Part shown: one piece after another, positions 1-64,000 of the stretch
Position numbering within the stretch: position 1 is the first letter of the stretch
Layout: each line of letters opens with the position of its first letter
The notes under the pieces: model-generated
Database searches by the model: none
Told to the model about the DNA's origin: nothing
What the model saw: only the letters and a program-made list of their open reading frames with translations
DNA from: Lentisphaerota bacterium
GTDB lineage: Bacteria; Verrucomicrobiota; Kiritimatiellia; CAIQIC01; Lenti-01
Length of the DNA stretch: 64,000 bases
NCBI GenBank assembly: GCA_012514035.1
Contig: JAAZBB010000015.1
Span: 31,077-95,076 of the forward strand
Reading direction: 5' to 3'
Program-made: the position numbers and the translations under genes

Positions 1-2
1 TC

Positions 3-158
3 ACGCTCGCCGATTTTCACCGCCTGCTGGATTCGTCTTCCGCGCCTGAGCCCGTGAAACAGCGCCTGCGGAAACTGGACGTGTGCTCCTATACCGGACT
101 GGCCGCGCGCATCTGCCGCGATGTTGTGACCGCCGCCGAGCAGGAGGTTCCGGATTGA
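3..158 (+). CDS. 3' end of an unidentified upstream gene (partial; continues left of window)
   Basis: Open frame from the window edge to a TGA at 156-158 that overlaps the purD TTG start (TTGA). The 51-aa tail has no recognisable family. Confidence 0.3.
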   Translation, partial: TLADFHRLLDSSSAPEPVKQRLRKLDVCSYTGLAARICRDVVTAAEQEVPD

Positions 159-1396
159 AGATTGCCGTCATCGGCCGCGGCGGGCGGGAACACGCCCTCG
201 CCTGGAAGCTGGCGCAAAGCGCCGGAACCGGCAACGTGTACTGCTTGCCCGGCAACGGCGGGACCCCGAACAACCGCCCCGTCGCCGAACACGATTATCC
301 GGCCATCCGCGCATTTTGCGCGGCCGAGGGCGTCGAACTTGTCGTCGTGGGGCCCGAGGCCCCGCTGGCCGGCGGCATCGTGGACGCGCTGGGAGGCGGG
401 CGCTTCCGGATTTTCGGTCCGTCGCACGCGGCGGCCCGTCTGGAGGCATCCAAGACGTGGGCCAAGCAGTTCATGCTGCGCCACGGCATCGCCACCGCCG
501 TTGGCGCTTTTTTTTCGTCTCCGCGCGCCGCGAGCCCGCACGTCCGCGCTCAGCCGGGCGGCATGGTGGTCAAGTACAGCGGTCTCGCCGCCGGCAAGGG
601 TGTATTCATCTGCAGCACCCCCGGCGCCGCGCTTGACGCCTTGAAGAAAATCGAAGCCCGCCACGGCGCGGACGCCCCCGTCGTGGTCGAGGAATTGCTG
701 GAAGGTCCCGAGGTCTCCGTCATGGGTCTCACCGACGGCCGGACCATCCAGTTGCTTCCGCCGTCGCGCGACCACAAGCGCCTGCTCGACGGGGACCGCG
801 GCCCCAACACCGGCGGCATGGGGGCCTACACACCCGTGCCCGACGTGGACGCGGCCACCATGGCGGAAATCCACCGGACCATCATCGCCCCTACGCTCGC
901 GGGGCTGGCCAAGGACGGTATCGAGTACCGCGGCTTCCTGTATTTCGGCCTGATGCTGACTGCCGCGGGGCCGAAGCTGCTGGAGTACAACGCGCGGCTG
1001 GGCGATCCGGAAACCGAGGTGCTGCTGCCCGCGCTTGACGGCGATCTGCTGGCGCCGATTCTGGCCTGCTTCGACGGTACGCTGGAGAAGCACCCTTTGG
1101 CCGCCAGACCCGGCGCGGTTCTCGATGTCGTGCTCGCGGCCGGCGGCTATCCGGGCGACATCCGCAAGGGCGATCCAATCACCGGAATTGAACAGGCTGA
1201 CGCGCTGGTGTTCCACACGGGCACCGCAATCCAGAACGGCCAGCTCGTCACCTCCGGCGGGCGCGTGCTGAACGTGGTCGCCCACGGCGCCGACCTCGAA
1301 TCTGCACGCCGCAAGGTCTATGCCGCGTGCGGGAAAATCCATTTTGAAGGCATGCAGTATCGCACCGACATCGGGCAGGGGAGGGCGTCGGCGTGA
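155..1396 (+). CDS. purD: phosphoribosylamine--glycine ligase
   Basis: Translation LKIAVIGRGGREHALAWKLAQS... has the ATP-grasp PurD N-terminus. Start inferred as TTG 155 inside the longer track ORF 83..1396. The stop overlaps the purN start. Confidence 0.88.
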   Translation: MKIAVIGRGGREHALAWKLAQSAGTGNVYCLPGNGGTPNNRPVAEHDYPAIRAFCAAEGVELVVVGPEAPLAGGIVDALGGGRFRIFGPSHAAARLEASKTWAKQFMLRHGIATAVGAFFSSPRAASPHVRAQPGGMVVKYSGLAAGKGVFICSTPGAALDALKKIEARHGADAPVVVEELLEGPEVSVMGLTDGRTIQLLPPSRDHKRLLDGDRGPNTGGMGAYTPVPDVDAATMAEIHRTIIAPTLAGLAKDGIEYRGFLYFGLMLTAAGPKLLEYNARLGDPETEVLLPALDGDLLAPILACFDGTLEKHPLAARPGAVLDVVLAAGGYPGDIRKGDPITGIEQADALVFHTGTAIQNGQLVTSGGRVLNVVAHGADLESARRKVYAACGKIHFEGMQYRTDIGQGRASA

Positions 1397-2007
1397 TTCC
1401 GCGCATCGCCATCCTGATATCCGGCCGCGGCAGCAACATGGTCGCGCTGGCCGAAAGCGTGTGTAGCGGGGTGCTGGCCGGGTGCTGCGAAATCGCGGCT
1501 GTGATCTCGAGCCGCCCCGGCGTTCCGGGGCTTGCCAAGGCGCAGGAACTGGGCCTGCCGATCGTCGCGCTCGACGCCCGCGCCTTGGGCAAGGAAGCCT
1601 ATGACGCCGCCTTGCTGCTGGCCCTGGAACAGGCCCGCGCCGACGTGGTTGTGTTGGCCGGATACCTGCGCATTGTTTCGCCGCGGGTGGTCGCAAAATA
1701 CCGCGGCCGGATTTTGAACATCCACCCGGCCGACACGAAGCTCCACCAAGGACTCCACGGCTACGAGTGGGCCTTCGCCAACGAATTGGCTGCGACGAAA
1801 ATCACCGTCCATCTCGTGGACGAAGGCCTCGACACCGGCCCCGTCCTCGCGCAGCGCGAGGTGGATCTCCGCGGCACAGGCATCCTCGAAGAAGTCGAGC
1901 GCCGCGGCCTCGCCGTCGAACACCGGCTTTATCCCGAAGCCTTGAAAACCTTTTTAACTACGAATTACCCGAATTTCGCGAATGGAACCCCATCCTGTGA
2001 ATCCTGA
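1393..2007 (+). CDS. purN: phosphoribosylglycinamide formyltransferase
   Basis: IAILISGRGSNM...HPADTKLHQGLHGYEWA is the PurN family. GTG start overlaps the purD stop (GTGA). The last ~17 codons are encoded by the CGAATT/ATCCTG repeat element. Confidence 0.85.
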   Translation: MIPRIAILISGRGSNMVALAESVCSGVLAGCCEIAAVISSRPGVPGLAKAQELGLPIVALDARALGKEAYDAALLLALEQARADVVVLAGYLRIVSPRVVAKYRGRILNIHPADTKLHQGLHGYEWAFANELAATKITVHLVDEGLDTGPVLAQREVDLRGTGILEEVERRGLAVEHRLYPEALKTFLTTNYPNFANGTPSCES

Positions 2008-2042
2008 ACCATCCTGTAATCCTGTCTAAAAAAAATATAATT

Positions 2043-3476
2043 ATGTGTGGAATCCTGGGCATCATCGGACACGACGACATCGCCGGCACGCTGCTGGAGG
2101 GCCTGACAGCGATCCAGCACCGCGGCCAGGACGCCGCCGGCATTGTCACCTTCAACCACCGCTTTCACCTGCACAAGGCCGACGGGCTCGTCAGCCAGGC
2201 CTTCAAAAAGGTGGACCTGGCGCGGTTTTCCGGCCGGATCGGGCTGGGTCACGTGCGCTACGCCACGCAGGGCTCGACCGACGTGCTCGATGCGCAGCCG
2301 ACGGTGGTGATGTATCCCTTCGGCCTTGCGATGGTCCACAACGGCAACGTTGTCAACTTCAGCCAGCTCAAGCAGACGCTCTGCGAGGATGCCCACCGTC
2401 TGCTGGACACATCCAACGACGTGGCCCTGATCCTCTACGCCCTCGCTGCCGCGCTTGAAACCAAGAATCTGAAAGCTCTGACTCCCGACGCCATTTTCGA
2501 TTCGGTGCAGGCGGTGCAGGACAAGGTGCAGGGCGCGTATTCGGCGCTGACGATCATCGCTGGCCACGGTCTGCTGGCCTTCACCGATCCCCACGGCATC
2601 CGGCCGCTGGTGCTCGGCCGCAAGTACACCGACCGCGGCATGGTCTACGCCTTTGCCTCGGAAACCGACTGTTTCGATTATCTCGGCTTCGAGCTGATGC
2701 GCGACCTGCGGCCCGGCGAGGCCGTGCTGATCGACACCGCCGGCAAGGTCCACAGCCGGATCTGCCGCGCTGGACCGCAGGCCTTCTGCGTGTTCGAGTA
2801 CATCTACTTTGCGCGCGAGGATTCGGTGATCAACGGACGGCTGGTGGCCAGCGAACGCGTGTGCCTCGGCCGGCAGCTCGCCGAGCAGGTCCGCAAGGCG
2901 GGGCTCCAGCCCGACATTGTGATTGATGTGCCCGCGTCGGCCTATTTCTTCGCCTCCGGAATGGCAGAGGCGCTGGGCGTGCCTTACCGCCGCGGGCTCG
3001 CCAAGAACAACCACATCGGCCGCAGCTTCATCGTGCCGAACCAGGCGCGCCGCGAAAAAATCGTGCGCCAGAAGCTCAACCCGCTCAAGGATGTTGTGCG
3101 TGGCCGAAAGGTGGCGGTTGTGGACGACTCGATCGTGCGCGGCACGACCTCGAAGCACATCGTCAAGCTTCTGCGCGAGAGCGGCGCCGCCGAAATCTAC
3201 TTCGTTTCCGCGGCGCCGCCGATCACGTGCCCCTGCATCTACGGCATCGACATGTCCGTCAAACGGGAGATCATCGCCGCCCATTACGATCCCAGGCAGA
3301 TCGCCCGCTATCTCGAAGCCGACGCCGTCATCTACCAGTCGCTCGACGACCTGCGCGCGCGCTACTGCGATCTGCCCTGCTGCTATGCCTGCTTTTCGGG
3401 CGAGTATCCCACCGGCGCATCGGAGGAAGTCCTCAAGCAATTCGAACAGGAGAAGGAATGCTCCGCCCGGATCTAG
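2043..3476 (+). CDS. purF: amidophosphoribosyltransferase
   Basis: MCGILGIIGHDD... with Ntn-hydrolase Cys2 and a PRTase domain (VVDDSIVRGTT). Confidence 0.95.
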   Translation: MCGILGIIGHDDIAGTLLEGLTAIQHRGQDAAGIVTFNHRFHLHKADGLVSQAFKKVDLARFSGRIGLGHVRYATQGSTDVLDAQPTVVMYPFGLAMVHNGNVVNFSQLKQTLCEDAHRLLDTSNDVALILYALAAALETKNLKALTPDAIFDSVQAVQDKVQGAYSALTIIAGHGLLAFTDPHGIRPLVLGRKYTDRGMVYAFASETDCFDYLGFELMRDLRPGEAVLIDTAGKVHSRICRAGPQAFCVFEYIYFAREDSVINGRLVASERVCLGRQLAEQVRKAGLQPDIVIDVPASAYFFASGMAEALGVPYRRGLAKNNHIGRSFIVPNQARREKIVRQKLNPLKDVVRGRKVAVVDDSIVRGTTSKHIVKLLRESGAAEIYFVSAAPPITCPCIYGIDMSVKREIIAAHYDPRQIARYLEADAVIYQSLDDLRARYCDLPCCYACFSGEYPTGASEEVLKQFEQEKECSARI

Positions 3477-5329
3477 AACACATCGCCGTCCTCGATTTCG
3501 GCGGGCAGTACGCGCACCTGATCGCGAACCGCGTGCGCGGGCTGGGCGTCTACTGCACCGTGCTGCCGCCCGAGAATTTTCGGCCGGGCGCCGATCCGCG
3601 CCTCGCCGGCCTGATCCTCTCCGGCGGCCCGCAGTCGGTGTCCGCCGACCACGTGGCCCTGATGCAGCCCCGGCTCGCGGGCTTCACCAAGCCGATCCTC
3701 GGGATTTGCTTCGGCCACCAGTTGCTCGCCAAACTGTTCGGCGGCGGCCTCGCCCGCGGCCGCGAACGGCAGTACGGTCCCACACCCATCCGCTGCGATC
3801 CGAGGACGCGGCTCTTTCATGAATTGCCGGCGGAGCAATTGGTTTGGATGAGCCACGGCGACCACGTCGCCCAGCTGCCGGACGGCTTCCGTGCCACGGC
3901 GTCAGCCCCCACGTGCGCCATTGCGGCCTACGAGGCGGAAGGCCGCCCCGTCTTCGGCCTGCAGTTCCATCCCGAAGTCGTCCACACCCCCCATGGCAGC
4001 GCCATGCTCAGGAATTTCCTCGAATTGTGCGCCATCCGCACGCCATGGATCCCCGAAAGCATGAAGCAACGCGTCATCGGGCAGACCCGCCAGGCGGCCG
4101 GAGATGCCATGCTCTTCCTGCTGGTCTCCGGCGGCGTGGATTCGCTGGTGACGTTGCAGGTATGCATCGCGGCCGTCGGTGCCGACCGCGTCCGCTCACT
4201 GCACGTGGACACCGGCCTGATGCGCCTCGGCGAGTCGGATGACATCCTGAAATTCCTCGCCGCCGAAGGCTTCCGCAACATCGAAATCGAACGCGCCGAG
4301 CCGGTCTTTTTGCGCGAGCTCGCCGGCGTGGCCGACCCGGAGCAAAAGCGCGCCATCATCGGCCGCCTGTTTGTCGAAGTCCTGCGGAAGAAATTGCAGG
4401 CGCTGAACCTCGGCGACAACTGGAAACTGGTGCAGGGCACGATCTATCCCGACACCATCGAAAGCGGTGGCACCCCGAACGCCGCCAAGATCAAGACTCA
4501 CCACAACCGCGTGCCGGAAATCCAGGCCATGATCGAGCGCGGACTCGTCGTCGAACCCCTGCGCGAACTCTACAAGGACGAGGTCCGCCGGCTCGGCCGC
4601 GAACTCGGCTTGCCGCAGGCCCTGCTCGACCGCCATCCGTTCCCCGGCCCCGGCCTTGGCATCCGCCTGCTCTGCCACGACGGCCAAACGCCAGTGCCCC
4701 CGGAATTCGCCGATCAGCCGCGGCTTGACCACATTTTGCAGTCTGGAGCCGGGACGCCCTCGTCCCGGAAATCTAAATCCACCCGACGAGGGCGTCGGGT
4801 CTCCATTTTGCAAGGCCGCATCCTGCCGGTGAAGAGCGTCGGCGTGCAGGGCGACGAACGCTCCTACCGCCATCCGGCCGTGATCTGGAACCCGGCCGGC
4901 AAACTTCCGGATTGGCCAATGCTCAACACCCTCGCCAACCGGCTCGTCAACGAATTGGCCGACATCAACCGCGTCGTGCTCTGCCTCGACGACCTGACCC
5001 GCGAGCACTTCGAGCTGCGCAAAATGTTCGTCACCCGCGAAGGACTTGATCGGTTGCGCCGGGTGGACGACCTCCTGCACAGTTGCATCGCGCACATCCC
5101 GGAAATCTGGCAGGCGCCGGTCATATCGCTGCCGCTGTTCGACCGGCAGGGCAACCAGGCTTTCGTGCTGCGTCCGGTCTGCTCGAAGGATGCCATGACG
5201 GCCGACGTGTATCCCATCGCTTTCGATTTGCTGGCCGAGCTGGCTGAAAAAGTCCGCGCCGTGCCTGGCGCCGGGCACCTCTTCTACGACCTGACCACCA
5301 AACCGCCGGGGACCATCGAATGGGAATGA
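3458..5329 (+). CDS. guaA: GMP synthase (glutamine-hydrolysing), long form with duplicated C-terminal dimerisation-like region
   Basis: Class I GATase (GICFGHQLL, HPEV), PP-loop SGGVDS, C-terminal KPPGTIEWE. ATG 3458 overlaps the purF 3' end by 19 nt. 623 aa against a typical ~520. Confidence 0.88.
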   Translation: MLRPDLEHIAVLDFGGQYAHLIANRVRGLGVYCTVLPPENFRPGADPRLAGLILSGGPQSVSADHVALMQPRLAGFTKPILGICFGHQLLAKLFGGGLARGRERQYGPTPIRCDPRTRLFHELPAEQLVWMSHGDHVAQLPDGFRATASAPTCAIAAYEAEGRPVFGLQFHPEVVHTPHGSAMLRNFLELCAIRTPWIPESMKQRVIGQTRQAAGDAMLFLLVSGGVDSLVTLQVCIAAVGADRVRSLHVDTGLMRLGESDDILKFLAAEGFRNIEIERAEPVFLRELAGVADPEQKRAIIGRLFVEVLRKKLQALNLGDNWKLVQGTIYPDTIESGGTPNAAKIKTHHNRVPEIQAMIERGLVVEPLRELYKDEVRRLGRELGLPQALLDRHPFPGPGLGIRLLCHDGQTPVPPEFADQPRLDHILQSGAGTPSSRKSKSTRRGRRVSILQGRILPVKSVGVQGDERSYRHPAVIWNPAGKLPDWPMLNTLANRLVNELADINRVVLCLDDLTREHFELRKMFVTREGLDRLRRVDDLLHSCIAHIPEIWQAPVISLPLFDRQGNQAFVLRPVCSKDAMTADVYPIAFDLLAELAEKVRAVPGAGHLFYDLTTKPPGTIEWE

Positions 5330-6663
5330 AGTTTCAAATCCGAAATGCCTGCTGGCTCGGCGACGACGCCTGGTTCCACCACGGCACAATTTCCATCGCG
5401 AACGGTCGCATCATGAAGCTGGAGAGCGACTTTGCCAGCGACACGCCATCCGCCGGCGAATTCATTGTGCCGGGGCTGATCGATGCCCACGTCCACCTGC
5501 GCGAGCCGGGGCAACCCTACAAGGAAGGCATCGCCAACGGGACGCTCGCCGCGCTCAAGGGCGGCGTGACCACCGTGCTCAACATGCCCAACAACGTGCC
5601 GCCGACCGCCTCCCTCGCGCGGCTCGAAGCCAAGCGCGCGCTGTTCGCCCAAAAATCGCGCGTCAACTACGGCCTGTTTTTGCAGGCCCGCATCGGCGGC
5701 CCGCGCGCGCCGGAGAGTGCCGCCGGCGTCAAGATCTACATGGCCAAATCGTCCGCCCTGGCCGCGGTCCGCGACCCCGCCGCTCTCGCCCAGATCTTCC
5801 GCCTTCAGAACCGCGTGGTCGTCCACGCCGAGGACGAGCGGGAGTTTTCCACAGGGTGGAAAAAAAGTTTCCACAGGGTGGAAAAAACGGGCGAAATTTT
5901 CCACAGTGTGGAAAAAAGTTTTCCACAGTGTGGAAAACTTCCCCATCACCTGCGCCGGCCGCGGGCGGCGGTGGTTGCGGCCTTGCAGAGCATCGCCACG
6001 GCCTGGCGGCGGGTGCCACCGAAAGAGCGGCCGCGGCTGGTCATCGCCCATTGCAGCACCGTCGAGGAAATCGACTGGGTGCGGAAGATGAAGCGGCAAG
6101 GCCACGACGTTTGGGCCGAAACCTGCCCGCACTATTTCCTGTTCACCGAACAGGATGATCGCGCGCGCGGCCCGGCATTGCAGGTGAATCCGCCGCTGCG
6201 GACCGAAGAAGACCGCGCGGCGGTTTTTGCGGCGGTGCAAGACGGCGGCATTGATTTCATCTCGACCGATCACGCGCCGCATTTGCCGAAGGAAAAGGCG
6301 GCGGACTCGCCGCCGTCGGGCATCGCGGGCCTGGAATGGTTCGGGCCGGTTTTGCTGACGCTGACCATGCGCGGGGAAATCTCGTGGCAGCGCTACCTAA
6401 AGCTGGCCGGCCAAAAGGCCGCGCAGTGCTACGGGATCGAAGGCCGCGGGCTGGTGCGCGAAGGCGCTTGGGCCGATCTGGCGATCGTGGCGAACAAGCC
6501 GCCGGCGGCGGCCCAGGAAAAAATCGTGACCCGTGCAGCGGTTCACCCCTATCCGCAGTTCGAATTCGCCGTCGGCATTCGGGCTACGCTGGTCAACGGA
6601 CGGCTGGCATGGACGGATGGGCGCGTGCGACCCGGCGTACACGGCAGGGAGGTGTATGGGTGA
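5320..6663 (+). CDS. pyrC: dihydroorotase (amidohydrolase superfamily)
   Basis: DAHVHLREPG HxH motif, VHAEDE, TCPHYF, STDHAPH. Sits in pyrimidine gene context. Carries an in-frame AT-rich tandem repeat at 5845-5938. Confidence 0.8.
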   Translation: MGMKFQIRNACWLGDDAWFHHGTISIANGRIMKLESDFASDTPSAGEFIVPGLIDAHVHLREPGQPYKEGIANGTLAALKGGVTTVLNMPNNVPPTASLARLEAKRALFAQKSRVNYGLFLQARIGGPRAPESAAGVKIYMAKSSALAAVRDPAALAQIFRLQNRVVVHAEDEREFSTGWKKSFHRVEKTGEIFHSVEKSFPQCGKLPHHLRRPRAAVVAALQSIATAWRRVPPKERPRLVIAHCSTVEEIDWVRKMKRQGHDVWAETCPHYFLFTEQDDRARGPALQVNPPLRTEEDRAAVFAAVQDGGIDFISTDHAPHLPKEKAADSPPSGIAGLEWFGPVLLTLTMRGEISWQRYLKLAGQKAAQCYGIEGRGLVREGAWADLAIVANKPPAAAQEKIVTRAAVHPYPQFEFAVGIRATLVNGRLAWTDGRVRPGVHGREVYG

Positions 6664-7280
6664 AGACCGACACGCGGCAATTTGTTCAGTTTCTCGTGGA
6701 CAGCGGCTGCCTGAAGTTTGGCGACTTCCAGCTCAAGTCCGGCGACCGTTCGCCGTTCTTCGTCAATCTCGGTCAGGCCGACAGCGGGGCCAAGCTGGAC
6801 GTACTCGGCCGTGCGCTGGCCGCGGCGGCGGCCGCGGCGTTTCCGCAGGCGACGCTGCTGTTCGGGCCGGCCTATAAGGGCATTGCGCTGGCGGTGGCCA
6901 CGGCGGCCGCGGCGTGGCGGCACCACAACCGCGATTTCCGGTTTTTCTACGACCGCAAGGAGGCCAAGACGCACGGTGAGCGCGGGCTGTTCATCGGGCA
7001 TCTGCCCCAGCCCGGCGAGGCGGTGGTGTTGGTGGACGACGTGCTGAGCGACGGCGGTACCAAGGTGGCGGCCATGGCGGCGATCGAAGCCGCGTTCCAG
7101 ACCCGCCCCGTCGGCATCGTGGTGGCCGTAGACCGGCGCCGGCGCGCCACGCCGCTGCCCACAGGCCTGCCTCCCGTGGCGGCGGTCGTTACGCTGCCCG
7201 ACCTGTGCGACTACCTCGCCGAGACCGGCGACGCCGTCCGCCTGAACGCCATGCAAAAATTTTACGAAGGAGAAAAGTGA
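6660..7280 (+). CDS. pyrE: orotate phosphoribosyltransferase
   Basis: FVQFLVDSGCLKFGDFQLKSGDRSPFFVN...VLVDDVLSDGGT PRTase motif. Start inferred as GTG 6660 overlapping the pyrC stop. Confidence 0.82.
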   Translation: MKTDTRQFVQFLVDSGCLKFGDFQLKSGDRSPFFVNLGQADSGAKLDVLGRALAAAAAAAFPQATLLFGPAYKGIALAVATAAAAWRHHNRDFRFFYDRKEAKTHGERGLFIGHLPQPGEAVVLVDDVLSDGGTKVAAMAAIEAAFQTRPVGIVVAVDRRRRATPLPTGLPPVAAVVTLPDLCDYLAETGDAVRLNAMQKFYEGEK

Positions 7281-8032
7281 TGGCCAAGCAATACAAAATC
7301 ATTCCTGCGCTCGACACGGCCGACCTCGGCGCGGCGCTGCGGCTGGTGTGCCGCGTGGCGGGGCGCGAATCCGTCTACGGTTTCAAGCTGGGCTTCGCGC
7401 TGGGGCTGGGCCATGGCCTGCCCGAGACCGTCCGGCGCATTCGCGAGTGGACCGACAAGCCCCTGATCTACGACCACCAGAAGGCGGCCACCGACATTCC
7501 AGACACGGGTGCGCTTTTCGGCGACGTGATGAAAACGGCCGGCATCAACGAGGTGATCCTGTTTCCGCATACGGGCCCGCGCACGCTCGCGGCGTGGACG
7601 CAGGCGCTGCAGGAACGGGATCTCAAGGTCATTGTCGGCGCGGTGATGACGCATCCGGCCTATCTGGTATCGGAAGGCGGGTTCATCGCCGACGCGGCCG
7701 CGGCGGCGATCTGCAAGCAAGCGGCGGGATTGGGTGTAGCGGCGTTCGTGGTGCCGCTGACCAAGCCGGAAGTCGTGGCCAAATTGGCGCAGGAGGTGCC
7801 CTTCACGGTCCAGCAGGAATTCTACTCGCCGGGCTTCGGCGCGCAGAAAGGCGACCCGGCGCGGTTTCCAATGCTGGCCAGGCATTACCTGATCATGGGC
7901 CGGTCGCTGCTTGCCGCCGCGGACCCGGCGAAGGAACTGGCCAACACCGAAAAACAACTGGGAATAGGAGAGGCGACAGGATCCACAGGATGGACAGGGA
8001 TAAAAGCAGGATCGAAATCCTGTACATCCTGA
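7280..8032 (+). CDS. pyrF: orotidine 5'-phosphate decarboxylase
   Basis: IIPALDTADL...LIYDHQKAATDIPDTG (D-x-K-x-x-D-I-P-x-T motif). ATG overlaps the pyrE stop. C-terminal tail is encoded by the CAGGAT/ATCCTG repeat block. Confidence 0.75.
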   Translation: MAKQYKIIPALDTADLGAALRLVCRVAGRESVYGFKLGFALGLGHGLPETVRRIREWTDKPLIYDHQKAATDIPDTGALFGDVMKTAGINEVILFPHTGPRTLAAWTQALQERDLKVIVGAVMTHPAYLVSEGGFIADAAAAAICKQAAGLGVAAFVVPLTKPEVVAKLAQEVPFTVQQEFYSPGFGAQKGDPARFPMLARHYLIMGRSLLAAADPAKELANTEKQLGIGEATGSTGWTGIKAGSKSCTS

Positions 8033-8060
8033 TCATCCTGCAATCCTGTCTAGAACGAAT

Positions 8061-8996
8061 ATGAAAAAAGACCTGATCTCGATTGACGACCTGCGGCTGG
8101 AGCAGATTCTGAACTATCTCGACCTCGCGGCGCGGGTGGCGGCGATTCCGGACGCGGAAAAGTTCCGTTTCCTGCCGGGGCGGATTCTGGCGACGCTGTT
8201 CTTCGAGCCCAGCACGCGCACACGGCTGAGCTTTGAATCGGCCATGACCCGGCTCGGGGGACGGGTCATCGGGTTTTCGGAGGCGGCGGGCTCCTCGACG
8301 GCCAAGGGCGAATCGTTCTCCGACACGATCCGGACAGTGGAGCAGTATGCCGATATCATCGCAGTGCGGCACCCGAAGGAGGGCACAGCGCGGCGGGCGG
8401 CCGAGATCAGCCGCCTGCCGATCCTCAACGCCGGCGACGGCGCGAACCAGCACCCGACCCAGACGCTGCTGGACCTCTACACGATACGCAAGTTCTTCGG
8501 CCAGGTGGACGGCCTGCGGATCGCATTGGTGGGGGATTTGAAATATTCGCGCACGATCCATTCGCTGTGCCGGGCGCTGCTGATGTTCGACGGGGTGGCC
8601 ATGACCCTGGTGTCGCCCGAGAGCTTGAAACTGCCCGGCTACCTGCTGAAGGCGGCCAAAGGAACAACGGCCACCTTCCGCGAGACCAGCAGCCTGGAGG
8701 AGGCCATCCGCGAAACCGATCTCGTCTACATGACCCGCATTCAGAAGGAGCGTTTTCCCGACGTGGTGGAGTACGAAAAGGTCAAGGATGCCTATGTGCT
8801 GGAGGCCGGAATGCTCGCCGGCGTACCGGCCCGCTTCAAGGTGCTGCATCCGCTGCCGCGGGTGAACGAGATTTCGCCGGACGTGGACGCCACGCCGCAT
8901 GCGGGCTATTTCGAGCAGGCCCGCAACGGCGTGATCATGCGCGAGGCCCTGATCCTCGACTTGCTCGATGCCCGGCCGGCAAGGAGCACGCCATGA
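8061..8996 (+). CDS. pyrB: aspartate carbamoyltransferase catalytic subunit
   Basis: STRTRLSFE, HPTQTLLDLYTI and HPLP motifs. Confidence 0.95.
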   Translation: MKKDLISIDDLRLEQILNYLDLAARVAAIPDAEKFRFLPGRILATLFFEPSTRTRLSFESAMTRLGGRVIGFSEAAGSSTAKGESFSDTIRTVEQYADIIAVRHPKEGTARRAAEISRLPILNAGDGANQHPTQTLLDLYTIRKFFGQVDGLRIALVGDLKYSRTIHSLCRALLMFDGVAMTLVSPESLKLPGYLLKAAKGTTATFRETSSLEEAIRETDLVYMTRIQKERFPDVVEYEKVKDAYVLEAGMLAGVPARFKVLHPLPRVNEISPDVDATPHAGYFEQARNGVIMREALILDLLDARPARSTP

Positions 8997-9472
8997 CTCC
9001 CCAGAGCCAGATTCTCCTGATTCCCAAGATCGAATGCGGCTATGTGATCGACCACATCCCGGCCGGGCTCGGCATCCAGGTCATGGCGCTGATCGGGTGC
9101 CATCCGGAGCTGGAGGCAGCCGTGGTGACGCTGGGCCTGAACTACAAGAGCACGCGGATGGGCCGCAAGGACATGATCAAGCTGCAGACGAAATCCCTGC
9201 CGCCGCGGCTGCTGCAAATGCTGGCGCTGGTGAGCCCTGGCGTGACCATCAAGCGCATCGCCAACTATGAGGTGGTCGAGAAGGTCGTGATCCAGGTGCC
9301 GGAGCTGTTTGACAATCTGGCGCGCTGCATCAACCCCAACTGCATCACCAACGTCGAGCCGCACATCGGGACGCGCTTCAAGCGGCTGGAATCCGGTTCG
9401 CGGCATTTCAAGTGTGCGCACTGCGAGCGCGTCTGCACGCTCGACGAACTGGCGGGGCACCTCAAGGCATGA
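8993..9472 (+). CDS. pyrI: aspartate carbamoyltransferase regulatory subunit
   Basis: MTPQSQILLIPKIECGYVIDHIPAG... and a C-terminal Zn-binding Cys cluster (CINPNCITN...CAHCER). ATGA overlap with pyrB. Confidence 0.9.
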   Translation: MTPQSQILLIPKIECGYVIDHIPAGLGIQVMALIGCHPELEAAVVTLGLNYKSTRMGRKDMIKLQTKSLPPRLLQMLALVSPGVTIKRIANYEVVEKVVIQVPELFDNLARCINPNCITNVEPHIGTRFKRLESGSRHFKCAHCERVCTLDELAGHLKA

Positions 9473-10401
9473 ATCCGCTAGCCGTCCGGATTGCCGGAAT
9501 CGCGCTTGAATCGCCGCTGGTGCTGGCGTCGGGGGTGCTGGGTACGACAGCATCCTCGCTGCGGCGGGTGGCGCAGGCGGGCGCGGGGGCGGTCACGACG
9601 AAGTCGTGCAGCCTTGCGCCGCGCCCGGGGCATCCGGCCCCGTGCATCCTGCCGTGGAAGGGCGGGATGCTCAACGCCGTCGGGCTGTCCAATCCGGGCA
9701 TCGAGGGCGCGCTGGAGGAAATTACCGAATACCGGCGGACCTGCCGGACGCCGCTGTTCGTCTCGATCTTCGCGGGCAGCCCGGCGGAGTTCGGGGAATT
9801 GGCGCAGCGGGTTGCGGCGGCCAAACCGGATTTGATCGAAGTCAACGTGTCCTGCCCGAACGTGGAATCCGAATTCGGCGCGCCCTTCGCCGCGGACCCC
9901 GCCGCCTGCGCGGCGGTGACGCGGGCGGTGAAGGAGAACGCCGGCGGCATTCCGGTTTCCATCAAGCTCGCGTCGCAGTGTGCCTCCATCGCGAAAATGG
10001 CGGAGGTCTGCCAGCGGAGCGGGGCGGACGTGCTCACGGCCATCAACACGGTCGGCCCGGGGATGTGGATTGATCCCGGCGCCGGCCGGCCGGTGCTGTC
10101 GAATCTTGTCGGCGGCGTTTCCGGAACGGCCATCCTGCCCATCGCGGTGCGGGCGGTCTACGAAATCCGCCGCGCGGTGGATTTGCCGATCATCGGCACG
10201 GGCGGGGTGTCGTGTGCGGCGGATGCGCTGCAACTGATCATGGCCGGGGCGGACGCCGTCGGCCTCGGCAGCGCCATCTACGGCGGCGGAATCGGCTTGT
10301 TCGACGAGATCAATCGAGGATTGGCCGATTTCCTCCAGAGCCGGGGATATCAGTCCCTGCACGAGGTTCATGGAATGGCGCACGAAAAAGGCAAGCCATG
10401 A
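9469..10401 (+). CDS. pyrD: dihydroorotate dehydrogenase catalytic subunit (class 1B)
   Basis: TIM-barrel DHODH motifs (GVLGTT, NTVGPG, IGTGGV). Followed by a pyrK-like gene. ATGA overlap with pyrI. Confidence 0.9.
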   Translation: MNPLAVRIAGIALESPLVLASGVLGTTASSLRRVAQAGAGAVTTKSCSLAPRPGHPAPCILPWKGGMLNAVGLSNPGIEGALEEITEYRRTCRTPLFVSIFAGSPAEFGELAQRVAAAKPDLIEVNVSCPNVESEFGAPFAADPAACAAVTRAVKENAGGIPVSIKLASQCASIAKMAEVCQRSGADVLTAINTVGPGMWIDPGAGRPVLSNLVGGVSGTAILPIAVRAVYEIRRAVDLPIIGTGGVSCAADALQLIMAGADAVGLGSAIYGGGIGLFDEINRGLADFLQSRGYQSLHEVHGMAHEKGKP

Positions 10402-11195
10402 AAAGTTTGGCATTGCCCAGTCATGAAATGCACACGCTGCCGATCGAGGACATCGTCGTCCACCACGAAGGGCTGAAGAGTTACCTGTTCCGCCAGACGT
10501 TCGATATCGAGCCGGGGCAGTTTGTGATGCTGTGGCTGCCGGGCGGGGACGAGAAGCCGTTTTCGGTGTCCGATGTGCGAGACGGGCGGATCGAAATCAC
10601 CGCCCGGGCGGTCGGACCGTTTTCACGCGCGCTGATGGCCTGCAAGGTCGGCGGTTTTCTCGGCTTGCGCGGGCCGTTCGGACGCGGTTTCCGTCCGCGC
10701 GGGCGCGGGCTGATCGTGGGCGGCGGCATAGGCATCGCGCCGCTGCGCTATCTGGTCCACCGGCTGGCGCAGGACGGTATGGAATGCCAAATCGCCCTTG
10801 GCGCGCGCACGGCCCGGGAGTTGATGTTTGCCGCCGACTTTGTACGCCGGGGGGCGCGGCTGGCGACGGATGACGGGAGTTTGGGCGAAAAAGTCATGGT
10901 GCTGGCGCTGGCCGAACGGCTGTGTGCCGCCGAAAAGTTTGACGTGATCTACGGTTGCGGGCCGGAGGTCCTGTTGGTCGGGCTTCATCAGTTGGCGGCG
11001 ACAGTTGGCTGCGACTGCCAGCTTGCGCTGGAACGCCACATGAAGTGCGGGATCGGCATCTGCGGAAGCTGTTGCGTGGACGGCAGCGGCATCTGCATCT
11101 GCCGCGAAGGGCCCGTGCTAGATCGCGCGGAGCTGGACCAGGTGGCGGATTTCGGCCGGCCGCATCGCGACGCCACCGGAGCCCGGAAGAATTGA
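10398..11195 (+). CDS. pyrK: dihydroorotate dehydrogenase electron-transfer subunit
   Basis: FAD/NAD-binding fold plus a C-terminal 2Fe-2S Cys cluster (CGIGICGSCCVDGSGICICREGP). ATGA overlap with pyrD. Confidence 0.85.
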   Translation: MKSLALPSHEMHTLPIEDIVVHHEGLKSYLFRQTFDIEPGQFVMLWLPGGDEKPFSVSDVRDGRIEITARAVGPFSRALMACKVGGFLGLRGPFGRGFRPRGRGLIVGGGIGIAPLRYLVHRLAQDGMECQIALGARTARELMFAADFVRRGARLATDDGSLGEKVMVLALAERLCAAEKFDVIYGCGPEVLLVGLHQLAATVGCDCQLALERHMKCGIGICGSCCVDGSGICICREGPVLDRAELDQVADFGRPHRDATGARKN

Positions 11196-11233
11196 CCGAC
11201 CAACCTGCTCCCGATGCAGTCCGGGAACTGGCG

Positions 11234-12109
11234 TTATGTCAGCCGGAGCATGCGGAGCCAGTCGCGGAAATCGCGCGGGAGGGGGGCGGCGGCCGAGACG
11301 GTTCGGCCGGTGACAGGATGCCCGAAATGCAGTTCCGAGGCATGCAGCATCTGGCGGGGCACGCCGGGAAAATCGGCGCTGCGGGCGCTGAAGTATTGCC
11401 GGTCGCCCAGGATCGGGTGCCCGATGTGGTGCAGATGGATCCGGATCTGGTGGGTGCGGCCGGTTTCGATGGCAACCGTGACATGCGCGCTGCGCGGCGG
11501 ACGTGTTTGCACGGCAACCTGTCGCACGTGGCTGACGGCGGGCAAGTGGTCCACGGGTACGCGGATGTCCAGTTGAGGTTCAGGCAGGTTGCCGGCGACC
11601 AGCGCATGATACCGCTTGCGGACCCGGCCTTGCTCGAACTGGGCGATCAACGCGCGGCGGGTGTCTTCGTCCTTGGCAAAAAGCACGCACCCGGAGGTGT
11701 CCTTGTCGAGACGGTGGACGGCCCGCAGGGCGGGCAGGCCAAGCTGATCGCGCAGGCGGGCTTCCAGGGATTTTTCGCCGGTGGTGAGCAGTCGCGGCGG
11801 CTTCTCGGCCACGAGAAAAAGCGGATCGTCCAGCAGGATGCGGACGGCGGCGGCCGTGGCCGGCTGGGGGGCCAGGGCGGCGGCGAGCACTTCGACCGCG
11901 TCGCGGGTCTGGAGCAAATGCCTGGCCATCCAGATGCGCCGGCCGTTGACGAACACCAGGCGGTCATCGAGCAGACTTTTGGCTGCGCGTCGCGAAAGGC
12001 CGAGGTGTTCCGCCAAATGAGCCAGCAATTCCGTCCCGTTGCGCCGCGCGGGCGGCAGGCGGCGAAGGGCGGGGGTGCGGGGTGCCGGGCGTTTCATGCG
12101 GGGCAACAT
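11234..12109 (-). CDS. RluA-family 23S rRNA pseudouridine synthase (S4 domain plus catalytic domain)
   Basis: HRLDKDTSG catalytic motif and an N-terminal S4-like region. Confidence 0.85.
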   Translation of the reverse strand: MLPRMKRPAPRTPALRRLPPARRNGTELLAHLAEHLGLSRRAAKSLLDDRLVFVNGRRIWMARHLLQTRDAVEVLAAALAPQPATAAAVRILLDDPLFLVAEKPPRLLTTGEKSLEARLRDQLGLPALRAVHRLDKDTSGCVLFAKDEDTRRALIAQFEQGRVRKRYHALVAGNLPEPQLDIRVPVDHLPAVSHVRQVAVQTRPPRSAHVTVAIETGRTHQIRIHLHHIGHPILGDRQYFSARSADFPGVPRQMLHASELHFGHPVTGRTVSAAAPLPRDFRDWLRMLRLT

Positions 12110-12123
12110 AGCGCGGCGCAGGG

Positions 12124-12828
12124 TCAGCCGTCGAGGCGGAAGGGGGAGAAGCGAGTGCGGGTGTCGTAGGGATCGGACTGTTCGGCGCGCTTGAGGCGGT
12201 GCACGATCCAGTAGGTCAGCGGAGTCGCCAGGACTTCATAAGCGGTCTTGAGCAGGAAGTTCCAGCAGGCGACCCGGACCACGAGTTGGACCGGCCAGAC
12301 GCCGCCGAAGGCAAGGACGGTGAAGAGGAGCGAATCCAGGCCTTCGCCGGCGATGGTGCTGCCGATGGTACGCATCCAGAGATGGCGGCCGGTCATCCAG
12401 ACCTTCATCTTGGCCATGACCCAGGCATTCAGAAACGAGCCGCACCAGAAGGCAACGAGACTGCCGAACACGACCCGCGGAGTTTGAAGAAGAATAGCGG
12501 CAAAGGCGTCCTGCATCTCCCAGCCGGGGGCCGGGGGCAGCAGCGCAACCAGCGAAAAAGCGGCTGCCGCGAAGAAGTTCAGGGCAAACCCCAGCCAGAT
12601 GACGCGTCGGGCCTGGGCGTATCCGTACACTTCAACCAGGATGTCGCCGAAAATGTAGGAGACCGGAAACAGCAGGTTGCCGCCATCCATCGTGATGAAC
12701 GGCAACCCGGGAAGAGTCAGGGGCTTGATGGCGCTGACGTTGGAAACGACCAGCACGGTGCAGAACACCGCGCTGATCGGTCCCAGCCAGCGCCGGGCGG
12801 AAACGGGGAAGGATTCCCCGGAGGGCAT
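12124..12828 (-). CDS. yhhQ: queuosine precursor transporter (YhhQ/Vut_1 family)
   Basis: FPVSYIFGDILVEVYG signature in a polytopic membrane protein. Confidence 0.78.
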   Translation of the reverse strand: MPSGESFPVSARRWLGPISAVFCTVLVVSNVSAIKPLTLPGLPFITMDGGNLLFPVSYIFGDILVEVYGYAQARRVIWLGFALNFFAAAAFSLVALLPPAPGWEMQDAFAAILLQTPRVVFGSLVAFWCGSFLNAWVMAKMKVWMTGRHLWMRTIGSTIAGEGLDSLLFTVLAFGGVWPVQLVVRVACWNFLLKTAYEVLATPLTYWIVHRLKRAEQSDPYDTRTRFSPFRLDG

Positions 12829-13712
12829 TATTTCCCGAACGGATTGATGTTTTTCAGCGCGCCGCCGACGGCGTCGCCGACGGCCTTCCCGGCATCCACC
12901 GCGCCGCCGACGACAGCCTTGCCCGCGTCGGTTGCGCCGCCAACGACGGCCTTCCCGGCATCCACGGCCCCTTCGCCGACGGCCAGGGCGCCTTCGCCGA
13001 CGGCCTTGCCGGCATCGCCGATCAGGTTGCCCGCACCGGCAATGGCGGTGCCGGCGGCTCCGGCGACGGCATTGAGGATTTCACGGATGGCCTCGGGAAT
13101 GCTGACGCCTTCCTTTTCCTTGCCCAGATCCGTCAGGGTAATGGGGGGCAGGGGAATGGGAATGGCCCCGCCGCCGGTCAGGGCCGCCGCTCCGGTGATG
13201 GAGAAGTTCATCTTGCTGCCGGTGATGGAGAGTTTTTCAATGACGACCTTCTTGCCGGGCTTTTCATCTTTGGGCGGCTCTGCCTTGGCTTCGCCTTCTT
13301 CTTCAGGTTTCTCTTCCTTGCCGGCCGAGAGCTGGTCGATCAAGGCGCCGAGATTGCTGTTGAGCAGGCCCTTTTCATAGGTCAGTTCAAGGCCTTCGAT
13401 GGTGATTTCCCGGATGACCATGGTGTCTGAAAGCAGGGTGGAGTTGTCGATATCCACCCGGACCGACCCGAGGTCAAACAGGCCCGGGGTGTTGAAGCCC
13501 TCGGGATTGCCGATGTGGAGGCCGCTGAGGGCGGCTTTGCCGCGCAGGAGAGAAATGTCGGCGTTGGCCAGGGTGGCCTCCACGCCGAGGGCGCCGGGTG
13601 CGGCGGCGTTGAAGCCCTTCAGGATCATTTTGTCCAGGGACAATTCCAGGACGACGAACAGAACGGCCAGGACGACGAGGACGCCAACCAGGATCTTCAA
13701 CAGCGTTTTCAT
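12828..13712 (-). CDS. membrane-anchored hypothetical protein with Gly/Ala-rich C-terminal repeats (AsmA-like?)
   Basis: Start set at MKTLLKILVGVLVVLAVLF (transmembrane anchor, AAGGAA ribosome-binding site 8 nt upstream). About five 11-aa DAGKAVxGGAx repeats at the C-terminus, encoded by 33-bp tandem DNA repeats. Confidence 0.5.
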   Translation of the reverse strand: MKTLLKILVGVLVVLAVLFVVLELSLDKMILKGFNAAAPGALGVEATLANADISLLRGKAALSGLHIGNPEGFNTPGLFDLGSVRVDIDNSTLLSDTMVIREITIEGLELTYEKGLLNSNLGALIDQLSAGKEEKPEEEGEAKAEPPKDEKPGKKVVIEKLSITGSKMNFSITGAAALTGGGAIPIPLPPITLTDLGKEKEGVSIPEAIREILNAVAGAAGTAIAGAGNLIGDAGKAVGEGALAVGEGAVDAGKAVVGGATDAGKAVVGGAVDAGKAVGDAVGGALKNINPFGK

Positions 13713-13892
13713 GGGCTCGATTCCTTGGATACCGCCGGATTTCACCTGGGCGCCGGGTACGGGGCCTGCAGGAATCCAGCGCCATAAACATAGCGCGGCG
13801 GACGGTGGCAATTCCAGCAAATTTCCGCAAACACTTGCCTGGCGCCAGGGGGGCGGGTTGCTTCTGCACGCGGGCCGGAGCCGGAGGAATGC

Positions 13893-14942
13893 TTATTTCA
13901 CGAATGTGAAGCGGGCGCCGATGGGGAAATGGTCGCTGTAGCCGCCGCGGTAGACTTCCTGGCCCACAAAAGAGGGCACGGGGGCGCCTTTGCGGCGGCC
14001 GCGGGGTTCGGTCATGAAGGCGGGCTGGAGAATCCAGAGGGAATCGTCGTCGTATTCGATGCGAGTGCTGTCGAGGAGGGCGCCGGAGGCGATGATTTGG
14101 TCATACATGCGCCAATCGGTGCGTCCGCGGAAGGAGTGGAAGAAGGTGCCCCGGCCCTGCTCGGACTTGGCGGTGGTGAGATTGTAAAGCGCGTCGGGCT
14201 TGTAGCCGGAGGGCGAGGGATAGGGTTTGACATCGAGGACGATCCGGATAGAGCGGCTGGCGGGTTCGTCGTTGAAATCGCCCAGGATAAGGATGTGGGC
14301 GGCGCGGTCGCGGTCAAGGAGGCCGCCAATGGCGCGCTGCAGGGTGCGGGCGGCAGCGAAACGGTCGGGATCGGATTCCTCGACGCCGGCGCCGCGGGAG
14401 GGCCAGTGGTTGACGAAGACATGCAGGGGTTTTCCGCGCGGGTCCTGGAAGGTGGCTTGGAGAATGTCACGGGTTTCACGCCGCCACTTCAGCCGGACGG
14501 GGTGGGTCATGGAATGGCGCAGGGTGAAGGTGTCCCGGTTGTAGAGCAGGGCGGTATCAATGCCGCGGGGGTCGGGGGAATCGTAGTGAACAATGCCGTA
14601 CGGCTGGGCCGGGAGGCGTTGGATCAGTTCTTCCAGCACCTGGCGGTTTTCGATTTCCTGCAGGCCGAGGAGGTCGGGGCCTGCGCCATGGTTCATGTCC
14701 GAAATGACCCGGGCGAGGTTGTCGAGCTTGGTTTCGAAGCGGACACGGGTCCAGCGGGTGGTCGGGTTGTGCGGCAGAAATTCGTCGTCGTAGGGGTTGT
14801 CCGGATCGTCGTCGGTGTCATAGAGGTTTTCGACATTCCAGTTGGCCACGTGAAACGCATCGGGCGCCGCCGGCCCGGAGAGGGGCAGGAGGAGAAAAAC
14901 ACCGAGCCAGCCGATGAGAACCGGTTGCCGTTTCGGGGCCAT
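13893..14942 (-). CDS. endonuclease/exonuclease/phosphatase (EEP) family protein, secreted
   Basis: N-terminal signal peptide MAPKRQPVLIGWLGVFLLLPLSG. EEP motifs (LGLQE, GDFND, SDHFP). Start trimmed from the 469-aa track ORF to ATG 14942 with an AAGAGG ribosome-binding site. Confidence 0.75.
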   Translation of the reverse strand: MAPKRQPVLIGWLGVFLLLPLSGPAAPDAFHVANWNVENLYDTDDDPDNPYDDEFLPHNPTTRWTRVRFETKLDNLARVISDMNHGAGPDLLGLQEIENRQVLEELIQRLPAQPYGIVHYDSPDPRGIDTALLYNRDTFTLRHSMTHPVRLKWRRETRDILQATFQDPRGKPLHVFVNHWPSRGAGVEESDPDRFAAARTLQRAIGGLLDRDRAAHILILGDFNDEPASRSIRIVLDVKPYPSPSGYKPDALYNLTTAKSEQGRGTFFHSFRGRTDWRMYDQIIASGALLDSTRIEYDDDSLWILQPAFMTEPRGRRKGAPVPSFVGQEVYRGGYSDHFPIGARFTFVK

Positions 14943-14949
14943 CCGCCTC

Positions 14950-16671
14950 TTAAATCCGCTCAGGGGTTTCGATGCCGAGCAGGTCCAGCCCGTGGCGGAG
15001 GACCTTGGCCGCGAGATCGCACAGGCGCACGCGGCTTTCGCGGAGGCCGGCGTCGGCCTTGAGGAAGGGAACGTTCTGGTAGAAGGAAGAGTACGCCTGC
15101 GACAGGTCGTAGAGGGCATCGGCGAGGAGCGAGGGTTTTTCCTGTTCGGCGGCATCGCGCACGGCGTCGGGATAGCGCGCGAGGCGCAGGGCCAGGCGGC
15201 GGGCCTGCGGAGTATCGAGGTCGAGGGGCACGCGCATGAAGTCGATGCCGGGGAAGCGCTCGGCATGCTTGTCGATGACGGAGGCGATGCGGGCGTGGGC
15301 ATATTGCAGGTACGGCGCGGAGTTGCCGTCCATGGCCAGGGCTTTCTCCCACGTGAAGGTCACGGCCGACTGCGGATTCTGCGAGAGGTCGGCGTATTTG
15401 ACGGCGCCGATGCCGACGGCACGGGCAACGGCCTGCTGCTGGCTGGCGGGCATGTCGGGAGAGGCGGTTTTGACGATCTCCAGAGCGCGCTTTTCGGCTT
15501 CGTCGAGCAGCAGGTCGAGCTTGATGGCGTTGCCCATGCGCGTGGAGAGCAGTCCGTCGGGAAGGCGCATCAGGCCGAACCAGACATGGCGCAGCGGGGT
15601 TCGCACGCCGGCTTTTTGCGCCACGGCGAAAAACTGGCGGAAATGGAGTTGCTGGCGCTCATCGGTCACATAGATGATGGCATCGGGACGAAATTCCTCG
15701 ACGCGCGAGAAGACGGTGGCGAGGTCTGTGGTGGCGTAGTTGTAGCCGCCGTCGGACTTGCGGACGATGCAGGGCGGGAGCTTTTCATCATCGAGGAAGG
15801 CGACCAGGGCGCCTTCGGATTCGCGGACGAGCCCGAGGGCCTGCAGTTTCTCGATCAGGGCGGGGAGCGCATCGTGGTAATAGGATTCGCCGCGGGTCAG
15901 TTCGAAGGAGACGCCCAGGCGCCCGTAGATGCGAGCGAGGTCGGCAAGCGACACCTCCATGAACTTGCGCCAGAGGGCACGGTTTTCCGAGTCGCCGGCT
16001 TGCAGCTTCACGAGTTCGGCCCGGCACTGGTCCTCCCAGGCGGGGTCGGCCTCGGCCTTTTGGCTCGACAGCACATAGATGCGTTCCAGTTCGTGAACCG
16101 GAGCGGCCGCGAATTGGGCGGGGTCGAGGAAGTGGCGGTAGCCCATGATGAGTTTGCCGAACTGGGTGCCCCAGTCGCCGAGATGGTTGTCGCTGATGAC
16201 GGTGCAGCCCAGGGCGCGGTGGATGCGCTTGAGGGCGTCGCCAATGACCGTGGAGCGGATGTGGGCGACGTGCATCGGCTTGGCGACGTTCGGCGAGGAG
16301 TAGTCGAGGATCAGCGTCTGGCCGGCACCCGGTTGCGGGATGCCGAGGAGGGGATCGGCCTGCATGGCTTCGAGATGGCGCGCCAGGGCGGATTCGGAAA
16401 GCGTCAGGTTGATGAAGCCGGGCCCGGCGATCTCCGCCCTGGCGCTCAGGCCATCAGCGGGAATCCGGGCGGCAACCTGTTCGGCGATTTTGCGCGGCGG
16501 CAGGCGCAGGACCTTCGCGGCGGCCATGGCGCCGTTGCACTGGTAGTCGCCGAAGGCTTCGTCGCCGGCGGGCAGGGCGTCCAGCGGCAGGCCGGAGAGG
16601 TCCGCGCCGGGAAACGCCGCTTGAAACGCAGCCCGAAGGTGCGCGGACAGGATTTCTTTGAGCGTCTGCAT
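14950..16671 (-). CDS. argS: arginine--tRNA ligase
   Basis: Class I aaRS HIGH-like PMHVAHIRSTVIGD, a KMS-like region, and a 573-aa length typical of ArgS. Confidence 0.95.
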   Translation of the reverse strand: MQTLKEILSAHLRAAFQAAFPGADLSGLPLDALPAGDEAFGDYQCNGAMAAAKVLRLPPRKIAEQVAARIPADGLSARAEIAGPGFINLTLSESALARHLEAMQADPLLGIPQPGAGQTLILDYSSPNVAKPMHVAHIRSTVIGDALKRIHRALGCTVISDNHLGDWGTQFGKLIMGYRHFLDPAQFAAAPVHELERIYVLSSQKAEADPAWEDQCRAELVKLQAGDSENRALWRKFMEVSLADLARIYGRLGVSFELTRGESYYHDALPALIEKLQALGLVRESEGALVAFLDDEKLPPCIVRKSDGGYNYATTDLATVFSRVEEFRPDAIIYVTDERQQLHFRQFFAVAQKAGVRTPLRHVWFGLMRLPDGLLSTRMGNAIKLDLLLDEAEKRALEIVKTASPDMPASQQQAVARAVGIGAVKYADLSQNPQSAVTFTWEKALAMDGNSAPYLQYAHARIASVIDKHAERFPGIDFMRVPLDLDTPQARRLALRLARYPDAVRDAAEQEKPSLLADALYDLSQAYSSFYQNVPFLKADAGLRESRVRLCDLAAKVLRHGLDLLGIETPERI

Positions 16672-16690
16672 AACAGCCGGGGAACCTTAA

Positions 16691-17101
16691 CTACGAATTA
16701 ATCGAATTGCACGAATGGGAAGGGGCTAGAAAACGTTCATATTCCAATTTGGGATAGTGACTGAAATTGACCAGCAAAGCCAGTATCTTGCCGGTAGCTT
16801 TCAGGTAATTGATGACTTGGGCGCGGTGTTCGTCGCTCAAGTTCTTTGCCGACTTGATTTCCACGATGATTTTATCGAAACAGAGAAAATCCGGTTGATA
16901 AGTTTGTTTGAGGGATTTCGTTTTGTAGCACAGTTTCAGTTGGGGATGCTCGATAAATGGGATGCCTTGATCTCTGAACTCCATTGCCAGGCATTCCTGA
17001 TAGACCGCTTCCAGGAATCCGTGTCCCAATTGATTGTAGACTTCGAAACAGGCTCCAACGATCTTGAAGCTTTCTTCCTTGAACAGGATTTCGGTTTTCA
17101 T
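16691..17101 (-). CDS. GxxExxY protein (PDDEXK_3 nuclease-superfamily-like)
   Basis: GACFEVYNQLGHGFLEAVYQECL matches the GxxExxY signature. Local GC is roughly 40% against ~65% in the flanks. Its ATG lies inside a 27-bp terminal inverted repeat. Confidence 0.7.
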   Translation of the reverse strand: MKTEILFKEESFKIVGACFEVYNQLGHGFLEAVYQECLAMEFRDQGIPFIEHPQLKLCYKTKSLKQTYQPDFLCFDKIIVEIKSAKNLSDEHRAQVINYLKATGKILALLVNFSHYPKLEYERFLAPSHSCNSINS

Positions 17102-17141
17102 TCGTTTAATTCGCGCAATTCGTAGTGGGTCTTCCGGCGGT

Positions 17142-17927
17142 TCAGCACTCGCCGAATTCGCTGGGCCGGTCGGGATGGGTGGGCAGGACGCGGATGCGGT
17201 CGAGGCCGGCGGCGGCCAGGCGGTTGCGGACGATCTGCATGGCCAGCTCGAGGGTGTTGCACTCGCGGCTGAGATGGGCCAGGAAGACTTGCTGGAGGGT
17301 CTCGCCGGCGATTTCAGTCAAGAGCATCGCGGCGGTTTCGTTGGAGAGATGTCCCTGGCGGCCACGGATCCGCTTTTTGAGGGCCCAGGGCCGGAAGGAA
17401 TTCTGCAGGAGGGTTTCATCGTGGTTGGCCTCCAGCACCAGGAGCTGGCAGCCGCGCAGGCGCTCGCGGGTCACCTGGGTGGGGATGCCGAGGTCGGTGG
17501 CCACGCCCAGGCGGGAGGTGCCGCAGGTCAGGACGAATCCGACGGGATCGTAGGCGTCGTGAGGCAGGGGGAAGGGCAGGATTTCGATGTCGCCGATGGC
17601 GAAGCGCGAGCCGGAACTGAAAAGGTTCCAGGGCAGATCCTGGGCGTTCCGGATGGCGAGAGCGGTATCGCGGTTGGCATACAGGCCCAGACCGAGCCGC
17701 TTGTGAAGCTGGAGCAAGCCGGCGATGTGATCGGCATGCTCGTGCGAGATGCAGATGGCGCGCAGCTTGGCGGGATCGAGGCCGGCCGCGGCCATCCGGC
17801 GCAGGGTTTCCCGCGCGGACAGCCCGGCGTCGATGAGGAGTGCCGTGGTCGGGCTTTCCACATGGATGCAATTGCCGCTGCTGCCGGAGGCGAGCACGCA
17901 AACGCGGAGTTGGGTGGCAGGGGGCAT
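17142..17927 (-). CDS. MBL-fold metallo-hydrolase
   Basis: HEHADH metal-binding motif. Start set at MPPATQLRVCVLASGSSGNC. Confidence 0.75.
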   Translation of the reverse strand: MPPATQLRVCVLASGSSGNCIHVESPTTALLIDAGLSARETLRRMAAAGLDPAKLRAICISHEHADHIAGLLQLHKRLGLGLYANRDTALAIRNAQDLPWNLFSSGSRFAIGDIEILPFPLPHDAYDPVGFVLTCGTSRLGVATDLGIPTQVTRERLRGCQLLVLEANHDETLLQNSFRPWALKKRIRGRQGHLSNETAAMLLTEIAGETLQQVFLAHLSRECNTLELAMQIVRNRLAAAGLDRIRVLPTHPDRPSEFGEC

Positions 17928-17991
17928 GGGGGCTTCGGAAACAGAATATTCAATATCCAACATTCAATGTCCAATGTCCAGGCGGGGACGG

Positions 17992-18864
17992 TCAGGAGGG
18001 GGCGCCATCGGGAAGGGCCTCGGCGGCGGGCGGGGCCGGTTCCGGCGCGGCCGGCGCCTCGGCCGGCGCCTCGGCGGGCGCGGCTTCGGCGGCCTTGCGG
18101 CGTTTCAGAAATTCCCGGGCCAGCTGGCGATAGGCGGCGGCCCCGGTGCAATTGGGGTCGTAGGCGAGGATGGGCAGGCCGTGGGAGGGGGCTTCCGCCA
18201 GGCGCACGGAGCGGGGAATGACCGATTCGTAGATCTGGGCGGGGAAGTGCGTGCGGATTTCGTTGACGACCTGTTGGGAGAGATTGGTGCGCACGTCAAA
18301 CATGGTCATGACGATGCCTTCGACGGCCAGGCGGGGCGCGGCGCCGGTGTCGTGAAGCTTCTTGACCAGATTCAGGATGATGCTGATGCCTTCGAGCGCG
18401 TAGTATTCGCATTGCATGGGGATCAGCAATCCATCGGCGGCGCACAAGGCGTTCATGGTGAGAATGCCCAGGGATGGCGGGCAGTCCACGAGGATGAAAT
18501 CGTAGCGCGATTCGGCTGCCAGCGGCTCGAGGGCCAGCGCCAGGCGCTGCAGGTAGTGGTCGGCGCGGGCGACGTCGATCTCCGCCCCCGCCAGGTCCAC
18601 TTCCGAAGCGACCAGATCCAGGCGGTCCATGGCCGTTTTCTGGATGACGCTGGTCAACGGCTTGTCGCTCAACAGGATGTCGTAGATGCTGGCGCCTGCG
18701 GTCTTGGCCAGGCCCAGCCCGCTGGTGGCGTTGGCCTGGGGATCGAGATCGATCAGCAGCACCTTCTTGCGCCGCTCGGCCAGGCAGGCGGCCAGGTTGA
18801 CGGCTGTGGTCGTCTTGCCGACGCCGCCTTTCTGGTTGGCAATCGCGATGACGGGAGTGGGCAT
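17992..18864 (-). CDS. parA: ParA/Soj-family ATPase with Pro/Ala/Glu-rich C-terminal tail
   Basis: Deviant Walker [22 protein letters not shown] ribosome-binding site before ATG 18864. No parB adjacent. Confidence 0.85.
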
Positions 18865-18987
18865 TGAGGGGTATCCTTGTGCAACGGGTTTGGGGGGCAT
18901 TATAGCGGTTGGGATCGGCACGCAAACCTTTTTCGCCCGGGACCGTCCCCAGGAATAAAAGATGAAGCGCAGCGGAAATAAGGTAGA

Positions 18988-19698
18988 ATGGCCGCCGGGA
19001 TGAAGAAAGCGCGAAAACAATGGCTGGTGCTGTTCGACATCGACGGCACCCTGCTGGACACGCACGGGGCGGGGCGCGAGGCGTTCGTCCGGGGTCTGGC
19101 CCGGTGGTCGGGCGTCCGGGATGAACTGGCCGATGTGTCATTTGCGGGGAATACGGATCGCAACGTGCTGGATCAGGTGGCGGCAACCCGCGGATGGCGG
19201 CTGGGCCCGGCGGACATCCAGCGGATTTTCGGTTTCATTGCCGAGGAATTGCGGCAGCTCCTGCAGGACAGCCCGGCCCGGGCCATTGCCGGGGCGCACG
19301 ACTTGCTCGGGCGGCTGACTACGGCCGGCGCCGCGCTGGGGCTGGTGACCGGGAACATCCGCGTGTGCGCCTATCTCAAGCTGGGCAGCGTCGGATTCGA
19401 CCGGTTTTTCCGCTTCGGCGGCTTCGGCGACGACCATCCCCAACGGACCCGGATCGTTCACGCGGCGCTGGCGGCCGCGCGCGCGGCCGGCATCGACCTG
19501 GCGACCACCGCCGCCTGCCTGGTGGGCGATACGCCGTTCGATGTCGCCGCCGGCCAGGCGGCCGGCATGCCGGTCATCGGCGTGGCCACGGGGGCCTACG
19601 ACGAGGAGGCATTGCGGGCGGCGGGGGCGCAGCGGGTCGCGGGGGATTTGTCCGGCCCGGACCGGTTCCTGCAATGGATGGATGAAGCCCTGCGTTGA
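18988..19698 (+). CDS. HAD-family hydrolase (phosphoglycolate-phosphatase-like)
   Basis: [10 protein letters not shown] (DxDGT) motif I. An alternative ATG at 19000 is possible. Confidence 0.72.
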
Positions 19699-19722
19699 AT
19701 TTATAGGGAGATCGTTCGAACC

Positions 19723-21138
19723 ATGAGAAACACCAAGATTGTCGGCACCATCGGCCCCGCTTCGGATACCCGGGAAATCCTGGGGCGGATGCTGGACGCC
19801 GGCCTGAACGTTGTCCGGCTGAATTTTTCACACGGCACGCGCGAAGCGCATGCCGCCAAGATTGCCCTGGTACGGGAACTGGCCGCCGGGAAAGGGCTGC
19901 CGATCGCCATTTTGCAGGATCTGGCCGGGCCCAAGATCCGGACCGGGGCCTTTGCCTGCGGCAGCATCGAACTGCACCCCGGCGACGAATTCATCCTGAC
20001 CGCCCGCGATGTCCCCGGCAGCTCCCGGGAAGTGGGCTTGACCTATCGGGAACTGCCCCGCGACGTGAGCCCCGGCGACACCCTGCTGCTGGCCGACGGC
20101 GCGTTGGAATTGCGCGTGGAACAGGTGACCGGTCCCGACATCCATTGCCGCGTGATCCTGGGCGGCCGCCTGAGCAGCCACAAGGGCATCAACCTGCCCT
20201 CCCGCAGCGTGCGCGCGCCGATCCTGACCCCGAAGGATCACGAGGATCTCGCGTTCGGACTGGCCCAGGGCGTGGACTATGTCGCGCTCTCGTTCGTGCG
20301 CTCGGCGGCCGACATCGAAGTGGCGCGCGCCTTCATGCGCGCTCAGGGCCGCCAGTGCCCGCTCATCGCCAAGATCGAGAAGCATGAAGCCCTGGACCAA
20401 CTGGATGCGATCATCGCCGCGGTGGATGGCGTCATGGTCGCCCGCGGGGACCTCGGCGTGGATATCCCCCCGGAACAGGTGCCCACGGCGCAGCGGAAAA
20501 TCATTGAGAAAGCCAACTTCGCCGGCAAGCCGGTCATCACGGCCACGCAGATGCTCAAGAGCATGACCGAAGCGCCGCGGCCGACCCGCGCGGAAGTGAC
20601 CGATGTCACCAACGCCGTTCTGGAAGGCACCGACGCGGTGATGTTGTCGGAGGAGACCGCCATGGGCCGTTTTCCCGTGGAGGCGGTCGCCACCATGGCC
20701 CGGATCGCGGCGGAAGCGGAAAGATGGTATTCCCGGGAAGCCTGGCGCCACCGTCTCCAGCAGGCGCCTCCGGAGGATGATTCCGAGGCAATCGCCCGCT
20801 CCGCCTGTGCCCTGGCGGAAACGATCGGGGCGAAGGCGCTGGTGATTGCCACCCAGACCGGCGGTACTGCGCGCCTGGCGGCAAAAACGCGGCCGCGCCA
20901 GCCCATCCTGGCCGGGACGGCGGATCCGGAAGTCTATCGCCGCCTGGCGCTGGTCCGCGGCGTGCGCCCCGCACTGATCCGGCCTGTCGATCACCTGCGG
21001 GATTTATTGGCGGAACTCCACCGCGCCGGCAAGGCATCCGGATGCATGGTTCCGGGCGATATCGTCGTTTGCACGGCCGGCTTTCCCCTCGGCCAGGCCG
21101 GAGCCAGCAATCTCATCAAGGTCGAGATGGTCCCCTGA
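19723..21138 (+). CDS. pyk: pyruvate kinase
   Basis: KIVGTIGPAS...NFSHG, MVARGDLG, and a 471-aa length. Confidence 0.95.
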   Translation: MRNTKIVGTIGPASDTREILGRMLDAGLNVVRLNFSHGTREAHAAKIALVRELAAGKGLPIAILQDLAGPKIRTGAFACGSIELHPGDEFILTARDVPGSSREVGLTYRELPRDVSPGDTLLLADGALELRVEQVTGPDIHCRVILGGRLSSHKGINLPSRSVRAPILTPKDHEDLAFGLAQGVDYVALSFVRSAADIEVARAFMRAQGRQCPLIAKIEKHEALDQLDAIIAAVDGVMVARGDLGVDIPPEQVPTAQRKIIEKANFAGKPVITATQMLKSMTEAPRPTRAEVTDVTNAVLEGTDAVMLSEETAMGRFPVEAVATMARIAAEAERWYSREAWRHRLQQAPPEDDSEAIARSACALAETIGAKALVIATQTGGTARLAAKTRPRQPILAGTADPEVYRRLALVRGVRPALIRPVDHLRDLLAELHRAGKASGCMVPGDIVVCTAGFPLGQAGASNLIKVEMVP

Positions 21139-21158
21139 CATGGTGGATGGGATCGGGG

Positions 21159-21557
21159 CGCATCTCCGTTTCATTGACTTGCATTCCATTTTCCCCCTTC
21201 CTGTGGCCAGAGCCGGCCAGAGACCTCTCCAGAAACCCAACCGTCCGGGCATTGAGCCAACGCGCCCTGCCAACGACCAACAGCCGGCCCGGTCACCGCC
21301 CGGGCCTACAGCAAAACCAAGCCGCCCGCCCGCTGTCCGCAGGACCTGCATACCGGCGGTTGCTTTGGAATTTGCATAAGTAGGTTATGGTTCGGGCGGG
21401 CCCCACCACCTTGTGTGGTGGGGGAGCAAACTTTGCCTCCCATGGCGCAAGGCCATGGGGGGGCGAAACAACCAAGTTCATCACCCATATTAGCAAGGCT
21501 CAATAAAGAAACCGCCATCCCTTGCCCCACGGTCGCTGCCACTCATGTCAATGAACC
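21159..21557. repeat. mosaic interspersed repeat block (modules B', A, D')
   Basis: 21159-21363 is the reverse complement of 49312-49521. 21380-21483 is about 95% identical to 43422-43532. 21506-21557 is the reverse complement of 49244-49294. Confidence 0.85.
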
Positions 21558-21634
21558 GAAGAGGCGGCCCATGAGATCGTTGATTGATTGGTTCTGATTG
21601 AGTTCTGCGCCGGGGATTGGCATGATGCCGCCCT

Positions 21635-22327
21635 ATGTCGCACAAGCGCACGCACGAGATTGCCTGTCCCTTCTGCGGGCGGGAGCAGCGGGTGGACCTG
21701 TGGGATTCCATCTGCGCGGACGAGCAGCCGGAACTGCGCGAGGCCCTGCTGCTGAACCGGGTCAACCGCGTGGAGTGCGCCGGCTGCGGGAAGAGTTTCC
21801 GCATCGACAAGCCCCTGGTCTATCGCGATGGGCGGCGGAATATTTTCATTCACTTCGATCCGCTGATCGGCGGTCGCACCTTGGCCGACGTGGAGGAATC
21901 CTTCCGCCAGGCGCAGGCGGAACTGAATGGTCTGCTGCCCGCGGATGTTGCCCCCCTCCAGGTCCACCTCGTGGTGGAATGGAGCGAGCTGATCGAACGG
22001 ATTTTTCTGCTGGAAGCCGGTCTGGATGCGCGCCTGGTGGAACACATCAAGTACCTCATGTATCGGCAGAACGCCGGCAAGCTCCCCGCCGACCGGAAAG
22101 GTCTCCTGTTCGATGCCCAGGACTCGACCGTTGATCAGCTCTGCTTTGTGGTCCAGGACCGCGCCACCCGGAAACTGGAAGCCGTTTTGAATTTCGCGCG
22201 GGCGGACTACGCGGCGCTGGCCAACGTGTTTCAAGCGGACGGTCAAGGGGGCCTGCTGGCAGAGCAGTTTCCAGGACCCTATCTGAATGGTCGCCTTCGT
22301 TTCCTGCAGGATCAGGCGGAACAATAA
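21635..22327 (+). CDS. CpXC domain-containing protein
   Basis: CPFCG...CAGCG paired Cys motifs typical of CpXC proteins. Confidence 0.55.
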   Translation: MSHKRTHEIACPFCGREQRVDLWDSICADEQPELREALLLNRVNRVECAGCGKSFRIDKPLVYRDGRRNIFIHFDPLIGGRTLADVEESFRQAQAELNGLLPADVAPLQVHLVVEWSELIERIFLLEAGLDARLVEHIKYLMYRQNAGKLPADRKGLLFDAQDSTVDQLCFVVQDRATRKLEAVLNFARADYAALANVFQADGQGGLLAEQFPGPYLNGRLRFLQDQAEQ

Positions 22328-23008
22328 GTGGGCGGCGCCATGGCCAGGGAATCGCTTGAACACCAGCAGGCCCGCGCCCGACTCATTCTGCGGAGGCTGA
22401 AAAAAAACTATCCGGATGCCAAATGCGAGTTGGACTGGTCAACGCCTCTCGAACTGGCGGTCGCCGCCATCCTGTCCGCGCAATGCACCGACCGGCGCGT
22501 GAATCTGGTGACCCCGGCGCTGTTCCGGAAATACCGTTCCGCCCGCGACTGGGCGCAGGCGTCGCCCGTCACCCTGGAACGGGAATTTCATTCCACGGGC
22601 TTCTTTCGCAACAAGGCCAAAAACGTGCGCGCCTTGATGGCGCGGCTGGAGGCGGAATTCTCCGGTGACCTGCCGGGCGACTTCGACACCCTGGTTTCAT
22701 TGCCGGGCATTGGCCGCAAAACCGCCAACCTGCTGATGGCGACGGTGTTCGGGGTGCCGGGTCTGGTGGTGGATACCCATTTTATCCGGCTTTCCAACCG
22801 GCTGGGGTTTGTGCGCAATGAGCAGGATGCGGTGAAGATCGAACGGGCCATGGGCCGGATCGTGCCGGAAAAAGACTGGACGGACTGGTCGCATGCCATG
22901 GTGTTCCACGGGCGGCGTTGCTGTTTCGCGCGGAATCCCGATTGCACGGGCTGCTCGATCCGGATGCAGTGCCCTGCGGCGCCATCCGGCGGGAAATCGC
23001 CGAAGTAG
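22328..23008 (+). CDS. nth: endonuclease III
   Basis: Helix-hairpin-helix LPGIGRKTANLL and a FeS cluster motif CxxxxxxCxxCxxxxxC at the C-terminus. Confidence 0.9.
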   Translation: MGGAMARESLEHQQARARLILRRLKKNYPDAKCELDWSTPLELAVAAILSAQCTDRRVNLVTPALFRKYRSARDWAQASPVTLEREFHSTGFFRNKAKNVRALMARLEAEFSGDLPGDFDTLVSLPGIGRKTANLLMATVFGVPGLVVDTHFIRLSNRLGFVRNEQDAVKIERAMGRIVPEKDWTDWSHAMVFHGRRCCFARNPDCTGCSIRMQCPAAPSGGKSPK

Positions 23009-23012
23009 CGGG

Positions 23013-24614
23013 ATGGATAACCGCAACGTCATCCGGTTTGCGTTCACGGTGGGGGGATTCACGATGCTCAGCCGCGTGCTGGGCATGGTGCGCGACATCC
23101 TGACCGCGGGCGTGTTCGGCACGTCCCTGGCCATGTCGTCGTTCGTGGTGGCCTTCCGCATTCCCAACCTGTTTCGGGCGCTGTTCGGCGAAGGAGCCCT
23201 TTCATCGGCCTTCATTCCGGTGTTCATGGACTCGCGCCGCAAGGAGGGGGAAGAAGCGGCCTGGCGGCTGGCCCGCCGGGTTGTCACGCTGGTGGGTGCG
23301 GTGCTGATCGGGATCGTGGTCCTGGGCATTGCCGGGATGAGCGCGGCGCTGCTGTGGCCGGGGCTCAACGCCAAGGCCGCCGCGGTGCTCCCGCTGGCGC
23401 GCATCATGCTCCCGTACGTCTTTTTCATCTGCATGGCGGCCCTGGCCATGGCCGTCCTGAATTCTTATCGCAAATTTTCGGTTTCGGCCTTCACGCCGGC
23501 CCTGCTGAACATCACCTGGATCCTGGCGGTGCTGTTCATCATCCCGCTGACCGGAAGCAGCCCCGCCCGCCGGATCCAGGCGCTCGCCTGGACGGTCTTT
23601 GTCGCCGGCGCGGTTCAATTGGCCTATCAACTGCCCTCGCTCTGGCGCGTGGGCTGGCGGCCGGGGGTGGATACGGACTGGCGCGATCCCCGGGTAAAGC
23701 AGGTCTTTCTGCTGATGGGCCCGTCCGCCCTGGGCCTTGCGGTGAACCAGATCAACGTCATGGTCAACAGCATGATCGCCCTGTGGGTGGGTGTCTGGGC
23801 GCCCTCTGCGCTCTTCTATGCGGAACGCCTGATCTACTTTCCCCAAGGGATTCTGGCCACCGCACTGGGGACGGTGCTGCTGCCGGTGCTCTCGGATTTC
23901 GCGGCGCAGAACAAGCATCGCGAGATGCGCGCCGCCATTCACCACGGCCTGCGCACGCTGCTGTTCGTGATGACGCCCGCCGCCGTCGGGCTGTTTGTAC
24001 TGGCCGGCCCCATTGTCCAGATGTTGCTGGAGCGCGGGGCGTTCGACCCCAGGAGTACCGTCCTGACCGCCCGCGCTCTCTCGTTCTATGCCCCTGGCCT
24101 GATGGTGTTCTGCCTGGCCAAGGTGTTCGTTCCTGCGTTCTACGCCCTGCAGGACACCCGCACGCCCGTCAAGATCGGCGTCTGCGGGGTCATGCTGAAC
24201 CTGACTCTCAACGTGGCCTCCGCCTTGACGCTTCCCGAAGAATGGCGTCACGCGGGCATGGCGTTTTCCACGGTGATCGCCGAAGGCTTCAACGGCCTGA
24301 TGCTGGCCTGGTTCCTGCGACGCGCGCTGGGACCGTTCGGCCTGCGCGGAATCCTCCTGGGCCTGGCCCGTGCCCTTGGGGCGGCGGCGGCCATGGGCGC
24401 GGTGGCGTACGGGGCCGAACGGGCACTGACGACCTGGCTCTACATCTATTTGCCGCACAAGATCGCCCAGATCATCGGCGTGCCCGCCGCCATCGTCCTC
24501 GGCGCCGCGGTCTATTTCGGCCTGGCCCGCATCTTTCGATTTCCCGAGCTGGGCTATGTGCTGGATGCCCTGCGGAGCAGGCGGAAGCCGCCCGTACCGG
24601 AGCCGGTCCTGTGA
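23013..24614 (+). CDS. murJ: murein biosynthesis lipid II flippase MurJ
   Basis: IRFAFTVGGFTMLSRVLGMVRDILTAGVFG N-terminal MurJ signature in a 14-TM-type protein. Confidence 0.9.
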   Translation: MDNRNVIRFAFTVGGFTMLSRVLGMVRDILTAGVFGTSLAMSSFVVAFRIPNLFRALFGEGALSSAFIPVFMDSRRKEGEEAAWRLARRVVTLVGAVLIGIVVLGIAGMSAALLWPGLNAKAAAVLPLARIMLPYVFFICMAALAMAVLNSYRKFSVSAFTPALLNITWILAVLFIIPLTGSSPARRIQALAWTVFVAGAVQLAYQLPSLWRVGWRPGVDTDWRDPRVKQVFLLMGPSALGLAVNQINVMVNSMIALWVGVWAPSALFYAERLIYFPQGILATALGTVLLPVLSDFAAQNKHREMRAAIHHGLRTLLFVMTPAAVGLFVLAGPIVQMLLERGAFDPRSTVLTARALSFYAPGLMVFCLAKVFVPAFYALQDTRTPVKIGVCGVMLNLTLNVASALTLPEEWRHAGMAFSTVIAEGFNGLMLAWFLRRALGPFGLRGILLGLARALGAAAAMGAVAYGAERALTTWLYIYLPHKIAQIIGVPAAIVLGAAVYFGLARIFRFPELGYVLDALRSRRKPPVPEPVL

Positions 24615-25114
24615 ACATCATCCTGACCGGTTCCATTGGCGCGGGCAAAAGCACCGTGGTCCGCGCCGCGATGAACCGGCTGGGCTGGCGCGAGCCCGCC
24701 GGCTACTTCACCCGCTGGGGGGATCCCGGGCGAACCCTCTTCATCGAAACCTGGAATGGCCGGGCCACCCCGGTGGCCCGCCCCGCGGCCGCCGCCCCCG
24801 ATGCCCTCTCTCCGCCCCTGGTATTTGACCGGGCGCGGTTTACTCGCGAGGCCATGGCCGCTCTGACGCCGGGTTCTGGAAATCCGGTGGTTGTGGATGA
24901 ACTGGGCGTGTTGGAATTAGGCGCCGACGATCTGGCCCGCCGTCTGGCCGCGGTGTTCCAGGGGCCGGCAGGCGTCCTGGCCGTGATTCAGCAGCGCGCA
25001 TTTGAACGCTGGATGGCCATCCTCGATCCCCGCACCCTCACGCACGTCTTCACCGTGGATTCCTCCACCCGCAACGATCTGCCTGCCCGAATCGCCGCGC
25101 TCTTCCAGGCCTGA
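24611..25114 (+). CDS. small P-loop NTPase (THEP1/NTPase_1-like)
   Basis: GTG start overlapping the murJ stop. Walker A GSIGAGKST and Walker B-like VVVDELG. Confidence 0.5.
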   Translation: MNIILTGSIGAGKSTVVRAAMNRLGWREPAGYFTRWGDPGRTLFIETWNGRATPVARPAAAAPDALSPPLVFDRARFTREAMAALTPGSGNPVVVDELGVLELGADDLARRLAAVFQGPAGVLAVIQQRAFERWMAILDPRTLTHVFTVDSSTRNDLPARIAALFQA

Positions 25115-25304
25115 GCTCCAGCCGGAAGGCCGCCCTGCAAACACGCTCCGTTCGCAGTCCACGCTTCAGCGTGCGGAAATTCCTGCGCCCAGCCACCAAG
25201 CCCGCGCCCCGCGAAGACCTTTACATCCCCGAAATCATCTGTCAGTCTCATCTTGATGTATTTGCCGGTGGAATAGCCCCGGGCGGCAGGGAGAATGGGC
25301 CCCA

Positions 25305-26081
25305 ATGGTTCGATGGTGGCGCGAAATCTTTTCAAAGCGGGAGTTGGTCTGGATCCTGATCGAGCGGAATCTCAAGATCCGCTATAAAAACTCCTTTCTG
25401 GGCTTTTTCTGGTCGTTGCTCGGCCCGCTGTCCCTGATTGCCATCTACAGCATTTTCCTGTCCCTGATCCGCATACCGATTGCCCTGCCCACCCTGGTCA
25501 GCGGCATCATCATCTGGCAGTTTCTGGCCATGTGCATGGGCGATGCCCTGCACAGCATCGTCGGCAATGCCAACCTGGTCACCAAGGCGGCCTTTCCCCG
25601 TCTGATTTTGCCCCTGTCCATGGTGGGGGCGAATGCCGTCAATTTCCTGTTTTCGTTTGCCGTGCTGCTGGCCTATCTGTTGGCGGCGGGGGCGGACTTC
25701 GGGCCGGTCCTGATGCTGCCGGTGATCCTGCTTACCCAGACCGCCCTGTGCCTGGGCATGGCGCTCATGATTGGAGCCGCCAACGTGTTCTTCCGCGACA
25801 CCGAGCATGTGCTGTCCGTCGTCATGCTGGCGTGGTTCTTCCTTTCTCCCGTCATCTACGGGCCGGAACTCGTCATGACGTCCTTCCCCCGATGGGTTCA
25901 TATCCTGTTTTTCCTGAATCCAATGAGCGGCATTCTGACGGCCTACCGCGGGGCGCTGCTCTCGCAGCAGGCCGCGGGTTTTGGCCTGGTCGCCCTGTCC
26001 TTTGGGGTCGCCTGGGCGATTTTCCTGATCGGCCTGGGGGTGTTCCGCGCCGTGGAACCGCGTTTTGGAGATGAACTGTGA
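25305..26081 (+). CDS. ABC-2 type polysaccharide/O-antigen exporter permease (Wzm/TagG-like)
   Basis: RNLKIRYKNSFLGFFWSLLGPL ABC-2 signature with six transmembrane segments. Confidence 0.8.
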   Translation: MVRWWREIFSKRELVWILIERNLKIRYKNSFLGFFWSLLGPLSLIAIYSIFLSLIRIPIALPTLVSGIIIWQFLAMCMGDALHSIVGNANLVTKAAFPRLILPLSMVGANAVNFLFSFAVLLAYLLAAGADFGPVLMLPVILLTQTALCLGMALMIGAANVFFRDTEHVLSVVMLAWFFLSPVIYGPELVMTSFPRWVHILFFLNPMSGILTAYRGALLSQQAAGFGLVALSFGVAWAIFLIGLGVFRAVEPRFGDEL

Positions 26082-27292
26082 CAGACCCGGTCCAGGACAA
26101 TCGCGCGATTGTCGTCGAACAGATGGGCAAATGCTTCCGCCTCCAACGGTCGGGAACCCGCACCGTCAAATCCGCCGTCCTGGATCTCGTGCGGAACCGG
26201 GGCGCCGGGAAAAACGCCTTCTGGGCCCTGCGGGATATTGATTTTTCGGTGGGCCGCGGCGAGACGCTGGGGATTGTCGGCGCCAACGGCGCCGGTAAAA
26301 GCACTCTGCTTTCCCTGCTGGCGGGCACGAAAGTTCCGACCACCGGCCGGATCCGGACCTCCGGCACCGTCTCTTCCCTGCTGGAGCTCGGGGCCGGCTT
26401 TCATCCCGACCTCACAGGCCGCGAAAACGTCTTCCTGGCCGGCGCGATCATGGGCCTGAGCCGTCGGCAGATGCGCGAGCGCTTCGAGGCCATCGTCGAT
26501 TTTGCCGGTCTCCGGGATTTCATCGACCAGCCCGTCAAACACTATTCCTCCGGCATGTACGTGCGCCTTGGGTTTGCCGTGGCTGTCGAGGTCGATCCCG
26601 ACATCCTCCTGATCGATGAAGTCCTGGCCGTCGGCGATGACAACTTCCAGAAGAAATGCCTCGGCAAGATTGACGCCTTTCGCCGGGCCGGCAAAACCAT
26701 GCTGATCATCTCCCACGATCTTCCGACGATCCAGTCCATCAGCGATCGCATTCTATTCCTGGAAGAAGGCCGCATGGCCGGCCTGGGCGACCCGCATGAA
26801 GTGGTCGGCCGCTACCGGGCCTCTGCGCGGGCACGCCAGGCCGGCGGCCATGAGCGGGAGTGGGGCACCGGCGAGGCGCGCATCGCAGACGTGGTGTTCG
26901 AAGACGAAGCCGGCCGGAAAACCGACACGTTTTCTTCGGGCGGCCTCCTCCGTTGCCGCATCCGCTTCCAGTCGCAAATCCGCATCGAGGATCCCGTTTT
27001 TGGTTTTGCGCTGGCCGATGCCAATGCCCGGCTTGTTTTCGGCAGCAATACGCAGATCGAGGGGTTCCGCATCCCCGCCATCGAAGGTGAAGGCGAAGTG
27101 GTGCTCATCTTGCGGGATCTGCCGATGGGCACCGGCAACTACCTGTTCTCGTTTTCGCTCCACTCCGCCGACCACCGGACCAATTACCACCGGCTGGACC
27201 ATTGTTTCTCCATCTCCGTATTGAGCCCCAGCCGGTTTGAAGGCGTCTGCCGCATTCCCTGCCAGTGGCAACTGCCGCCGGCAACTACCTAA
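26078..27292 (+). CDS. ABC transporter ATP-binding protein with C-terminal extension (Wzt/TagH-like)
   Basis: Walker A GANGAGKST, signature YSSGM, Walker B LLIDEV. The roughly 150-aa C-terminal extension is typical of O-antigen-binding Wzt. Confidence 0.85.
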   Translation: MTDPVQDNRAIVVEQMGKCFRLQRSGTRTVKSAVLDLVRNRGAGKNAFWALRDIDFSVGRGETLGIVGANGAGKSTLLSLLAGTKVPTTGRIRTSGTVSSLLELGAGFHPDLTGRENVFLAGAIMGLSRRQMRERFEAIVDFAGLRDFIDQPVKHYSSGMYVRLGFAVAVEVDPDILLIDEVLAVGDDNFQKKCLGKIDAFRRAGKTMLIISHDLPTIQSISDRILFLEEGRMAGLGDPHEVVGRYRASARARQAGGHEREWGTGEARIADVVFEDEAGRKTDTFSSGGLLRCRIRFQSQIRIEDPVFGFALADANARLVFGSNTQIEGFRIPAIEGEGEVVLILRDLPMGTGNYLFSFSLHSADHRTNYHRLDHCFSISVLSPSRFEGVCRIPCQWQLPPATT

Positions 27293-27738
27293 CCGCAGAG
27301 GACCGCAGAGGAACACAGAGAAATATCCCGTGCTTAGCAGGAAAACAGGAAACCCAGGAAAACAGGAAGGGAATGATAGCCATTTTTCTATCACGCGAAG
27401 GCATGAAACCACCGGCTGCGGACAGGGAAGGCAGGGACGCCACTGAAACCTTCTCACGCTGAAGCGGGTACTAATAACGAGTTGTGTTTGTAGTCCAGCC
27501 TTTCAGGCTGCAAATTCGGCTTTTTATCGCGAAAAACGCCCCTTTTTGATGAAAATTTCAATAAATTGCCGGATTTTTGATTATTTTGCCTAAAAAATGC
27601 CTAAAAAATGCCAAAAATATGCCAAATTTTCCTGTTTTCCTGTTTTTCCTGCTTTCTTGCTTCGGTTTTGGGCTGTTCCTCCTGTAAATTTTGAAAAATT
27701 CTGTTCCTCCTGTCTAAATTCTTAGTAATTTGACCAAA
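27293..27738. promoter_or_regulatory. AT-rich structured intergenic region with inverted (CAGGAAAA)x3 / (TTTTCCTG)x3 arrays and TGCC-A6 tandem repeats
   Basis: 27338-27369 CAGGAAAACAGGAAACCCAGGAAAACAGGAAGG and 27627-27652 TTTTCCTGTTTTCCTGTTTTTCCTGC are inverted. TGCCTAAAAAA appears twice in tandem. TTCCTCCTGTCTAAATT appears twice before the ATG at 27739. Confidence 0.5.
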
Positions 27739-28812
27739 ATGCGGGCGATTCATCAAATTGTGGCCGGATTTGCCAATGGCGACGCCATCAGCAACGAGGC
27801 GCGGACGATGCGCGATTTGTTCCGCTCCTGGGGCCATGAATCGCACATTTACTCGGAATTGAAGCGCATCCTGCCTGAACTACGGGGCGACGCCCGTGAT
27901 CTGACGGCCTGCAAGGGCGATTTCCGCCCCGACGACATCGTTCTGCTCCATTTATCCATCGGTTCGGACGTCAATGACATCTTTCCCGCCCTGCCAGGGC
28001 GAAAGGCCATTCTGTACCATAATATCACCCCGCCCGAGTATTTCCGCGGCGTACAGGAGCAAACGGCGCACTTGCTGGCCCGCGGACGCCAGCAGGCCGC
28101 CGCCTTGGCCGGCACCGCCGAGGTCGTCATGGCCGATAGCCGGTTCAATGCCGAAGAAATCGCCGCCATGGGCCATGCCAATCCGCAGGTCCTGCCGTTG
28201 ATGCTGGATTTTTCCCGGCTGCGTGCCAAGGCCGACCGGCGCATCCTGCGGCAATATCGCGACGGCCTGGTGAACATCCTGTTTGTCGGCCGCTGCGCAC
28301 CCAACAAGCGCATTGAAGACCTGCTCAACGCCTTCTACTATTTCCAGCGCTATGTCCAGCCCGCCTCTCGCCTGATCCATGTTGGGTCCTACGCCGGAAT
28401 GGAGCAGTATCATGCGCTGCTGTTGACCCGGAAACGCGAACTGCAGCTCAAGAACGTGGAACTGGTCGGCGCCGTCCGGCAGGATGAATTGAATGCCTAT
28501 TACGCGGTGTCCCGCGCATTCCTGTGCCTGAGCGAGCACGAGGGCTTCTGCATCCCCCTGCTCGAAGCCATGACCCATGATGTGCCCGTCATCGCCTATG
28601 CCGCCGGGGCCGTCCCCGAAACCCTCGACGGTGCCGGCGTCCTCCTCCACGAAAAACGCTTCGACCTCATTGCTGAAACCCTCGGCCGCATCACCGAGGA
28701 CGAACCCCTCCGCAACGCCCTCCTCACCGCCCAGCGCGCCCGCCTCGACCGATATGAGAAGCAAGACCTCGCGGCTAATCTCAGACGCCATTTCGGAGCG
28801 CTGCTTGCTTGA
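27739..28812 (+). CDS. glycosyltransferase family 4
   Basis: EX7E-type motif EGFCIPLLEAMTHDVPVIAYAAGAVPE. First ATG at 27739; the track ORF opens at TTG 27730. Confidence 0.85.
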   Translation: MRAIHQIVAGFANGDAISNEARTMRDLFRSWGHESHIYSELKRILPELRGDARDLTACKGDFRPDDIVLLHLSIGSDVNDIFPALPGRKAILYHNITPPEYFRGVQEQTAHLLARGRQQAAALAGTAEVVMADSRFNAEEIAAMGHANPQVLPLMLDFSRLRAKADRRILRQYRDGLVNILFVGRCAPNKRIEDLLNAFYYFQRYVQPASRLIHVGSYAGMEQYHALLLTRKRELQLKNVELVGAVRQDELNAYYAVSRAFLCLSEHEGFCIPLLEAMTHDVPVIAYAAGAVPETLDGAGVLLHEKRFDLIAETLGRITEDEPLRNALLTAQRARLDRYEKQDLAANLRRHFGALLA

Positions 28813-28838
28813 AATTCAGGCCGGCGGGTCGCGGCGAA

Positions 28839-30059
28839 TCAAGCAGATTCGCTTCGCGATGCCTTGATCCAGGAGCGCAGCAACTTCCGCGCTTTCCCAA
28901 TGCCGCGTACCCACAGGGATGGAGCCGGAGAAATGGGGTATTTCTTCATCAGAACTGGCAATTTCCGGCGAAAGGCATCGCGCAAGAACTTCCGGCGCAG
29001 GGGCGGGCGGGCAAAGGAAAAACGAATGGGCGGGTTTTTGCCGATCGCAGACTCGAAATCCACTTCCGCCAGGAACAGGCGATCGGCAATGTCCTCGATG
29101 GCCTTGAATCCTTTATTGGTCATCAGCACAACCAGCGATGTGCCCCGGTCATCGGTGTCGAATTCGGAATGCAGTGATCCCACGCCCCAGAAATCGGCCA
29201 GTAAAATATCCGCCGGCATGTTGTCCCCCTTGTAGCGGCATTCATAGCAGGTATAGCGGAGGCAAAGGTTCCGCAGGAATGACCACATGAAATAGTTGTG
29301 TCCAAAATACTCTTGGAGCACCTGTCCATTCCGGAGCACCTGCCGGATTTGAAATTTTTTCCAGCCTTTGGCCTTGTTGCGGAAGGAAAAATCGACCACC
29401 GGGGATTCCCGCGCGATATCGCATTGCGCGCGATAGTGCTGAAACCAACCCGGAGAGGAGATGCCGTGGCACGCAACCGCACAGGTCAGTAAATTCGGAT
29501 AATCCGATTGCAGGAACAGGCGCAGGCCTGCCACTTGGCATGGGCATCCGGAAAACAAGACCGTGTGGCCTGCATCCAATGCCTGCCGGATGCCATGATA
29601 GGTTTCAGTTCCGATATCGCTTTGGACATATTTGCTGGTGCGGAAAAGGGGTAACTCCCTGGCGGTGGAAGCCAGCAGGTGGCGGACACCCGTAAAATCC
29701 GGATTGAAGATGGCGCCCGAAACCAACCCGCCCCCGGCGACGACCTGCTCCGCCAAGGCCGTAAATACTCCGCCGGATGAACTGGCCGCGCGGATTTGCG
29801 GATCCAGGTGCCAAGCGGCATACGCCCGGGAGTCATACGGGGGTTCCGGTGCAGGCGGGCGTTCAATCCATGGGCAAACCCGCCGGCATTGGCCGCACCG
29901 CACGCATTTTGCGGAATCGACTTTCGGATAGTCAAACCCCTCCTGGTTGCGAACCATGCCGATGGCTTGTACCGGACAGATCGCCAGGCACGCGCCGCAT
30001 CCGCAGCAAGCGGCCGGATCGCTCGGTTGAATGTGCACAGACTGATGCGCAGGCTTCAA
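28839..30059 (-). CDS. coenzyme F420 hydrogenase/dehydrogenase beta-subunit-like protein (FrhB/FdhB family) with N-terminal 2x[4Fe-4S] ferredoxin domain
   Basis: CCGCGACLAICP and CVRCGQCRRVCP ferredoxin motifs. Divergent from a pyruvyl transferase, as commonly seen in polysaccharide pyruvylation loci. Confidence 0.62.
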   Translation of the reverse strand: MKPAHQSVHIQPSDPAACCGCGACLAICPVQAIGMVRNQEGFDYPKVDSAKCVRCGQCRRVCPWIERPPAPEPPYDSRAYAAWHLDPQIRAASSSGGVFTALAEQVVAGGGLVSGAIFNPDFTGVRHLLASTARELPLFRTSKYVQSDIGTETYHGIRQALDAGHTVLFSGCPCQVAGLRLFLQSDYPNLLTCAVACHGISSPGWFQHYRAQCDIARESPVVDFSFRNKAKGWKKFQIRQVLRNGQVLQEYFGHNYFMWSFLRNLCLRYTCYECRYKGDNMPADILLADFWGVGSLHSEFDTDDRGTSLVVLMTNKGFKAIEDIADRLFLAEVDFESAIGKNPPIRFSFARPPLRRKFLRDAFRRKLPVLMKKYPISPAPSLWVRGIGKARKLLRSWIKASRSESA

Positions 30060-30106
30060 TGTGTGAGTCTATTGCCAAACGCCGGGGTCGGTGGCAAGAT
30101 GTTTCC

Positions 30107-31321
30107 ATGCCGAGGCGCACGAATCAGATTATGAAAGCCCATGGGATTTTGATTTACCGGCACTTCGGCAGTCTGAATCGTGGCAACGAAGCCATTGTGC
30201 GCGGAACCAGCTCCTTGCTGAAAGAAATCTGCGGTCCCGAGCTCCGGATTCGGGTTGCCAGCCGTGCACCCCGGGAGGACCAGCGGGTCTTCCTGCCCGC
30301 GGTGGATGCCATGATGGGCATTGGCAATCCGTGGTCCGGCCATCCGCTGTTGTGGAGACTGCATGCGGCAGTGGAATGGCGGTTGCGGAAGCCAGAACAT
30401 CGCGTAGTCTGGGACAGTCTTCAAACCCTCCGCTGGGCCAGGCGATCGGATGTGTGCCTGTCGGTGGGCGGAGATCTCTATTGTTATAACACTTCACACT
30501 ATTCTTATCCTTTGCAGCGCATTATGCGACGGCTCACGCGCAAGATGGTGCTGTGGGGTTGCTCGATCGAACCGGACCGGGTCGATGAACCCATGCTGGC
30601 AGACTTGCGCCGGTTCGACCTGATTACGGCGCGCGAATCGATTACCCTGGCCGCGTTGCGGGACAAAGGGCTGTTACGGGTGCGGTGGTATCCGGATTCG
30701 GCGTTCCTCATGGAAGAGGACCGACAACCCTTGCCGGCGGGATGGCGGGACGGACAGATGGTCGGGCTTAACGTCAGTCCGCTGATTGAGAGTTATGAAA
30801 GCCAACCCGGAGCCTCGTTGACGGCCTGTCGGGAATTGGTGAGGCACATTCTGGACCATACCGACATGGGGGTCGTGCTGGTGCCTCATGTGACCAAACG
30901 GGAGTCTGACGATCAAATTCCGCTGCGGAAGATATGGGAGGCATTCGCCGCCACTGGCCGGGTTTTTGCATTGTCAGGCGATCTGAATGCACCTCAAATC
31001 AAAGGCTATATCTCCCGTTGTCGCTTTTTCGTGGGTGCGCGCACCCACGCCACCATCGCAGCGTATTCCACGGGCGTGCCCACCCTGGTGTTGGGATACA
31101 GCGTCAAAGCGCGTGGCATTGCCCGGGATTTATTCGGGAACGAACAGGGGCTGGTATTGCCGGTTCAAGATCTGACCGAGCCCCGTTTGTTGGTGCGCCT
31201 GTTCGCGGGATTGCAGCAAAGGGAGACAGCACTCCGGGCACATTTGGCAGCTGTCTTGCCGGGCTATATCCGTGCGGCAAGAGAAGCCGGGTGGGAAATC
31301 TGCCGGCTCCTGCACGAATAG
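30107..31321 (+). CDS. polysaccharide pyruvyl transferase family protein (WcaK/CsaB-like)
   Basis: N-terminal LIYRHFGSLNRGNEAIVRGT. Start set at ATG 30107. The longer track ORF from 29777 overlaps the divergent gene. Confidence 0.68.
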   Translation: MPRRTNQIMKAHGILIYRHFGSLNRGNEAIVRGTSSLLKEICGPELRIRVASRAPREDQRVFLPAVDAMMGIGNPWSGHPLLWRLHAAVEWRLRKPEHRVVWDSLQTLRWARRSDVCLSVGGDLYCYNTSHYSYPLQRIMRRLTRKMVLWGCSIEPDRVDEPMLADLRRFDLITARESITLAALRDKGLLRVRWYPDSAFLMEEDRQPLPAGWRDGQMVGLNVSPLIESYESQPGASLTACRELVRHILDHTDMGVVLVPHVTKRESDDQIPLRKIWEAFAATGRVFALSGDLNAPQIKGYISRCRFFVGARTHATIAAYSTGVPTLVLGYSVKARGIARDLFGNEQGLVLPVQDLTEPRLLVRLFAGLQQRETALRAHLAAVLPGYIRAAREAGWEICRLLHE

Positions 31322-31389
31322 GGGGGGCTGTGCCGGCTTGCCGCGGCATGCATTCTGCCGGCGCTGCGGCGGAAGGAATGTGATGGAAA

Positions 31390-31608
31390 TCAGTTGCTGG
31401 CGTGGGCGGCTCTCCACGCCCCGTGGATTTCATGCCGGGCGAAGATTCTTCCGGGCTGGCGGCCCAGCAGCAGGACGCGCTCGCCGTCCTTGTCGGTCCA
31501 TTCCGTGTTGTTTTGCTCGCACTTTTCGAAGGGCTTGAGCGTGGCGGGATCCGGCAGCCCTTCGACGATGGTGTCAGTCATGACATCCGGGCCCGTGTTG
31601 TAGAGCAC
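31390..31608 (-). pseudogene. duplicated 3' fragment of the GT32 glycosyltransferase gene at 34800-35582
   Basis: The 72-aa ORF is more than 90% identical to the C-terminal 70 aa of the 34800-35582 protein. The underlying 235-bp DNA (31418-31652) is about 96% identical to 34825-35059. Confidence 0.7.
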
Positions 31609-31778
31609 GCCATACTGCGACAGCGGGGCATGGGCGTTGCGCCCCAGGCGTTATAATGGGCCATCTGGCCATTTGTTCTTGGATCCTCGGCGGGCGGAAT
31701 TGAGTGTCCGCCGCGGCAGGCCAACATGCCGCTAGCTTATATTAAGAAACACCCATGGGGTGGCGGGAGGCCGCGATT

Positions 31779-33494
31779 CTATTCATATTTTAGAAACAGC
31801 GGAGTGCCCTTATCGGGTCCACCAGTGATGATGCCGCGATCCACTTGGACTTTGCAGACTTCATCAGCGAGGGTGAGCGGCTCAATCCGGGCATCGAGGA
31901 TGGAGGCATCCTGAAAGAGATGCGCGAAAATCACGGGAAATATGTCCTGCAGGATTTGGATGCCGCCGGCGGACGCTAATTGGGGATCCGGCCAACGTAT
32001 GGCCAGAAAACTGCCATAGCGGTCCTGAATGTCGAGTCTATTGATTTCACTTGCCGGGTACCCTTCCAGGTTAAAGCAGTTTTTTGTGAGATAAGGGCCG
32101 TGGTCTCCCGCCAAGATGATAATGGCATCGGGATGATGCTGGAGGATCGTTTGAACATCCACTTGCATTTCTTGGTTGGCCTTGACGACATCCATTAGAT
32201 AGAGTTGCGTTTCGTCAGGCCGGCATATCCCGGAGTTTTGGCTATGTCCAGGCAGGCGATTATGGCAGTAACAGAAGATGGGCGCTGGATATGGCCGAGA
32301 GAGCGCATCTCTTTTTTCAGCAAGGAAAGAGTCATATGGGGTGGCGTCAAAGGAAATGTCAAATCTGAATTCTCCCTCCCATATCGCCCGGCTGATGATG
32401 TGGGCCGGTTTTGATGTCACCTTGGGATAGTAATAATCGTAGGCGGGAAAGGTGCGCTGGAATACATAGCCCTGGCCGATGATAGCGGTGGTTTGGTACC
32501 CCTGTTCTTTGAAAATGGCAGGTACGGCCGAGTACCCCGCCGTGAACAGCCGGTAATTGCTGTGCGGCAATATACGCACCGGATGCAACACGCGGCTCAT
32601 GGATTTGAGAGTATCGGCGCCAACTGTGTAGGTTCCTTCGTAGATATGAAACCCGTGGCTTTCAAGGAAATCGGTCTGCGGGGAGTTGTCGAATCCATAC
32701 GCATCCAAGGTTTCACGGTTGGCGTATGATTCGTAGATCAGCAAGAAAACATCTGGGCGGTGCAACATGTGTTTGCCGGCAAGAAATGAAAGAAGGGGGG
32801 CCGGCGGGACTTCCGCGGTTGCCGCCCGGTCGGAGCCGTCGCGTGCGCCGGTCTTCCATCCCGCGATTAGGCTGACGGAAAACATGCCAACGACCATGGC
32901 GTAGCATGTTTTTCTGCTGGCCGCGTAGACGCCGGTCAAGGCTGCGATGGTGACAAGCAGAATGGGGCCTTGAACCTTGAAGATTCCTGCTTGATACCAT
33001 CCGAATGCCGAGGAGTACGAGCCCATGTTGAACATGGTGTGGGCGAGTCCCACGCTCGTCAGCATGATGATGTGATTGGGCCATCGCGGAAATGCCAGAG
33101 AAAGCAGCCCCGGACAGGCGATGCAGCAAGCCCCAATAATTGCGGAAAAAAACAGGAAAACGAGAGCCGAATCCATGATTGATAGCATATCTTGATTTGC
33201 CAAAATATACTGAACAATCGGCGTGAGAGGCAGGAGGAGGAGAAGGAGGTCGCCCCAAATGGTTTGTTCGGCTTGGCAGCGGGGTTGAGGTGCGCCCTTA
33301 GGACGGTGAATCCTGCGGACGGTTTGAATAAGCCCTACCCCGATCAGGCCCGCGGCAACGGGCAACAACGCCTTGGACACAAATACCCTGTTGACACCTG
33401 AAGGCAGGAGAAACATGCCAATCGCCATCCAGGCCCCAAGCGTGCACAGCATCGCGAGCCCGCTTATAATCAATTTGTTGTAAGACGGAACCAT
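31779..33494 (-). CDS. membrane-anchored sulfatase-like protein (alkaline-phosphatase superfamily; LTA-synthase/phospho-transferase-like)
   Basis: Five N-terminal transmembrane helices, then a sulfatase-type domain (LLIYESYAN...LAGDHGP). Noticeably lower GC than the surroundings. Confidence 0.58.
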   Translation of the reverse strand: MVPSYNKLIISGLAMLCTLGAWMAIGMFLLPSGVNRVFVSKALLPVAAGLIGVGLIQTVRRIHRPKGAPQPRCQAEQTIWGDLLLLLLPLTPIVQYILANQDMLSIMDSALVFLFFSAIIGACCIACPGLLSLAFPRWPNHIIMLTSVGLAHTMFNMGSYSSAFGWYQAGIFKVQGPILLVTIAALTGVYAASRKTCYAMVVGMFSVSLIAGWKTGARDGSDRAATAEVPPAPLLSFLAGKHMLHRPDVFLLIYESYANRETLDAYGFDNSPQTDFLESHGFHIYEGTYTVGADTLKSMSRVLHPVRILPHSNYRLFTAGYSAVPAIFKEQGYQTTAIIGQGYVFQRTFPAYDYYYPKVTSKPAHIISRAIWEGEFRFDISFDATPYDSFLAEKRDALSRPYPAPIFCYCHNRLPGHSQNSGICRPDETQLYLMDVVKANQEMQVDVQTILQHHPDAIIILAGDHGPYLTKNCFNLEGYPASEINRLDIQDRYGSFLAIRWPDPQLASAGGIQILQDIFPVIFAHLFQDASILDARIEPLTLADEVCKVQVDRGIITGGPDKGTPLFLKYE

Positions 33495-33759
33495 GTCCTG
33501 GCCGGTGATGGTTGTGAAGCTGCGCCCCCGTTTTGCATCAAAGAATGCCCGAACCTGATCCTCGATGGAGAGATCTTGGATCCTGGTGATCTTTTAGAAC
33601 AATCGGTAGATCAATTGGCATTCGAACGCTATGTTTCTTCTGACAAATCAATATGTCATATCCCGATGGCAAGTCAAGCGGGCGGCGACAGTCAAGCGGG
33701 CGGCCGGGCGGCGAGAATGGGTCCTGTCCAGCTCGTCGGAGCCGGTCTGGGCGGGCACC

Positions 33760-34522
33760 CGCCCGGCGCCGCACCTCTTCAAAGAACCGCCCCTTGACGG
33801 GCACCCACGTCTACGTGTGGCTGGACGCGATCTGGCTGAAGCGCAGCTGGGCCGGCGAGGTCCGCAATGTGTCGGTGCTGGTGGCCATCGGCGTGGGGGA
33901 CGAAGGCTACCGGGAAGTGCTGGGCGTGCAGGAAGGGATGAAGGAGGACAAGGAGAGCTGGTCGGACTTCCTGAAGAACCTGCGGGGCCGCGGCCTGAAG
34001 GGCACGGAACTGTTCGTCACGGACAAGTGCCAGGGCCTGGTGGAGTCCGTCGGGGAGATCTTTCCCGAAGCCCGCTGGCAGCCATGCGTGGTGCATTGGT
34101 ACCGCAACGTGCTGCGGACCGTCCCCAAGACGAAGTGGCGGGAGGTGGCGGCCATGCTCAAGGCCATCCACGCCCAGGAAGACCGCCGCGCGGCGCTGCG
34201 CAAGGCGCACGACGTGCACAAGAAGCTGTTGGCCATGAAGCTGGCGAAGGCGGCGCAGATCATGCGCGAAGGCGTCGAGGAGGCCTTGGCCTACATGTCG
34301 TTCCCCCGGGAACACTGGCTCAAGATCCGCACGACCAATCCGCTGGAACGGATCAACCGGGAGATCCGGCGCCGGACCCGCGTGGTGGGCGCCTTCCCCG
34401 ACGGAAACGCGGCCGTTCTGCTGGTGGTAGTCCGATTGCGACATATTGCCGGCACCCGCTGGGGCACGAAAATGTACATGGACGTGAAACGCCTGGAAAA
34501 CCGGAAGGAGACCGCCGCCTGA
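33760..34522 (+). mobile_element. IS256-family transposase, N-terminally truncated remnant
   Basis: NRPLTGTHVYVWLDAIWLKRSWAGEVRNVSVLVAIGV...DGYREVLG matches the DDE region of the IS256/mutator family from the first Asp onward. The roughly 150 N-terminal residues are missing and no intact inverted repeats were seen. Confidence 0.8.
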
Positions 34523-34799
34523 CCTGGCGAAAATTTCCTCGGGGGGATTCCCCCCGGGAAGGAAGAAGAGAGCAAGCCATGCCTCAACCGAGAACCTGTC
34601 TCAAACCAAAGTGCGAAATATTCTGGACACTACCCTTGGTAACAATGAGGGCGCGGTAACTTATTTGAAGCCAAAACAGCTTCCTCGAATGCTTAATGCG
34701 TGACGCAAGACCCAGAAGGCCAACTTGTGCAAGTAAACGTTTCCCCAGCTGATATAATGTCATGAGATATCTCGAGTGATCGGTCTGCAAATTGGAATG

Positions 34800-35582
34800 C
34801 TATTTTGCATGCGCCTCGCGCCATGCCCCGTGGATTTCATGCCGGGCGAAGGTTTTGCCGGGCTGGCGGCCCAGCAGCAGGACGCGCTCGCCGTCCTTGT
34901 CGATCCATTCCGTATTGTTGTGCTCGCACTTTTCGAAGGGCTTGAGCGTGGCGGGATCCGGCAGCCCTTCGACGATGGTGTCAGTCATGACATCCGGCCC
35001 CGTGTTGTAGAGCACGCCATACTGCGACAGCGGGGCATGGGCGTTGCGCCCCAGGCGTTCCTGAATCCGGTTCAGGCACCGGGCCAGAATGGGCGAGTGG
35101 GGACGGCGGCTCCAGAAGACATAGTTGGCGATCCGCACGTTGTATTCCGGAACCTCCCCGCGAAACTCCCGGGTCATGGCCATGTTTTTCTGGACGGCCT
35201 CGTCGCTGTTTACGAATTCCGTCCAAGCCACGAAATCGGGTCCAGTTGGCACGGGCTTGCGTCCCCATTCAATATCGTGGTCGGAATAGATGCCCGCGCG
35301 GTCGTAGATCAGCAGCAAACGCAGGATGTCGGATCGCATCACCGGCGACGTGTAGGGTGCCCAGAAAAGTTCATAAATTCCCGGGAATTGGTCTTGATGC
35401 CGGGCCAAAAGGGCCCGGGTCTCGGCTTGACTGGACCACAGGATGACTTTTGCGCCCCGCGGCTTCCGTTTGTCCAGCGATCGCAAGTACCCGGTCGGAA
35501 TCGGATTGCCGTCGTTTTCCAGCCAGATCTTGTAAACTAGAACGACTGACTGAGGGGCAAAAGGCCAGCGGAAGAATTTCAT
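34800..35582 (-). CDS. glycosyltransferase family 32-like (DXD sugar-binding region)
   Basis: LLLIYDRAGIYSDHDIEW resembles the Gly_transf_sug DxD region. Start set at MKFFRWPF (ATG 35582). Confidence 0.58.
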   Translation of the reverse strand: MKFFRWPFAPQSVVLVYKIWLENDGNPIPTGYLRSLDKRKPRGAKVILWSSQAETRALLARHQDQFPGIYELFWAPYTSPVMRSDILRLLLIYDRAGIYSDHDIEWGRKPVPTGPDFVAWTEFVNSDEAVQKNMAMTREFRGEVPEYNVRIANYVFWSRRPHSPILARCLNRIQERLGRNAHAPLSQYGVLYNTGPDVMTDTIVEGLPDPATLKPFEKCEHNNTEWIDKDGERVLLLGRQPGKTFARHEIHGAWREAHAK

Positions 35583-35854
35583 GATGGAATCCGTTCGAAG
35601 AACTGGTGTTGGGTTGTCTGCCGCTCTGGCGCGAATTCGCATGTCCAATCGGCGCGAGCCGGTTCATCTCTTGAAGCCAAGCAGATCGTCGGGCAAACCA
35701 CAAGACAGATGTCCAGGGCATGGAAATCCTCATGGCGCGCTCCCCAGGTTCCGCCGTCTTCATCAGCGGGACACAGAAGGGCGCCAAACGGAAAGAACCG
35801 GAGTCCGGTCCCCCGGCCGCTTCCATTGAACAAAGCATGTGTTGACCACCGGCC

Positions 35855-37678
35855 ATGCCCGGGATGACGGGGTTGCGAAATCTGAGCAGCCGACGGCGGT
35901 CATTTCACCTGCTCCGGCGGATGCATTTGGCGCTTTCTCTGCTTTGCGGTTCCCTTTACTATCACGGTGAAATGAACTGGGGAGTCACAATGGCCAGAAG
36001 AGCATCCGGCATAACGAATCTGATCCAGACGGCGCAGCATGGGCTCCGGGCCATAATCCGCCGCAGGTGGCTGCGATACGCGTGCTATGGTTCGGCCGGG
36101 GTGTTCATGTATCTGGCTCAGTGTTCCGCCTTGCATTTGAATCTGAACGGTGGAGATGCGTTCATGGGGGGGCATGACATAACCGCGCATTACATCGGAT
36201 GGCAATTTTATCGGGCAGAGCCATGGGGACTTCCTCTGGGAAGAATTCAGAGTTACATGCACCCTTTCGGAACAACAATTACCCAGACGGATTCCATTCC
36301 CTGGGTGGCGGCAATCGCCAAATTGTTTTCAAGATGGCTGCCGCAGAAGTTTCAGTATTTTGGGTGGTGGACCCTATTCTGCTTTATCATGCAGGGCGTG
36401 ATGGCCGGCCGGCTTTTCGACGCGCGTTTCAGGTCTTTCCTGGCAACGATGGCCGCCGTGACCCTCCTGCTGTTGAGCCCGCCCATGATGTACCGGCTGT
36501 TTTTCCACTCGGCGCTTGTGGCGCACTGGCTGCTGCTCTGGGCCGTTTATCTGTTTCTGGAAGCGTTGGATGGCCGTTCACACTGGCGGGAATGGGTCCT
36601 GAATCTGTCCCTCAGCATCGTCACCCATCCCTATCTGTTCGCCATGAATTTCATGATGGGATTTTGGTGCACGGTTCATGCGGTATGCGACCACCGTGCC
36701 CATCCCCTGAATAGATGGAGCCTGGTGCATGCGGCCCTGCCGTGCCTGTGCAGCCTCGCAGCGGGTTTCGTGTTCGGGGTGTTTTCTTCCATCGGGAAGG
36801 CCCCGGCCATCGGGCTGGGCGTTTGGTCTGCCAATTTGAATGCTTTTTTCAATCCCATGGATTGGTCCGTTTTTTTGAAGGGTCTCGATTACCTGAAAGG
36901 GCAATACGCGGGTTTTGCCTATCCGGGACTCGGGGTCCTCCTGGCGGGATTCATGGCGCTGATCTTGGTGGCGGCGCGCTGGCGGGCGCATGAGTTCCAG
37001 GCCGCAGGCAGGAAACTGATCTTTCTGGCGTTGGTTGTCCTGTCGCTGATGGCCTTTGCCGTCGGGCCGAAGGTGGCCTTCGGTTCGAGGGAGTTGTTCT
37101 CCTATGAGCTCCCGCATGGCCTCATGGAAATGTGGTCGATCTTCCGGGCCACAGGTCGCTTTGTCTGGCCCGTGTGCTACTTGTTGGTTTTTATCAGCCT
37201 GTTGCAGTACTGGCGCGGGTTGGATGTCCTGTCCCGTGGCCGTCAGAGCCGGAATGTCTTGGCGATGTGGCTGTTGGTGCTCATCCAGGTGGCGGATTTG
37301 TCATGGGCGGCGCGGATACGCAGGTGGCAGCATTCCCTGCCCCGGCAATATACGCCCACTCTGGTTGATTCCGCCTGGGAGCGCCTCGGCGATCGTTATA
37401 AGCATCTGATTGCATTGCCGCTTGACTACTCCCGATACGATGAACTGGCCCTGATTGCGGTGCGGAACGGCATGACACTCAATTATGGCTACGTATCCCG
37501 TGAACATCCTGACTACGTGGCCAAGGCCGAAGAAGACATTCGCAAATTGTGTCAGGGCGTGCCTGATGCCCAGACGGCGTACGTCATCAAGACAGAGGAC
37601 CTTCTGGCCCGGATCCAAACGGCCAATCCCCAATTAAATGCGACCTGCGCGGATGGCTTTTGGCTGGTGGCGCCGTGA
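35855..37678 (+). CDS. large polytopic membrane protein (possible GT-C-like glycosyl transferase/polymerase)
   Basis: More than 12 predicted transmembrane helices. Sits in a glycosyltransferase locus. Start uncertain: in-frame ATGs at 35855, 35921 and 35990. Confidence 0.45.
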   Translation: MPGMTGLRNLSSRRRSFHLLRRMHLALSLLCGSLYYHGEMNWGVTMARRASGITNLIQTAQHGLRAIIRRRWLRYACYGSAGVFMYLAQCSALHLNLNGGDAFMGGHDITAHYIGWQFYRAEPWGLPLGRIQSYMHPFGTTITQTDSIPWVAAIAKLFSRWLPQKFQYFGWWTLFCFIMQGVMAGRLFDARFRSFLATMAAVTLLLLSPPMMYRLFFHSALVAHWLLLWAVYLFLEALDGRSHWREWVLNLSLSIVTHPYLFAMNFMMGFWCTVHAVCDHRAHPLNRWSLVHAALPCLCSLAAGFVFGVFSSIGKAPAIGLGVWSANLNAFFNPMDWSVFLKGLDYLKGQYAGFAYPGLGVLLAGFMALILVAARWRAHEFQAAGRKLIFLALVVLSLMAFAVGPKVAFGSRELFSYELPHGLMEMWSIFRATGRFVWPVCYLLVFISLLQYWRGLDVLSRGRQSRNVLAMWLLVLIQVADLSWAARIRRWQHSLPRQYTPTLVDSAWERLGDRYKHLIALPLDYSRYDELALIAVRNGMTLNYGYVSREHPDYVAKAEEDIRKLCQGVPDAQTAYVIKTEDLLARIQTANPQLNATCADGFWLVAP

Positions 37679-37705
37679 CTCCAGCCGGAATGCAAAGGTT
37701 TGCGC

Positions 37706-38575
37706 TTAATTTCGGCGGCTGCCATGTGGGGGAACAAATTCCCTCAAAGACAGATCGATCTGGCCGGCATCGCCTGGAGGAAGAATCCGACCACCTCGCC
37801 AGGCAAGCAAAACCATTTCTTTGAATGAGGCAACCAGGTTTTTGGGTAATGCGCCCCGGCCAACGCCGCTTTTTCGGATTTGATCATCGAGCGGAGCCTC
37901 TTTCACCCGGGCATTCAACATGCGCGCCATGGCCAGCATCTCCGTGTCCACGAACGGGCTGCGGCATTGTACGGTCATCCGGTCAAGAAGTGACCTGCGG
38001 AAAAAGCGGATCCAGTGCAGATCACGTACTTGTATTCCAAAAAGAAACCGGACCAGCAGGCGATCACAAGCGGATATGGCCTTGCGGTACATGGGCTCCT
38101 TCCGTGACCTGGGATCGCGATAGGTAATCAGCGCATCGCAATCGGTCAGGCCCGCTGCCAGCCGGGGCAGTTCATTCAAGTCGGCTTGCAGGTCCGCGGG
38201 AAACCAAGTTGACCATTCGCCCCGGCTTGTAAAGTAACAGGTACGGATGCCTTCCCCGATTCCCAGATTACGCCGGTGAAGCACCGCTCGGCAGTGCGGG
38301 AGCACCTCGACCAGGTGCGTAATCAGATTGCGGGACCCGTCGGATGAGCCGTCATCCACCAATACAATTTCGTGAGTGACTCCCATTAGGGCCAAGACCC
38401 GGGCAGCCGTCCGGGCGGCTTCTTCCAGCGTGTGGATTTCGTTGTAGTTTAATATGGCCACGCTGAGAAAAGGGTTGATTCCTGGCGGGTTTGGCTGGGG
38501 CTGACAGGACGGTGGCCGGGGCGGATCAGGGATGTCTTCCTGGTGGCCTGTTTCGGCATGTTGGGGTTTCATCAT
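37706..38575 (-). CDS. glycosyltransferase family 2 (Dpm1/polyprenyl-phosphate sugar transferase-like)
   Basis: LSVAILNYNE...VLVDDGSSDGS GT-A signature. Start set at ATG 38575. Confidence 0.8.
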   Translation of the reverse strand: MMKPQHAETGHQEDIPDPPRPPSCQPQPNPPGINPFLSVAILNYNEIHTLEEAARTAARVLALMGVTHEIVLVDDGSSDGSRNLITHLVEVLPHCRAVLHRRNLGIGEGIRTCYFTSRGEWSTWFPADLQADLNELPRLAAGLTDCDALITYRDPRSRKEPMYRKAISACDRLLVRFLFGIQVRDLHWIRFFRRSLLDRMTVQCRSPFVDTEMLAMARMLNARVKEAPLDDQIRKSGVGRGALPKNLVASFKEMVLLAWRGGRILPPGDAGQIDLSLREFVPPHGSRRN

Positions 38576-39043
38576 CGCTATGCAATATGATTCCCTTGAA
38601 AGCGTTGGCTGTCGAGTCAGGAATAGATCAGGGATCAGATATCCGCACGGATCTGGCTGAATGTTGTCCGGTTGAGGATGGCATCCTGCGCGGGCCGTCC
38701 CCCAAGGATACGTTCCGGCGCAGCGATGGTTCATGGCATGCAGGGGGGCTGCGGGCCGATGGATTGGCGGCACTCACCGGTTGTGACGGGATCGACGATG
38801 GTGCTGATGCCCTTCCCGCCTTGATTCCATTCCGCCATCAACCAGCGCGCTTTTCAATGGAAATGCAGTGGCAAAAATAATTCCGAAAAGGACTTGCTAT
38901 GGGAATGGCTTTGCAGTCCAATTTGCATCGTCCTCTTCTTCTGGAAACGATGGGAGGGCCGCGGGCCGACTCAGGTACGGGAGGGAATCCATGCCCCGAC
39001 CGGTCGGCTTGTTATTCGAAAAAAACACAGCGAAAGGAATGGC

Positions 39044-40285
39044 ATGAAACATACGAGACTCCTCGCCGGGACGCTGTGCGTCGCGGCAGCTTTGGCCGCG
39101 CAGGGTGTGTTCGGCGCGGGTTTTGGCATCTATGAAGGTTCCGCCCGCGGCAACGCCATGGGCACGGAAGTCACGGCCGATCCGGCCTCGCCCTCGGTGT
39201 TGTACAACAATGCTGCGGCCATGACGGAACTGGAGGGCACCCAGGTCGAAGCGGGGGCCACGTTCATTCGGCCGCATGTGACGGTGGTCACGCTGACGCC
39301 GGCGGGCGCCGTGGACAACAAGGCTGAAAGCCGGTGGTGGACGCCTCCGCATGCCTACGTGACCCATCAGGTCAACGACAAGATCTGGGCGGGCCTGGGC
39401 GTGTTCAGCCGTTTCGGACTGGGCGTGGACCACGATGATGACTGGCTTGGACGCTACAACTGCCAGGAAGCCACCATCCAGAGCATTGACGTCAATCCCT
39501 CCGTGGCCTTCAAGGTGATGGATACCCTTTCGCTGGCCGCCGGCCTGCGCGCCGAATGGTTCGAGTTTGCCCTGGATCAGGCTCTGCCCACGGGTACCCC
39601 GTTCGTCGATCCGGACCTGCAGTTCCACATGAAAGGAGACAGCTGGGGCATCGGTTACAATCTGGGCGCCTTTTTCCAGGCCAGTGAATGGCTGGCTTTC
39701 GGCCTGGCGTATGAAAGCGAAGTCGACCAGGAGGTCGAAGGCACCTATCATGTCAGCCATCCGAATCCCGCGGTGGCCAGCGGCGACGGCGAGGGCGACG
39801 TTACCACGCCCTCGATTCTGCGTTTCGGGGCCTCGGCCAAGGCCACGGACAAGCTGACGGTCAACGCCGGCCTTGTCTACACGATGTGGAGTTCTTATGA
39901 GGACCTGACCATTGATTTCAATCCTGCGCTGCTGGGCGCAGTGCCGCGCAGCTCCAAGGTGAAGGATTGGGACGATGCGTTCCGCTATCAGATTGGCGCG
40001 GAATATGCGTTGGATGAGACCTGGGCGCTGCGCGCCGGCTACATCTATGATGAAACCCCGATTCCCGATGCGCACGTGGATTACATTGTGCCGGCCAATG
40101 ACCGCAATTTGTTCTCGCTGGGCGTCGGCTACAAGAAGGGCGATTTCTTCTGCGACCTGGCCTACACCTATCTGTTGATCAAGGATCGCGACGTGGCCGC
40201 CCGGGTTGCCGATGGCGTGCTGCCCGGCGAGTTCAAGGACGGCGATGCCCACATGATCGGCCTGTCGCTCGGCTACAAACTCTAA
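39044..40285 (+). CDS. outer-membrane transport protein, FadL/OmpP1/TodX family
   Basis: Signal peptide MKHTRLLAGTLCVAAALAAQG, then GIYEGSARGNAMGTEVTAD and beta-barrel periodicity. C-terminal ...GLSLGYKL. Confidence 0.72.
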   Translation: MKHTRLLAGTLCVAAALAAQGVFGAGFGIYEGSARGNAMGTEVTADPASPSVLYNNAAAMTELEGTQVEAGATFIRPHVTVVTLTPAGAVDNKAESRWWTPPHAYVTHQVNDKIWAGLGVFSRFGLGVDHDDDWLGRYNCQEATIQSIDVNPSVAFKVMDTLSLAAGLRAEWFEFALDQALPTGTPFVDPDLQFHMKGDSWGIGYNLGAFFQASEWLAFGLAYESEVDQEVEGTYHVSHPNPAVASGDGEGDVTTPSILRFGASAKATDKLTVNAGLVYTMWSSYEDLTIDFNPALLGAVPRSSKVKDWDDAFRYQIGAEYALDETWALRAGYIYDETPIPDAHVDYIVPANDRNLFSLGVGYKKGDFFCDLAYTYLLIKDRDVAARVADGVLPGEFKDGDAHMIGLSLGYKL

Positions 40286-40307
40286 AATTCCAGTTCATCT
40301 GGGCTGA

Positions 40308-40338
40308 AGCCCCGAAACTCCCGTTTCGGGGCTTTTTG
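40308..40338 (+). terminator. rho-independent terminator after the FadL-like gene
   Basis: AGCCCCGAAAC-tccc-GTTTCGGGGCT, an 11-bp stem followed by TTTTTGT. Confidence 0.75.
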
Positions 40339-40610
40339 TCGCCCGTTGAGGGATTGTGCAGGATGCTCAAAGTGCATGCGGACGCATAGAGACGCATGGA
40401 ATGAACATTGTGCCTGCCGGAACTGGGCCGGGAAAAGGGGCGCTCGGGGGGGGGCGCGAAGGCTCTCTTGCCACGCAGACGGCTTGCAGAAATTGCCGCC
40501 GAATTGTTGCTTTGGGGCGGGGGAGCCGGGAGCGGTACGCATTTCGATGAATCCGCCTCCGGAACAAGAATCCAGGTGGAGATCAGGGACGCGAGGGCGG
40601 AGATATCCGT

Positions 40611-42068
40611 TTACCGGGGGGCAAAGGGGAAAAGCAGGGCTTTCTTCACGGCCTCCTCGTTGTGGACGTGGGCCAGCACAGTCACTTGGTCGCCGCCCCG
40701 GAGGCGGGTCGAGCCGTTGGGACTGACGACCTGCGGTCCCCGGCTGACCAAGGTGATGACGCTGTCGGGCGGCAGGCGCAGATCTTGAATGCGCAGTTCC
40801 GGGTTAGGCCCGTGTTCGGGAAGATCGACGACCACGAGATCCATGTCACTGGGGGCCATGGTGACGAGTTCGAGGCTGTACATCGGTTCGGGCCGGGTGC
40901 GTCGGGCCAGGAGGCGAAAGAGCCGGGCGACGGGCCCGAGCGTGGAACCCTGGATCAGGACGGAGAGGATCACGGCGAAAAAGACCAGGTTGAATATGTC
41001 TTGGCTGCCGGGGAGATTGGCGGCGGCGGGATAGGTGGCCAGTACGATCGGAACGGCGCCGCGGAGACCCGCCCAGCTCATGAAAACAAGGTGAGGAATG
41101 CGGATTCCCATGCCGAGGGTGCTGAGGGCAACGGCGAGCGGGCGGGAGATGAAGGTCAAGGTCAGGAAGAGAATCAGGCCGTCCGCCCAGATGTGGGTCC
41201 ATTGCCGGGGAAAAACAAGCAGGCCGAGAAGAATGAAGGTGCAGATGTTCGCAACGCTGGCGAAAGCGGCCGAAAACTGGGCGACGCCCTGCTTGTGGAC
41301 GAAGGAGTGGTTGCCCATGACGTGGCCGGCGATGAAAACGGCCAGCATGCCGCTGGAATGCATGAGTTCGGCCAGCCCGTAGGTGAGCAGGACGATGCCG
41401 AAGAACAGGACGTAGTAGTAGCCGCGATCCTGGAAGCGGAGCTTGTTGAACAGCCAAACCGAGGCGCGGCCCATGAGCCAGCCGAGAAGGGGACCGGCGG
41501 CAAACTTCCAGGCGGATGCAAGTGCCGTCCAGAAATTCGGAACCTGGCCGGCGGCGAGGGTTTGGACGGCCACGACCGTGAGCAGCACCGCCATCGGATC
41601 GTTCGCGGCGCTTTCGATGACGAGCGTGCTGGAAAGTCGTTTGGGGAGCGCGTATCGGCGGAGAATCGAGAAGGTGGCGGCCGCGTCGGTGGAAGAAATG
41701 ATGGCGGCCAGCAGGCAAGCCTTTTCGAACGGCCAGCCCAGCACTTTCCAGAGGAACGCCAAGGTGATGCCGGCGGTGAGCATGACGCCCCAGACAGCCA
41801 GCCCTCCGGCGGGAAGGGCAACGGCCCTGAAATCGTTGCGCTTGATGCCGAAGCCCCCCTGGAAAAGAATGAAAACCAGGGCGAAATTGGCAATCCGGTT
41901 GGCGAGCAGCGCGTTGTCGAAATGCCACAGGTTGAGGACGTCGCTGCCAAACAGGATGCCGCCGCCAAGGGCAACGAGAATGACGGGCACGCTCCAGCGG
42001 TCGAGCCAGACCGCGGCGAGCACGACCGAAATCAAAATCATGGGACTGACGATGTAAACGAGGTCCAT
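40611..42068 (-). CDS. cation:proton antiporter (CPA1; NhaP2-like) with C-terminal TrkA-C domain
   Basis: Twelve to thirteen transmembrane helices and a C-terminal regulatory domain (LVVVDLPEHG...VTVLAHV). Start set at ATG 42068. Confidence 0.78.
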   Translation of the reverse strand: MDLVYIVSPMILISVVLAAVWLDRWSVPVILVALGGGILFGSDVLNLWHFDNALLANRIANFALVFILFQGGFGIKRNDFRAVALPAGGLAVWGVMLTAGITLAFLWKVLGWPFEKACLLAAIISSTDAAATFSILRRYALPKRLSSTLVIESAANDPMAVLLTVVAVQTLAAGQVPNFWTALASAWKFAAGPLLGWLMGRASVWLFNKLRFQDRGYYYVLFFGIVLLTYGLAELMHSSGMLAVFIAGHVMGNHSFVHKQGVAQFSAAFASVANICTFILLGLLVFPRQWTHIWADGLILFLTLTFISRPLAVALSTLGMGIRIPHLVFMSWAGLRGAVPIVLATYPAAANLPGSQDIFNLVFFAVILSVLIQGSTLGPVARLFRLLARRTRPEPMYSLELVTMAPSDMDLVVVDLPEHGPNPELRIQDLRLPPDSVITLVSRGPQVVSPNGSTRLRGGDQVTVLAHVHNEEAVKKALLFPFAPR

Positions 42069-42228
42069 GGGCGTTATTCCACAGGCGGAACGCAGCACTT
42101 TAGCGGCGTTCAAGCGAACAAATGACCCATAAGTATGGCGGCAAGGATGCGTTTTAGGCAAACGTATTTTGGCGGTTTAGATCTGGCGATCGGGCGCAGC
42201 CCGGTTCCATTGACAACGATTGGCCAAA

Positions 42229-42440
42229 TTTGGAGTGCGGCGGGAAGCGAGGCTCGGCGATCGCCACGCCGCTTTTTGTTTTTGGGGAGGCAGCCGAACG
42301 GTCAGCCATAACAGCCGGAACAGCCAAAGCGGGGCCGCCTCCCGTTGGTCGTTGTCCCCGCACTCCAAACCGATCCGCGCAATTTGGAGTGCGGCGGGAA
42401 GCGAGGCTCGGCGATCGCCACGCCGTTTTGGGGGGTGCCC
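42229..42440. repeat. interspersed repeat module C (one full and one partial tandem copy)
   Basis: 42229-42369 is about 90% identical to 49522-49664, with TTTGGAGTGCGG...CCGCACTCCAAA terminal inverted ends. A second partial copy sits at 42381-42425. Confidence 0.85.
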
Positions 42441-42571
42441 GGTTTTGAGCGTGTGTGTTTTTGGCCTTGCAACCGGCGGGAATTTGAAGTAATGAAGATT
42501 AGATCGCCGAGTCACTCAGCGGGCATTCCGTGTAACGGCCGAGTTGCGGATATGCCCAAGGAGGTGCCACC

Positions 42572-43387
42572 ATGAAACAAAGCACGAAAGCCCCGGCCAA
42601 GCACGTCAGCCGCACGGTCCAGTCGCCTCGGTTGCTCGGCAGCAAAAGCGACATGCCCCGGATGTTGCTGGTCGACGTTTCCAGGCCCATGCGCCGGCTT
42701 CTGGTCAAAATGCTGAAGAAATCGTCGCCCGACATTGTCGTGGCCGCAGCCGGTTCCGTAGCCGAGGCCGTGCGTATCATCGATGCACTGAGGCCCCAGA
42801 CCATCCTGCTGAGCCTGGACCTTCCGGACGGCAGCGGGTTGGAAATCCTGCGCCACGCCATGGCGTTGGACCCCTATTGCATGGTCGTCGTCCTGACGGG
42901 CCGTACGGATGCGGAAACCCGGCTGGAGTGCTTCGAGGAAGGCGCGGATTTCGTGTTCGACAAATCGGCCTCTTTTGAGCGCGCCATCGAAACGGCGGGA
43001 CAGGCTTCGCGCCGGCAGTTGTTCAGAATTCCGCGTCAGCCGATCTCGCGACAATTCATCAGCGAGGATTTCGTGTTGGCGAACAAATCGGGGTTGCATG
43101 TTTTGCCCGCGGCCCGGCTGGTGAAGCTGGCCAGCGGGTACCATGCGGCCATCGAGATTGCCTATGGTGACCAGAAAGCCAATGCCAAGGCCATGATGGA
43201 AGTCATGGCCCTCGGCGCCGAATGCGGCGCCCGTATAACCGTGACGGCTGCGGGCCAGGATGCGGACCAGGCGCTGGCGGGAATCCGCAGCCTCGTCGCG
43301 AAAAACTTTCATGACGAGGCTTGTTCGCGCCGCCGCCGAAACAGGGCAAGCCGGAGCCCCCGGCCGAATAATGGCCCGCCGAAATAG
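42572..43387 (+). CDS. response-regulator receiver (REC) domain fused to HPr phosphocarrier domain
   Basis: N-terminal REC (LLVDVS..., LLSLDLPDGSG, VVLTGRTD, FVFDKS). C-terminal HPr fold (GLHVLPAARLVKLASGYHAAIEI...MEVMALGAECGARITVTAAG) with His15 retained and the Ser46 position occupied by Ala. Confidence 0.75.
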   Translation: MKQSTKAPAKHVSRTVQSPRLLGSKSDMPRMLLVDVSRPMRRLLVKMLKKSSPDIVVAAAGSVAEAVRIIDALRPQTILLSLDLPDGSGLEILRHAMALDPYCMVVVLTGRTDAETRLECFEEGADFVFDKSASFERAIETAGQASRRQLFRIPRQPISRQFISEDFVLANKSGLHVLPAARLVKLASGYHAAIEIAYGDQKANAKAMMEVMALGAECGARITVTAAGQDADQALAGIRSLVAKNFHDEACSRRRRNRASRSPRPNNGPPK

Positions 43388-43421
43388 GAAGTCCGGCCCA
43401 TCTCTATTGAGTTTTTCAAAA

Positions 43422-43532
43422 GTAGGTTGCGGTTATGGTTCGGGCGGGCCCCGCCACCTTGTGTGGTGGGGGAGCTAACTTTGCCTCCCATGGCGCAAGG
43501 CCATGGGGGGGGCGAAACAGCCAAGTTCATCA
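43422..43532. repeat. interspersed repeat module A (solo copy), two GC-rich hairpins
   Basis: About 95% identical to 21380-21483. The hairpins are CCCC(A/G)CCACC-ttgtg-TGGTGGGGG and CCCATGGC-gcaag-GCCATGGG. Confidence 0.85.
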
Positions 43533-43609
43533 ATTTGGATGCGTCCGAGAAACTCGGCTGATCAAAATGGACTGGATTCGAAAGGCGCGCGGCGGCTAGA
43601 CTGCGCGCC

Positions 43610-44767
43610 ATGGACCCGGTTCGGGCAAAACGGATTGCAGTGGATGCGCGGTGGGTGTTCCGTGAATTGAGCGGGATCGGCCGCTACACACTCGAACTGT
43701 TGCGGGAACTGGGGGAAATCGGCGGGGCATTCCATTTCCTGGTGCTGGTGCGCGACGCGGAGCGGCGGGCATTCATCGCGCGGGAGGCCGGGCTGGCGGA
43801 CCGGGCGAATTTCGAGTTTGCGGAGCTGCCCCATGGCGTGTTTTCGCCGCTGGGCCAGTTCGCCGCAGCGCGACTGCTGCGCGAACGCATGGTGGACATC
43901 TACCACTCGACGAATTTCATGATTCCGCTACCGGCCTTTCCCCGGCACCGGCCGCATGCGATCCGCTGCGTCTGCAACATCCACGATTTGATTCCCCTGG
44001 TGCATCCGGAATTCACGCCGCGCGCGCTGAAGACGCGGTTTTACCCGGTGTACAAGGCGCTGATGCATCAAATTGCGCGGCGGGTGGATACGGTGGTGAC
44101 GGGCAGTGAATCGGCCCGTCGTGACATTGTCCGCCTGCTGGGGATTCCCGGGGAACGCATCGTGGTGGCGCCGGATGGCGTGGCGGCGCACTATGGGCCC
44201 GCCGGCGAGAAGCCGTCGGCCCGGGGCGGGCCGAAGACCGTGCTCTATGTGGGCCGGAGCGATCCTTACAAGAACCTGCCCGGGCTGGTTGCGGTCTTTG
44301 CACGGCTGGTGCGCGAGACCGGGATGGACGTCCGCCTGCGCATCGTGGGCTCTCCGGACGCGCGCTATCCGGAGGCCGGGGAGGCGGCGCGGCGGCTAGG
44401 GGTGGCCGACCGGGTGGAATGGTCGGGTTATCTCGACGAGGCCGGACTGCTGAAGGCTTATCAGGAGGCCGATGTGCTGGCGCTGTTGTCGCGCTACGAG
44501 GGATTCGGCCTGCCGGTGCTGGAGGCCATGGCCTGCGGCACACCCGTGGTTTGTTCCGATGCGGCCAGCCTGCCGGAAGTGGTCGGCGGCGCGGCTTGGC
44601 TGGTCAATCCGGATGACCAGGCGGAGGCCGTGGCGGCCCTGCGCGAGGTGCTGACCAATCCGGCGGCGGCGGAGCGCTTGCGGACCGCCGGACTGGAACG
44701 GGCGCGGCAATTCACCTGGCAGGCGGCGGCGGCGGCCGTTCTGCGCGTGTATGGCGGGGCACCATGA
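43610..44767 (+). CDS. glycosyltransferase family 4
   Basis: EGFGLPVLEAMACGTPVVCSDAASLPEVVG EX7E motif. Confidence 0.85.
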   Translation: MDPVRAKRIAVDARWVFRELSGIGRYTLELLRELGEIGGAFHFLVLVRDAERRAFIAREAGLADRANFEFAELPHGVFSPLGQFAAARLLRERMVDIYHSTNFMIPLPAFPRHRPHAIRCVCNIHDLIPLVHPEFTPRALKTRFYPVYKALMHQIARRVDTVVTGSESARRDIVRLLGIPGERIVVAPDGVAAHYGPAGEKPSARGGPKTVLYVGRSDPYKNLPGLVAVFARLVRETGMDVRLRIVGSPDARYPEAGEAARRLGVADRVEWSGYLDEAGLLKAYQEADVLALLSRYEGFGLPVLEAMACGTPVVCSDAASLPEVVGGAAWLVNPDDQAEAVAALREVLTNPAAAERLRTAGLERARQFTWQAAAAAVLRVYGGAP

Positions 44768-45873
44768 GCCGTGTGCGGAAGGTGGTGCTCGCCCATGACT
44801 GGCTGAACGGCATGCGCGGAGGCGAACGATGCCTCGATTTGATCTGCCAGGAATATCCGCAGGCGGATCTGTACACGCTGCTCTTTCGCCCCGAACTGGT
44901 GTCGGATGCAATCCGGAACCGCAAGGTCCATGTCTCAGGCCTTCAGCGCGTGCCGGGATTCCGGGCGCATTACCGGTGGTTTCTGCCGTTGTTCCCGATG
45001 GCGATCGAGTCGTTTCGGGTGCCCGCGGACGTGGATCTGGTGTTGAGCACAAGCCATTGCGTGGCCAAGGGGCTGGTGCCGCCGCCAGGCGCGAGGCACC
45101 TGTGCTATTGCTTCACGCCGATGCGCTACGCCTGGTCCATGCAGGCGGATTATTTCGGGCGGAACCGCTTCAAGCGGGCCGTGATCGACCGGATGCTGGC
45201 GCGCCTGCGCACGTGGGATCGGACGGCCAGCGAGCGGGTGGACCGGTTCGTGGCCATCAGCCGGCACGTGCAACGGCGCATCGAAAAATACTATGGCCGC
45301 GAATCCACGGTGGTCTATCCGCCGGTGGCCACCCGGTTCTTCACCCCGGACGAACGCGGGGGACACGACGGCTTCGATCTGATCGTGTCTGCCCTGGTCC
45401 CGTACAAGCGGGTGGATTTGGCGGTGCGGGCCTATTCGCAGACGGGGCGTCCGCTGAAAATCGCGGGCGTGGGCACCGATTTGGCGGTTTTGAAAGACAT
45501 CGCGGCGCCCAACGTGGCATTTCTCGGACATGTGCCCGACGAACACATCCGCGAACTGTACCGCCGCTGCCGGTTCCTGGTGTTCCCGGGCGAAGAGGAC
45601 TTCGGGATTGTGCCGCTCGAAGCGCAGGCCTGCGGCAAACCCGTCGTGGCCTACGGCCAGGGAGGCTTGCTGGAAACAGTGGTGGCCGGCCAGACCGGCC
45701 TGTTCTTCGATCAACAAACGCCGGAAGCGCTGGCGGACGCCGTGGGGCGTGCGGAGCATGTCGCATGGGATCCGGCTGCCATCCGCCGGCATGCCGAGGA
45801 ATTCAGCGAAGCGCGTTTTCTTGCCGGATTGCGCGCGGAAATTGCGAAGGTGATGGAAGGGCCGGGGCGATGA
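44764..45873 (+). CDS. glycosyltransferase family 4
   Basis: EDFGIVPLEAQACGKPVVAYGQGGLLETVV. ATGA overlap with the upstream GT4. Confidence 0.85.
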   Translation: MSRVRKVVLAHDWLNGMRGGERCLDLICQEYPQADLYTLLFRPELVSDAIRNRKVHVSGLQRVPGFRAHYRWFLPLFPMAIESFRVPADVDLVLSTSHCVAKGLVPPPGARHLCYCFTPMRYAWSMQADYFGRNRFKRAVIDRMLARLRTWDRTASERVDRFVAISRHVQRRIEKYYGRESTVVYPPVATRFFTPDERGGHDGFDLIVSALVPYKRVDLAVRAYSQTGRPLKIAGVGTDLAVLKDIAAPNVAFLGHVPDEHIRELYRRCRFLVFPGEEDFGIVPLEAQACGKPVVAYGQGGLLETVVAGQTGLFFDQQTPEALADAVGRAEHVAWDPAAIRRHAEEFSEARFLAGLRAEIAKVMEGPGR

Positions 45874-46583
45874 TGGCCCCCCATGCCCTTCGTTCCCCCG
45901 CCGGAGCTGGCGCGCCCCGGGCGGTCGCGCCTGGCGACGCGGCCCGGTTGATGCGCATGTCGCGCGGATTTTCCTGCCTGTTCTGGAGTATGCCGCTGCT
46001 CTCCGCGGCGCATGCCGCGGCCTGGAGATCCGTCCTTCCGGTACATTGGATGATCGGCGTGCTGCTGGCCGGCTTTCTGCCCCTCGGGTGCGGCTTGGGA
46101 ATGTTCCGGGCGTGCGGGAATATTGCCCCGCAATGGAACACCCGGACCGGCCGCGTGTTGCTGCTGGCACTGGTTGGAGCCAGTCTCTCGCCGTTTCTGG
46201 TGTGGTGGCGCAACGCCCCGACCCGGGGGTATTTGGCGGCGAACGCGGCCGCCCATTATCTGGTCATGATTGCCCTGCTGGGGGGCTTGAACCGGCTGGC
46301 CGGGGCCGCGGCGCGCCGGATGAAGGACGTGCCGCTGGAGCGGGAAGCGCGGGCCGGTCTGATCATGGTGCTGTGGCTGGGCTTCTGTACCCTCGGGGCT
46401 CTGGTTTGGTTGTATTACCGCAGTGGCGTGATCGAGGCAGGGGTGACGACCGTCTTGATCCATCTGGCCCAGCTCCCGACCGAGGCCCACATGCTCTTTG
46501 TGCTGCCCTATGCCATGACCGCCTATGTGATGTGGCGGGCCAAGGAGACCGGCTTCCGCGGTGCGGTTCGTCCCGGCCCTTGA
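45870..46583 (+). CDS. hypothetical integral membrane protein
   Basis: ATG overlaps the GT4 stop. Five to six hydrophobic segments. No recognisable family. Confidence 0.45.
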   Translation: MMAPHALRSPAGAGAPRAVAPGDAARLMRMSRGFSCLFWSMPLLSAAHAAAWRSVLPVHWMIGVLLAGFLPLGCGLGMFRACGNIAPQWNTRTGRVLLLALVGASLSPFLVWWRNAPTRGYLAANAAAHYLVMIALLGGLNRLAGAAARRMKDVPLEREARAGLIMVLWLGFCTLGALVWLYYRSGVIEAGVTTVLIHLAQLPTEAHMLFVLPYAMTAYVMWRAKETGFRGAVRPGP

Positions 46584-46596
46584 ATGGGCGACGGCC

Positions 46597-49008
46597 TCAT
46601 TCCCAAGGAAATCGGCGCGCGGATTTTTCTTCGGGGGGCTCGGTAACCGGTTCCGGTTCGCTGGGCAGTTTGGCTTGAATCCGGGCCTGGAGGGCAAGGC
46701 CTTCCGGATCGTGCGGCATGAAGGTCAGATAGCGGGAGATTTGGATGTTGGCTCGCTTATACTGCCGGAGGCGATACATCGCTTCGGCCCATTTCAAATA
46801 CCGGTCATACCGGTAGGGGGCGATGTCCGAGACCTTGTTGTAGCACCTGGTTGCGATTTGCCAGTCATTGCCCCGGGAGCGCAGCGTGTACAGGACGGCC
46901 AGTTTCTCCCAAAGAAGGGGATTGTCCGGATTGCGCTTGATGGCCTGCTGTAAAAACTCGATGGCGTACCCCTCGGGTTTGAGCTGCTTCAAGGCTTCGC
47001 GCAGGAAAACACTTGTCCATGACAGGCGCTGCCGAGGGTCCTGTTCCAAGCGATTTACCAGATTTTCCAACGCCAGATTGCGACCTTCCAGTTGATGGTA
47101 GACTTCCGCCAGCAGGACGCTGGCCTCGGAGTTCCACGCATCGCGCTCCAATGCCTGAGTCAGCCAGAGACGCGCATCGGCCGGCCGTTTCCGGGCGAGT
47201 AGTTCCCGGCCGATGGCGACGGCCAGTTCAACTTCTTGATCACCGTTGTCCGAGTCCCCCTGGAGAAAGGGGAAGCCATCCCGGGCGTCCTGGCCCTGGA
47301 GTGCGCGGATCAGGCAAAGCAGGGCGCGGATATCCAGGCGGTGGGGCCACTGGCGTTGGGCTGCCTGCGCGGCCGCCTCGGCCCGGTCAAAGTCATTCGC
47401 CTCCAGCAAAAGCCAGGCCCCTCGCGCTGCCAGCCAGGGATCATTTGGGCGCCCCGCCAGTTGGCGTGACACAATCGCGCGGGTACTGGCGGGGGAAAGC
47501 GCCGCGGCATGGGCGTCCCAGGTCGTTTTTTCCTCGTTCAGCCGGGCAATGGTTTCCGGATGGGTGAGCTGCCGGCGGAAAGGCAGGCGGAGCTGCTGTT
47601 TCAGCACCGCCTCCATCTGGGCGGCGCGGCCCCAGGGATGATAGAACAGTTCGCCCGCCAGTGATTTGGAATCCGTCTCGGACGGGGCCGGACCGATGGC
47701 TTGGGCGGCTTCCAGGCGGGCCAGCAGCGCGTTGGCGAGCAGGCGGCTGGCATCGAAGGTGAAATGAATATGATCCAGAAACAGGTTGTTCCCCGGGATC
47801 CCCTCGGGCGAGGTATCGGCAAAAAGCGCCTCGGCGTCAACCAGCAACACCCCGGCCTCCGCGGCGGTGGCCCGAATGATGCCGTTCAGGCGTGAATCGG
47901 CCCGCAGGCGCAGAGCGTCGGCATCCCGCGCCCGGAGGAACAGAGCCGCCGCTTCTGCGGCCTGGTCCTGCTGCAGGGCCAGCCGGGCCGCCCGGTACAG
48001 TCCCTCGGCGTGGACCGGATCGAGCCGAATGGCCTCGGCGTAGAGCCGCGCAGCCTCCACCTGGTTGGTGGCGGTTTCGGCGACCCGGGCCATCCGCAGG
48101 ATTTCACGCACCTGCTGGGCCGCGGTTTCATCCTCCAGATAACTGGTTGAAAATGGCGCGCAGTCCCGCAGGTTGACCGGCACCGTGCAGGCCATGACGA
48201 CCGGCGCCGCGCGGCGGGCCTCCTGGAGAATCGCCGTCAGGTTTTTGCTGAACGAACGATAAACCTCTTCCAGTCGTGGATCCGCCGGCGACATCCGGCC
48301 CGCCAGCGTGGGATTCTCCTCGTGGCGCCAGGCCAGGACATCGGCCCGGGCCGGGAACAGCCGGGTCATGCCAGCCCGGTAGAGCTGCATCAGGCGGGTG
48401 CGTGAAATGACAGCCAGCGCACGCGCCAGGCGGAACCCAGGCGTGAATCCGCCTGCGCCGGAAGCAGGGCCAAAGGGTCCACTCACTTCGTGGTTTCCGA
48501 TGGACACGATCACCGCATCGGGCTTGAGCCGCCGGAGATCGCGGACTGCCTCGCGCAGCACATGGGAATTACCCTCTTCCACCCAGCCCATGGGAATCAC
48601 TTCCACGGGTCGCTCCGGATAACGGATCTGGAGCAGGCGTTCCAGTTGCCGCCCGACACCGAACGCCGCGTTGGGCGCGCCCATGAGCGCGGAATCGCCG
48701 ACCAGGCAGACGCGCAGGGCGCCGGCCGGCGGCTCTTTCCGCGCCACGACCGGAATGGGGGCCGGGGCCGTCCGCTCGGCCAGGAACCGATACGGGAAAA
48801 ACCGGTTGTCGATCCAAACCGGCTGTCCGTCGGAAATGCCCTCGCACAGGAACCGGCCGGATCGTTCCGGGTACAGCAGGAAGGCAACGGCTTCCAGCAG
48901 CAGCATGCTGCCGGCCAGCAGGGTCACCGTGATCGCCAGCCGCCGCATCCAGCGCCATCCTGGCGCCAGCCAAGGCGGATGATCGGATGGGCGGGGCGGG
49001 GTGTTCAT
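46597..49008 (-). CDS. membrane-anchored SGNH/GDSL-hydrolase-like domain protein with C-terminal TPR repeats
   Basis: N-terminal transmembrane helix. VCLVGDSALMG (GDS motif) and HEV (SGNH His). The C-terminal roughly 350 aa are TPR-like. Confidence 0.6.
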   Translation of the reverse strand: MNTPPRPSDHPPWLAPGWRWMRRLAITVTLLAGSMLLLEAVAFLLYPERSGRFLCEGISDGQPVWIDNRFFPYRFLAERTAPAPIPVVARKEPPAGALRVCLVGDSALMGAPNAAFGVGRQLERLLQIRYPERPVEVIPMGWVEEGNSHVLREAVRDLRRLKPDAVIVSIGNHEVSGPFGPASGAGGFTPGFRLARALAVISRTRLMQLYRAGMTRLFPARADVLAWRHEENPTLAGRMSPADPRLEEVYRSFSKNLTAILQEARRAAPVVMACTVPVNLRDCAPFSTSYLEDETAAQQVREILRMARVAETATNQVEAARLYAEAIRLDPVHAEGLYRAARLALQQDQAAEAAALFLRARDADALRLRADSRLNGIIRATAAEAGVLLVDAEALFADTSPEGIPGNNLFLDHIHFTFDASRLLANALLARLEAAQAIGPAPSETDSKSLAGELFYHPWGRAAQMEAVLKQQLRLPFRRQLTHPETIARLNEEKTTWDAHAAALSPASTRAIVSRQLAGRPNDPWLAARGAWLLLEANDFDRAEAAAQAAQRQWPHRLDIRALLCLIRALQGQDARDGFPFLQGDSDNGDQEVELAVAIGRELLARKRPADARLWLTQALERDAWNSEASVLLAEVYHQLEGRNLALENLVNRLEQDPRQRLSWTSVFLREALKQLKPEGYAIEFLQQAIKRNPDNPLLWEKLAVLYTLRSRGNDWQIATRCYNKVSDIAPYRYDRYLKWAEAMYRLRQYKRANIQISRYLTFMPHDPEGLALQARIQAKLPSEPEPVTEPPEEKSARRFPWE

Positions 49009-49084
49009 GTTCTGCAGGTTGTCCCGACTATAGGGGAGGCTGCGTCATGCTGTAAAGAAGCTCCGCCCGCCCGGCGCGGCAGAA

Positions 49085-49160
49085 TGGAGCCAAAGGTCGG
49101 ATTCGAACCGACGACCGTCGCATTACGAATGCGGTGCTCTGCCAGCTGAGCTACTTTGGC
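49085..49160 (-). tRNA. tRNA-Thr (anticodon CGU)
   Basis: Reverse complement folds as a cloverleaf: acceptor GCCAAAG/CTTTGGC, D-arm GCTC-AGCTGGCA-GAGC, anticodon loop TTCGTAA (CGT), T-arm GTCGG-TTCGAAT-CCGAC, encoded CCA. Closely resembles canonical tRNA-Thr(CGU). Confidence 0.9.
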
Positions 49161-49216
49161 GCCAACGGAGGCGGACTATGCCAAACAGGTCGCGGGCAAG
49201 TCAAGGGTCTGCATGG

Positions 49217-49735
49217 TGCGCGGTTGTTTCCGGGCGTCTCTCCGGTTCATGGACATGAGTGGCAGGGACCGTGGGGCAAGGGATGGCGGTTTCTTCAGGA
49301 TTTTGACGGCGCGAAAACCAACCGCCGGCATGCAGGTCCTGCGGACAGCGGGCGGGCGGCTTGGTTTTGCTGTAGGCCCGGGCGGTGACCGGGCGGGCTG
49401 TTGGTCGTTTGGCAGGGTGCGTTGGCCAAATGCCCGGACAGTTGGATTTCTGGAGAGGTTTCTGGCCGGCTCTGGCCACAGGAAGGGGGGGGATGCAAGT
49501 CAATGAAACGGAGATGCGCCCTTTGGAGTGCGGCGGGAAGCGAGGCTTGGCGAGCGCCACACCGCTTTTTCTGGGTGCAGCCGAACCGGCGGCGGAACAG
49601 CCAACAGCCGGAACAGCCAAAGCGGGGCCGCCTCCCGTTGGTCGTTGTCCCCGCACTCCAAAAAGGCCGGCCGATGGGAGTCAGATATTTCATGTCCGGT
49701 CGGTCAATGACACAGAGATGCGCGGTTGTTTCCGG
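49217..49735. repeat. composite repeat element (modules D-B-C) bounded by 17-bp direct repeats TGCGCGGTTGTTTCCGG
   Basis: Direct repeats at 49217-49233 and 49719-49735. D at 49244-49294, B at 49312-49521 and C at 49522-49664 match the copies at 21159-21557 and 42229-42369. Confidence 0.85.
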
Positions 49736-49788
49736 CCGTAATCCGAAAATGGCCAATTTGACGGCACAAAGCCGGCTTGCGCCGGATC

Positions 49789-52700
49789 TCATAACTCGAT
49801 GGCGTCGCCGGTGCGGACAAAAAGCAGCGTGCAGACGATCTGGCCTGGGGGCAGGCCAAAGAGCCGGGCGACGGCCTGGCGGTAATCATCCATCTGCAGG
49901 CGGTGGCGTCCGGGATCCGGCGTGCGGTCGGTCTTGAAATCCAGAACCCGCGCACGGACCGGCAGGCCCGCGGCGTCGCGCTCCAGATGCAGGCGATCGA
50001 TTTTGCCCGAAAGCCACCGGCCGTCCAGAACGGCTTCGAAAGCTTGCTCGCGCAGCAGTTCGACTGCGCCGCCGGGATGTTCCAAAACGGCGTGGGCGTC
50101 GGGATGCTGCAGGAATTCGGTCACCAGCCCCGCCGCGAGAGGGTCGCGGGTCTCAAGCTTGGGCAGTTCTCCGGCCGCCAGCCATTCGATCTGTTCGAAC
50201 AGGGCATGAACCCGGGTGCCGAGATCGCGGGCTTCGGCACCTTCGGGGCGGAAATACCGGCCATCCAGGCCTTCGCCTCCGGCGTGGTCCTCCGAGGCAA
50301 TATGCGATTCCATGGGCCGTTCGAAGGGCGCCCGCGGCAGGGTTTCGAACCGGAGCGGGGCGCATGGCGCGTCGGCGGGCTTTTCGTCGCCCGTCTTGCG
50401 CCGCCACCATTCGCGCTCACCGGCTTCCCAGGCGGGGATTTCCGGATCGGCCTCCGCCCCCGGAGCCAAGGTGTTCTGCAGCACATTGTCCAGGCGCAGG
50501 GTGCTGCTTTTTTCGGCGGGGGCGGTCGTGATCAGGTAAAGTGCGCGCTTGGCGCGGGTCATGGCGACATAGAGCAGGCGCAGCTCCTCCAGCGCGTTAT
50601 GGCGGCGGTCCTCGGCATATTGTGCGGCCAGGACCGGATCGGCCTCGAGCGCCTTGGTCTCGGGGGAGGACAGGATCCAGTCCACGGGCGGAAGGGGTTC
50701 GTCGCCGGCCCTCTCGTGCACCAGCAGCGGCTCCTTGCTGTGCGCGGTGATGCCGTTGCTTCCCAGGGCCGGCAGGATGACGATGTCATATTCCAGCCCC
50801 TTGGCCTTGTGCATGGTCAGGATGTGGATGTTGGACCCGCTTTGCTCGGCGGGAATTTCCTGCGCCTGCACGTGGGAGCAGAAGAGCAGGGCGTTGCCGC
50901 CCGGCATCCGGTCGAAATCGGCCGCAATGGAGATCAGCAGGCGCAGGCGGTTTTGCTCCAGCGGAGCCTGGCTCAGGTCCAGCCGGGCGGCCAGGCGGGT
51001 GACGAATCCGGCATAGCCTTGTTCGCGGATCAGCCGCGCCCATGCAGTCAGTTCGACGGGTTCGAGCGAAACGACGGGCGCCAGCGCCGACATCAATACA
51101 TGCTGTCGGGCGAACTCATCGCCGGGATGCTCGCTGAGCCTGGCCAAAGAAAGCACCGCCGGGATCAGGGTGTTGTCGAGCAGTTCGGAATTGCCGGCCC
51201 AGACGGCGTGGATGCCCTTGGCGGCCAGCGCCCCGAGCATGTTCCGCCCGTCGGGGTTGCTGCGGGTCAGGATGGCCACCGAATGCCGGTCGAAATCCGG
51301 AATCTCCCCGCGGAGTTGTTCCACCAGCCTGGCCGCGCGCTGGATGGCCGGCGGATAGGATGCTTCTGCTTCTTCGGGTTCTTCCTGCCCGGGCCGGGGC
51401 AGCACATGCAGGGCAACGTGGCCGGACAGGTCCTTGTTTGGATCGGCCGCCCGGTGCGCCGTCCATTCCGGCTGCCAGCGGCCGGCGATCTCGATCCAAT
51501 CGCCATGAAGCTGTTCGTTACGGGGCAGCGGCATGCCGGCCAGCGCATTGAAAACGCGGTTCACGGCCTCGAGCACCACCGGGCTGGAGCGCCATGAGGC
51601 GACGAGCGGCTCGGATACGTCAATGGCCGGTGCGGCACCGGGCCGGTTGTATTTCGCCAGGATGCGCCGGAACAGGCGCGGATCGCCCCCGCGCCATTCA
51701 TAGATGGCCTGTTTCACGTCCCCCACATAGAAAAACGTGCGCCCGCCCTCCGCATCCTGGATGACCTCGTCCACCAGGTTCTCGATGACGGACCACTGCA
51801 CCAGCGAGGTGTCCTGGAATTCGTCGAGCAACCAATGCCGGAAGCGGGCGTCGAGGCGGTAATCCATTCGCGCCCGGAGGTCGGCCACCGCCGCGCCCGC
51901 CGCGGGGCTGAGCAGGTGGGCGATGTCGCTGAACGCCACCTGTCCGCTGCCGCGGATATGTTCGCTGCGGCTCCGCCCATAGGCGGACAGCAACTGGAAC
52001 AGACCGCGCGTCCGGGCGATCTGCCGCCCGAGGATGGCGTGGCGGATATGCGCGAACACCCCGGCCAACGTGTGTCGCGTTTCCGCCGACAACTTGACCT
52101 CGGACTTGCGGATCTGGATGGAAGCGCCGGTTTCCCCCGGCGCGGCGAAGGCTTGGTACAGGCGGTTGGCCAGGGTGTTTCCAAAATCAAAGTCGCCGGT
52201 TTGCCGGCAGGCCCGTAGAACGCCGATGAACCGCCGCCAATCATTCTGGGCCTGGCCGGGGGGGATGGACTCCGCCTGGTCTTCCAGGGTGGAAAAGACT
52301 GTCGGCCAATCGGGCTGCGCGGGGGCGGGCAGGCCGCCCGGCCAAATCCGGGAGGCATCGCCCCACAGTTCCGACCGGGGCGCGCGGCGATAGAGTTCAT
52401 ACTGGTTCCCGATCAGGTCTTGCAGGGCTCCATAGACGCTTTTCTTCTCTTCCCCGAAGGTGGCCCGCTGGAAGGCCTCCATCAGCTCGCGGCGGTGCGG
52501 CTCCGTCGCGGCCACCTGTCCCAGCAGCCGTTGCAGGACGAGATCCTCCTCGGCGGCTTGCACGTCCGGCGCAATGCCCGGCTCCGCCGCAATCCCGTAT
52601 TCCAGGCGGAACTGGCGCAGAATCTGCAAAAAGAACGAATCCAGCGTGCCGATCCGCAGGCCCGGCAGCGCATGCACCAGGGCGTGCAAGGCGGCCTGTG

Positions 52701-52977
52701 CGGCGGCGTGGCTGGCGAATTCCGGCAGACCGCCGTCGGCCAGGTGGCGGTTCAAATCCGCGAATTCCTTTGCGCTGGCGGCTGCCTGCGCCAGCCGCGT
52801 CAGGATGCGCGCCAGGATTTCGCCCGCCGCCTTGCGCGTGAAGGTCAGCGCGACGATGGAGGCCGGGTCCGCCCCGCCGGCCAGCAGGGCCAGGTAGCGG
52901 CTGCTCAGCGCAAAGGTTTTCCCGGTGCCGGCGGATGCCGCCATCGCCGCGCTGCGGATGGAACAAGCGGTGTTCAT
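49789..52977 (-). CDS. addA: ATP-dependent helicase/nuclease subunit A (UvrD-like helicase plus C-terminal PD-(D/E)XK nuclease)
   Basis: N-terminal AGTGKTFAL Walker A of the UvrD/Rep family. C-terminal LDFKTD nuclease motif. 1062 aa. Overlaps the addB stop by 4 nt. Confidence 0.85.
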   Translation of the reverse strand: MNTACSIRSAAMAASAGTGKTFALSSRYLALLAGGADPASIVALTFTRKAAGEILARILTRLAQAAASAKEFADLNRHLADGGLPEFASHAAAQAALHALVHALPGLRIGTLDSFFLQILRQFRLEYGIAAEPGIAPDVQAAEEDLVLQRLLGQVAATEPHRRELMEAFQRATFGEEKKSVYGALQDLIGNQYELYRRAPRSELWGDASRIWPGGLPAPAQPDWPTVFSTLEDQAESIPPGQAQNDWRRFIGVLRACRQTGDFDFGNTLANRLYQAFAAPGETGASIQIRKSEVKLSAETRHTLAGVFAHIRHAILGRQIARTRGLFQLLSAYGRSRSEHIRGSGQVAFSDIAHLLSPAAGAAVADLRARMDYRLDARFRHWLLDEFQDTSLVQWSVIENLVDEVIQDAEGGRTFFYVGDVKQAIYEWRGGDPRLFRRILAKYNRPGAAPAIDVSEPLVASWRSSPVVLEAVNRVFNALAGMPLPRNEQLHGDWIEIAGRWQPEWTAHRAADPNKDLSGHVALHVLPRPGQEEPEEAEASYPPAIQRAARLVEQLRGEIPDFDRHSVAILTRSNPDGRNMLGALAAKGIHAVWAGNSELLDNTLIPAVLSLARLSEHPGDEFARQHVLMSALAPVVSLEPVELTAWARLIREQGYAGFVTRLAARLDLSQAPLEQNRLRLLISIAADFDRMPGGNALLFCSHVQAQEIPAEQSGSNIHILTMHKAKGLEYDIVILPALGSNGITAHSKEPLLVHERAGDEPLPPVDWILSSPETKALEADPVLAAQYAEDRRHNALEELRLLYVAMTRAKRALYLITTAPAEKSSTLRLDNVLQNTLAPGAEADPEIPAWEAGEREWWRRKTGDEKPADAPCAPLRFETLPRAPFERPMESHIASEDHAGGEGLDGRYFRPEGAEARDLGTRVHALFEQIEWLAAGELPKLETRDPLAAGLVTEFLQHPDAHAVLEHPGGAVELLREQAFEAVLDGRWLSGKIDRLHLERDAAGLPVRARVLDFKTDRTPDPGRHRLQMDDYRQAVARLFGLPPGQIVCTLLFVRTGDAIEL

Positions 52978-55787
52978 CGTTGGCCCGGCTCCCGGATCAG
53001 CGGCCGCCCCCCGGAAAACAGCGGCCCGAAATCGTCAAACCGGATGCTTCGATCCGTCGGCGGCCAGAACGTTCCGGCCTGGATGCGGGCAATGACTTCG
53101 CGGGCCTTGGCCAGGGCTGCGGGGTAGAGGTCTTCCCCGCCCTTGGAGCGCAGGTCCCACTCGAGGATTCCGGTCCGCCCGGTGGCCTGGGGCAGATTGA
53201 AATAGCCCACGGTGATGTCCGCGGCCGGAACATGCAACTGTTCGTAGATGAAGCGATAGAGCGGCAACTGCAGATCGGCCCAGCGCTCTTCCGAATTCGG
53301 CCGGAAGTGCGTTTTGAGGGGCGCATCCCCGCTGTCGGACGTCTTGTAGTCGAGGATGCGGATGCGCCCGGTTTCCAGATGCCGGTCAATCCGGTCTATG
53401 CGCGCCCGCAGAAGCATGCCGTCGAGTTCAGCCTCATGGTTCTCCTCGGCGGAGATGATTCGCCACCCCTCCCGAACCGCGGCCGCGTGGATGCGCGCAG
53501 CCGCGATCAGCCGCCGCCGCAGGGATTCCAGCTGGACGATCGCCGCAACCGGCGGCTGCGGCCCGAATCGCCGCCCCGCCAATTCGTCGAGTTCATGCAG
53601 CAGCCGGGCGCTGAGTTCTTCTTCATCGGCCAGCGCGGGGTGCTGCTTGAGGATGCGCAGGACCTCGTGCGCCAGGGTCCCGAAATCCATGATGCTGATT
53701 TCCCGGGCGCGGTCGTCTTCGGCCTGCATGCCGAACACCTCGGCCAGATAGAAGCGGAACGGACAGGTGAGATAGGTCTTGAACGCCGTCACGGACAACC
53801 GGCGTGGAATCCGCTCCGGCGGACAGGCCGGTGGCGTCAGTGGGAGTACCGGCCGCGCCGGAACCGCGGCGGCCGTCCCGCGCCATCCGGGCCGCCCGAA
53901 AATCAGGTTCACACGCCCGGGCAGAGCGGAATCCGGGCACGCCAGCAGGAGGCGGGAAGGCAATTGCGGGTCCTGGTTTGCGGCCCGCCGGCTGTACAGG
54001 AAACGCACCCCCCCGGCCGGGCGCGATTCCAGCAACGTGCGGGCCAGATACAGGTCCCGGGCATGCAACTCGCGGTTCCCGGCCATGCCCGCCTTGGCGC
54101 GGATGGAATCCGGCAGGAAGGCATCGCCCATCCGGGTTTCCGGAATGACGCCTTCACGCATGTCCGCCAGCAGGACTGCCGGCGACGTTTCCCATTGCAC
54201 TTCCAGCCAGCCGATGGTCTCCCGTGTGGCGGACCGGTTGGGCTTGGGAAACACCGTTTCGTTGCCCATCGCCGCCAGCAGCAGATCAATGGCATCTTCC
54301 CTGGTCAGTTTCAGGAGGCGGGCAGTCTCTGCGGTTGTCCCGATCAAGTCGGCCAGGCGGGCGGCCGCCTCGGCAAACAGCGGATCGGGAGGGAAATCCG
54401 CCGCCGGCCGGCGCGCATCATGGACATCGGCCAGGAAACGCGGCAGGGCATCCCCGAAATGTTTGCTCAATTCGTCCAGGGCACTGGCCAGCACCCGCCC
54501 ATCCGGGTCCTGCTGCGCAAACCGGCGCAGGTCATCGAAGGTCATCGGCAGGTGTCGGGCCTGGCATTGATCCAGTTGGGACAGCAACTCCACCGCGTCC
54601 TGCAGCCCCAGCCGGCCGCAGAGCCAGGCCTGGGCGTCGGGATGCCGGAGAAAAGCGGCGGTGGCGGCATAATCCCGCCGTCGCAGCAGCGACAGCCAGT
54701 CGGCCAACAGCCGGCCCGGCGCGGTAGCGGCCAGCGGCACCCCGTTGGGCAGGTACAGCGCGACATTCTCCGCCTGCAGGCGGCGGGCGAGGGCCTGGGC
54801 GTTTCCGGGATCAGGTGTGCAGACCGTCAGCGCCTGCTTCTTCCGGTGCGCTTCCAGCACCATGGCTGCCAGCGTTTCCGTTTCGTCGGGAGCCTGTTCA
54901 AAGACATGAATCTGGTGTTCCGGCAAGGGCAGGGGCTGGTTTTCCCAGTGCGCGGGGAGGGGTCGCCCCCAATCGTCGAACCGGTTCCCCTCCGCGGCCG
55001 GCGCCAGGATATGCAGCTCAATCTCACATGGCGCGGCCAGCGTTTGGATCCGGTGCACGGCCAGGGCCGGCAAATCCGGAACGAACAGAACCAACACCCG
55101 CTGAAAAGGCGCCGGCGGCGATGCCTGCCCCGCCGCTTCGCGGCGGGCCTGGAACGGATCCCGCAATCCCTGCCGCGCGATATCCTGCAACAAGCCCTGT
55201 TCCAGTGCGGCGATCTCGCTCCAGCGTTCCCGTTCCTCGTCCGGCACCAGCGCGATCATGTCGGCGGCCGCACGATCCGCCTGGGTCAACTGCCGCCGGA
55301 CCTCCTGGAGCTGCGCGGCGATTCCGAGGGCAAAGGCAAAGTCCCATGGCGTGCCATGGGTGGGCAGCAACGCCGGAAGTTGGTTGTGCTGGTTGAGCAG
55401 CCGCCGCGCCAGCAGCGCCAGCACCAGGGTTTCGTCCGCCACTCCATCCGGCAGCGAACCCATATGCTCCGGCGTCACAATGGAACCACCCAGGACAGCC
55501 GTCCCTCTCGCCGCAGCCGTTCGGGCCAGTTCCGCGCGTAACCGCCGCCCTGCGTGGCGCGTCGGCACCACGATCAGGCAACTCCGCAGATCCAGCGGCC
55601 CCGGCCCCGGCCAGTCCCGCGACAGCACCTCCACCGCCGCTCGCAGGACCGGGGTTTTCCAGTCGTGGAAATGCCGGGAAATGCTCACCCCCGAACCCTG
55701 ACGGAAAGAACCGTAAAAATCAATTTCAACCCGGCATGCGCCGGCGGCCATGCCCGGCCATTGCCATCCCGGGTTTTCCAGGCTCAT
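52974..55787 (-). CDS. addB: helicase/nuclease subunit B-like PD-(D/E)XK nuclease family protein
   Basis: 937 aa. N-terminal degenerate ATPase region (LIVVPTRHAGRRL). C-terminal RecB-type nuclease region (YLTCPFRFY). Co-operonic with addA. Confidence 0.68.
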   Translation of the reverse strand: MSLENPGWQWPGMAAGACRVEIDFYGSFRQGSGVSISRHFHDWKTPVLRAAVEVLSRDWPGPGPLDLRSCLIVVPTRHAGRRLRAELARTAAARGTAVLGGSIVTPEHMGSLPDGVADETLVLALLARRLLNQHNQLPALLPTHGTPWDFAFALGIAAQLQEVRRQLTQADRAAADMIALVPDEERERWSEIAALEQGLLQDIARQGLRDPFQARREAAGQASPPAPFQRVLVLFVPDLPALAVHRIQTLAAPCEIELHILAPAAEGNRFDDWGRPLPAHWENQPLPLPEHQIHVFEQAPDETETLAAMVLEAHRKKQALTVCTPDPGNAQALARRLQAENVALYLPNGVPLAATAPGRLLADWLSLLRRRDYAATAAFLRHPDAQAWLCGRLGLQDAVELLSQLDQCQARHLPMTFDDLRRFAQQDPDGRVLASALDELSKHFGDALPRFLADVHDARRPAADFPPDPLFAEAAARLADLIGTTAETARLLKLTREDAIDLLLAAMGNETVFPKPNRSATRETIGWLEVQWETSPAVLLADMREGVIPETRMGDAFLPDSIRAKAGMAGNRELHARDLYLARTLLESRPAGGVRFLYSRRAANQDPQLPSRLLLACPDSALPGRVNLIFGRPGWRGTAAAVPARPVLPLTPPACPPERIPRRLSVTAFKTYLTCPFRFYLAEVFGMQAEDDRAREISIMDFGTLAHEVLRILKQHPALADEEELSARLLHELDELAGRRFGPQPPVAAIVQLESLRRRLIAAARIHAAAVREGWRIISAEENHEAELDGMLLRARIDRIDRHLETGRIRILDYKTSDSGDAPLKTHFRPNSEERWADLQLPLYRFIYEQLHVPAADITVGYFNLPQATGRTGILEWDLRSKGGEDLYPAALAKAREVIARIQAGTFWPPTDRSIRFDDFGPLFSGGRPLIREPGQR

Positions 55788-55896
55788 GCGGCCACCGTCC
55801 GTTCGCGGCCAAAGTAAAAAAGGGGGCGTTTATTCTTTCCGGCCCACCGGACCCGTGGCACAATGCAACTGGCAAACGCAACAGGAGCATTCAGCC

Positions 55897-56460
55897 ATGC
55901 AAACCGCACTGCCGGCGGAATTCAAACGGGGCCAGGTGTTGCAGCTCGACGGCGTGCCGTACCTCATCGAAGAACTGCACGTCACGGGAACGGCGAAGAC
56001 CAAGCACAAGCTGCATGTCCAGGTCCGGAATCTCCACAACGGCCACGTGTTCGAACGGACGTTCCCGGACAACGAGCGGGTGCCGACGGCGGAACTGGAA
56101 TACCGGCGCGCCAGTTACAGCTATGCCAGGGATAACGTCTTCATGTTCCTCGACGCGGAAACCTTCGTAGAACTCTCGCTGACCGGCGACCAGCTCGGCC
56201 CCCGCCGCTATTTCCTCAAGGAGAACGAGGAATACCGCACGGTAGTCCTGGAAGGCCGGCTGCTGGATATCGTTTTACCCGACATCGTGACCCTGAAGGT
56301 GCGGGAGACCGCCCCGGCGCAGCACGGCGGCGGCGATTCCGCCTGGAAATCCGCGGTCATGGAAGGCGGCCTGGAAATCCAGGTGCCGCTGTTCATCGCC
56401 CCCGGCGAATCCCTCCTGGTCGACACTAAGACCCGCAAATACGTCGGCAAGTCCGGATGA
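55897..56460 (+). CDS. efp: elongation factor P family protein
   Basis: KRGQVLQLDGVPYLIEELHVTGTAKTKHKLHVQVRNL (KOW-like domain I) and a three-domain length of 187 aa. ACAGGAG ribosome-binding site. Confidence 0.82.
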   Translation: MQTALPAEFKRGQVLQLDGVPYLIEELHVTGTAKTKHKLHVQVRNLHNGHVFERTFPDNERVPTAELEYRRASYSYARDNVFMFLDAETFVELSLTGDQLGPRRYFLKENEEYRTVVLEGRLLDIVLPDIVTLKVRETAPAQHGGGDSAWKSAVMEGGLEIQVPLFIAPGESLLVDTKTRKYVGKSG

Positions 56461-56632
56461 GAGGTGGCGGTGGCTGGCTGTATATTGTAGAACCTGTTTC
56501 GACCCCGACTTTGCCACGCGAAGCCTGTAGCCGCGCACGGTGGGCGCGGGGCTGTTGACGAACCGCTGAAACACTTGCCATGACTCCAAATTTACCTTAG
56601 TAATATAGAACTAGCCCGGTTGCACGCAGCGT

Positions 56633-58315
56633 GTGAAAGCTACAGCAGAACGCCTTTACTGGATTATGATTGTTGTATTGCCGTGCGCTTTTGTGTTAGC
56701 GGCGGGAGCCATGGGGGTATGGGCCTTGATGGATATGCCCGTGATGGGAATCAAGCTGGCCTTTGCGGATCATGGCATTCGGGTTGCGGCGATTGAGGAC
56801 GATGGACCCCTGGCGGGGCTGATTGTGCCAGGGGAATATGTGCGCGCCATCGGGAACGTACAATTGGAGCGTGACGACATCCTGCGTTATCCCGAATTTG
56901 TTGAGCGGAGGGATGAAAACGCCTGGTGGAACCGGCAGAGAGCCATATACGACGAATTGAAAAATAACAATCCGGTTGATCTGGCCATCGTTTCGTCCGC
57001 TCAGGAAGAAAGAACCATCCAGATCAAAACCATTCAGTGGCCGCTGCGGTCGGTGATGACGCGCGGATTTCCCGTCTTCCTGTCCGGCGCGATCCTGGCC
57101 GTCATGTCGCTCGTCATATATGCCTTGAGTCGCAGTCCGGTGCACCGCACCTGCCAGGTGTTTTTCGTGTCGCTGGGACTTTACCACATGGTGACGGCCC
57201 CCATGGCCTTGCGGGAGATTGCGCTGTGCCCCTGGATGGAGCGGGGGATGGCTTACGTGGCTTTCATCTCCGCGGGGGCTTGCATTGCCTTGGCCCATTT
57301 TTCGTTGATTTTTCCCAGGCGCAAGAAGTGGGTGGTGACGCACCCCTGGCTGCTTGGACTCCCCTATCTGTATTTTGCGGTGTCGGTTGGCCTGTATCTG
57401 GCCGGCATCACGGCGTTTGGCTCCACCTGCCTGTGGGTCGTGTTCTGGGCTCTGCTGATCGTGGGGGCTACCCTGCATGCCTATGTGACCGAGGAAGACC
57501 TGTTGCTGAAGCGCCAGATTCTGCTGTTCCTGATGATTCCCGTCTTGCTGGCCATTTTCTTCTGCATGTACATCATCATTCCCGGCGTCATGCGCACCAA
57601 CATGTTTCAATATTCGTATTTTGCGATTCTATCGATCGCCTCGGTCTTTTCAATGGCGCTGGCGGTGGAAAACCAGCGCATCTATCAAGCGGCGCTCGCA
57701 AAGGAGCAGGCCGATCTGCGGGACCGGCTGCAGATGGTGCGCGAGGTGCACGACAACTTCGGCAACGTGTTGTCCGGCATCGTGCGACTGGCAGACCGGG
57801 GGCATTTGCCTGACGGCGCGGATTCGGCCGCCTCCGCGGTGCTGCCCCAGATCCACGGGGTCGCCCAACACTGTCTGACGGAGATGCGGGACTTTATGGT
57901 GGCGATTGATCCGGTGTCGTCCCGTTGGGAAGACTACGTGGTCCAATGCCGCGAACATTTCGCAGACTATCTAGCCGCTTTCAACATCCGGCTGACCTTG
58001 CATGCGGCGATCGATGCGGCTTGCGAAACCATCCGTCCGTCGGTGCAGTACCATTTGACCGGAATTTTACGGGAGGCGCTTGGAAATGTGATCAAGCATG
58101 CGGGGGCGGATGAAGTCCATGTCGAACTGGTGGTTCGCCATGGGGGATCGGAACTGACGATTGAAGACAATGGCGCGGGGTGCCGGGAGCCCGCGCGGAC
58201 CTTCGATGCCTATGGGCTGTCCAACATGGAAGGTCGGGCCAAAGAGCTGGGCGGGAGTTTCCGCATGGAATCGACCGCCGGAGGGTGCCGGTTGCGGGTT
58301 GGATTTTCTCCCTAA
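56633..58315 (+). CDS. membrane sensor histidine kinase (HisKA_3/HATPase_c, NarL-partner type)
   Basis: Six to seven transmembrane helices. H-box VREVHDNFGN. ATPase motifs REALGNVIKHA and EDNGAGC. Start codon uncertain: GTG 56633 or ATG 56666. Confidence 0.78.
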   Translation: MKATAERLYWIMIVVLPCAFVLAAGAMGVWALMDMPVMGIKLAFADHGIRVAAIEDDGPLAGLIVPGEYVRAIGNVQLERDDILRYPEFVERRDENAWWNRQRAIYDELKNNNPVDLAIVSSAQEERTIQIKTIQWPLRSVMTRGFPVFLSGAILAVMSLVIYALSRSPVHRTCQVFFVSLGLYHMVTAPMALREIALCPWMERGMAYVAFISAGACIALAHFSLIFPRRKKWVVTHPWLLGLPYLYFAVSVGLYLAGITAFGSTCLWVVFWALLIVGATLHAYVTEEDLLLKRQILLFLMIPVLLAIFFCMYIIIPGVMRTNMFQYSYFAILSIASVFSMALAVENQRIYQAALAKEQADLRDRLQMVREVHDNFGNVLSGIVRLADRGHLPDGADSAASAVLPQIHGVAQHCLTEMRDFMVAIDPVSSRWEDYVVQCREHFADYLAAFNIRLTLHAAIDAACETIRPSVQYHLTGILREALGNVIKHAGADEVHVELVVRHGGSELTIEDNGAGCREPARTFDAYGLSNMEGRAKELGGSFRMESTAGGCRLRVGFSP

Positions 58316-58333
58316 ACAGCGGGCCGGTCCGAT

Positions 58334-58993
58334 TCAATCGTCGATTTCCTTGGTGCGCCGGTAAATGGCCCACCGCACGAGATCGGTTTGACTGTCGATG
58401 TCGAGCTTGCGGCGGATGTTCAAACGGTGGGTTTCCACTGTTTTCACGCTGATATCCAATGCCAGCGCGATGCGGGCGGTGGTGAGTCCCTCCGCAAGCA
58501 AATCGAGAATTTGCTGTTCCTTCTTCGACAATGACGCGCGGATGGGCGGGGAGAGACGGTGGGGAAGGCGACAAGATTGGATCCGCCAGCGTTTCTCCAG
58601 TTGGGGGGATTGATAGATCTGTCCGTTGAGAACCGTACGGATGGCATGGACGATTTCGTCTTCCGGCTGATCCTTCCTGACCAGACCCCGGGCGCCGACG
58701 GAAAAGGCGGCCGGAGCGCTGATCATTTCGTCGTGGCAGGTGAAAATCAGTATTGGAATGGCAGGGAACGCCGCCGTCAGATGTCGGGTGGCGACCAAAC
58801 CATTGGTACCATTCATGGAGATGTCCATGATGATCAGATCGGGCATATGCGTTTGCAAAAAGGCGCTGGCCGATTCAGGGGTCGGGCAAGCACCTACAAT
58901 GGATAAATCCGGGTGCCGGGCCAGCAGGATGCGCAATCCCTCGTGCACGATCGGGTGGTCATCCACCAGGAGAATATGACGGGTTCGGCTCAC
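58334..58993 (-). CDS. response regulator, NarL/LuxR family
   Basis: REC domain (ILLVDDHPIV, DLIIMDISM) plus a LuxR helix-turn-helix (LTTARIALALDISVKTVETHRLNIRRKL). Confidence 0.88.
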   Translation of the reverse strand: MSRTRHILLVDDHPIVHEGLRILLARHPDLSIVGACPTPESASAFLQTHMPDLIIMDISMNGTNGLVATRHLTAAFPAIPILIFTCHDEMISAPAAFSVGARGLVRKDQPEDEIVHAIRTVLNGQIYQSPQLEKRWRIQSCRLPHRLSPPIRASLSKKEQQILDLLAEGLTTARIALALDISVKTVETHRLNIRRKLDIDSQTDLVRWAIYRRTKEIDD

Positions 58994-59008
58994 GGCGCGG
59001 GGACGGGA

Positions 59009-59653
59009 TCAACTGAGGTGATTTTCCCACAGAACGGCCTGCTGCATCAAGTGGGACAGGTCGCCCAGGCGCAGCTTTCTTTTGATCCGGAGTCGATAGG
59101 CATGCACGGTATATTCGCTCAAGTGCATCACTTCGGCAATATGCTGGGTTGTGTAGCCCTTGCCGAGGAATCGAAAGAGTTCCAATTCGCGATCCGACAG
59201 CAGGTCCCGGGGTGCCTCGGAGAAAGTCCGGGCGTTGCCTGATGCCACTGGGTCCGAACGCGCCTGACCGCTGAGCACGGTCTTTACGGTACTCAGCAGC
59301 TTCTCAGGTGAGGCAGATTTGGGAAGGAATTCGCACGCGCCCGAGCGGAAGAGCCGAGGGGCATACTCTTTTTCATCGAGGACACTGAAAACGAGAATGG
59401 GGGTTTGATGGTGAAATTTAGAAAAAAGCCAGACGAGTTTAAGACCGTCACAGTCTCTGATTGCCGGCTCCATGATGATCAGGTCGGGGTGGGGACGATG
59501 CAGCCACTGAAGGCATTCATCCCGAGTCGCGGCTACTCCGATAACCTCCAGTTGGGCTTGCCGAGTCAACCAGGCAGTCAATCCTCTGGAGACGGCAGGA
59601 TAAGGTTCCACCAGCAGAATCCGCCTCCGGCCAGGTTCAGAAGCACTCATCAT
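59009..59653 (-). CDS. response regulator, NarL/LuxR family
   Basis: REC domain (ILLVEPYPAV, DLIIMEPAIRDCDG) plus a LuxR helix-turn-helix (HIAEVMHLSEYTVHAYRLRIKRKL). Confidence 0.85.
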   Translation of the reverse strand: MMSASEPGRRRILLVEPYPAVSRGLTAWLTRQAQLEVIGVAATRDECLQWLHRPHPDLIIMEPAIRDCDGLKLVWLFSKFHHQTPILVFSVLDEKEYAPRLFRSGACEFLPKSASPEKLLSTVKTVLSGQARSDPVASGNARTFSEAPRDLLSDRELELFRFLGKGYTTQHIAEVMHLSEYTVHAYRLRIKRKLRLGDLSHLMQQAVLWENHLS

Positions 59654-59991
59654 GTTTACATGATTACTGCCAAATACATTCGAATATCAAGAAAACAGTA
59701 TCATGAATTCAGCCAGACTCGGAAACGCCGCGTCGTTACTGATTCCCAAAAGTATACAAAAAACCCCGATAGACTTAACGCCTGCGATTGTGCCAATTTC
59801 AAAACAAGCGGGAGTCTCATTATGTATAAGTATATACAATAAGAATATTGACTCACACATGTGAAGATGCTTGACGGCCTCTGTGTTCAGTAGTCAAACT
59901 ATTTATGGAAAAAGAACCTTACCAGACAGAATGTCATCCGGTGACATAATGAGCGGACCACAACTAGCGAATTCAAAAGGACAATCGAACG

Positions 59992-61101
59992 ATGAGCCAG
60001 GGCAAATCCAGGATAGCGGTGATGGTGCTTCTAATCGGTTCTGTTATCATGGCATCAGGGGCAACGCCATATGTGGAAACATGGAATGAGGATATTCAGG
60101 GATGGGGGGATCGGGACGCCGCGGGCTTAGCTGTCCAACATGATTCTGAATCGGGCATTCCCCCGGGAGCCCTCATGGGGATGTTTTCGCCGCAGGAAGT
60201 TCCAATGCCCGAGGCGGACGCATTCCATGCAACCGCGACTTCCTCTGCCGGGGCATATATTGGAAATTATTGGCAAATGCAAGACGGATTCTTCGGCTGG
60301 CGTTTCGATTTCTATGCCGCGCGGGTGTTACCTTCGGATTTGGTGGTGCGTTTCGGCGGCGCCGGAAATGTGTTTTTTACCAATGTGAAACCCCAAGTGG
60401 GTGGCACCGGGACATGGTATGCCGTACAAACGCCGGCGACATATGAGGGTTGGTTTGGCGGCACCGAAATTCAATGGTCCAATGCTCTTGCAAACGTGGA
60501 GTTTGTCGAGGTGCAATTGACCCGCAACACAACGCAAGAACAAATCTACTACATAGATAATTTCAGCAATACATCGGAAGATTCAAGCGGGGTTGTATTA
60601 TATTACTTTATCGCACGGGAGGAAAACGGCCATGTTGTGCTCCACTGGCGTACGGCCTCGGAAAATGACACGGTTGGATATTGGGTGGAACGTTGGGATC
60701 GGACCCATTGGGTTCGGGTGAATGACGAAATCATCTATGCTCGCGGTGATGACGGCATGGGTACCGCATATGCCCTGGTGGATGATAAGGCAAAAGCCGG
60801 TGTCGCTTATCGCTATCGATTGGTGGAGGAAGAGGTCGAGGGCGAACAGGTATATGGCCCATTTCACCGGATCGCAAGTGCACTGGCATTCCCTTGTCCG
60901 GTTATGCCAGCGCAGGAAGGAATGTGCATTCGTTGGTTAAGTCGTCAGGGCGAGAATTATAATATTCTGCGGACCAGTGACATGTGCGATGGATTTGTTC
61001 CGATCGCCATCGGCATCGCCGCCACGCCTCCAGAGAACGAATACATCGACAAAACGGCCGGAAGCAGAGGAATTTACCGGATCGAATTGCAGGAAGACTG
61101 A
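59992..61101 (+). CDS. secreted hypothetical protein (paralog family 1)
   Basis: Signal-peptide-like N-terminus MSQGKSRIAVMVLLIGSVIMASGA. About 52% GC. Roughly 45% identical over ~250 aa to the start of the next gene. Confidence 0.5.
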   Translation: MSQGKSRIAVMVLLIGSVIMASGATPYVETWNEDIQGWGDRDAAGLAVQHDSESGIPPGALMGMFSPQEVPMPEADAFHATATSSAGAYIGNYWQMQDGFFGWRFDFYAARVLPSDLVVRFGGAGNVFFTNVKPQVGGTGTWYAVQTPATYEGWFGGTEIQWSNALANVEFVEVQLTRNTTQEQIYYIDNFSNTSEDSSGVVLYYFIAREENGHVVLHWRTASENDTVGYWVERWDRTHWVRVNDEIIYARGDDGMGTAYALVDDKAKAGVAYRYRLVEEEVEGEQVYGPFHRIASALAFPCPVMPAQEGMCIRWLSRQGENYNILRTSDMCDGFVPIAIGIAATPPENEYIDKTAGSRGIYRIELQED

Positions 61102-61372
61102 CATTTACAAAAAGGCCCGATGGACAGCAAGCGGCAGCGGAGGCGCTTTGGCGCAGTTGAGAAAATCAAAGACGCCCATGTAGGGGCTTGAGATGTGGAT
61201 CAGGCATTTCATCATGAGCCATCTCGCCGGATCCCGACTCTCCATCATACGTTGGGTATTGCCATCGTGTGTTGATGTGCAGAAAACAACGCTGTGGTTG
61301 CCAAGTCAATGTGAAACGCCGACGTAGTCACAATGGCAGGCACATTGCGCTGTATGCAATATCGGAGAAGTC

Positions 61373-63282
61373 GTGAAAAGTATTAGTGAACTGCATGCAA
61401 TGTGGGCGGTTTTATCGCCCGCATATTCTTTCGAGGCGTCGCGCCATCTGAAAACATGGGTGGAATACGGAAAGCGGCGGCAGTTCAATGAAACAGGAGG
61501 AATGGCAGTTGCGCACGACGCTTCCGCGGGAACCCCAGCCGACTTACTCATGGGTTGGTTCGGCTTCCCGAAACATTCTGTGCCGGAAGTATATGCATTT
61601 CGGGCGGCTGAAGGTTCATCGGCCAGCGCATTCACAGGGAATGATGGGGGCCTTCCCCATGGTTATGAAGGCTGGCGATTTTCATGATCGTGCCGAACAT
61701 ATCCGTGCCGTCGGATGTTCTGGTTCGTATTGGAGGCGCGGGTTCCGTCTTTATTGTTCCTGTCAAACCGCATAATGGCGGAATTGGCGAGTGGTGTAAT
61801 TTGCACACCTTCGCATCGTATGTGGGGTGGATCGAGGGTACAGAAACGCAATGGTCCCATGCTCTCGTAAACGTGATGTACGCCGAAATTCATACCATGC
61901 GCAGCGGAACTGGTGAACAGATTTGCCGTGTGGATGGGTATGCCAACGCCGCCGATGGATTTGTCGTTCTGGAGATCAGCCAAACCTCCATCAAGATCCG
62001 CGAAAACGGCGAAGTTCGTTTCCACGTATGGTTGAACCTGGAGCCCGCATCGACGGTGGTGGTAACGGTGTCGCGCACATCCGGCAGTGAGAGCATTGTC
62101 GTTCAAAAAGGCGCGAAAATGGCGTTCGAGCCGATCCGTCGGGATGCTGGGCAGGAGGTGAGTCTTTCGCAGGCGTCGGACGCAAATTCGCCGAGCAAAG
62201 AGGCCACCTTATCGGCGTCCATAGAAGGGGGCGAGGATGTGACCAATGAAACCGTGGCCGTGGGCAGCGGTGTCGGCGTAAACCTTGCTTTCGCCTCGGC
62301 GGGAAGCGTCGCAACCGCACAGACGGGCTCTTGGTCCCGGACCGGACAGGTTAATGACGGAGTACATGCCGTTCGGACCAACGATGGTTGGACGGCGTGG
62401 ACGAACTTATCGGCGCCGGGGTTTATGGCGCTGGATCGCCAGCAAGCCTTGACGGTCTTGCGGGTGCGTTTGCTGAACTGGAACTGGTTCCGGCCGATCC
62501 AGCGGTATCAGATGGAGTTGTCGAGGGACAAAGAAACCTGGACGATCCTGGCGAATGCGAGTGTCAACGTCCGCGAAGGCGGCGCGCTATTCGAGAATCC
62601 CATCACCGGGATTCCGGCGGGCATGGCCTGGACCTGCGGGGATAAAAGGTTGGTGGGGCAGAGCGGCGTGACCTTTGAGTTCAAATCGGCCAACTGGAAT
62701 GTCTGGCGTCTGGTGACGGGGGCTCAGGCGGCGGACGAGAACCGCGACAACGAAACAGCGATGTTCATGCTGTCGATGCTGGGGTTCTCGCAGGACGCGA
62801 CAGTATTGGCAATGGCACTGGACAGGGACATTGGCGAGACTCTGGCTCTGGCCTCGCGAGGAACGACCATCGCGCGGAAGAAGGCGATCCGGGCGGTGCA
62901 GTTGATTGACGGCCTCCAGGCTTTGAGCCTGCTGAATTCCGAGTTGGAAGTCGACAGCTCCCCGTCTCCCCCGCAGGGGCAAGGACAGTCTTTGACCCTG
63001 AGTCGGGAGGGCAGTTCCATCTCGGCGCTGACCAGCGGCGGGCCGCAAAACGAGACCGATTGGCTGGCCGTGGAGGTGACCGAGGAATCGCGATCGGATG
63101 CCCGGATACTCTACAGCCAGGATTACGAGGACTGGCGGTCGTTGTCGGAGGACATGGAGGCGAATCCGGTTGCGCTGAACTTCCTGTGTCGGCTCTTCCC
63201 GGGCAATGGCGCCGCCGCCGTGTCCCATGTGGTGGATATTTGGGCGAATCCCAGCGGGATTAGGGCAGTGGAGGAATTGTGA
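61373..63282 (+). pseudogene. paralogous secreted protein with discoidin-like C-terminal region, split by a -1 frameshift in a T4 run
   Basis: Track ORFs 61373..61687 and 61684..63282 are collinear with the 59992 paralog (WRF|DFYAARVLPSDLVV against WRFS*/MIVPNISVPSDVLV). A single extra T at 61679-61682 would restore the frame. Confidence 0.5.
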
Positions 63283-63401
63283 TTGCGGGAGAAGAGTACC
63301 CGGATCATGCGGGGAAGACGGATGGATCGTCGCAATCGATAAACGGGTTAACGCGATGTGGAGCGGGTGTCGATGGGGGCGAAGGGGCGGAGGTTGTGAC
63401 G

Positions 63402-64000
63402 ATGAAGTCAAAGAACGCTGGCGGACGCGGATCGCGCTGCGGTTCTCTGGGGAACAAACTGAAGCGCGCCTCGTTGCTGATCGGGGCCTGCAGTGGATTG
63501 TGGACAGTGGCCGCCTCGGCCCAGGAATCCATCACGCATGTTGTTTTCGGTTATACCGGCAGCAATCAAACGTTCACGGTCCCGGCGAATGTGAACCAGG
63601 TCATGCTCACGATGTGGGGCGCGGGCGGCGGGGGGGGGGCGGGGACCGGCGGGGCGGGCGGTTATTCCAAGGGGTTGATTGCCGTCACGCCGGGGCAGGA
63701 GTTGACCGTCATTGTCGGCGGCGGCGGACAAGGGTGCCAATCCTTGGCACGGGGGGGCTGGCCCAACGGGGGGGATTCCGGGAATACGAACGCCGGATAC
63801 TATGGCGCGGGCGGCGGTGGCCGTTCGGCTGTGACGACGAGTGAAGGAGTTGATCTGATTGTGGCCGGCGGCGGCGGCGCGGCCGGGGCGCACCCCGAGA
63901 CGGCACAGCCGGGCGGCGCGGGCGGCGGGGAGACCGGCGAGGATGCGCCGGCCAGTCCGTGGTACGGCGACTCTGGCAAGGGCGGCACCCAATCCGCCGG
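63402..64000 (+). CDS. glycine-rich secreted protein (ALK-type glycine-rich-domain-like), 5' partial; continues beyond window
   Basis: Signal peptide MKSKNAGG...LLIGACSGLWTVAASAQE. Then TFTVPANVNQVMLTMWGAGGGGGAGTGGAGGYSKGLIAVTPGQELTVIVGGGGQG and further poly-Gly blocks. No stop before the window end. Confidence 0.55.
   Translation, partial: MKSKNAGGRGSRCGSLGNKLKRASLLIGACSGLWTVAASAQESITHVVFGYTGSNQTFTVPANVNQVMLTMWGAGGGGGAGTGGAGGYSKGLIAVTPGQELTVIVGGGGQGCQSLARGGWPNGGDSGNTNAGYYGAGGGGRSAVTTSEGVDLIVAGGGGAAGAHPETAQPGGAGGGETGEDAPASPWYGDSGKGGTQSA

Follow-up and report, generated by a model that had tools for sequence, protein, structure and literature searches.

A GxxExxY nuclease gene nested between inverted nonamer arrays belongs to a widespread class of cassettes

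Introduction

The gap between an MBL-fold hydrolase gene and argS in a Kiritimatiellia metagenome-assembled genome raises the question of what kind of genetic unit occupies it, whether that unit is mobile, and to what its terminal repeats belong. An earlier note on this DNA had described a compact mobile cassette in which a GxxExxY gene is bounded by inverted repeats that double as translation signals. PF13366/GxxExxY proteins are listed as being of unknown function in a survey of PD-(D/E)XK proteins (PMC3424549), and they are abundant, with this one query retrieving more than 7,000 clusters, and occur in many phyla. We describe here the anatomy of the unit within the 64-kb stretch of DNA that was analyzed (the window), its fate at the same junction in relatives, and the distribution of its repeats with and without a gene between them.

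Results

Anatomy of the cassette

The MBL, GxxExxY, and argS genes all lie on the minus strand, and 470 bp separate the MBL stop codon (17142) from the argS start (16671), with spacers of 40 nt and 19 nt setting the cassette off from the two genes. The inverted arms are 28 nt each and 82% complementary, and each consists of three CGAAT(T/G) cores placed 9 nt apart (Table 1). The last ATG of the 5' arm is the nuclease start codon (17101-17099) and is situated within the inner unit CGAATG, and the 3' arm encodes the last eight codons (HSCNSINS) together with the TAG stop (16693-16691), which lies at its outer end. The GC content of the cassette is 0.44-0.45 versus 0.65-0.72 in the flanks, the overall figures being 0.44 for the gene and 0.66 for comparison. 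Sequence, reading frame, and composition bear out the earlier note's account of an AT-rich GxxExxY gene between inverted CGAATT-triplet repeats in the 470-bp argS-MBL gap, with the ATG at the terminal CGAATG of the right repeat and the stop inside the left one, and the solo copy that it placed before purF is likewise an array (1957-1984).

The string CGAATTNNNCGAATTNNNCGAATG has exactly three matches in the window (1961+, 16694+, and 17099-) where 0.06 are expected, and three matches were reached in none of 100 shuffles. Because the single hexamer CGAATT is present at its expected frequency (47 seen versus 46 expected), the signal is the triplet with 9-nt spacing rather than the hexamer. The window contains one GxxExxY gene, whose 136-aa nuclease is the sole ORF of the cassette; there is no transposase within it, and no second insertion site was found. 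The target-site duplication for which the earlier note had proposed to look is absent at the locus (...gaccc/ACTACG... and ...CGTAGT/taagg...), and the same is true of the relatives L205 and L124.

Table 1. Positions of the cassette and of related array features in the window
Feature	Coordinates	Strand	Description
Solo CGAATT array ACTACGAATTACCCGAATTTCGCGAATG	1957..1984	+	Last purN codons, 58 nt before the purF ATG
Four ATCCTG units	1992..2026	+	Spaced 9, 10, and 8 nt; immediately follow the solo CGAATT array
Cargo-less hairpin, core CAGGAT/ATCCTG	7975..8050	+	Followed after 10 nt by the ATG at 8061
Predicted long-range RNA stem	16680..17136	-	Pairing between the arms: 11+6+7 bp, two 2x2 internal loops
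3' arm	16690..16717	-	Minus strand is CATTCGTGCAATTCGATTAATTCGTAGT; end lies 19 nt ahead of the argS ATG
GxxExxY/PDDEXK_3 gene	16691..17101	-	136 aa, ATG start; ORF reading and profile matches
5' arm	17099..17126	-	Minus strand is ACTACGAATTGCGCGAATTAAACGAATG; three CGAAT-core units, 9-nt spacing
Composite intergenic element	27293..27660	+	Three arrays enclosing an AT-rich interval

The encoded protein

The 136-aa protein matches the PF13366 PDDEXK_3 profile (E 5e-40, 136.9 bits with a cut-off of 22) and the TIGR04256 GxxExxY profile (E 3e-40, 137.1 bits with a cut-off of 35). The protein retains both the GxxExxY motif (G28-x-x-E31-x-x-Y34) and the full set of nuclease residues (E41, P70-D71, and E81-x-K83), and G28, E31, Y34, E41, P70, D71, E81, and K83 are invariant in two homologue alignments. 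The top Foldseek fold matches of an AF2 model (pLDDT 88.9) are Cas4 SSO0001, lambda exonuclease, and RecE. As modeled, the protein has a PD-(D/E)XK nuclease fold with its catalytic residues in place, and nuclease activity is predicted. Reading it as a junction resolvase is unsupported, since the best PDB sequence match, to T7 endonuclease I, is non-significant (E = 0.09). PADLOC gave no defense-system match, a PHROGs search yielded nothing beyond a weak generic endonuclease match, and tblastn against annotated phages gave no match. Homologues that are 71-76% identical carry the labels Lentisphaerae, Deltaproteobacteria, and Pseudomonadota.

The C-terminus has the pattern S..S..S in 76 of the 120 closest homologues, and the residue preceding each serine is nearly always H/N/D/Y (NAT TCG) or L/F/I/V (NTT TCG), a pattern in the residues that points to conservation of the 3' arm cores at the nucleotide level. 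A conserved antisense ORF was also considered and rejected, as the antisense strand has a stop-free frame in just 6 of 80 genes.

The bracket in other GxxExxY genes

We surveyed 74 GxxExxY loci from metagenomes, a sample biased to homologues 45-77% identical to this protein, and scored as an array any 5-mer repeated at a lag of 9 or 10 nt no more than 150 nt from the gene. Of the 74 loci, 58 have an upstream array and 60 a downstream array; 48 have both and 70 have at least one, with control rates of 0.32 in background windows and 0.2-0.3 at other lags. The same core is inverted on both sides at 28 of 48 loci, versus 9.9 (maximum 18) when loci are permuted, and arm-to-arm alignment scores are 13 or greater in 60 cassettes. 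All units of both arms share a core within one cassette, and the core differs between cassettes, being CGAAT here and CGAAA, CAGAT, CGGAT, CGAAC, CAAAA, or others elsewhere. The layout common to the class has about three units of 9 nt (sometimes 10 nt) per array, with the 5' array abutting the start codon and the 3' array overlapping or following the stop. Because array spacers vary, most arrays escaped a strict periodicity detector (15 of 18 matches), and core-based detectors were used instead. Cassettes with the arm-ORF-arm arrangement were also found by DNA motif alone, in L053 and L061 (both Prevotella), in L030 (Chloroflexia), and in L095. Among ORFs of 70-260 aa that have arrays at both ends, 21 of the 24 are GxxExxY genes, although 80 of the loci searched had themselves been retrieved through GxxExxY. 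Given the bias of the sample, the 'family-wide' bracket holds for a subfamily and a few distant cases. Low GC is a family trait, as 59 of 62 GxxExxY genes fall below their flanks, with the shortfall given as 8 GC points. Two four-helix-bundle genes that were met by chance (L176 and L016) likewise lie between inverted tandem arrays.

The unit at the MBL-argS junction is thus a real cassette of a widespread class, in which a GxxExxY gene is nested between inverted nonamer arrays. We found no paper or Rfam family that describes an array-bracketed GxxExxY element: GxxExxY is mentioned incidentally in the literature that we found, the repeat strings are in no paper found, and Rfam gave no family for the cassette at E values up to 10, no hit in 16400-17400, and no match at gathering score for any of 20 hairpin-bearing loci.

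Arrays without cargo

Besides the cassette, there are three further array sites in the window (Table 1). Between purN and purF, the ATCCTG units form a 3'-type arm with a different core that is not complementary to the adjoining solo array, and the pair folds no better than shuffles (z = -0.75). The solo array is not conserved at that junction in relatives, and a reading of it as a GxxExxY remnant was rejected because the cassette is present there in no relative and the spacer is highly labile. The RNA fold of the cargo-less hairpin is -37.9 kcal/mol (z = -5.25). The composite element contains a CGCAGAG array (27293-27320), a CAGGAA array (27338-27370), and an inverted TTCCTG array (27627-27660), and it encloses approximately 260 nt of GC 0.31 without a credible ORF.

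Arrays of the cassette type are present as hairpins or solo copies in at least 119 genome stretches from many phyla, and just 3 of 146 ORFs adjoining CGAATT arrays are GxxExxY genes. Cargo-less hairpins far outnumber cassettes and have the same polarity (outer CCAC, inner CGAAT). Among array pairs with a gap of less than 100 nt, 36 are ordered plus-then-minus and 2 minus-then-plus. Of 131 solo arrays on viral contigs, 87 lie no more than 80 nt from the start of a sense ORF, with the start within 3 nt in 33 cases and none antisense, and the downstream genes fall into 57 unrelated protein clusters with no GxxExxY gene nearby. Because most arrays are cargo-less and the viral solo copies lack GxxExxY, arrays have a life of their own that does not need recognition by the nuclease. 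The juxtaposition of array and ATG, from which the earlier note read the terminal repeats as translation signals, recurs, to within 3 nt on viral contigs. The arms are not private terminal repeats of the gene, the arrays being mostly cargo-less or solo. The idea that the unit CGAATTAAA might be complementary to a conserved segment of 16S rRNA was dropped, as the other cores could not share that target.

The same junction in relatives

The cassette is present in relatives whose ArgS proteins are 76-88% identical. The MBL-argS junction is filled in L205, L124, and L125, contains a decayed and internally deleted copy of the cassette in L204, where a methyltransferase module is also present, has a single solo arm in L206, and is empty in L207. 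The gene-less relatives among which the earlier note would have sought an empty site thus exist, but neither has an intact target, and the L206 and L207 junctions differ. GxxExxY identities of 82, 77, and 69% compare with 88, 79, and 76% for ArgS, GC3 is 0.56-0.63 versus 0.84-0.91, and cassette GC remains low in the relatives that carry it. Across the orthologous loci L205, L124, L125, and L204, array cores are conserved and the spacers between them differ, and truncated gene remnants lie between intact arms in L027 and L204. The exact protein was present in 23 contigs read, from many samples, in this one context only.

The gene diverges at the pace of its neighbors, and its dN/dS against orthologues of approximately 0.07 reflects strong purifying selection. 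This pattern points to a long vertical residence under selection; judged by these sequence comparisons, the cassette is old at the MBL-argS locus. A cassette of inserted origin is supported, and current mobility is not. Of the compact mobile cassette initially proposed, the discrete unit of foreign composition is retained, along with junctions that are variously filled, decayed, one-armed, or empty, but present movement is not, in view of the lack of a target-site duplication and a transposase, the single context, and the neighbor-paced divergence.

The predicted stem and the operon setting

The arms are predicted to form a long-range stem in the RNA (Table 1) that, in both MFE and centroid structures, encloses the entire ORF and occludes the AUG (z = -2.9; none of 100 shuffles folds as well). 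Neither a promoter-like nor a terminator-like site lies in 16400-17400, and GxxExxY genes are co-oriented with their upstream neighbor in 46 of 52 cases and with their downstream neighbor in 35 of 41. Arm mismatches read on the sense strand have no excess of G-U over A-C (79 versus 75), and nothing therefore favors selection at the RNA level over the DNA level. Pairing alone leaves the shared core of all three arm units unexplained.

Discussion

The explanation that we favor, if by a modest degree, is that of an ORF-in-palindrome element that was inserted and then became resident, with transcription from the operon, pairing of the arms, and the nuclease as a candidate reader of the core. Foreign DNA, an origin suggested by the labels of the homologues that are 71-76% identical, would have entered the MBL-argS junction and afterwards been inherited vertically, as a resident rather than a jumping element, and the cassette would be transcribed by read-through of the host operon. 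The arms in this transcript may pair into an interrupted stem of approximately 24 bp, closing off the ORF and making the AUG inaccessible, and the predicted stem could either gate translation of the nuclease or serve as an RNase III-type processing site; with the second option, the cassette would be cut out of the operon mRNA, by analogy with ORF-bearing 23S rRNA intervening sequences. The cores of the six units are identical over a dS of 0.6 or more, which would call for a sequence-specific reader, and the most economical candidate would be the encoded nuclease, giving a REP/RAYT-like arrangement of a nuclease and its own dispersed palindromes.

Among known systems, the ORF-bearing 23S rRNA intervening sequence (IVS) and REP/RAYT offer, on our best reading, the closest analogies. 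The Coxiella 23S IVS is 428-444 nt long with a 28-bp terminal inverted-repeat stem and a small ORF, has a GC content below that of the genome, and is cleaved by RNase III (PMC4990558). The cassette resembles the IVSs of Leptospira and Coxiella (S23p) in that an inverted repeat of 28 bp closes one small ORF in a unit of approximately 430-440 nt, and also in its lower GC, its sporadic presence among relatives with vertical inheritance within a lineage, and its probable embedding in a host transcript (PMC4990558); the terminal complementary stem around the ORF is a likeness that is predicted here (MFE and centroid). It departs from the IVSs in lying between protein-coding genes and not in rRNA helix 25 or 45, in having a PD-(D/E)XK nuclease as cargo where the IVSs have S23p, a four-helix bundle, and in the build of its arms, whose three 9-nt units have variable spacers where an IVS has a single continuous stem. 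As in REP/REPIN-RAYT systems, the gene lies between inverted copies of a short repeat whose other copies are scattered as intergenic palindromes and singletons, each gene copy has its own repeat variants, and the gene is inherited vertically at one locus under purifying selection; the outer cassette ends in this lineage, CTAC...GTAG, may also be compared with the GTAG tag of REPs (PMC3733652). However, the flanked gene encodes a 136-aa PF13366 nuclease instead of an HUH/Y1 transposase, its repeats take the form of tandem nonamer arrays whereas REPs are GC-rich stem-loops of 6-9 bp, and the GxxExxY family has many members whereas RAYTs are typically present in one copy per genome (PMC5581495).

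Other comparisons are less close. Free-standing homing endonuclease genes are also small AT-rich nuclease genes that come and go between conserved housekeeping genes, but they lack an inverted-array bracket, and the cassette has neither a recognizable target in the empty allele nor signs of recent spread. MITEs, TIR transposons, and integron cassettes are similarly compact, bounded by inverted repeats, and equipped with one promoterless ORF. Terminal inverted repeats of 28 nt with 82% complementarity are a feature shared with TIR transposons, IS elements, and MITEs, although transposase, target-site duplication, and multi-copy identity are all lacking. Unlike an integron cassette, the unit has repeats at both ends of the ORF rather than a single 3' attC, these are tandem nonamers without GTTRRRY core sites, and its neighbors are MBL and argS rather than a cassette array with intI.

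Several other explanations merit consideration. The earlier note taken literally would have an active TIR-bounded cassette, MITE-like or IS-like, moving now in this genome, and the terminal inverted repeats, low GC, presence and absence in relatives, close homologues in other phyla, and the second, solo array at 1957-1984 are in its favor. We regard it as highly improbable, however, because there is neither a transposase nor a target-site duplication, the exact protein is at one locus across the 23 contigs and many samples, orthologues diverge in step with their neighbors at a dN/dS of 0.07, and the purN-purF array has no cassette in relatives. Alternatively, the repeats could belong to the site, with GxxExxY having entered the loop of a pre-existing REP-like host hairpin, whether through site-specific insertion or through homing that is triggered by the nuclease and uses the arms as homology. 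The IS elements IS1397 and ISKpn1 insert into REP loops and provide a precedent, and such an origin would fit the preponderance of cargo-less hairpins of the same polarity (36 versus 2 by order), their position next to ordinary genes in many phyla and at 7975-8050 here, and the near-perfect arms of cassettes L156, L172, L131, and L189. Target-derived arms nonetheless seem unlikely to us, in that the gene-less relatives have no intact hairpin (one arm in L206 and nothing in L207), near-identical gene copies were not seen in different hairpins, and no integration chemistry is known for a nuclease of 136 aa.

It might also be that GxxExxY is an ordinary host gene, without mobility or self-recognition, in which the array serves genes in general as a start module, whether as a promoter or, in lineages that use few Shine-Dalgarno sites, as a translational leader, and the 3' copy is half of an intercistronic hairpin or a stabilizer. 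The viral solo arrays close to sense starts (87 of 131, no more than 3 nt away in 33, and in front of 57 clusters), the arrays and hairpins just upstream of start codons in the window, and the co-orientation of cassettes with operons are all consistent with this. Yet it fails to account for the near-constant inverted 3' copy of GxxExxY genes, for the low GC in 59 of 62 of them, for a locus that is filled, decayed, or empty among close relatives, and for truncated remnants between intact arms (L027 and L204), and we give it little credence. An inserted and then resident ORF-in-palindrome element remains our preferred reading.

A broader proposal is put forward more tentatively, as a conjecture with the odds against it. 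GxxExxY nucleases and nonamer arrays may constitute an undescribed cross-phylum partnership similar to RAYT/REPIN, in which each nuclease would recognize the core of its own arms and maintain or spread cargo-less hairpins of that core, or home into them, with the arrays doubling as gene-start modules, including in phages.

In practical terms, the cassette is to be viewed as a stable, selected resident of an essential-gene operon and not as an active transposon. The arrays, with cores conserved across phyla, may represent an unrecognized class of bacterial repeats comparable to the REPs. For the GxxExxY family, the combination of bracket, operon co-orientation, and low GC offers a first concrete and testable handle, with the array, as DNA, cruciform, or RNA, as a candidate substrate and the closing stem as a candidate regulatory logic.

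The cassette between the MBL-fold hydrolase gene and argS

Re-reading the window sequence bears out in full the earlier note's description of 16687-17125 as an AT-rich GxxExxY gene bounded by inverted repeats that contain its start and stop codons. The ORF matches PF13366 (PDDEXK_3) with an E value of 5e-40 and TIGR04256 (GxxExxY) with an E value of 3e-40 in profile searches, and by these matches the window protein is a bona fide GxxExxY/PF13366 member. The GC content of the cassette is 0.44-0.45, against 0.65-0.72 on both sides, and a repeat finder places at its ends two arms that are 28 nt long and 82% complementary. Each arm is an array of three units spaced 9 nt apart with the core CGAAT(T/G); the 18-base pattern CGAATTNNNCGAATTNNNCGAATG has three matches in the window vs 0.06 expected, and the bare hexamer occurs at chance level. 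The ATG belongs to the innermost unit of one arm, and the TAG lies at the outer end of the other, whose sequence encodes the last eight codons. Cassette and neighbouring genes all lie on one strand, and no promoter-like or terminator-like site was found in 16400-17400.

Features of the window and of comparison loci (L-numbers)
Feature	Position	Strand	Remark
purN ORF	1393-2007
Solo CGAATT array with adjoining non-complementary four-unit ATCCTG array	1957-2026
purF	2043-3476
CAGGAT/ATCCTG nonamer hairpin, cargo-less	7975-8050		Ends 10 nt before ATG at 8061
argS	16671-14950	minus	19-nt spacer from cassette
Arms of the cassette	16690-16717 / 17099-17126
GxxExxY ORF	17101 to 16691	minus	136 aa, ATG start
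MBL-fold hydrolase gene	17963-17142	minus	40-nt spacer to cassette
Array-bearing intergenic region	27293-27730		440 nt
Composite arrays round AT-rich, ORF-less stretch	27293-27660
Four TGCC-A-rich units	27587-27626		11-nt spacing
Low-GC intergenic region	59551-60101		GC 0.37
Response-regulator gene	59653-59009	minus
369-aa ORF	starts 59992
210-aa ORF and methyltransferase gene	L204:700-2500
Phage arrays	L230:5313-5336; L236:7351-7374
Four-helix-bundle genes	L176:5340-5870; L016:150-760

History of the junction

ArgS homologues bear the source label Kiritimatiellia or Kiritimatiellae MAG. The MBL-argS junction is found in several states in relatives. In order of ArgS identity to the window, there is an internally deleted cassette at 91% (L204, with two 5'-arm units fused to the last ~45 codons and a degraded 3' arm), a full cassette at 88% (L205), a geneless junction at 83% whose 60-nt spacer contains a lone 3'-type arm with TTTCG cores (L206), an empty junction at 80% where the argS ATG is overlapped by the MBL stop (L207), and full cassettes at 79% and 76% (L124 and L125, ArgS N-terminal part only). 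The exact window protein, indexed in 286 blocks, has the MBL-GxxExxY-argS context in all 23 contigs read. At L204, the nearest of the relatives sampled, the rest of the gap is filled by an ORF without a Pfam match and an N6/N4 DNA methyltransferase gene, so the same junction took up a second foreign module.

In the filled loci the identity of the nuclease to the window protein is 82, 77 and 69%, tracking that of the neighbouring genes, with a dN/dS of ~0.07 and a GC3 of 0.56-0.63 vs 0.84-0.91 in flanking genes. The CGAAT cores and CTAC...GTAG ends are conserved in the relatives, and the spacers between cores vary freely. The C-terminus reads S..S..S in 76 of the 120 closest homologues, and each of these S residues nearly always comes after H/N/D/Y or L/F/I/V, corresponding to NAT-TCG or NTT-TCG codon pairs, which indicates that ATTCG/TTTCG is conserved as nucleotides and not as peptide.

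The earlier note proposed a search for empty sites in related strains and a check for target-site duplications; an empty site, a solo arm and an internal deletion are all seen, and no direct repeat stands beside the arms. Together with the in-step divergence and the dN/dS, this argues that the cassette is an old insertion or acquisition, vertically inherited under selection and occasionally lost. Of the compact mobile element first proposed, the cassette of foreign or inserted origin stands, and there is no sign of present mobility. Homologues of 71-76% identity are labelled Lentisphaerae, Deltaproteobacteria and Pseudomonadota, a spread across phyla that fits horizontal movement over longer times, subject to the caveat of MAG binning.

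Inverted arrays bracket most sampled GxxExxY genes

The window inverted repeat is one instance of an architecture common to the GxxExxY gene family. By inspection, inverted tandem arrays are present at almost all of 80 GxxExxY loci drawn from metagenomes via the protein alone (45-77% identical to the window protein, and thus one subfamily). The core varies among cassettes (CACGAATT, CACGAAA, CACGAACC, CACAGATT, CGCAGATT, CGCGGATT, CACGGAA, CACAAAA, CACTGAT and CGCTAATT), and there are 10-nt versions such as CGCGAATGCA. In the 74 of these loci whose flanks both reach at least 100 nt, a 5-mer recurs at a 9- or 10-nt lag within 150 nt upstream of the gene in 58, downstream in 60, on both sides in 48 and on either side in 70, compared with rates of 0.32 in background 175-nt windows and 0.2-0.3 at other lags. 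Upstream and downstream cores are reverse complements of each other in 28 of 48 loci (mean 9.9 and maximum 18 with loci permuted), and arm-to-arm alignment scores reach at least 13 in 60 cassettes. GxxExxY accounts for 21 of the 24 ORFs of 70-260 aa with arrays at both ends, in a locus set that included the 80 chosen for carrying it. Gene GC is below that of the flanks in 59/62 (mean difference 8 points). The nearest long ORF is co-oriented upstream in 46/52 and downstream in 35/41, the GxxExxY genes of the sample typically being co-directional within gene strings.

Arrays without the nuclease gene

Arrays have an existence independent of the GxxExxY gene, and the repeat motif is not private to the window genome. 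A scan for ACGAATTNNNCGAATTNNNCGAAT, with one genome per species, matched at least 119 stretches, and those listed come from Pirellulales, Prevotella and other Bacteroidales, Flavobacterium, Chitinophagaceae, Chloroflexota, Herpetosiphon, Acidobacteriota, Kiritimatiellota, WOR-3, Poribacteria and others. Among the matches listed, the unit, read in register, has nine bases, typically (C)CACGAATTn, a T-run often stands before it, and 132 of 213 arrays have three copies (the search pattern itself demanded three); forward-then-reverse pairs less than 100 nt apart number 36 and reverse-then-forward pairs two; and GxxExxY accounts for three of the 146 adjoining ORFs, most being unrelated ordinary genes. 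The pairs are hairpins with CCAC...GTGG outside, many of them perfect palindromes, spacer positions included, with folding z scores of -10 (L052) and -11.5 (L060). Where arms lie 200-450 nt apart among the matches listed, they enclose a GxxExxY gene or its remnant: a full gene in Prevotella (L053, L061) and at L095, a gene with a frameshift, with a complete hairpin on each side, in a Chloroflexia genome (L030), and a remnant consisting of 75 C-terminal codons at L027, where the arms are 209 nt apart. No Rfam family covers the cassette or the array-hairpin elements.

The window itself contains the solo CGAATT copy reported before purF, within the terminal part of the purN ORF, which runs through it ~20 codons past its Pfam domain. 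The chimeric 'hairpin' that the solo copy makes with the adjoining ATCCTG array does not fold. The purN-purF junction in relatives has other arrays (L328) or none (L329, L330), and no GxxExxY gene. PurF identity is 87-90% in the nearest relatives and then drops straight to ~72%, and its best named matches, at 65-70%, are Calditrichota/KSB1, not PVC bacteria; sparse sampling may account for this pattern, or purF may have been transferred. The CAGGAT/ATCCTG hairpin has a predicted RNA fold of -37.9 kcal/mol (z = -5.25). The string CGAATATG separates it from the ATG and is also found ahead of the nuclease start codon in two orthologues, L205 and L124. The intergenic region flanked by genes for an ABC-transporter ATPase and a glycosyltransferase contains, in order, a CGCAGAG array, a CAGGAA array and, inverted to the latter, a TTCCTG array; the last two enclose ~260 nt of GC 0.31 with no credible ORF, and the region may be a cassette that has decayed or is non-coding. 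Nonamer arrays are absent from the low-GC region between the response-regulator gene and the 369-aa ORF.

A scan of IMG/VR viral contigs for the CGAATT array gave at least 120 stretches (L208-L327). Among the matches listed, arrays are abundant, almost always solo and sense-oriented, and lie 0-20 nt upstream of the start codons of diverse phage genes (57 unrelated clusters), often preceded by a terminator-like hairpin and T-run; an ORF starts within 80 nt downstream of 87 of 131 arrays, 33 of these starts are 3 nt or less from where the array ends, with none on the antisense side, and no GxxExxY gene is nearby. Two homologous phage genes (L230, L236), both starting ATGACAATAGGACTGATAGAC, have differing arrays: in one the CGAATT array abuts the ATG, and in the other a CACGGATT array stands between the two. 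At a given position, arrays that differ in core seem interchangeable.

The protein

Alignments of homologues show G28, E31, Y34, E41, P70-D71 and E81-x-K83 to be invariant, the AlphaFold model is confident (pLDDT 88.9), and its closest matches among solved folds are Cas4 SSO0001, lambda exonuclease and RecE (E ~3e-4, TM ~0.5). By these observations the protein is a minimal PD-(D/E)XK nuclease domain without a characterised close relative. The protein has no match in PADLOC or among annotated phages. A PD-(D/E)XK survey describes PF13366 as of unknown function with multiple inter-lineage transfers (PMC3424549).

Proposed working of the cassette and related systems

The co-orientation, the tiny spacers and the lack of promoter or terminator signals suggest that transcription of the host operon runs through the cassette. 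In a 457-nt transcript, a predicted arm-arm stem (11+6+7 bp with 2x2 internal loops) closes the ORF in MFE and centroid structures alike (z = -2.9), burying the AUG and the last nine codons. We favour models in which this stem would gate translation of the nuclease or would be a double-strand-specific processing site, both because of the predicted fold and the likeness to ORF-bearing 23S rRNA intervening sequences, which the cassette resembles in size, stem length, cargo type and composition; in Coxiella, RNase III excises such an element, whose terminal stem is 28 bp long (PMC4990558). Pairing alone does not explain why one core is shared by all six units and differs between cassettes, nor the TTTCG in all three units of the L206 arm, which points to a sequence-specific reader of the cores, the encoded nuclease being the simplest candidate. 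Such a pairing would be like that of RAYT genes, which have their own REPs on either side (PMC3733652; PMC5581495). Arm mismatches show no strand asymmetry (79 G-U vs 75 A-C), so selection on the arms may instead act on DNA, through a cruciform or protein binding. The viral arrays at start codons show that the array is also some kind of gene-start-proximal module, lending unexpected support to the proposal that the repeats double as translation signals. This keeps alive two rivals to the gating or processing stem, namely that the arms are pre-existing host hairpins that received an inserted gene, or that they are purely expression signals.

The cassette has no transposase or target-site duplication and occupies a single locus, unlike a TIR transposon; it lacks the defining features of an integron cassette and the HUH enzyme of REP/RAYT systems, and it is not in rRNA as a 23S intervening sequence is. 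In its proposed working it is most like the last two. A full-text literature search found neither the arrays nor their GxxExxY association described, which is not proof of novelty, and the rRNA intervening sequence was the only described ORF-in-palindrome member found. Two further loci (L176, L016) have four-helix-bundle (S23p-like / Avd-like) genes inside inverted tandem arrays with a 7-nt period (CTAGTnn and GCAAGAC). With these two examples only, the bracket may be general to both small-gene families with a period specific to the cargo, a hint that ORF-in-palindrome cassettes form a broader class.

Follow-up and report, generated by a model that had tools for sequence, protein, structure and literature searches.

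In Escherichia coli, mosaics of short palindromic modules make up the BIMEs, and REP palindromes are the sites of IS1397-type insertion. Palindromic repeats of another kind, the Rickettsia palindromic elements (RPEs; Ogata et al. 2000, cited after PMC10969869), occur both in intergenic DNA and in frame within unrelated housekeeping genes, and intragenic REPs have been reported in several phyla, including in the REP-rich verrucomicrobium Opitutus terrae (PMC3733652). Bacterial MITEs such as Correia/NEMIS, ERIC and Nezha (PMC10969869, PMC3184786) are short, non-coding and bounded by inverted repeats, lie in unrelated spacers and fold into long hairpins. REPINs (Bertels and Rainey, bioRxiv 10.1101/2021.07.10.451892), in turn, are non-autonomous, structured elements of ~100 nt that outlast neutral DNA within a lineage. 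Here we describe three repeat families, designated A, B-D and C, from the window, by which we mean the whole 64-kb stretch of DNA analysed, and focus on the spacer between its pyk and CpXC genes (gene identities, here and below, are taken from Pfam tables). No description of the A, B-D or C families was found in the literature.

Module A most closely recalls the RPEs. Both are small palindromic repeats of ~100-150 bp that add a conserved peptide to a gene that is kept, with no associated transposase, and A has a conserved palindromic structure that is inserted in frame in otherwise intact housekeeping genes. It differs from the RPEs in coming from another phylum (Verrucomicrobia-like MAGs), in being inserted in both orientations and so giving rise to two peptides, and in that its nucleotide core, not its peptide, is conserved. 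No homology between the two is demonstrated, and in view of the different phylum and the 65-70% GC it appears very unlikely; A is likened to the RPEs by its behaviour and would work like an RPE without being a member of that family. B-D (290 bp, with 23-nt terminal inverted repeats) and C (141 bp, with 12-nt repeats) share the MITE features listed above, but neither a target-site duplication nor a parent insertion sequence was found for them. As in REP/BIME mosaics (REP survey, PMC3733652), variable palindromic modules fill the spacer and one element sits in the loop of another's palindrome, whereas the stems here carry no GTAG/CGTC tag, the modules are far longer than the 20-40-nt REPs and no RAYT was found. 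A also shares with the REPINs its non-autonomous, structured character, its size and its persistence beyond that of neutral DNA, but it does not consist of one REP repeated in inverted orientation, and a cognate RAYT is not known.

The composite repeat between pyk and CpXC

The spacer from the pyk stop (21138) to the CpXC start (21635) measures 496 nt, of which 415 belong to a repeat block at 21156-21570, delimited by BLASTN, alignment and a terminal-repeat pattern search. This block consists of a B-D element, inverted relative to a second copy at 49 kb, with module A inside. Comparison of the window with itself by BLASTN paired the B arm (21156-21366) with the reverse complement of 49315-49521 (92.5% over 212 nt, E 6e-81), A (21383-21483) with 43431-43532 (96.1% over 102 nt, E 6e-41) and the D arm (21506-21570) with the reverse complement of 49232-49295 (92.3% over 65 nt, E 1e-18). 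With E values of 1e-18 to 6e-81, these matches are not due to chance. The initial annotation had recorded the same three repeat pairs, and both BLASTN and the repeat search bear it out, with coordinates that agree to within a few bases. Its account of the finer geometry needs some adjustment: the D match is real but runs ~13 nt further outward than had been noted; D and B, described as adjacent at 49 kb, are close together but have 19 nt between them (49296-49314); and the block, said to fill the whole 500-bp gap, fills most of the spacer and not all of it.

Alignment of the outer ends of B and D uncovered the same 23-nt sequence, GGGCGCNTCTCCGKTTCATTGAC, in inverted orientation. This terminal inverted repeat has exactly four matches in the 64 kb, as against 0.01 expected from shuffled sequence. 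Because it stands at each end of each copy, B and D are to be read not as separate modules but as the two arms of a single ~290-bp non-coding element, of which the 21-kb copy represents the inverted form. In that copy the repeat at the B end (GGGCGCATCTCCGTTTCATTGAC, 21156-21178, plus strand) matches the pattern with no mismatches, and the one at the D end (GGCCGCCTCTTCGGTTCATTGAC, 21547-21569, minus strand), placed by alignment of the element ends, does so with two. The A-free copy of 290 bp occupies 49232-49521 and has its terminal repeats at 49232-49254 (plus strand) and 49499-49521 (minus strand). At both loci the boundaries of B-D are exactly these terminal repeats, and the flanking sequences, pyk and CpXC in one case and an AddA-like helicase-nuclease gene and tRNA-Thr in the other, are unrelated and without homology. 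A GATCG common to both copies just beyond the terminal repeat looks like part of the element. B-D is therefore MITE-like in being short and non-coding and in having terminal inverted repeats at both ends, but it departs from the MITE pattern in that no direct repeat, and thus no target-site duplication, adjoins either copy. Nor was a parent insertion sequence found in the window, whose one transposase, a truncated IS256-family gene, is not accompanied by matching ends. In the 64-kb window and contig L007 together, the evidence for copies of B-D comes from two to three places: the window has two copies, L007 has a further junction, and a solitary terminal repeat at 42190 may be added to these.

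B-D contains an internal palindrome with 12-nt arms. At 21 kb the left arm (GGCGGTTGCTTT, 21355-21366, plus strand) is 92% complementary to the right arm identified by the palindrome search (AAAGAAACCGCC, 21505-21516, plus strand), and the two are separated by 138 nt in which A is found, whereas the arms of the 49-kb copy (GGCGGTTGG.../...GAAGAAACCGCC) enclose a loop of 22 nt. The loop of the internal hairpin of B-D at 21 kb is thus taken up by A. The junction is not a clean one: the 22-nt loop of the 49-kb copy has been replaced rather than split, and is unrecognisable on either side of A. A 12-nt inverted repeat was considered as belonging to A itself and was rejected, because the 49-kb copy has the same arms (GGCGGTT.../...AACCGCC) without A and they are thereby assigned to B-D; of a similar pair of arms in era (L010), one part is the tail of A and the rest is coding sequence. 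In L007, a low-coverage contig, the end of pyk and the B arm are joined to a different interior, with a 141-nt C element at the position of A, followed by a D-end terminal repeat and then by a recJ-like gene with no counterpart in the window. This contig may come from a rearranged strain or may be an assembly chimera across repeats. Whichever its origin, it is a third B-D-type junction, and it suggests that the B-D interior may be a preferred landing site.

The C element next to the 49-kb copy (49522-49662) is 141 nt long, has a perfect 12-nt terminal inverted repeat (TTTGGAGTGCGG...CCGCACTCCAAA) and directly abuts the B end of B-D. As DNA it folds into one long hairpin (-40.8 kcal/mol, z-score -3.2), and it is 86% identical by BLASTN to 42229-42369. 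The latter copy is part of a second mosaic cluster, located between divergent genes at 42187-42430 (BLASTN, repeat and pattern searches, end alignment), in which a solitary B-D-type terminal repeat at ~42190-42216 is followed by the full C at 42229-42369 and a half C at 42377-42429. We prefer to view C as a second MITE bounded by terminal inverted repeats that abuts or replaces parts of B-D. The junction of terminal repeat, linker and C in this cluster recurs in L007 with 89% identity, and a JGI contig from the same organism ends ~45 nt ahead of the cluster.

The long ORFs that run through the block are repeat translations, as the initial annotation held, and none has a Pfam family. Indels of 1 nt and 5 nt separate the B copies at 21 and 49 kb and are incompatible with coding. 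When one reading frame of B-D was searched against proteins, the only matches, P0001 and P0002, were translations of the same loci. The coding hypothesis was rejected on these three grounds. A 1148-aa query combining all B-D frames with the CpXC N-terminus had no match, not even P0001, and was thus uninformative as a query. Rfam at gathering thresholds returned tRNA-Thr as the sole match in the window, and at E<=10 the region 21100-21700 gave chance-level matches only, of at most 15 bits. Rfam thus offers no support for the alternative, named by the initial annotation, that the modules are segments of one known ncRNA. The promoter scan found none inside the block, the terminator scan of the block found only two weak 5-bp stems, and folds of B and D on both strands were no better than those of shuffled sequence (z-scores +0.27 to -0.54). 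At 49 kb the tRNA-Thr gene has its own sigma-70-type promoter, situated between B-D and the gene. An origin from a prophage, plasmid or attachment site was also rejected: IMG/VR pattern scans and BLAST against phages and plasmids were empty, and B-D lies upstream of tRNA-Thr rather than at its 3' end.

The pyk-CpXC spacer is 100% identical in five other independent metagenome assemblies of the same organism, and every contig with an identical pyk or CpXC protein also has the block. No presence/absence polymorphism of the block was seen among the assemblies of this species examined, which counts against its being a mobile repeat.

Several other repeats were observed in the window. A 239-nt direct repeat (96.7%) at 31414-31652 and 34821-35059 brackets a 3.2-kb segment containing a sulfatase-like membrane ORF (31779-33494, minus strand) and the 5'-truncated IS256-family transposase gene (33653-34522). 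This segment may be a decayed composite insertion, and the contig of another assembly ends at ~31457. In the 27.3-27.7-kb spacer, an inverted repeat of AGGAAAACAGGAA-type units (27336-27368 and 27629-27661) may be another multi-copy repeat; contigs of two other assemblies, including NCBI DAIQGV010000017.1, end at ~27.1-27.3 kb. A 32-nt repeat, TTAACTACGAATTA..CGAATT.C.CGAATGG (88%), is found at the 3' ends of purN and a PDDEXK_3-family gene (1954-1985 and 16687-16718), and three tandem 33-nt units (67-75% identical) at 12858-12984, inside a DUF748 gene, probably encode a repeat within the DUF748 protein. ARAGORN placed a tRNA-SeC at 55065-55143 (minus strand), inside a 937-aa AddB-like (PDDEXK_1) ORF at 52974-55787; the Rfam tRNA model was negative and the call is probably a false positive.

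Module A and its copies within housekeeping genes

The 21-kb copy of module A is a double-hairpin palindromic element at 21378-21481 on the plus strand (123 bits with the covariance model; 96% to 43431-43532 by BLASTN), with a weakly conserved AT-rich leader that extends back to ~21362. Hairpin 1 (CCCCACCAC / CTTGT / GTGGTGGGG, 21401-21423, plus strand) was recognised from folds and has 9 pairs that are 98.9% paired, 2 of them compensatory, and hairpin 2 (CCTCCCATGGC / GCAAG / GCCATGGGGGG, 21436-21462, plus strand), recognised from folds and the palindrome search, has 11 pairs, 3 of them compensatory. Both hairpins are GC-rich. In a 10-copy alignment their 20 pairs are 98% paired across copies, and compensatory double changes affect five pairs, values that were reached by 0-1 of 500 shuffles. 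The stems are flanked by GGGCGGG/GAGC and TTTGCCT/GGGGCGAAAC, and in all 10 copies one strand folds better than the other, by 3-12 kcal/mol. The core measures ~80 nt, or ~125 nt with the AT-rich leader, and the ends of the element read YATGGTTCGGGCGGG...GGCGAAA.

Pattern scans, BLAST and the covariance model together yielded a family of 11 copies at 8 loci. Within the window the model finds exactly the two known copies, and beyond it one diverged relative in L010. The second window copy is a solitary, long-form A at 43408-43535 (plus strand; BLASTN, with a covariance-model match of 119 bits at 43426-43530) that starts 20 nt past the stop of a response-regulator/HPr gene, with a glycosyltransferase gene downstream of it. 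Pattern scans detected copies with unrelated flanks in L004, a MAG labelled Spartobacteria bacterium, and in L006, a metagenome contig; L005 is the 43-kb A locus of another strain. In the 10 kb upstream of the window, a dense purine operon, there are no further copies. The long form, represented at 43 kb, at 21 kb, in L006 and in era, has an extra AT-rich leader (TTGAGTTTTKCAWAAGTAGRTTG...) and a tail (CAGCCAAGTTC) and measures ~125 nt, and the purD copy, which lacks leader and tail, is a short form of ~81 nt. An exhaustive profile search with the A peptide, covering 1.8 billion representative proteins, returned eight short motif-bearing ORFs only, and the A family is thus rare or narrow in public data.

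The diverged relative in L010 is intergenic (5717-5816, minus strand) and combines a CCCACGGGGCAAGCCCGTGGG hairpin with tandem CTACAACCGAAACTG units. AT-rich ATTGAATATTGGACATTGG repeats ahead of it resemble the leader beside the L004 copy, and its existence suggests that there may be a wider superfamily of A-like modules. When L005 (8613 onward) is compared with the window (43554 onward), the two are identical through the 43-kb A and diverge totally 20 nt past its end, at a point that falls within a small palindrome, CCGAGAAACTCGG; we read this as an apparent strain-specific insertion or rearrangement adjoining A.

A six-frame query with A matched PurD (P0005, P0006), Era (P0007, P0008) and two tandem TPR/membrane paralogues (P0003, P0004). 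BLAST with the DNA of the matched genes located an A-like segment in each, and one more in guaA of L008. The element is in frame in all of these genes, in both orientations, as illustrated by the copies in guaA (L008 4825-4904), purD (L009 8066-8150), era (L010 4685-4769) and the two TPR paralogues (L011 4525-4608 and 6765-6848). It is antisense in purD, guaA and era, where it encodes the peptide FAPPRPCAVGGQVGSPTTQGGGARPN, and sense in the TPR genes, where it encodes SGGPHHLAWWGSKLSLPWRKAMG. The intragenic cases number only six so far. Four of the five copies checked have a core that is free of stops in all six frames, compared with 2.9% of shuffles, the exception being the 43-kb copy.

The purD and guaA genes of the window itself are without the insert and represent empty alleles. 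Where the window purD reads ...PVPDVDAATMAEI..., its orthologues in L008 and L009 have ~29 extra residues, and in a HMMER alignment to solved PurD structures residues 233-262 of P0005 make a clean insert at the point where 2qk4 goes from residue 265 to residue 267. At the nucleotide level, the L008 gene has ATGGCGGA, an 81-nt insert and ATGGCAGA, whereas the window gene has a single ATGGCGGA. These flanks represent an 8-bp target-site duplication, which has decayed in the L009 purD. A parallel case is guaA, which is empty in the window (MLRPDLEHIAVLDF) and filled in L008, where it has a 30-residue insert. An AlphaFold model of PurD with its insert reached a mean pLDDT of 37.5 from a 3-sequence alignment, too low to place the insert. 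The initial annotation's proposal that A is an independently mobile small element inside a pre-existing B-D has held up well, as A stands alone at 43 kb and in at least eight places in other contigs with unrelated flanks, and one purD copy combines an 8-bp target duplication with an uninterrupted allele for comparison. Direct repeats flanking A, the signature that the annotation had singled out, were found in this L008 purD and are not apparent beside the 21-kb or the 43-kb copy. The related expectation of a dispersed family rather than sequences unique to these loci is borne out for A; B-D amounts to two copies and the one L007 junction.

The core of A is better conserved than the genes that carry it. 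Between L008 and L009 the purD gene has 76.7% nucleotide identity, whereas 75 of the 78 nt of the A core are identical and the A tail has decayed. Similarly, the two TPR paralogues are 68% identical overall, as against 87 of 90 nt in their A cores. Core identity thus stands at 96-97% where the surrounding genes are at 68-77%, and not even the loops or the linker vary in either coding orientation. Conservation above the level of the host genes is not expected of purely neutral junk, and it counts against regarding A as a mere passenger. The cause could be purifying selection acting on the nucleic acid, gene conversion between copies or repeated re-insertion.

Proposed nested mobile repeats and rival explanations

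We consider it probable that the block arose from nested non-autonomous mobile repeats, B-D being a MITE-like element, A a small structured element in the loop of its palindrome and C a second MITE. This reading draws on features that are directly observed: the repeats and their terminal inverted repeats, the covarying hairpins and dispersal of A, the filled and empty alleles of purD and guaA, and the one 8-bp duplication. We infer an order of events in which A would have inserted into a pre-existing B-D, between its palindrome arms. The A family would spread by cut-or-copy insertion catalysed in trans, and a DDE transposase is the favoured candidate for the mobilising enzyme because of the 8-bp duplication. 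Neither an intact transposase with matching ends nor a RAYT was found in the window, in which the truncated IS256-family gene is the sole transposase; this gene (33.6-34.5 kb) was considered as the mobiliser and rejected, its surroundings having no match to the element ends. Once inserted, copies of A with a net length that is a multiple of three may persist in genes, as the core is mostly free of stops, and be translated as surface insertions like the Rickettsia palindromic elements. The intergenic elements would probably be near-neutral passengers that gather in a few long spacers, and an influence on the termination of pyk or the expression of CpXC, if there is one, would be secondary.

An alternative view of the A core is that it is a nucleic-acid module kept by selection, either as a structured DNA or RNA site bound by the host or by a domesticated transposase, or as a vertically inherited REPIN-like replicator. 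If true, this would explain why a core of 78-90 nt remains 96-97% identical at orthologous and paralogous positions alike, with invariant loops and linker, yet we regard such selection as rather unlikely. A more specific proposal would have A be REP/REPIN-like. An HUH tyrosine transposase that has been domesticated (RAYT or IS200/IS605-type TnpA) would maintain it and copy it in the form of single-stranded DNA hairpins, and A would be not a DDE-mobilised MITE but a quasi-mutualistic replicator passed on vertically. The two conserved, covarying hairpins and the folding bias towards one strand in all 10 copies fit this proposal, as do the lack of clear terminal inverted repeats in A and of a target duplication around most copies. 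The strong conservation across species, even within genes, also resembles REPIN persistence (bioRxiv 10.1101/2021.07.10.451892), and REPs within genes are known, with GTAG REPs abundant in the verrucomicrobium O. terrae (PMC3733652). However, neither GTAG nor CGTC abuts the stems of A, the sole GTAG being located ~20 nt upstream in the leader, and hairpin 1 has no sequence relationship to hairpin 2 and each folds on its own, which means that A is not a doublet of inverted REPs. A therefore lacks the defining REP features tested, the abutting tag and the inverted doublet. Given in addition that an 8-bp direct target duplication like that in purD is typical of DDE and not of HUH enzymes, and that no Y1 transposase or RAYT gene was found in the ~75 kb of this genome that was covered, we think that a REPIN-like mode of copying is unlikely.

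It is also conceivable that the modules are functional cis-acting or small RNAs and that their repetition reflects the reuse of a regulatory cassette, for example as a terminator or mRNA-stabilising hairpin for pyk, as a leader for CpXC and tRNA-Thr, or as a small-RNA gene. Covarying hairpins and an A core under apparent constraint would be in keeping with such a role, and the solitary copies at 43 kb and in L006 begin ~20-25 nt past a stop codon in sense orientation. Yet there is no Rfam match for the modules even at E<=10, A neither contains nor follows a sigma-70-like promoter, no T-tract terminator comes behind its hairpins, and the presence of A in unrelated housekeeping ORFs in both orientations is unexpected of a cis-regulatory RNA. 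For its part, B-D points the same way at both loci with respect to the co-directional genes on either side: the upstream stop is followed by the B end, and the D end comes ahead of the downstream gene. But this common orientation concerns n=2 loci, the tRNA-Thr promoter lies outside B-D, and the B and D folds are no better than shuffled sequence. We therefore find an RNA function for the modules very doubtful. Segmental duplication or recombination between spacers, with A ancestral in B-D and deleted from the 49-kb copy, would do away with transposition altogether, and the unclean A junction in B-D, with no target duplication, agrees with it. So do the fuzzy boundaries, as illustrated by the TTTGGRRTTTTGC that is common to the A leader and to the B-D interior beside A in L007 and at 21 kb, and the L007 contig itself, with its recombinant arrangements or assembly chimeras across repeats. 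What makes this scenario highly improbable is that A has unrelated flanks in several species, that purD and guaA exist as filled and empty alleles with an 8-bp duplication around one insert, and that the terminal inverted repeats mark the exact limits of B-D in both places, next to flanks that are not homologous.

Nested mobile repeats thus remain our preferred explanation, and they bear on how such genomes are annotated and assembled. The ORFs of 79-165 aa at 21.1-21.6 kb and 49.2-49.8 kb should not be gene calls, and the repeat clusters are candidate causes of assembly breaks, as contigs of other assemblies end near those at 42.2 kb and 31.4 kb. Module A is a previously undescribed family of a familiar kind of selfish DNA. 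Few bacterial palindromic elements are known to persist in essential genes and to lengthen the encoded proteins, a behaviour best documented in Rickettsia, and A extends their number with a family from Verrucomicrobia-like MAGs. The conservation of its core offers a way to ask whether elements of this sort owe their maintenance to selection, to gene conversion or to repeated re-insertion.

Follow-up and report, generated by a model that had tools for sequence, protein, structure and literature searches.

How a gene for a predicted glycan-modifying enzyme came to lie between two copies of the 3′ end of a glycosyltransferase (GT) gene is the question raised by a surface-polysaccharide locus of the Wzm/Wzt type, found in an uncultured member of the Kiritimatiellia from anaerobic digesters. 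The locus has been analysed within a window of 64 kb, the term denoting the whole stretch of DNA, from whose first letter all coordinates are counted. A preliminary description had explained the arrangement by an IS256-mediated acquisition of foreign DNA, followed by decay of the transposase and leaving an enzyme that could add a phospho- or sulfo-substituent to the glycan. Of this interpretation the acquired insert and the genuine IS256 remnant have withstood closer analysis, and the IS-driven transfer, the transposase decay and the sulfo role have not. The locus reflects ordinary strain-level reshuffling of surface-sugar genes rather than transposition, and it has probably been shaped by a homology-anchored displacement insertion of a foreign module, with subsequent recombination between the repeats.

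Architecture of the Locus

The two direct repeats (31416-31652 and 34823-35059, both read on the minus strand) align without gaps over 237 nt with 8 mismatches, seven of which fall within the 235-nt span previously described as a duplication of about 96% identity, giving 97% there. A repeat search has returned slightly wider limits (31400-31652 and 34807-35059, 253 nt, 94%). Only two copies exist within the window, and given the length of the repeat a chance origin is a non-issue. The right copy (R1) encodes residues ∼175-253 of an intact GT32-like glycosyltransferase of 260 aa (34800-35582, minus strand), as had been proposed: the protein scores 27.1 bits against Pfam PF04488 (Gly_transf_sug), above the curated cut-off of 23, aligns end to end with orthologues of 256-270 aa, and carries its DXD motif in the sequence SDHDIEW, which is conserved across all GT orthologues. 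The left copy has likewise been described correctly as an orphan fragment of 72 codons, its ORF spanning 31390-31608. Its GT homology extends to 31652, and the fragment therefore corresponds to residues 175-261.

The orphan has retained the native end of the gene, WRAAHASN and a stop codon (31390-31415, minus strand), which is also the tail of a 261-aa GT in strains with an empty site. The last seven codons of the intact gene, WREAHAK, differ from this native tail and derive from the insert (34800-34822, minus strand). The substitute tail shows only ∼54% nucleotide identity to the native one and keeps the family motif W-R-x-A-H; compared as W-R-E-A-H-A versus W-R-A-A-H-A, the two exhibit synonymous codon differences. 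Being GT32-like in protein with synonymous codon changes, the tail demonstrates that the insert supplied a homologous gene end.

The insert comprises 3,170 bp (31653-34822). In the sense of the GT gene, it consists of the substitute tail, a 165-nt spacer between the right end of the IS and the GT stop codon (34635-34799), a 5′-truncated IS256 copy and a self-contained gene for a protein of 571 aa (31779-33494, minus strand). The latter is preceded by a 289-nt region (33495-33783, minus strand) that abuts the truncated IS and contains a sigma-70-like match (33677->33650) as well as two 15-nt direct repeats (33672-33686 and 33690-33704), and it is followed by a 126-nt tail with a terminator-like hairpin (31653-31778, minus strand; hairpin 31762->31750). 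The transposase remnant and the 571-aa gene are the only sizeable genes in 31653-34822, with no tyrosine or serine recombinase among them. Tandem duplication of a whole 3.4-kb unit has been rejected as the origin of the arrangement because the outer flanks differ.

The Two Junctions

The left junction, J (31652|31653), appears to be illegitimate. At J, the flank from the insert (..CCCATTATA) and that from the GT gene (..GATTCAGGA) have only the final A in common, in a comparison that covers these two flanks; in homology-facilitated illegitimate recombination (HFIR), the second junction is formed without homology, usually at a microhomology of 3-10 nt. The right boundary is located within 34823-35059, inside the 3′ end of the GT gene, where the intact gene changes to the divergent, still GT32-like tail. 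On the GT side, empty and insert haplotypes differ only in 34824-34998, with zero differences in 34999-35808, and the other SNPs of the empty-site contigs are also present in insert-bearing strains. As the differences are restricted in this way, the right junction represents a change from one allele to another within the 3′ end of the GT gene, and this points to homologous or homeologous recombination and not to transposition; one junction thus lies in sequence homologous between donor and recipient, as expected for HFIR or orphan displacement. The first 139 nt of both repeat copies are identical to the empty allele. A donor of uniform divergence has been ruled out: the 810 nt upstream contain 0 differences, whereas the last ∼180 nt contain 7-8 and the tail diverges by ∼45%.

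The IS256-Family Remnant

The remnant (33784-34634, plus strand) is an 851-bp, 5′-truncated copy encoding transposase residues 157-402 (CDS to 34522), followed by the 3′ non-coding end. Its earlier assignment to the IS256 family is well founded. The region 33653-34522 matches PF00872 (Transposase_mut; DDE, Mutator/IS256 type) with E 4.8e-67 (∼5e-67) at profile positions 152-369 of 379, and a full-length relative (a ∼1.4-kb copy with a 402-aa transposase on contig L027) aligns with 93% nucleotide identity to 33784-34634, the homology stopping at these two positions. The right inverted repeat (IRR, 34608-34634) matches that of the full-length copy, and ∼570 nt of the 5′ end, including the left inverted repeat and the N-terminal 156 residues, are absent. 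The supposed decay amounts to this one truncation: the remaining 246 codons form an open frame with 96% protein identity to an intact 402-aa transposase (P0160). In contrast to a complete element of the family, with ∼1.3-1.5 kb and two terminal inverted repeats, the remnant has no left end and no target duplication (8-9 bp in this family), the deletion of the left end leaving no pair of flanks to carry one. A search for the IRR allowing up to 3 mismatches has found one end in the 64-kb window, the known site, with no partner and no second copy; neither a second IS copy nor a target duplication brackets the insert. The remnant is internal, 188 nt from the right junction (the 165-nt spacer plus the 23-nt GT tail) and 2.1 kb from the left one, and the composite-transposon arrangement with IS ends at both boundaries is not present.

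Empty, Single and Tandem Alleles

The site has been found empty in six independent metagenome contigs from six assemblies (L008 and L021-L025). In all of them, the sequence from 34821 upward is joined to that from 31652 downward via a single repeat, so that the GT gene leads directly to the pyruvyl-transferase side; one contig (L021, 11.8 kb) is collinear from the Toluene_X porin gene to wzt. The single insert, always in the same arrangement, has been found in at least 22 contigs that originate from JGI, ENA and NCBI and include contigs of 1.67 Mb and 713 kb, and the 260-aa GT is encoded on at least 34 contigs versus about 6 for the 261-aa GT. A tandem junction, in which the 571-aa gene and J are followed by the repeat, the substitute tail and the spacer, has been found twice, in the 713-kb contig L026 (NCBI) and, independently, in contig L019 (JGI), which share their private SNPs; L026 has a second unit with ∼2% divergence and with indels possibly due to assembly noise. 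L019 comes from a metagenome scan with the GT, which returned only four loci and is no census. Related strains hold zero, one or nearly two copies of the insert.

At the 8 variable sites of the repeat, the empty contigs fall into three classes, LLLLLLLL (four contigs, which the left copy thus matches at every site), RLLLLLLL and LRRRLLLL. Their flanking SNPs define different backgrounds, every one of which also occurs among insert-bearing contigs. In L008, right-type states at var2-4 stand beside left-type states at var5-7 within ∼70 nt, which is less than one read length. This contig was considered as a simple ancestral empty site with a single crossover between var4 and var5, a candidate that has been dropped, most empty alleles being left-type throughout. 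The SPAdes coverage given in the names of three empty contigs (L008, L021, L024) is 0.5-0.8, and three further contigs (L017, L018, L020) break inside the repeat.

The foreign insertion postulated between the repeats is therewith substantiated as a segment that some strains do not possess, and comparison with relatives agrees with it: GT orthologues in related taxa are followed by a convergent gene ∼70-180 nt downstream, and an IS or a homologue of the 571-aa protein has never been found downstream of those in related species. Outgroup orthologues carry the right-copy state at var2, 4, 6 and 7, and the left copy resembles the outgroups in the native tail and at var8. Most changes in the left copy are non-synonymous (H>Q, I>T, KT>RI). 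With right-copy states ancestral at four differing sites, the empty alleles could be secondary deletions instead of ancestral forms.

A Membrane Protein of the Alkaline-Phosphatase Superfamily

The 571-aa gene had been described as a low-GC gene of the sulfatase superfamily, which is accurate in part. It has the lowest GC of the locus (0.537, GC3 0.622, versus a window GC of 0.626 and a core-gene GC3 of 0.78-0.86), but the neighbouring glycan genes are also low (GC/GC3 of 0.570/0.603 for GT2, 0.589/0.674 for PyrT and 0.561/0.670 for the FrhB-like gene). The Pfam Sulfatase (PF00884) score of 19.5 bits lies under the cut-off of 25, and the fold assignment consequently relies on structure searches, in which PbgA (top match), EptC and LtaP/LtaS have been found to be among the closest folds, with arylsulfatases scoring nearly as high as PbgA. 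The membrane-anchored protein places a sulfatase-fold extracytoplasmic domain (from residue ∼245) after an N-terminal membrane domain, as in EptA/LtaS-type proteins. Five helices are usual in the latter, whereas ∼7 are predicted here, and the sequence identity to EptA/MCR-1/EptC, LtaS/LtaP, GacH and PbgA/YejM is as low as 9-16%.

Candidate catalytic residues are E255, T295, H411, H417 and D464-H465. Conserved residues of the right kind occupy the expected positions, as placed via Pfam register and secondary structure, at D/E255, S/T295, H417 and D464-H465. The nucleophile position (T295-L-K-S-M) is S or T in all 40 of 40 homologues and is not part of a P-x-R sequence; the C/S-x-P/A-x-R motif of formylglycine-dependent sulfatases (S1) is not found. 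The suggested sulfo-substituent is unlikely, because the nucleophile position is Ser/Thr and a C/S-x-P-x-R motif is missing. EptA, MCR-1 and EptC are phosphoethanolamine transferases, LtaS, LtaP and GacH transfer glycerol-phosphate, and PbgA is not known to be catalytic. The 571-aa enzyme would most plausibly take a phospho-substituent, of a kind such as phosphoethanolamine or phosphoglycerol, from a lipid donor and transfer it to an envelope glycan outside the cytoplasmic membrane.

The homologues constitute a family of ∼580-aa membrane proteins, mostly from Anaerolineae (Chloroflexota) and also from Syntrophaceae, Spirochaetota and Erysipelothrix. Profile searches of the family against PDB and NCBIfam have given nothing meaningful. 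The search for a donor lineage has yielded no relative above 42% identity and none in other Kiritimatiellia, and a genome-collection scan with the family profile, which did not return the window's own species, has given no relative above 40% and no donor locus. Three distant homologues share no conserved gene neighbourhood, and the genomic context therefore provides no functional clue.

Origin of the Insert

According to the explanation that we consider probable, the foreign module would have entered the 3′ end of the GT32-like gene with one of its ends anchored through homology within the last ∼100-240 nt; owing to this anchoring, the resident gene would have been kept intact with a new 3′ tip. 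The other end would have been joined illegitimately at GT nucleotide ∼530, which would have displaced the original 3′ end downstream and made it an orphan. The IS256 copy would be a passenger, already truncated or cut when the 571-aa segment joined it, and not the mover of the module. The repeats may now act as a substrate for homologous recombination, from which the alleles with 0, 1 and ∼2 units would result. Such displacement is usually ascribed to HFIR, and studies of HFIR by Prudhomme, de Vries and Wackernagel and by Meier and Wackernagel reportedly underlie the proposed mechanism. The same anatomy would result if a circularised fragment recombined with the gene in one RecA-dependent crossover. 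An observation that counts against displacement in its main form concerns the donor GT end, which must be identical to the resident for 139 nt or more before it diverges by ∼4% and ∼45%. Either a conspecific donor or a crossover within the repeat is necessary for this mosaic; the latter requires a true duplication and hence favours the circular single-crossover variant.

This variant, taken by itself, postulates a Campbell-type integration of a circularised, non-replicating fragment (the final ∼240 nt of a GT32 gene, spacer, IS remnant and 571-aa gene), in which the homology is truly duplicated and the reverse reaction and unequal exchange produce the 0- and 2-unit alleles. It predicts exactly what is seen, an intact gene tipped by the element beside an orphan that keeps the native tip, accounts for the identity of the first 139 nt of both copies to the empty allele, and would identify the junction in L019 and L026 (C-R-B) as that of a circle or a tandem. 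It is nevertheless rather unlikely, as the fragment encodes neither a replication nor a recombinase function, circular contigs have not been seen, and the repeat and tail at the tandem junction (R2-B′) carry private SNPs beside a second L026 unit that is ∼2% divergent, unlike a fresh excision product; the present data fit both this and the HFIR variant. Somewhat better placed, although still doubtful, is the possibility that the insert haplotype represents the older state within the species, the orphan a decaying duplicate, and the empty alleles recent, recurrent deletions between the repeats. The right-copy states shared with outgroups, the mostly non-synonymous left-copy changes, the three crossover classes on three SNP backgrounds and the far commoner insert allele (at least 34 contigs against about 6) would agree with this polarity. 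However, four of the six empty alleles are left-type throughout, which equally fits a resident allele, the outgroup-like native tail and var8 reside in the left copy, and the origin of the insert still requires an insertion event. This alternative concerns polarity only and is compatible with displacement as the main explanation.

That the 571-aa gene reached the locus on an IS256 element, through one-ended transposition or within a composite transposon, and that the element then decayed appears very improbable. A genuine remnant does adjoin the low-GC gene, active copies that are nearly identical are known from the same class and habitat (P0160 with 96% and P0165 with 84%, from Kiritimatiellia), and the truncated IS end abuts the 571-aa upstream region, so that the IS may have acted in an earlier step in the donor. 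Yet neither insert boundary is an IS end, the single IRR faces the GT gene without an IRL or second copy in the 64 kb, the 237-nt flanking repeat is no IS256 target duplication, and the right junction is a switch between alleles of homologous GT sequence. For the junctions seen here, transfer by IS256 is largely refuted. Mis-assembly is, if anything, even less credible as the source of the repeat or the variant junctions. The empty (A-R-D) and tandem (C-R-B) orders are indeed those expected if an assembler takes either of the wrong paths through a two-copy repeat, and contigs that break in the repeat and low coverage values in the names of empty contigs occur; but the same insert arrangement has been recovered in contigs from three sources, the empty contigs come from six assemblies with their own flanking SNPs, L008 mixes right and left states below read length, and L019 and L026 share private SNPs. 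Displacement anchored in the GT gene remains our preferred reading.

Comparison With Known Systems

At nucleotide resolution, the case shows how a surface-polysaccharide locus can acquire a putative modifying enzyme with no functional mobile element at work, leaving behind an orphan gene end with a repeat that makes the gain reversible. It also calls for caution, since an IS fragment beside low-GC DNA need not be the vehicle of transfer. The ∼580-aa family, widespread, of EptA/LtaS-type appearance and with no curated model or solved structure, is a reasonable biochemical target. Current understanding is not overturned by these findings. One may go further and speculate, with little expectation of being right on every point, that the 3.4-kb unit of repeat, substitute GT tip, IS relic and 571-aa transferase would be a recombinase-free, homology-driven cassette that switches a glycan phospho-modification off, on or doubled (0, 1 or 2 copies) in a natural Kiritimatiellia population, as a glycan-locus counterpart of Rhs/CDI orphan displacement, and that the 571-aa protein would found an uncharacterised, mostly Chloroflexota family of envelope phosphotransferases.

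Among elements that enter the 3′ end of a gene, prophage e14 and phage 21 integrate into icd of E. coli and supply a substitute end. The locus resembles them in its intact gene with an element-derived 3′ end and in the orphan native end forming a direct repeat on the far side. Unlike these elements, the 3.2-kb insert encodes no integrase or recombinase, and its repeat has been used at several crossover points, as expected for homologous recombination. The same displacement pattern with orphans has been described for T6SS and Rhs loci, with HFIR proposed as the mechanism (PMC5361080). As in Rhs/CDI/T6SS displacement, a conserved part of the resident gene anchors the incoming DNA, which brings a new 3′ tip and downstream cargo, and the old 3′ end becomes a downstream orphan sharing a direct repeat that later permits deletion or rearrangement. 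The present locus differs from those systems in that the gene is a glycosyltransferase of a polysaccharide locus and not a toxin, the new tip comprises only ∼7 codons and a few substitutions, and the cargo, brought in by what we infer to be the same kind of event, is a predicted glycan-modifying enzyme together with a dead IS.

The repeat pair and its locus

The source names and samples identify the organism as an uncultured member of the Kiritimatiellia from anaerobic digesters, and the locus is a polysaccharide cluster with a MurJ-like flippase, Wzm/Wzt, GT4, FrhB-like, pyruvyl transferase, GT32-like, DUF6311 and GT2 genes. Within this cluster, two direct copies of 237 nt each (31416-31652 and 34823-35059) have been aligned without gaps and with 8 differing positions, and no third copy has been found in the 64-kb window. 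In the preliminary description the duplication had been given as 235 nt; 7 of the 8 differences fall in that span, which gives 97% identity. The right copy (R1) belongs to an intact gene of 260 aa (34800-35582, minus strand), of which it forms the 3' part; this gene matches the GT32-type family Gly_transf_sug above the Pfam cut-off and can be aligned from end to end with orthologues of 256-270 aa. The left copy is a 5'-truncated fragment of the same glycosyltransferase (GT), equivalent to residues 175-261, the open part of which is a 72-codon ORF (31390-31608). The earlier observation of a repeat pair, an intact right GT, an orphan left copy and genes between them has thus been confirmed, and the 571-aa gene (31779-33494, minus strand) and the IS256-family transposase fragment had been correctly placed and described.

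Other parts of the cluster vary as well. The FrhB/FdhB-like iron-sulfur protein and the polysaccharide pyruvyl transferase (28839-31321) form a head-to-head pair, and the locus varies in this pair too, as both are missing from the otherwise syntenic contig of the orthologue P0124. In the GT4 gene, contigs L020 and L021 show 10 SNPs within 43 nt relative to the window (28344-28386), a cluster that resembles a short tract of recombination or gene conversion. The GC content falls to 43-50% in the wzt-GT4 intergenic stretch (27300-27730), the lowest of this part of the window.

Anatomy and junctions of the insert

In GT orientation, the 5' part of the gene is followed by R1 (35059-34823), a substitute tail with stop codon of 23 nt (34822-34800), a spacer of 165 nt, the antisense IS remnant (34634-33784), 289 nt with a promoter-like match, the 571-aa gene, 126 nt with a terminator-like hairpin, the junction J (31653|31652), the left repeat, the native tail with stop codon (31415-31390) and the convergent pyruvyl-transferase gene. 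By this order of parts, the IS remnant reaches neither boundary of the insert (31653-34822).

At J, the likeness of the two copies breaks off abruptly. At the other end, they part ways just before the stop codon, yet the right tail continues as a GT32 C-terminus (W-R-E-A-H-A-K versus W-R-A-A-H-A-S-N in the left copy), the GT gene with its substitute tail ending in ...KTFARHEIHGAWREAHAK ahead of the spacer. The motif W-R-[AE]-[AS]-H is kept among the GT orthologues, and residues common to both tails use different codons (CGC/AGA, GCG/GCC, CAT/CAC, GCA/GCC); consequently, the insert brought with it the end of a gene homologous to the GT but diverged from it. On the GT side, empty-site and insert haplotypes differ only at 34824-34998, with zero differences over the following 810 nt (34999-35808), while the SNPs beyond 35808 are ordinary strain polymorphisms that insert-bearing contigs also have. 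These confined differences place an allele switch within ∼100-240 nt of the GT gene's 3' end, and the GT-side junction is, judged from the haplotypes, a homologous or homeologous one and not a transposition junction.

A full-length relative of the IS, encoding the 402-aa protein P0160 on contig L027, matches 33784-34634 of the window with 93% nucleotide identity, and the homology ends exactly at the right inverted repeat ...AAAGTGCGAAATATTCTGGACACTACC (34608-34634). The remnant is without the first ∼570 nt, including the left inverted repeat and codons 1-156, and no further copy of the IS inverted repeat has been found in the 64 kb. A decay of the transposase, as had been proposed, amounts to little beyond this truncation, because the 246 codons that are left form an open frame with 96% identity to an intact transposase. 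Just beyond the truncated IS end lie two exact 15-nt direct repeats (AGTCAAGCGGGCGGC) with 3 nt between them (33672-33704); a minus-strand sigma-70-like match, located upstream of the 571-aa gene, overlaps them. Contigs L004 and L026 vary from the window at 5-13 clustered sites in the transposase remnant (34083-34492), the adjoining 571-aa gene being almost identical, which suggests that other IS copies may have converted the remnant in these contigs. Upstream of the full-length IS, L027 carries an inverted copy of the element's own left-end repeat (GAAAGTGCGAAAATACCGTACGTTATC, ∼460-490 and ∼573-600), which may represent a solo end or else an element of nested or MITE-like type next to the IS.

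The 571-aa protein and the origin of the insert

The 571-aa protein scores under the Pfam cut-off for Sulfatase, and profile searches against NCBIfam and PDB sequences have given no match. Its AlphaFold model is confident (mean pLDDT 87.7) and predicts ∼7 helices at the N-terminus, with an alpha/beta domain starting at residue ∼249. The final residue of strand 1 is Asp or Glu in all 40 homologues (E255 here), the N-terminus of the next helix, which the Pfam register marks as the nucleophile position, is Ser or Thr in 40 of 40 (T295 here), and H417 and D464-H465 are invariant, these five residues being candidates for the metal and nucleophile site; the C/S-x-P-x-R motif is absent from the protein and from the 40-homologue alignment. 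Based on the modelled fold, the conserved residues and the missing motif, the protein is best classed with the EptA/LtaS-type enzymes, membrane-anchored members of the alkaline-phosphatase superfamily, and probably adds a phospho-group to an envelope glycan; a sulfatase is unlikely. Of the phospho- or sulfo-substituent suggested earlier, the former is hence probable, and nothing points to sulfo-transfer. The gene neighbourhoods of the homologues show no conservation, as is usual for stand-alone envelope enzymes of this kind.

That the insert is foreign, as first described, is supported by orthologous loci, composition and distant relatives. GT orthologues of 60-82% identity in related taxa always have a convergent gene within ∼70-180 nt downstream. 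No gene of the locus is lower in GC than the 571-aa gene (0.537), whose GC3 is 0.622, versus 0.78-0.86 for core genes, composition alone being weak evidence since several neighbouring glycan genes are also low-GC; the transposase remnant has a GC3 of 0.897, host-like or higher. The best relative of the protein shows 42% identity. Most members of the family in the species-level genome collection belong to Chloroflexota/Anaerolineae, and scattered ones occur in Syntrophaceae, Spirochaetota, Krumholzibacteriia, Erysipelothrix, a PVC-group MAG and others, all at or below 40% identity; no donor lineage has emerged from this collection. Several Anaerolineae MAGs and one PVC-group MAG have two loci of the family each (L036/L045, L066/L090, L088/L094), and contig L028 (8001-9728 and 11351-13084) has a second, unannotated 577-aa gene 1.6 kb downstream of the first, which hints at a paralogous expansion.

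Population variants

JGI, ENA and NCBI assemblies have yielded at least 22 contigs with the single-insert arrangement, and the insert is missing in 6 contigs from 6 assemblies (L008, L021-L025), one of which (L021, 11.8 kb) is collinear over the whole cluster. Examples of the digester samples behind the two alleles are ENA ERZ15184884, ERZ15185982 and ERZ28579065 and JGI 3300026252 and 3300038846. In the empty-site contigs, the GT has 261 aa and the native tail, and the pyruvyl-transferase gene follows directly. At the eight sites where the repeat copies differ (var1-var8), 4 of the 6 are left-type (L) throughout, one reads RLLLLLLL and one LRRRLLLL (R, right-type), and their flanking SNPs fit three different insert-bearing backgrounds. 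A profile scan with one genome per species has given no 100% match to the 571-aa protein, so that the species representative of this Kiritimatiellia is without the cassette or without the region.

A second, partial unit is present in the 713-kb NCBI contig L026 (JAXGJM010000001.1), which reads in the GT sense as 571-aa gene, J, R2, substitute tail, spacer to 34664, directly 32581 onward, J', R3 and native tail; from 32581, this unit holds the 3' 800 nt of a ∼2% divergent copy of the 571-aa gene. The join (L026 10352|10353) corresponds to an internal deletion of 2,082 nt, which begins 30 nt outside the IS end and takes out the IS remnant together with the first 913 nt of the 571-aa gene; small indels in the second unit are possibly assembly noise. 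The independent JGI contig L019 has the same R2-tail junction and the same private SNPs and runs on into the IS end.

A mis-resolved repeat would yield just the empty-site (A-R-D) and tandem (C-R-B) joins, and coverage is only 0.5-0.8 in the empty-site SPAdes contigs that state it in their names (L008, L021, L024), both of which would fit an assembly artefact; however, the joins come from several independent assemblies, in contigs with their own SNPs, and allele states are mixed over less than one read length. The empty, single and L026/L019 forms together indicate that the repeats are active recombination substrates, with the cassette in 0, 1 or ∼2 copies.

Mechanism and comparison with known systems

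The best-supported reading is a homology-anchored insertion, in which incoming DNA would have been anchored by homology in the GT gene and the resident gene end displaced downstream. A circularised fragment that integrated by a single crossover would produce the same structure, and this would better explain why the two copies match the empty allele over their first 139 nt. By outgroup comparison, four sites have kept the ancestral state in the right copy, and var8 and the tail have kept it in the left copy; with such mixed ancestral states, the empty alleles may represent the resident state, secondary deletions between the repeats, or both. Transposition as the maker of the present junctions is excluded, and IS256 has to be dropped as the vehicle proposed in the preliminary description, given that the IS remnant reaches neither boundary and the GT-side junction is a homologous allele switch. 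The truncated inner IS end shows only an earlier illegitimate joining of the 571-aa segment to the inside of an IS.

The case is a well-documented example of an event of known type, with orphan-forming displacement and repeat-mediated gain and loss taking place in a variable glycan locus, and with a cassette that carries a member of an uncharacterised transferase family. The same displacement pattern is shown by Rhs, CDI and T6SS loci, where it has been ascribed to homology-facilitated illegitimate recombination (PMC5361080), and the insert is like these in the proposed homology-anchored displacement of a resident gene end.

Follow-up and report, generated by a model that had tools for sequence, protein, structure and literature searches.

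BIMEs of E. coli are mosaics of REP units and other motifs, for which gyrase or IHF binding and mRNA stabilisation have been reported as functions. In Pseudomonas, a CTTG loop within a G/C palindrome forms the core of REPINs (Bertels and Rainey 2011, PMC3116915). GTAG-tagged REPs are reported to be highly enriched in Opitutus terrae, where intragenic REPs are also the most numerous and where intragenic dimers code for 20-30 residues (Di Nocera et al. 2013, PMC3733652). The same work (PMC3733652) cites the Rickettsia palindromic elements (RPEs), palindromes that can insert in frame into conserved coding genes.

Here, we describe a GC-rich double hairpin that is present in exactly two copies, both on the + strand, in a 64-kb stretch of DNA (the window, meaning the whole stretch that was analysed), where chance would predict none. 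The element is probably a copy of an interspersed family of REP-type palindromic repeats of Opitutales-like Verrucomicrobiota that would be subject to mobilisation, and this family is a REP/BIME/REPIN-class repeat that is new to that class and carries no GTAG tag. Judged from its sequence, its architecture is that of a REP doublet (REPIN or BIME) with GC-rich stems of 8-9 bp, 5-nt loops and a 15-nt spacer.

The element shares with the GTAG REPs of O. terrae and the Opitutaceae the GC-rich stems of 8-9 bp, the 5-nt CTTGY/RCAAG loop and the relative arrangement of these parts, as well as the occurrence of singles and inverted dimers, in-frame intragenic insertions of 20-30 residues and the bacterial order. 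Those REPs have a GTAG head and GGCYCGAC stems, whereas the element has no GTAG head, stems of the form CCCCAYSRC and a fixed 15-nt spacer. The REPINs of Pseudomonas fluorescens SBW25 (PMC3116915) likewise combine two inverted REPs with a short spacer and a CTTG loop (GGGGGCTTGCCCCC), and their dispersed extragenic copies persist at orthologous sites; however, the whole SBW25 doublet is held as a hairpin, whereas only the local hairpins of the element covary. With E. coli BIMEs, the element has in common inverted units with conserved linkers, optional modules (a third hairpin at two of the collected loci, L006 and L009) and copies that lie in either orientation in 3' UTRs or between the genes of operons, but the sequences are unrelated. 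RPEs provide a parallel for a copy that we found inside purD, although they belong to another phylum, differ in sequence, are longer and are mostly intragenic, whereas copies of the element are mostly intergenic.

Results

Two copies in the window

Copy 2 lies between the REC-HPr gene (42572-43387, + strand) and a GT4 glycosyltransferase gene (43610-44767, + strand), the location assigned to it in the initial annotation. Its conserved 79-nt core (43439-43517, + strand) consists of TTCGGGCGGG, hairpin 1, the spacer, hairpin 2 and a G-run, and scores 102.7 bits (E = 1e-24) against the covariance model described below, compared with only 34 bits for the reverse strand. Hairpin 1, CCCCGCCAC-CTTGT-GTGGTGGGG (43449-43471, + strand), has 9 bp including G43453·T43467, and compensatory changes occur in three of these nine pairs among 23 collected copies. 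It is followed by the 15-nt spacer GAGCTAACTTTGCCT (43472-43486, + strand), which includes GAGCNAACTTTGCC, and by hairpin 2, CCCATGGC-GCAAG-GCCATGGG (43487-43507, + strand), which has 8 bp with compensatory changes in three. In RNAalifold, hairpin 2 extends to 11 bp with a bulge by drawing in GCCT and the G-run. The G-run and tail, GGGGGCGAAACAGCCAAGTTCATCA (tail GCGAAACAGCCAAGTTCATCA), were read directly from the sequence at 43508-43532 on the + strand. The alignment places an outer 5' arm, ATTGAGTTTTTCAAAAGTAGGTTGCGGTTATGG, upstream of the core (43406-43438, + strand), which is common only to the closest sub-family, comprising copy 1 (w1) and loci L019, L021 and L022. The copy 2 unit may also be closable, as CGAAAC of the tail could pair with GTTCG at 43440-43444; by eye, counterparts of this closing pair are GGTTC/GAACC in L004, GTTCGG/CCGAAC in L005 and GATC/GATC in L006.

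Copy 1 is flanked by genes for pyruvate kinase and a CpXC protein, and both window copies are co-oriented with their adjoining genes. Its conserved core (21391-21469, + strand; 106.1 bits) contains hairpin 1 at 21401-21423 and hairpin 2 at 21439-21459. The alignment shows a partial outer 5' arm, TTTGCATAAGTAGGTTATGG, before the core (21371-21390, + strand), and the core is followed by the tail, which ends at 21483, and an outer 3' arm that is common to L022 and L014 (AACCAAGTTCATCA CCCATATTAGCAAGGCTCAAT; 21470-21504, + strand). The two copies differ at stem position 5 (A21405 in copy 1 and G43453 in copy 2, opposite T21419 and T43467, respectively), at one spacer base (A21428 versus T43476), in the length of the G-run (seven versus eight G) and at one tail base (A21471 versus G43520), and the 5' arm of copy 2 carries a 6-nt GGTTGC insertion relative to copy 1. 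The hairpins, the tail, the A-to-G change opposite a T and the second copy at 21380 that the initial annotation described are thus all present where it had placed them. Its drawing of the stems was right as to the two hairpins and inexact as to their arms: it gave TGGTGGGGG as a 3' arm, and stems of 9 bp and 8 bp with 5-nt loops describe the sequence better.

In the closest sub-family, which includes both window copies, L014, L019, L021 and L022, the core sits within a longer unit of ~165 nt with the outer arms ATTGAGTNTTGC ... GCAANNCTCAAT. Each window copy retains one of the two arms, and the arms are missing from most copies overall. In L022, the arm ATTGAGTCTTGC is complementary to the 3' end GCAATACTCAAT at 11 of 12 positions; this 3' partner is missing in copy 2.

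The window holds further repeats. A second, unrelated repeat of ~150 nt is MITE-like, with the terminal inverted repeats TTTGGAGTGCGGCGGGA ... TCCCCGCACTCCAAA; it occupies 42229-42380 and 42381-42429, amounting to 1.5 copies upstream of the REC-HPr gene, and 49516-49665, near the tRNA at 49088-49160. A 32-nt AT-richer repeat (TTAACTACGAATTA..CGAATT..CGAATGG) occurs at 1954-1985 and 16687-16718 with 88% identity, and a 253-nt direct repeat at 31400-31652 and 34807-35059 with 94% identity between copies.

Copies at other loci and modular build

Copies were collected by two exact-pattern scans, with the unpaired flank and the spacer as anchors. The scan of one genome per species yielded nine true matches in Verrucomicrobiota MAGs labelled Opitutia, Verrucomicrobia or 'Spartobacteria', and the scan of metagenome contigs yielded 15 further true copies on 14 contigs, with 2-3 copies per MAG in these exact-pattern scans. 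After deduplication, the set comprises 23 distinct core sequences from ~16 independent loci, 15 of them intergenic, in at least five MAGs plus metagenome contigs. Most of the fetched loci (1.4-14.9 kb) carry a single copy; L007 and L033 carry two each, and L012 carries a tandem pair. A search of plasmid and phage collections for the element returned no match. Several loci are orthologous between MAGs (L004/L005; L008/L009/L015; L012/L028/L033b), and identity between such loci is 90-96% in the core, compared with 43-88% in the 80-nt flanks.

All 23 copies are recovered by a covariance model derived from them; the two that contain an extra hairpin score 64-70 bits and the others 95-106 bits. It also adds two copies that the patterns had missed, L007 3864-3942 and, in tandem, L012 1704-1779, both of which retain the spacer with one mismatch each. 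Within the collected copies, the spacer part GAGCNAACTTTGCC, the flanks GCGGG and GGGGGC and the loops are invariant, although the invariance of the spacer is partly circular because it was imposed in both collection scans.

The covariance model additionally picks up single related hairpins, TTCA-CCCACGGG-ACAAG-CCCGTGGG-GGTC, alone or in other dimers, so that one hairpin unit is found as a single and in various dimer arrangements. In two copies, L006 1535-1643 and L009 1473-1583, a third hairpin of 30 nt lies between the spacer and hairpin 2; its sequence is CCCTCCTTCGCCAAGGCTTCGAAGGGCAGG in L009, and L006 has GACTTCAGAAGGCAGG where L009 has GGCTTCGAAGGGCAGG. This hairpin is absent from L008 and L015, which are orthologous loci, and its presence and absence show a mosaic, BIME-like build. 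On the 2.9-kb contig L012, hairpin units lie on both sides of a thyX-like gene (612-690 and 1625-1779), with two CTTGC-loop units in direct tandem upstream and, downstream, the double hairpin and after it a second copy that is degenerate. L012 is a local cluster of the double-hairpin repeat.

One collected contig, L019, derives from the organism of the window itself. It is 99.7% identical to window positions 34937-43549, starts within the 253-nt direct repeat and diverges 17 nt past the element, with a junction at 43549/43550 beyond which its last 107 nt differ from the window. The positions of these ends point to strain variation or an assembly break at repeats.

Conservation of the local hairpins

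Across 23 copies and 17 pairs, 98.0% of the 391 cells form standard pairs in the local hairpins; 375 cells are Watson-Crick, eight are G·U, six are A·C and two are other combinations. Six of the 17 pairs are altered on both sides in compensatory fashion, accounting for 34 cells. None of 500 shuffles reached the observed pairing or covariation score, and sliding the partners against each other reduced pairing to 35-70%. The variants of stem 1 are ACCAC/GTGGT, ACCGC/GCGGT, ACGGC/GCCGT and ATGGC/GCCAT, and those of stem 2 are CCCATGGC, CCCACGGC, CCAACGGC and CCCACGGG, whose 3' arms match in every case. RNAalifold independently gives both hairpins. The comparison of copies and the stem covariation that the initial annotation had proposed as a check thus clearly support its two hairpins.

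At 23 and 21 nt, the hairpins have the size of REPs, which are imperfect palindromes of 20-40 nt that form a stem-loop. Hairpin 2 is approximately the reverse complement of hairpin 1 (87% complementary over 24 positions, across the 15-nt spacer), which makes the element an inverted dimer. A REPIN-style long duplex between the two units was considered and rejected, as its 87.0% pairing compares with a shuffle mean of 87.2% and it shows no covariation. Complementarity between the CTTGY and RCAAG loops is unconvincing, with CG in nine copies, UG in eight, UA in three and a mismatch in three at the sole variable pair. Each local hairpin, and not the long doublet duplex, is kept by selection or copy-correction. 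Folding is moderately better than that of shuffled sequences on both strands (z = -2.4 and -2.8 on the + strand; -2.3 and -1.5 on the - strand). Because of the two-unit symmetry, the reverse strand also scores against the covariance model, at 35-48 bits across copies, and also folds into two hairpins.

A copy inside purD

At locus L002, the element lies at 2099-2185, antisense within purD, and is read through in frame in a - strand reading frame. The insert adds 29 residues (87 nt; EYGGFAPPRPCAVGGKVSSPTTQGGGARP) to the ATP-grasp domain of an otherwise intact gene. Alignment with solved PurD structures covers residues 2-233 and 263-440 of the protein encoded at L002, leaving the 29 intervening residues without a counterpart, and in 2qk4 residues 266 and 267 are contiguous where the insert sits. 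The inserted unit is the 87-nt core alone, without the outer arms. No target-site duplication could be defined at the purD insertion, where the apparent ATCAT repeat belongs to the conserved tail TCATCA of the element. From this alignment, the repeat can evidently insert into a gene.

Orientation, strand and gene neighbours

At 13 of the ~16 loci, the element lies directly downstream of a gene 3' end. Relative to the gene ending alongside, seven loci are sense (w1, w2, L007a, L012, L014, L020 and L021) and six are antisense, namely L003 (upstream of a nitroreductase gene), L004/5, L006 (between HNH and Amt genes), L016 (after tsf), L022 and L033a, while the copies at L007b and L008/15 lie between divergent genes. 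As is characteristic of REPs, copies occur in both orientations and as singles, dimers and mosaics. The neighbours (PK, CpXC, HPr, GT4, PurD, nitroreductase, Amt, ThyX, RNR, CusB-like, EF-Ts, PALP enzymes, Mur ligase and OMP) are unrelated housekeeping genes with no common function. The element is thus a dispersed, orientation-independent, modular palindromic repeat.

The initial annotation had taken the A-to-G change opposite a T, which keeps a G·U pair in RNA, as a sign that the element works as RNA rather than DNA. Stem position 5 is indeed G·U in four lineages. When near-identical copies of the same locus are merged, however, six independent G·U events stand against five A·C events. An A·C on the + strand corresponds to a G·U on the opposite strand, and the numbers thus show no asymmetry between the strands. 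The argument does not survive the totals of eight G·U and six A·C cells, the mixed orientation, the antisense purD copy and the unrelated neighbours.

Scans for RNA-gene features gave a similar picture. With Rfam, under both gathering and E-value thresholds, only the tRNA in the window reached a gathering score, and the best match over the element had E = 1.5-4, so that the Rfam search suggested alongside the initial annotation identified no family for it. At both window copies, a terminator scan found G-runs instead of a U-tract after the hairpins, and an intrinsic terminator was rejected at either copy as a GC-rich hairpin without a U-tract. No promoter-like site emerged from a sigma-70 scan of the surroundings of the two window copies, and unrelated loci share no conserved upstream sequence, leaving no mark of an own promoter. 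The proposed attenuator or sRNA gene is therefore unsupported, with no Rfam family, no U-tract and no fixed orientation or gene set. An integron attC site was also considered and rejected by eye, as there are no RYYYAAC/GTTRRRY cores and no cassette array.

REPs around RAYT genes

The O. terrae RAYT Oter_2468 was used as a query and gave 26 homologues; nine of 11 contig look-ups returned DNA, and flanks were read on eight contigs. GTAG REPs with CTTG(Y) or (R)CAAG loops stand on both sides of the RAYT genes of this homologue set on L041 (9860-9981 and 10553-10640) and also on L049, L051, L053, L054 and L060. An upstream REP has, for example, the form GTAG-GGCTCGAC-CTTGT-GTCGAGCC and a downstream one GGCCTCAC-RCAAG-GTGAGGCC-CTAC; individual examples are GTAG-GGCCTGAC-CTTGC-GTCAGGCC and GGCCTCAC-ACAAG-GTGAGGCC-CTAC. 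In some of these RAYT-flanking REPs, the centre, CAC-CTTGT-GTG, is identical to that of the element. Instead of a GTAG/CGTC head, the element has an invariant GCGG-G before unit 1, resembling GYRG at best, and a C-run in the equivalent position of unit 2. A GTAG does occur within AAGTAGG at 43421-43424, at a distance of 25 nt from the stem, and its conservation is confined to the closest sub-family.

The double-hairpin element was found in none of 12 RAYT-bearing loci. In turn, a tblastn search of the window and the element-carrying loci with five RAYT/TIRYT proteins found no RAYT, the sole match being an unrelated Y1 transposase in L028. Across the window, the collected loci and the RAYT-bearing loci, no RAYT or other transposase gene is flanked by the hairpins of the element.

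The L028 match lies in a region (12697-13770) with a low-GC gene for a 340-residue HUH/Y1 transposase-like protein (12701-13723, - strand). The gene is bounded by 25-bp inverted repeats, GGGGTCAGGCCTTGACATTTG, and adjoins thyX. By its sequence features, this region is a TIR-associated IS200-like element unrelated to the double hairpins.

Discussion

Several explanations of the double hairpin must be weighed. The initial annotation preferred a strand-specific structured RNA (an attenuator, a riboswitch-like leader or an sRNA gene) produced from the + strand, and the co-orientation of both window copies with their flanking genes, the A-to-G change that keeps a G·U pair, the G·U at stem position 5 in four lineages and the slightly better folding z-scores of the + strand are what such an RNA would lead one to expect. 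This explanation is nevertheless highly improbable. A·C mismatches are as many as G·U pairs, the element is antisense at L002, L003, L004/5, L006, L016, L022 and L033a, and conserved upstream sequence, a sigma-70 site at the window copies and an Rfam match are all lacking. The mixed orientation, the unrelated neighbour genes and the in-frame intragenic copy in purD effectively rule out a strand-specific regulatory RNA, and a repeat that inserts at multiple sites fits them. Orientation poses no difficulty for an RNA element recruited by the host to act either way round, protecting mRNA 3' ends or punctuating operons, in which case function rather than mobility would explain conservation. The location of 13 of the ~16 loci directly downstream of a gene 3' end, the two stable hairpins on both strands (with reverse-strand scores of 35-48 bits) and the conservation of the core over the flanks at orthologous loci make this a possibility to be taken seriously, if a doubtful one: the hairpins lack a following U-tract, the purD copy, like those that divergent genes flank (L007b, L008/15), is not placed to act on a 3' end, and a simple protective hairpin needs no invariant spacer or loops.

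The remaining alternatives operate at the level of DNA. The element could be a classical MITE moved by a DDE transposase through terminal inverted repeats, with the hairpins as incidental internal palindromes. The outer arms ATTGAGTNTTGC ... GCAANNCTCAAT of the closest sub-family, its ~165-nt unit and the 87% overall complementarity of the core halves are consistent with this, but most copies lack the arms and each window copy has only one of them, the purD insert is only the 87-nt core, no target-site duplication was found, and covariation backs the local hairpins instead of a long inverted repeat, all of which makes a MITE unlikely. A binding site in DNA for a host protein, such as a nucleoid protein, gyrase or a recombinase, by analogy with the BIME sites for gyrase and IHF, would work in either orientation and would account for the invariant spacer part GAGCNAACTTTGCC, loops and flanks (GCGGG and GGGGGC). 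We consider it quite improbable, because the compensatory stem changes indicate that the folded hairpin matters and not a duplex motif, and the invariance of the spacer is partly circular given that both scans imposed it.

We therefore favour a mobile REP-type palindromic repeat, and the term 'REP-like' in the initial annotation named the right class. Weighing against this reading are the small count of copies (two in the 64-kb window and 2-3 per MAG by exact pattern), the missing GTAG or CGTC head on both hairpins, the lack of a transposase gene flanked by these hairpins among the loci searched and the lack of a definable target-site duplication. The unit would spread as a non-autonomous mobile element in the form of hairpin DNA, and its hairpins, loops and flanks (GCGGG ... 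GAGC) may be recognised in single-stranded DNA by an HUH/Y1 transposase (RAYT or IS200 type) acting in trans. Stable hairpins that are co-transcribed, in either orientation, may also have incidental effects on the stability of mRNA 3' ends, as has been described for REPs, and RNA-hairpin effects in either orientation are possible. The greater conservation of the core than of its flanks, together with the invariant spacer, could reflect a host function rather than mere selfish spread. In a more far-reaching and improbable version, the element would be domesticated, either through a non-RAYT partner protein that recognises the spacer GAGCNAACTTTGCC and the CTTGY/RCAAG loops or as a loop-loop 'kissing' RNA module working in both orientations, with purifying selection at orthologous sites across Opitutales species.

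The REP-type repeat described here has practical value for annotation, as it accounts for a GC-rich double hairpin that recurs across genomes and MAGs of Opitutales and cautions against annotating the element as an RNA gene or attenuator. It also flags sites of assembly breaks or strain differences, as illustrated by contig L019, which ends 17 nt past the element. The purD insertion is a further case of REP-type repeats being tolerated in essential enzymes, as reported for Opitutus terrae. Should a cognate transposase be found, REPIN-RAYT biology would extend past GTAG-tagged repeats, but none of the present observations calls for a new mechanism.
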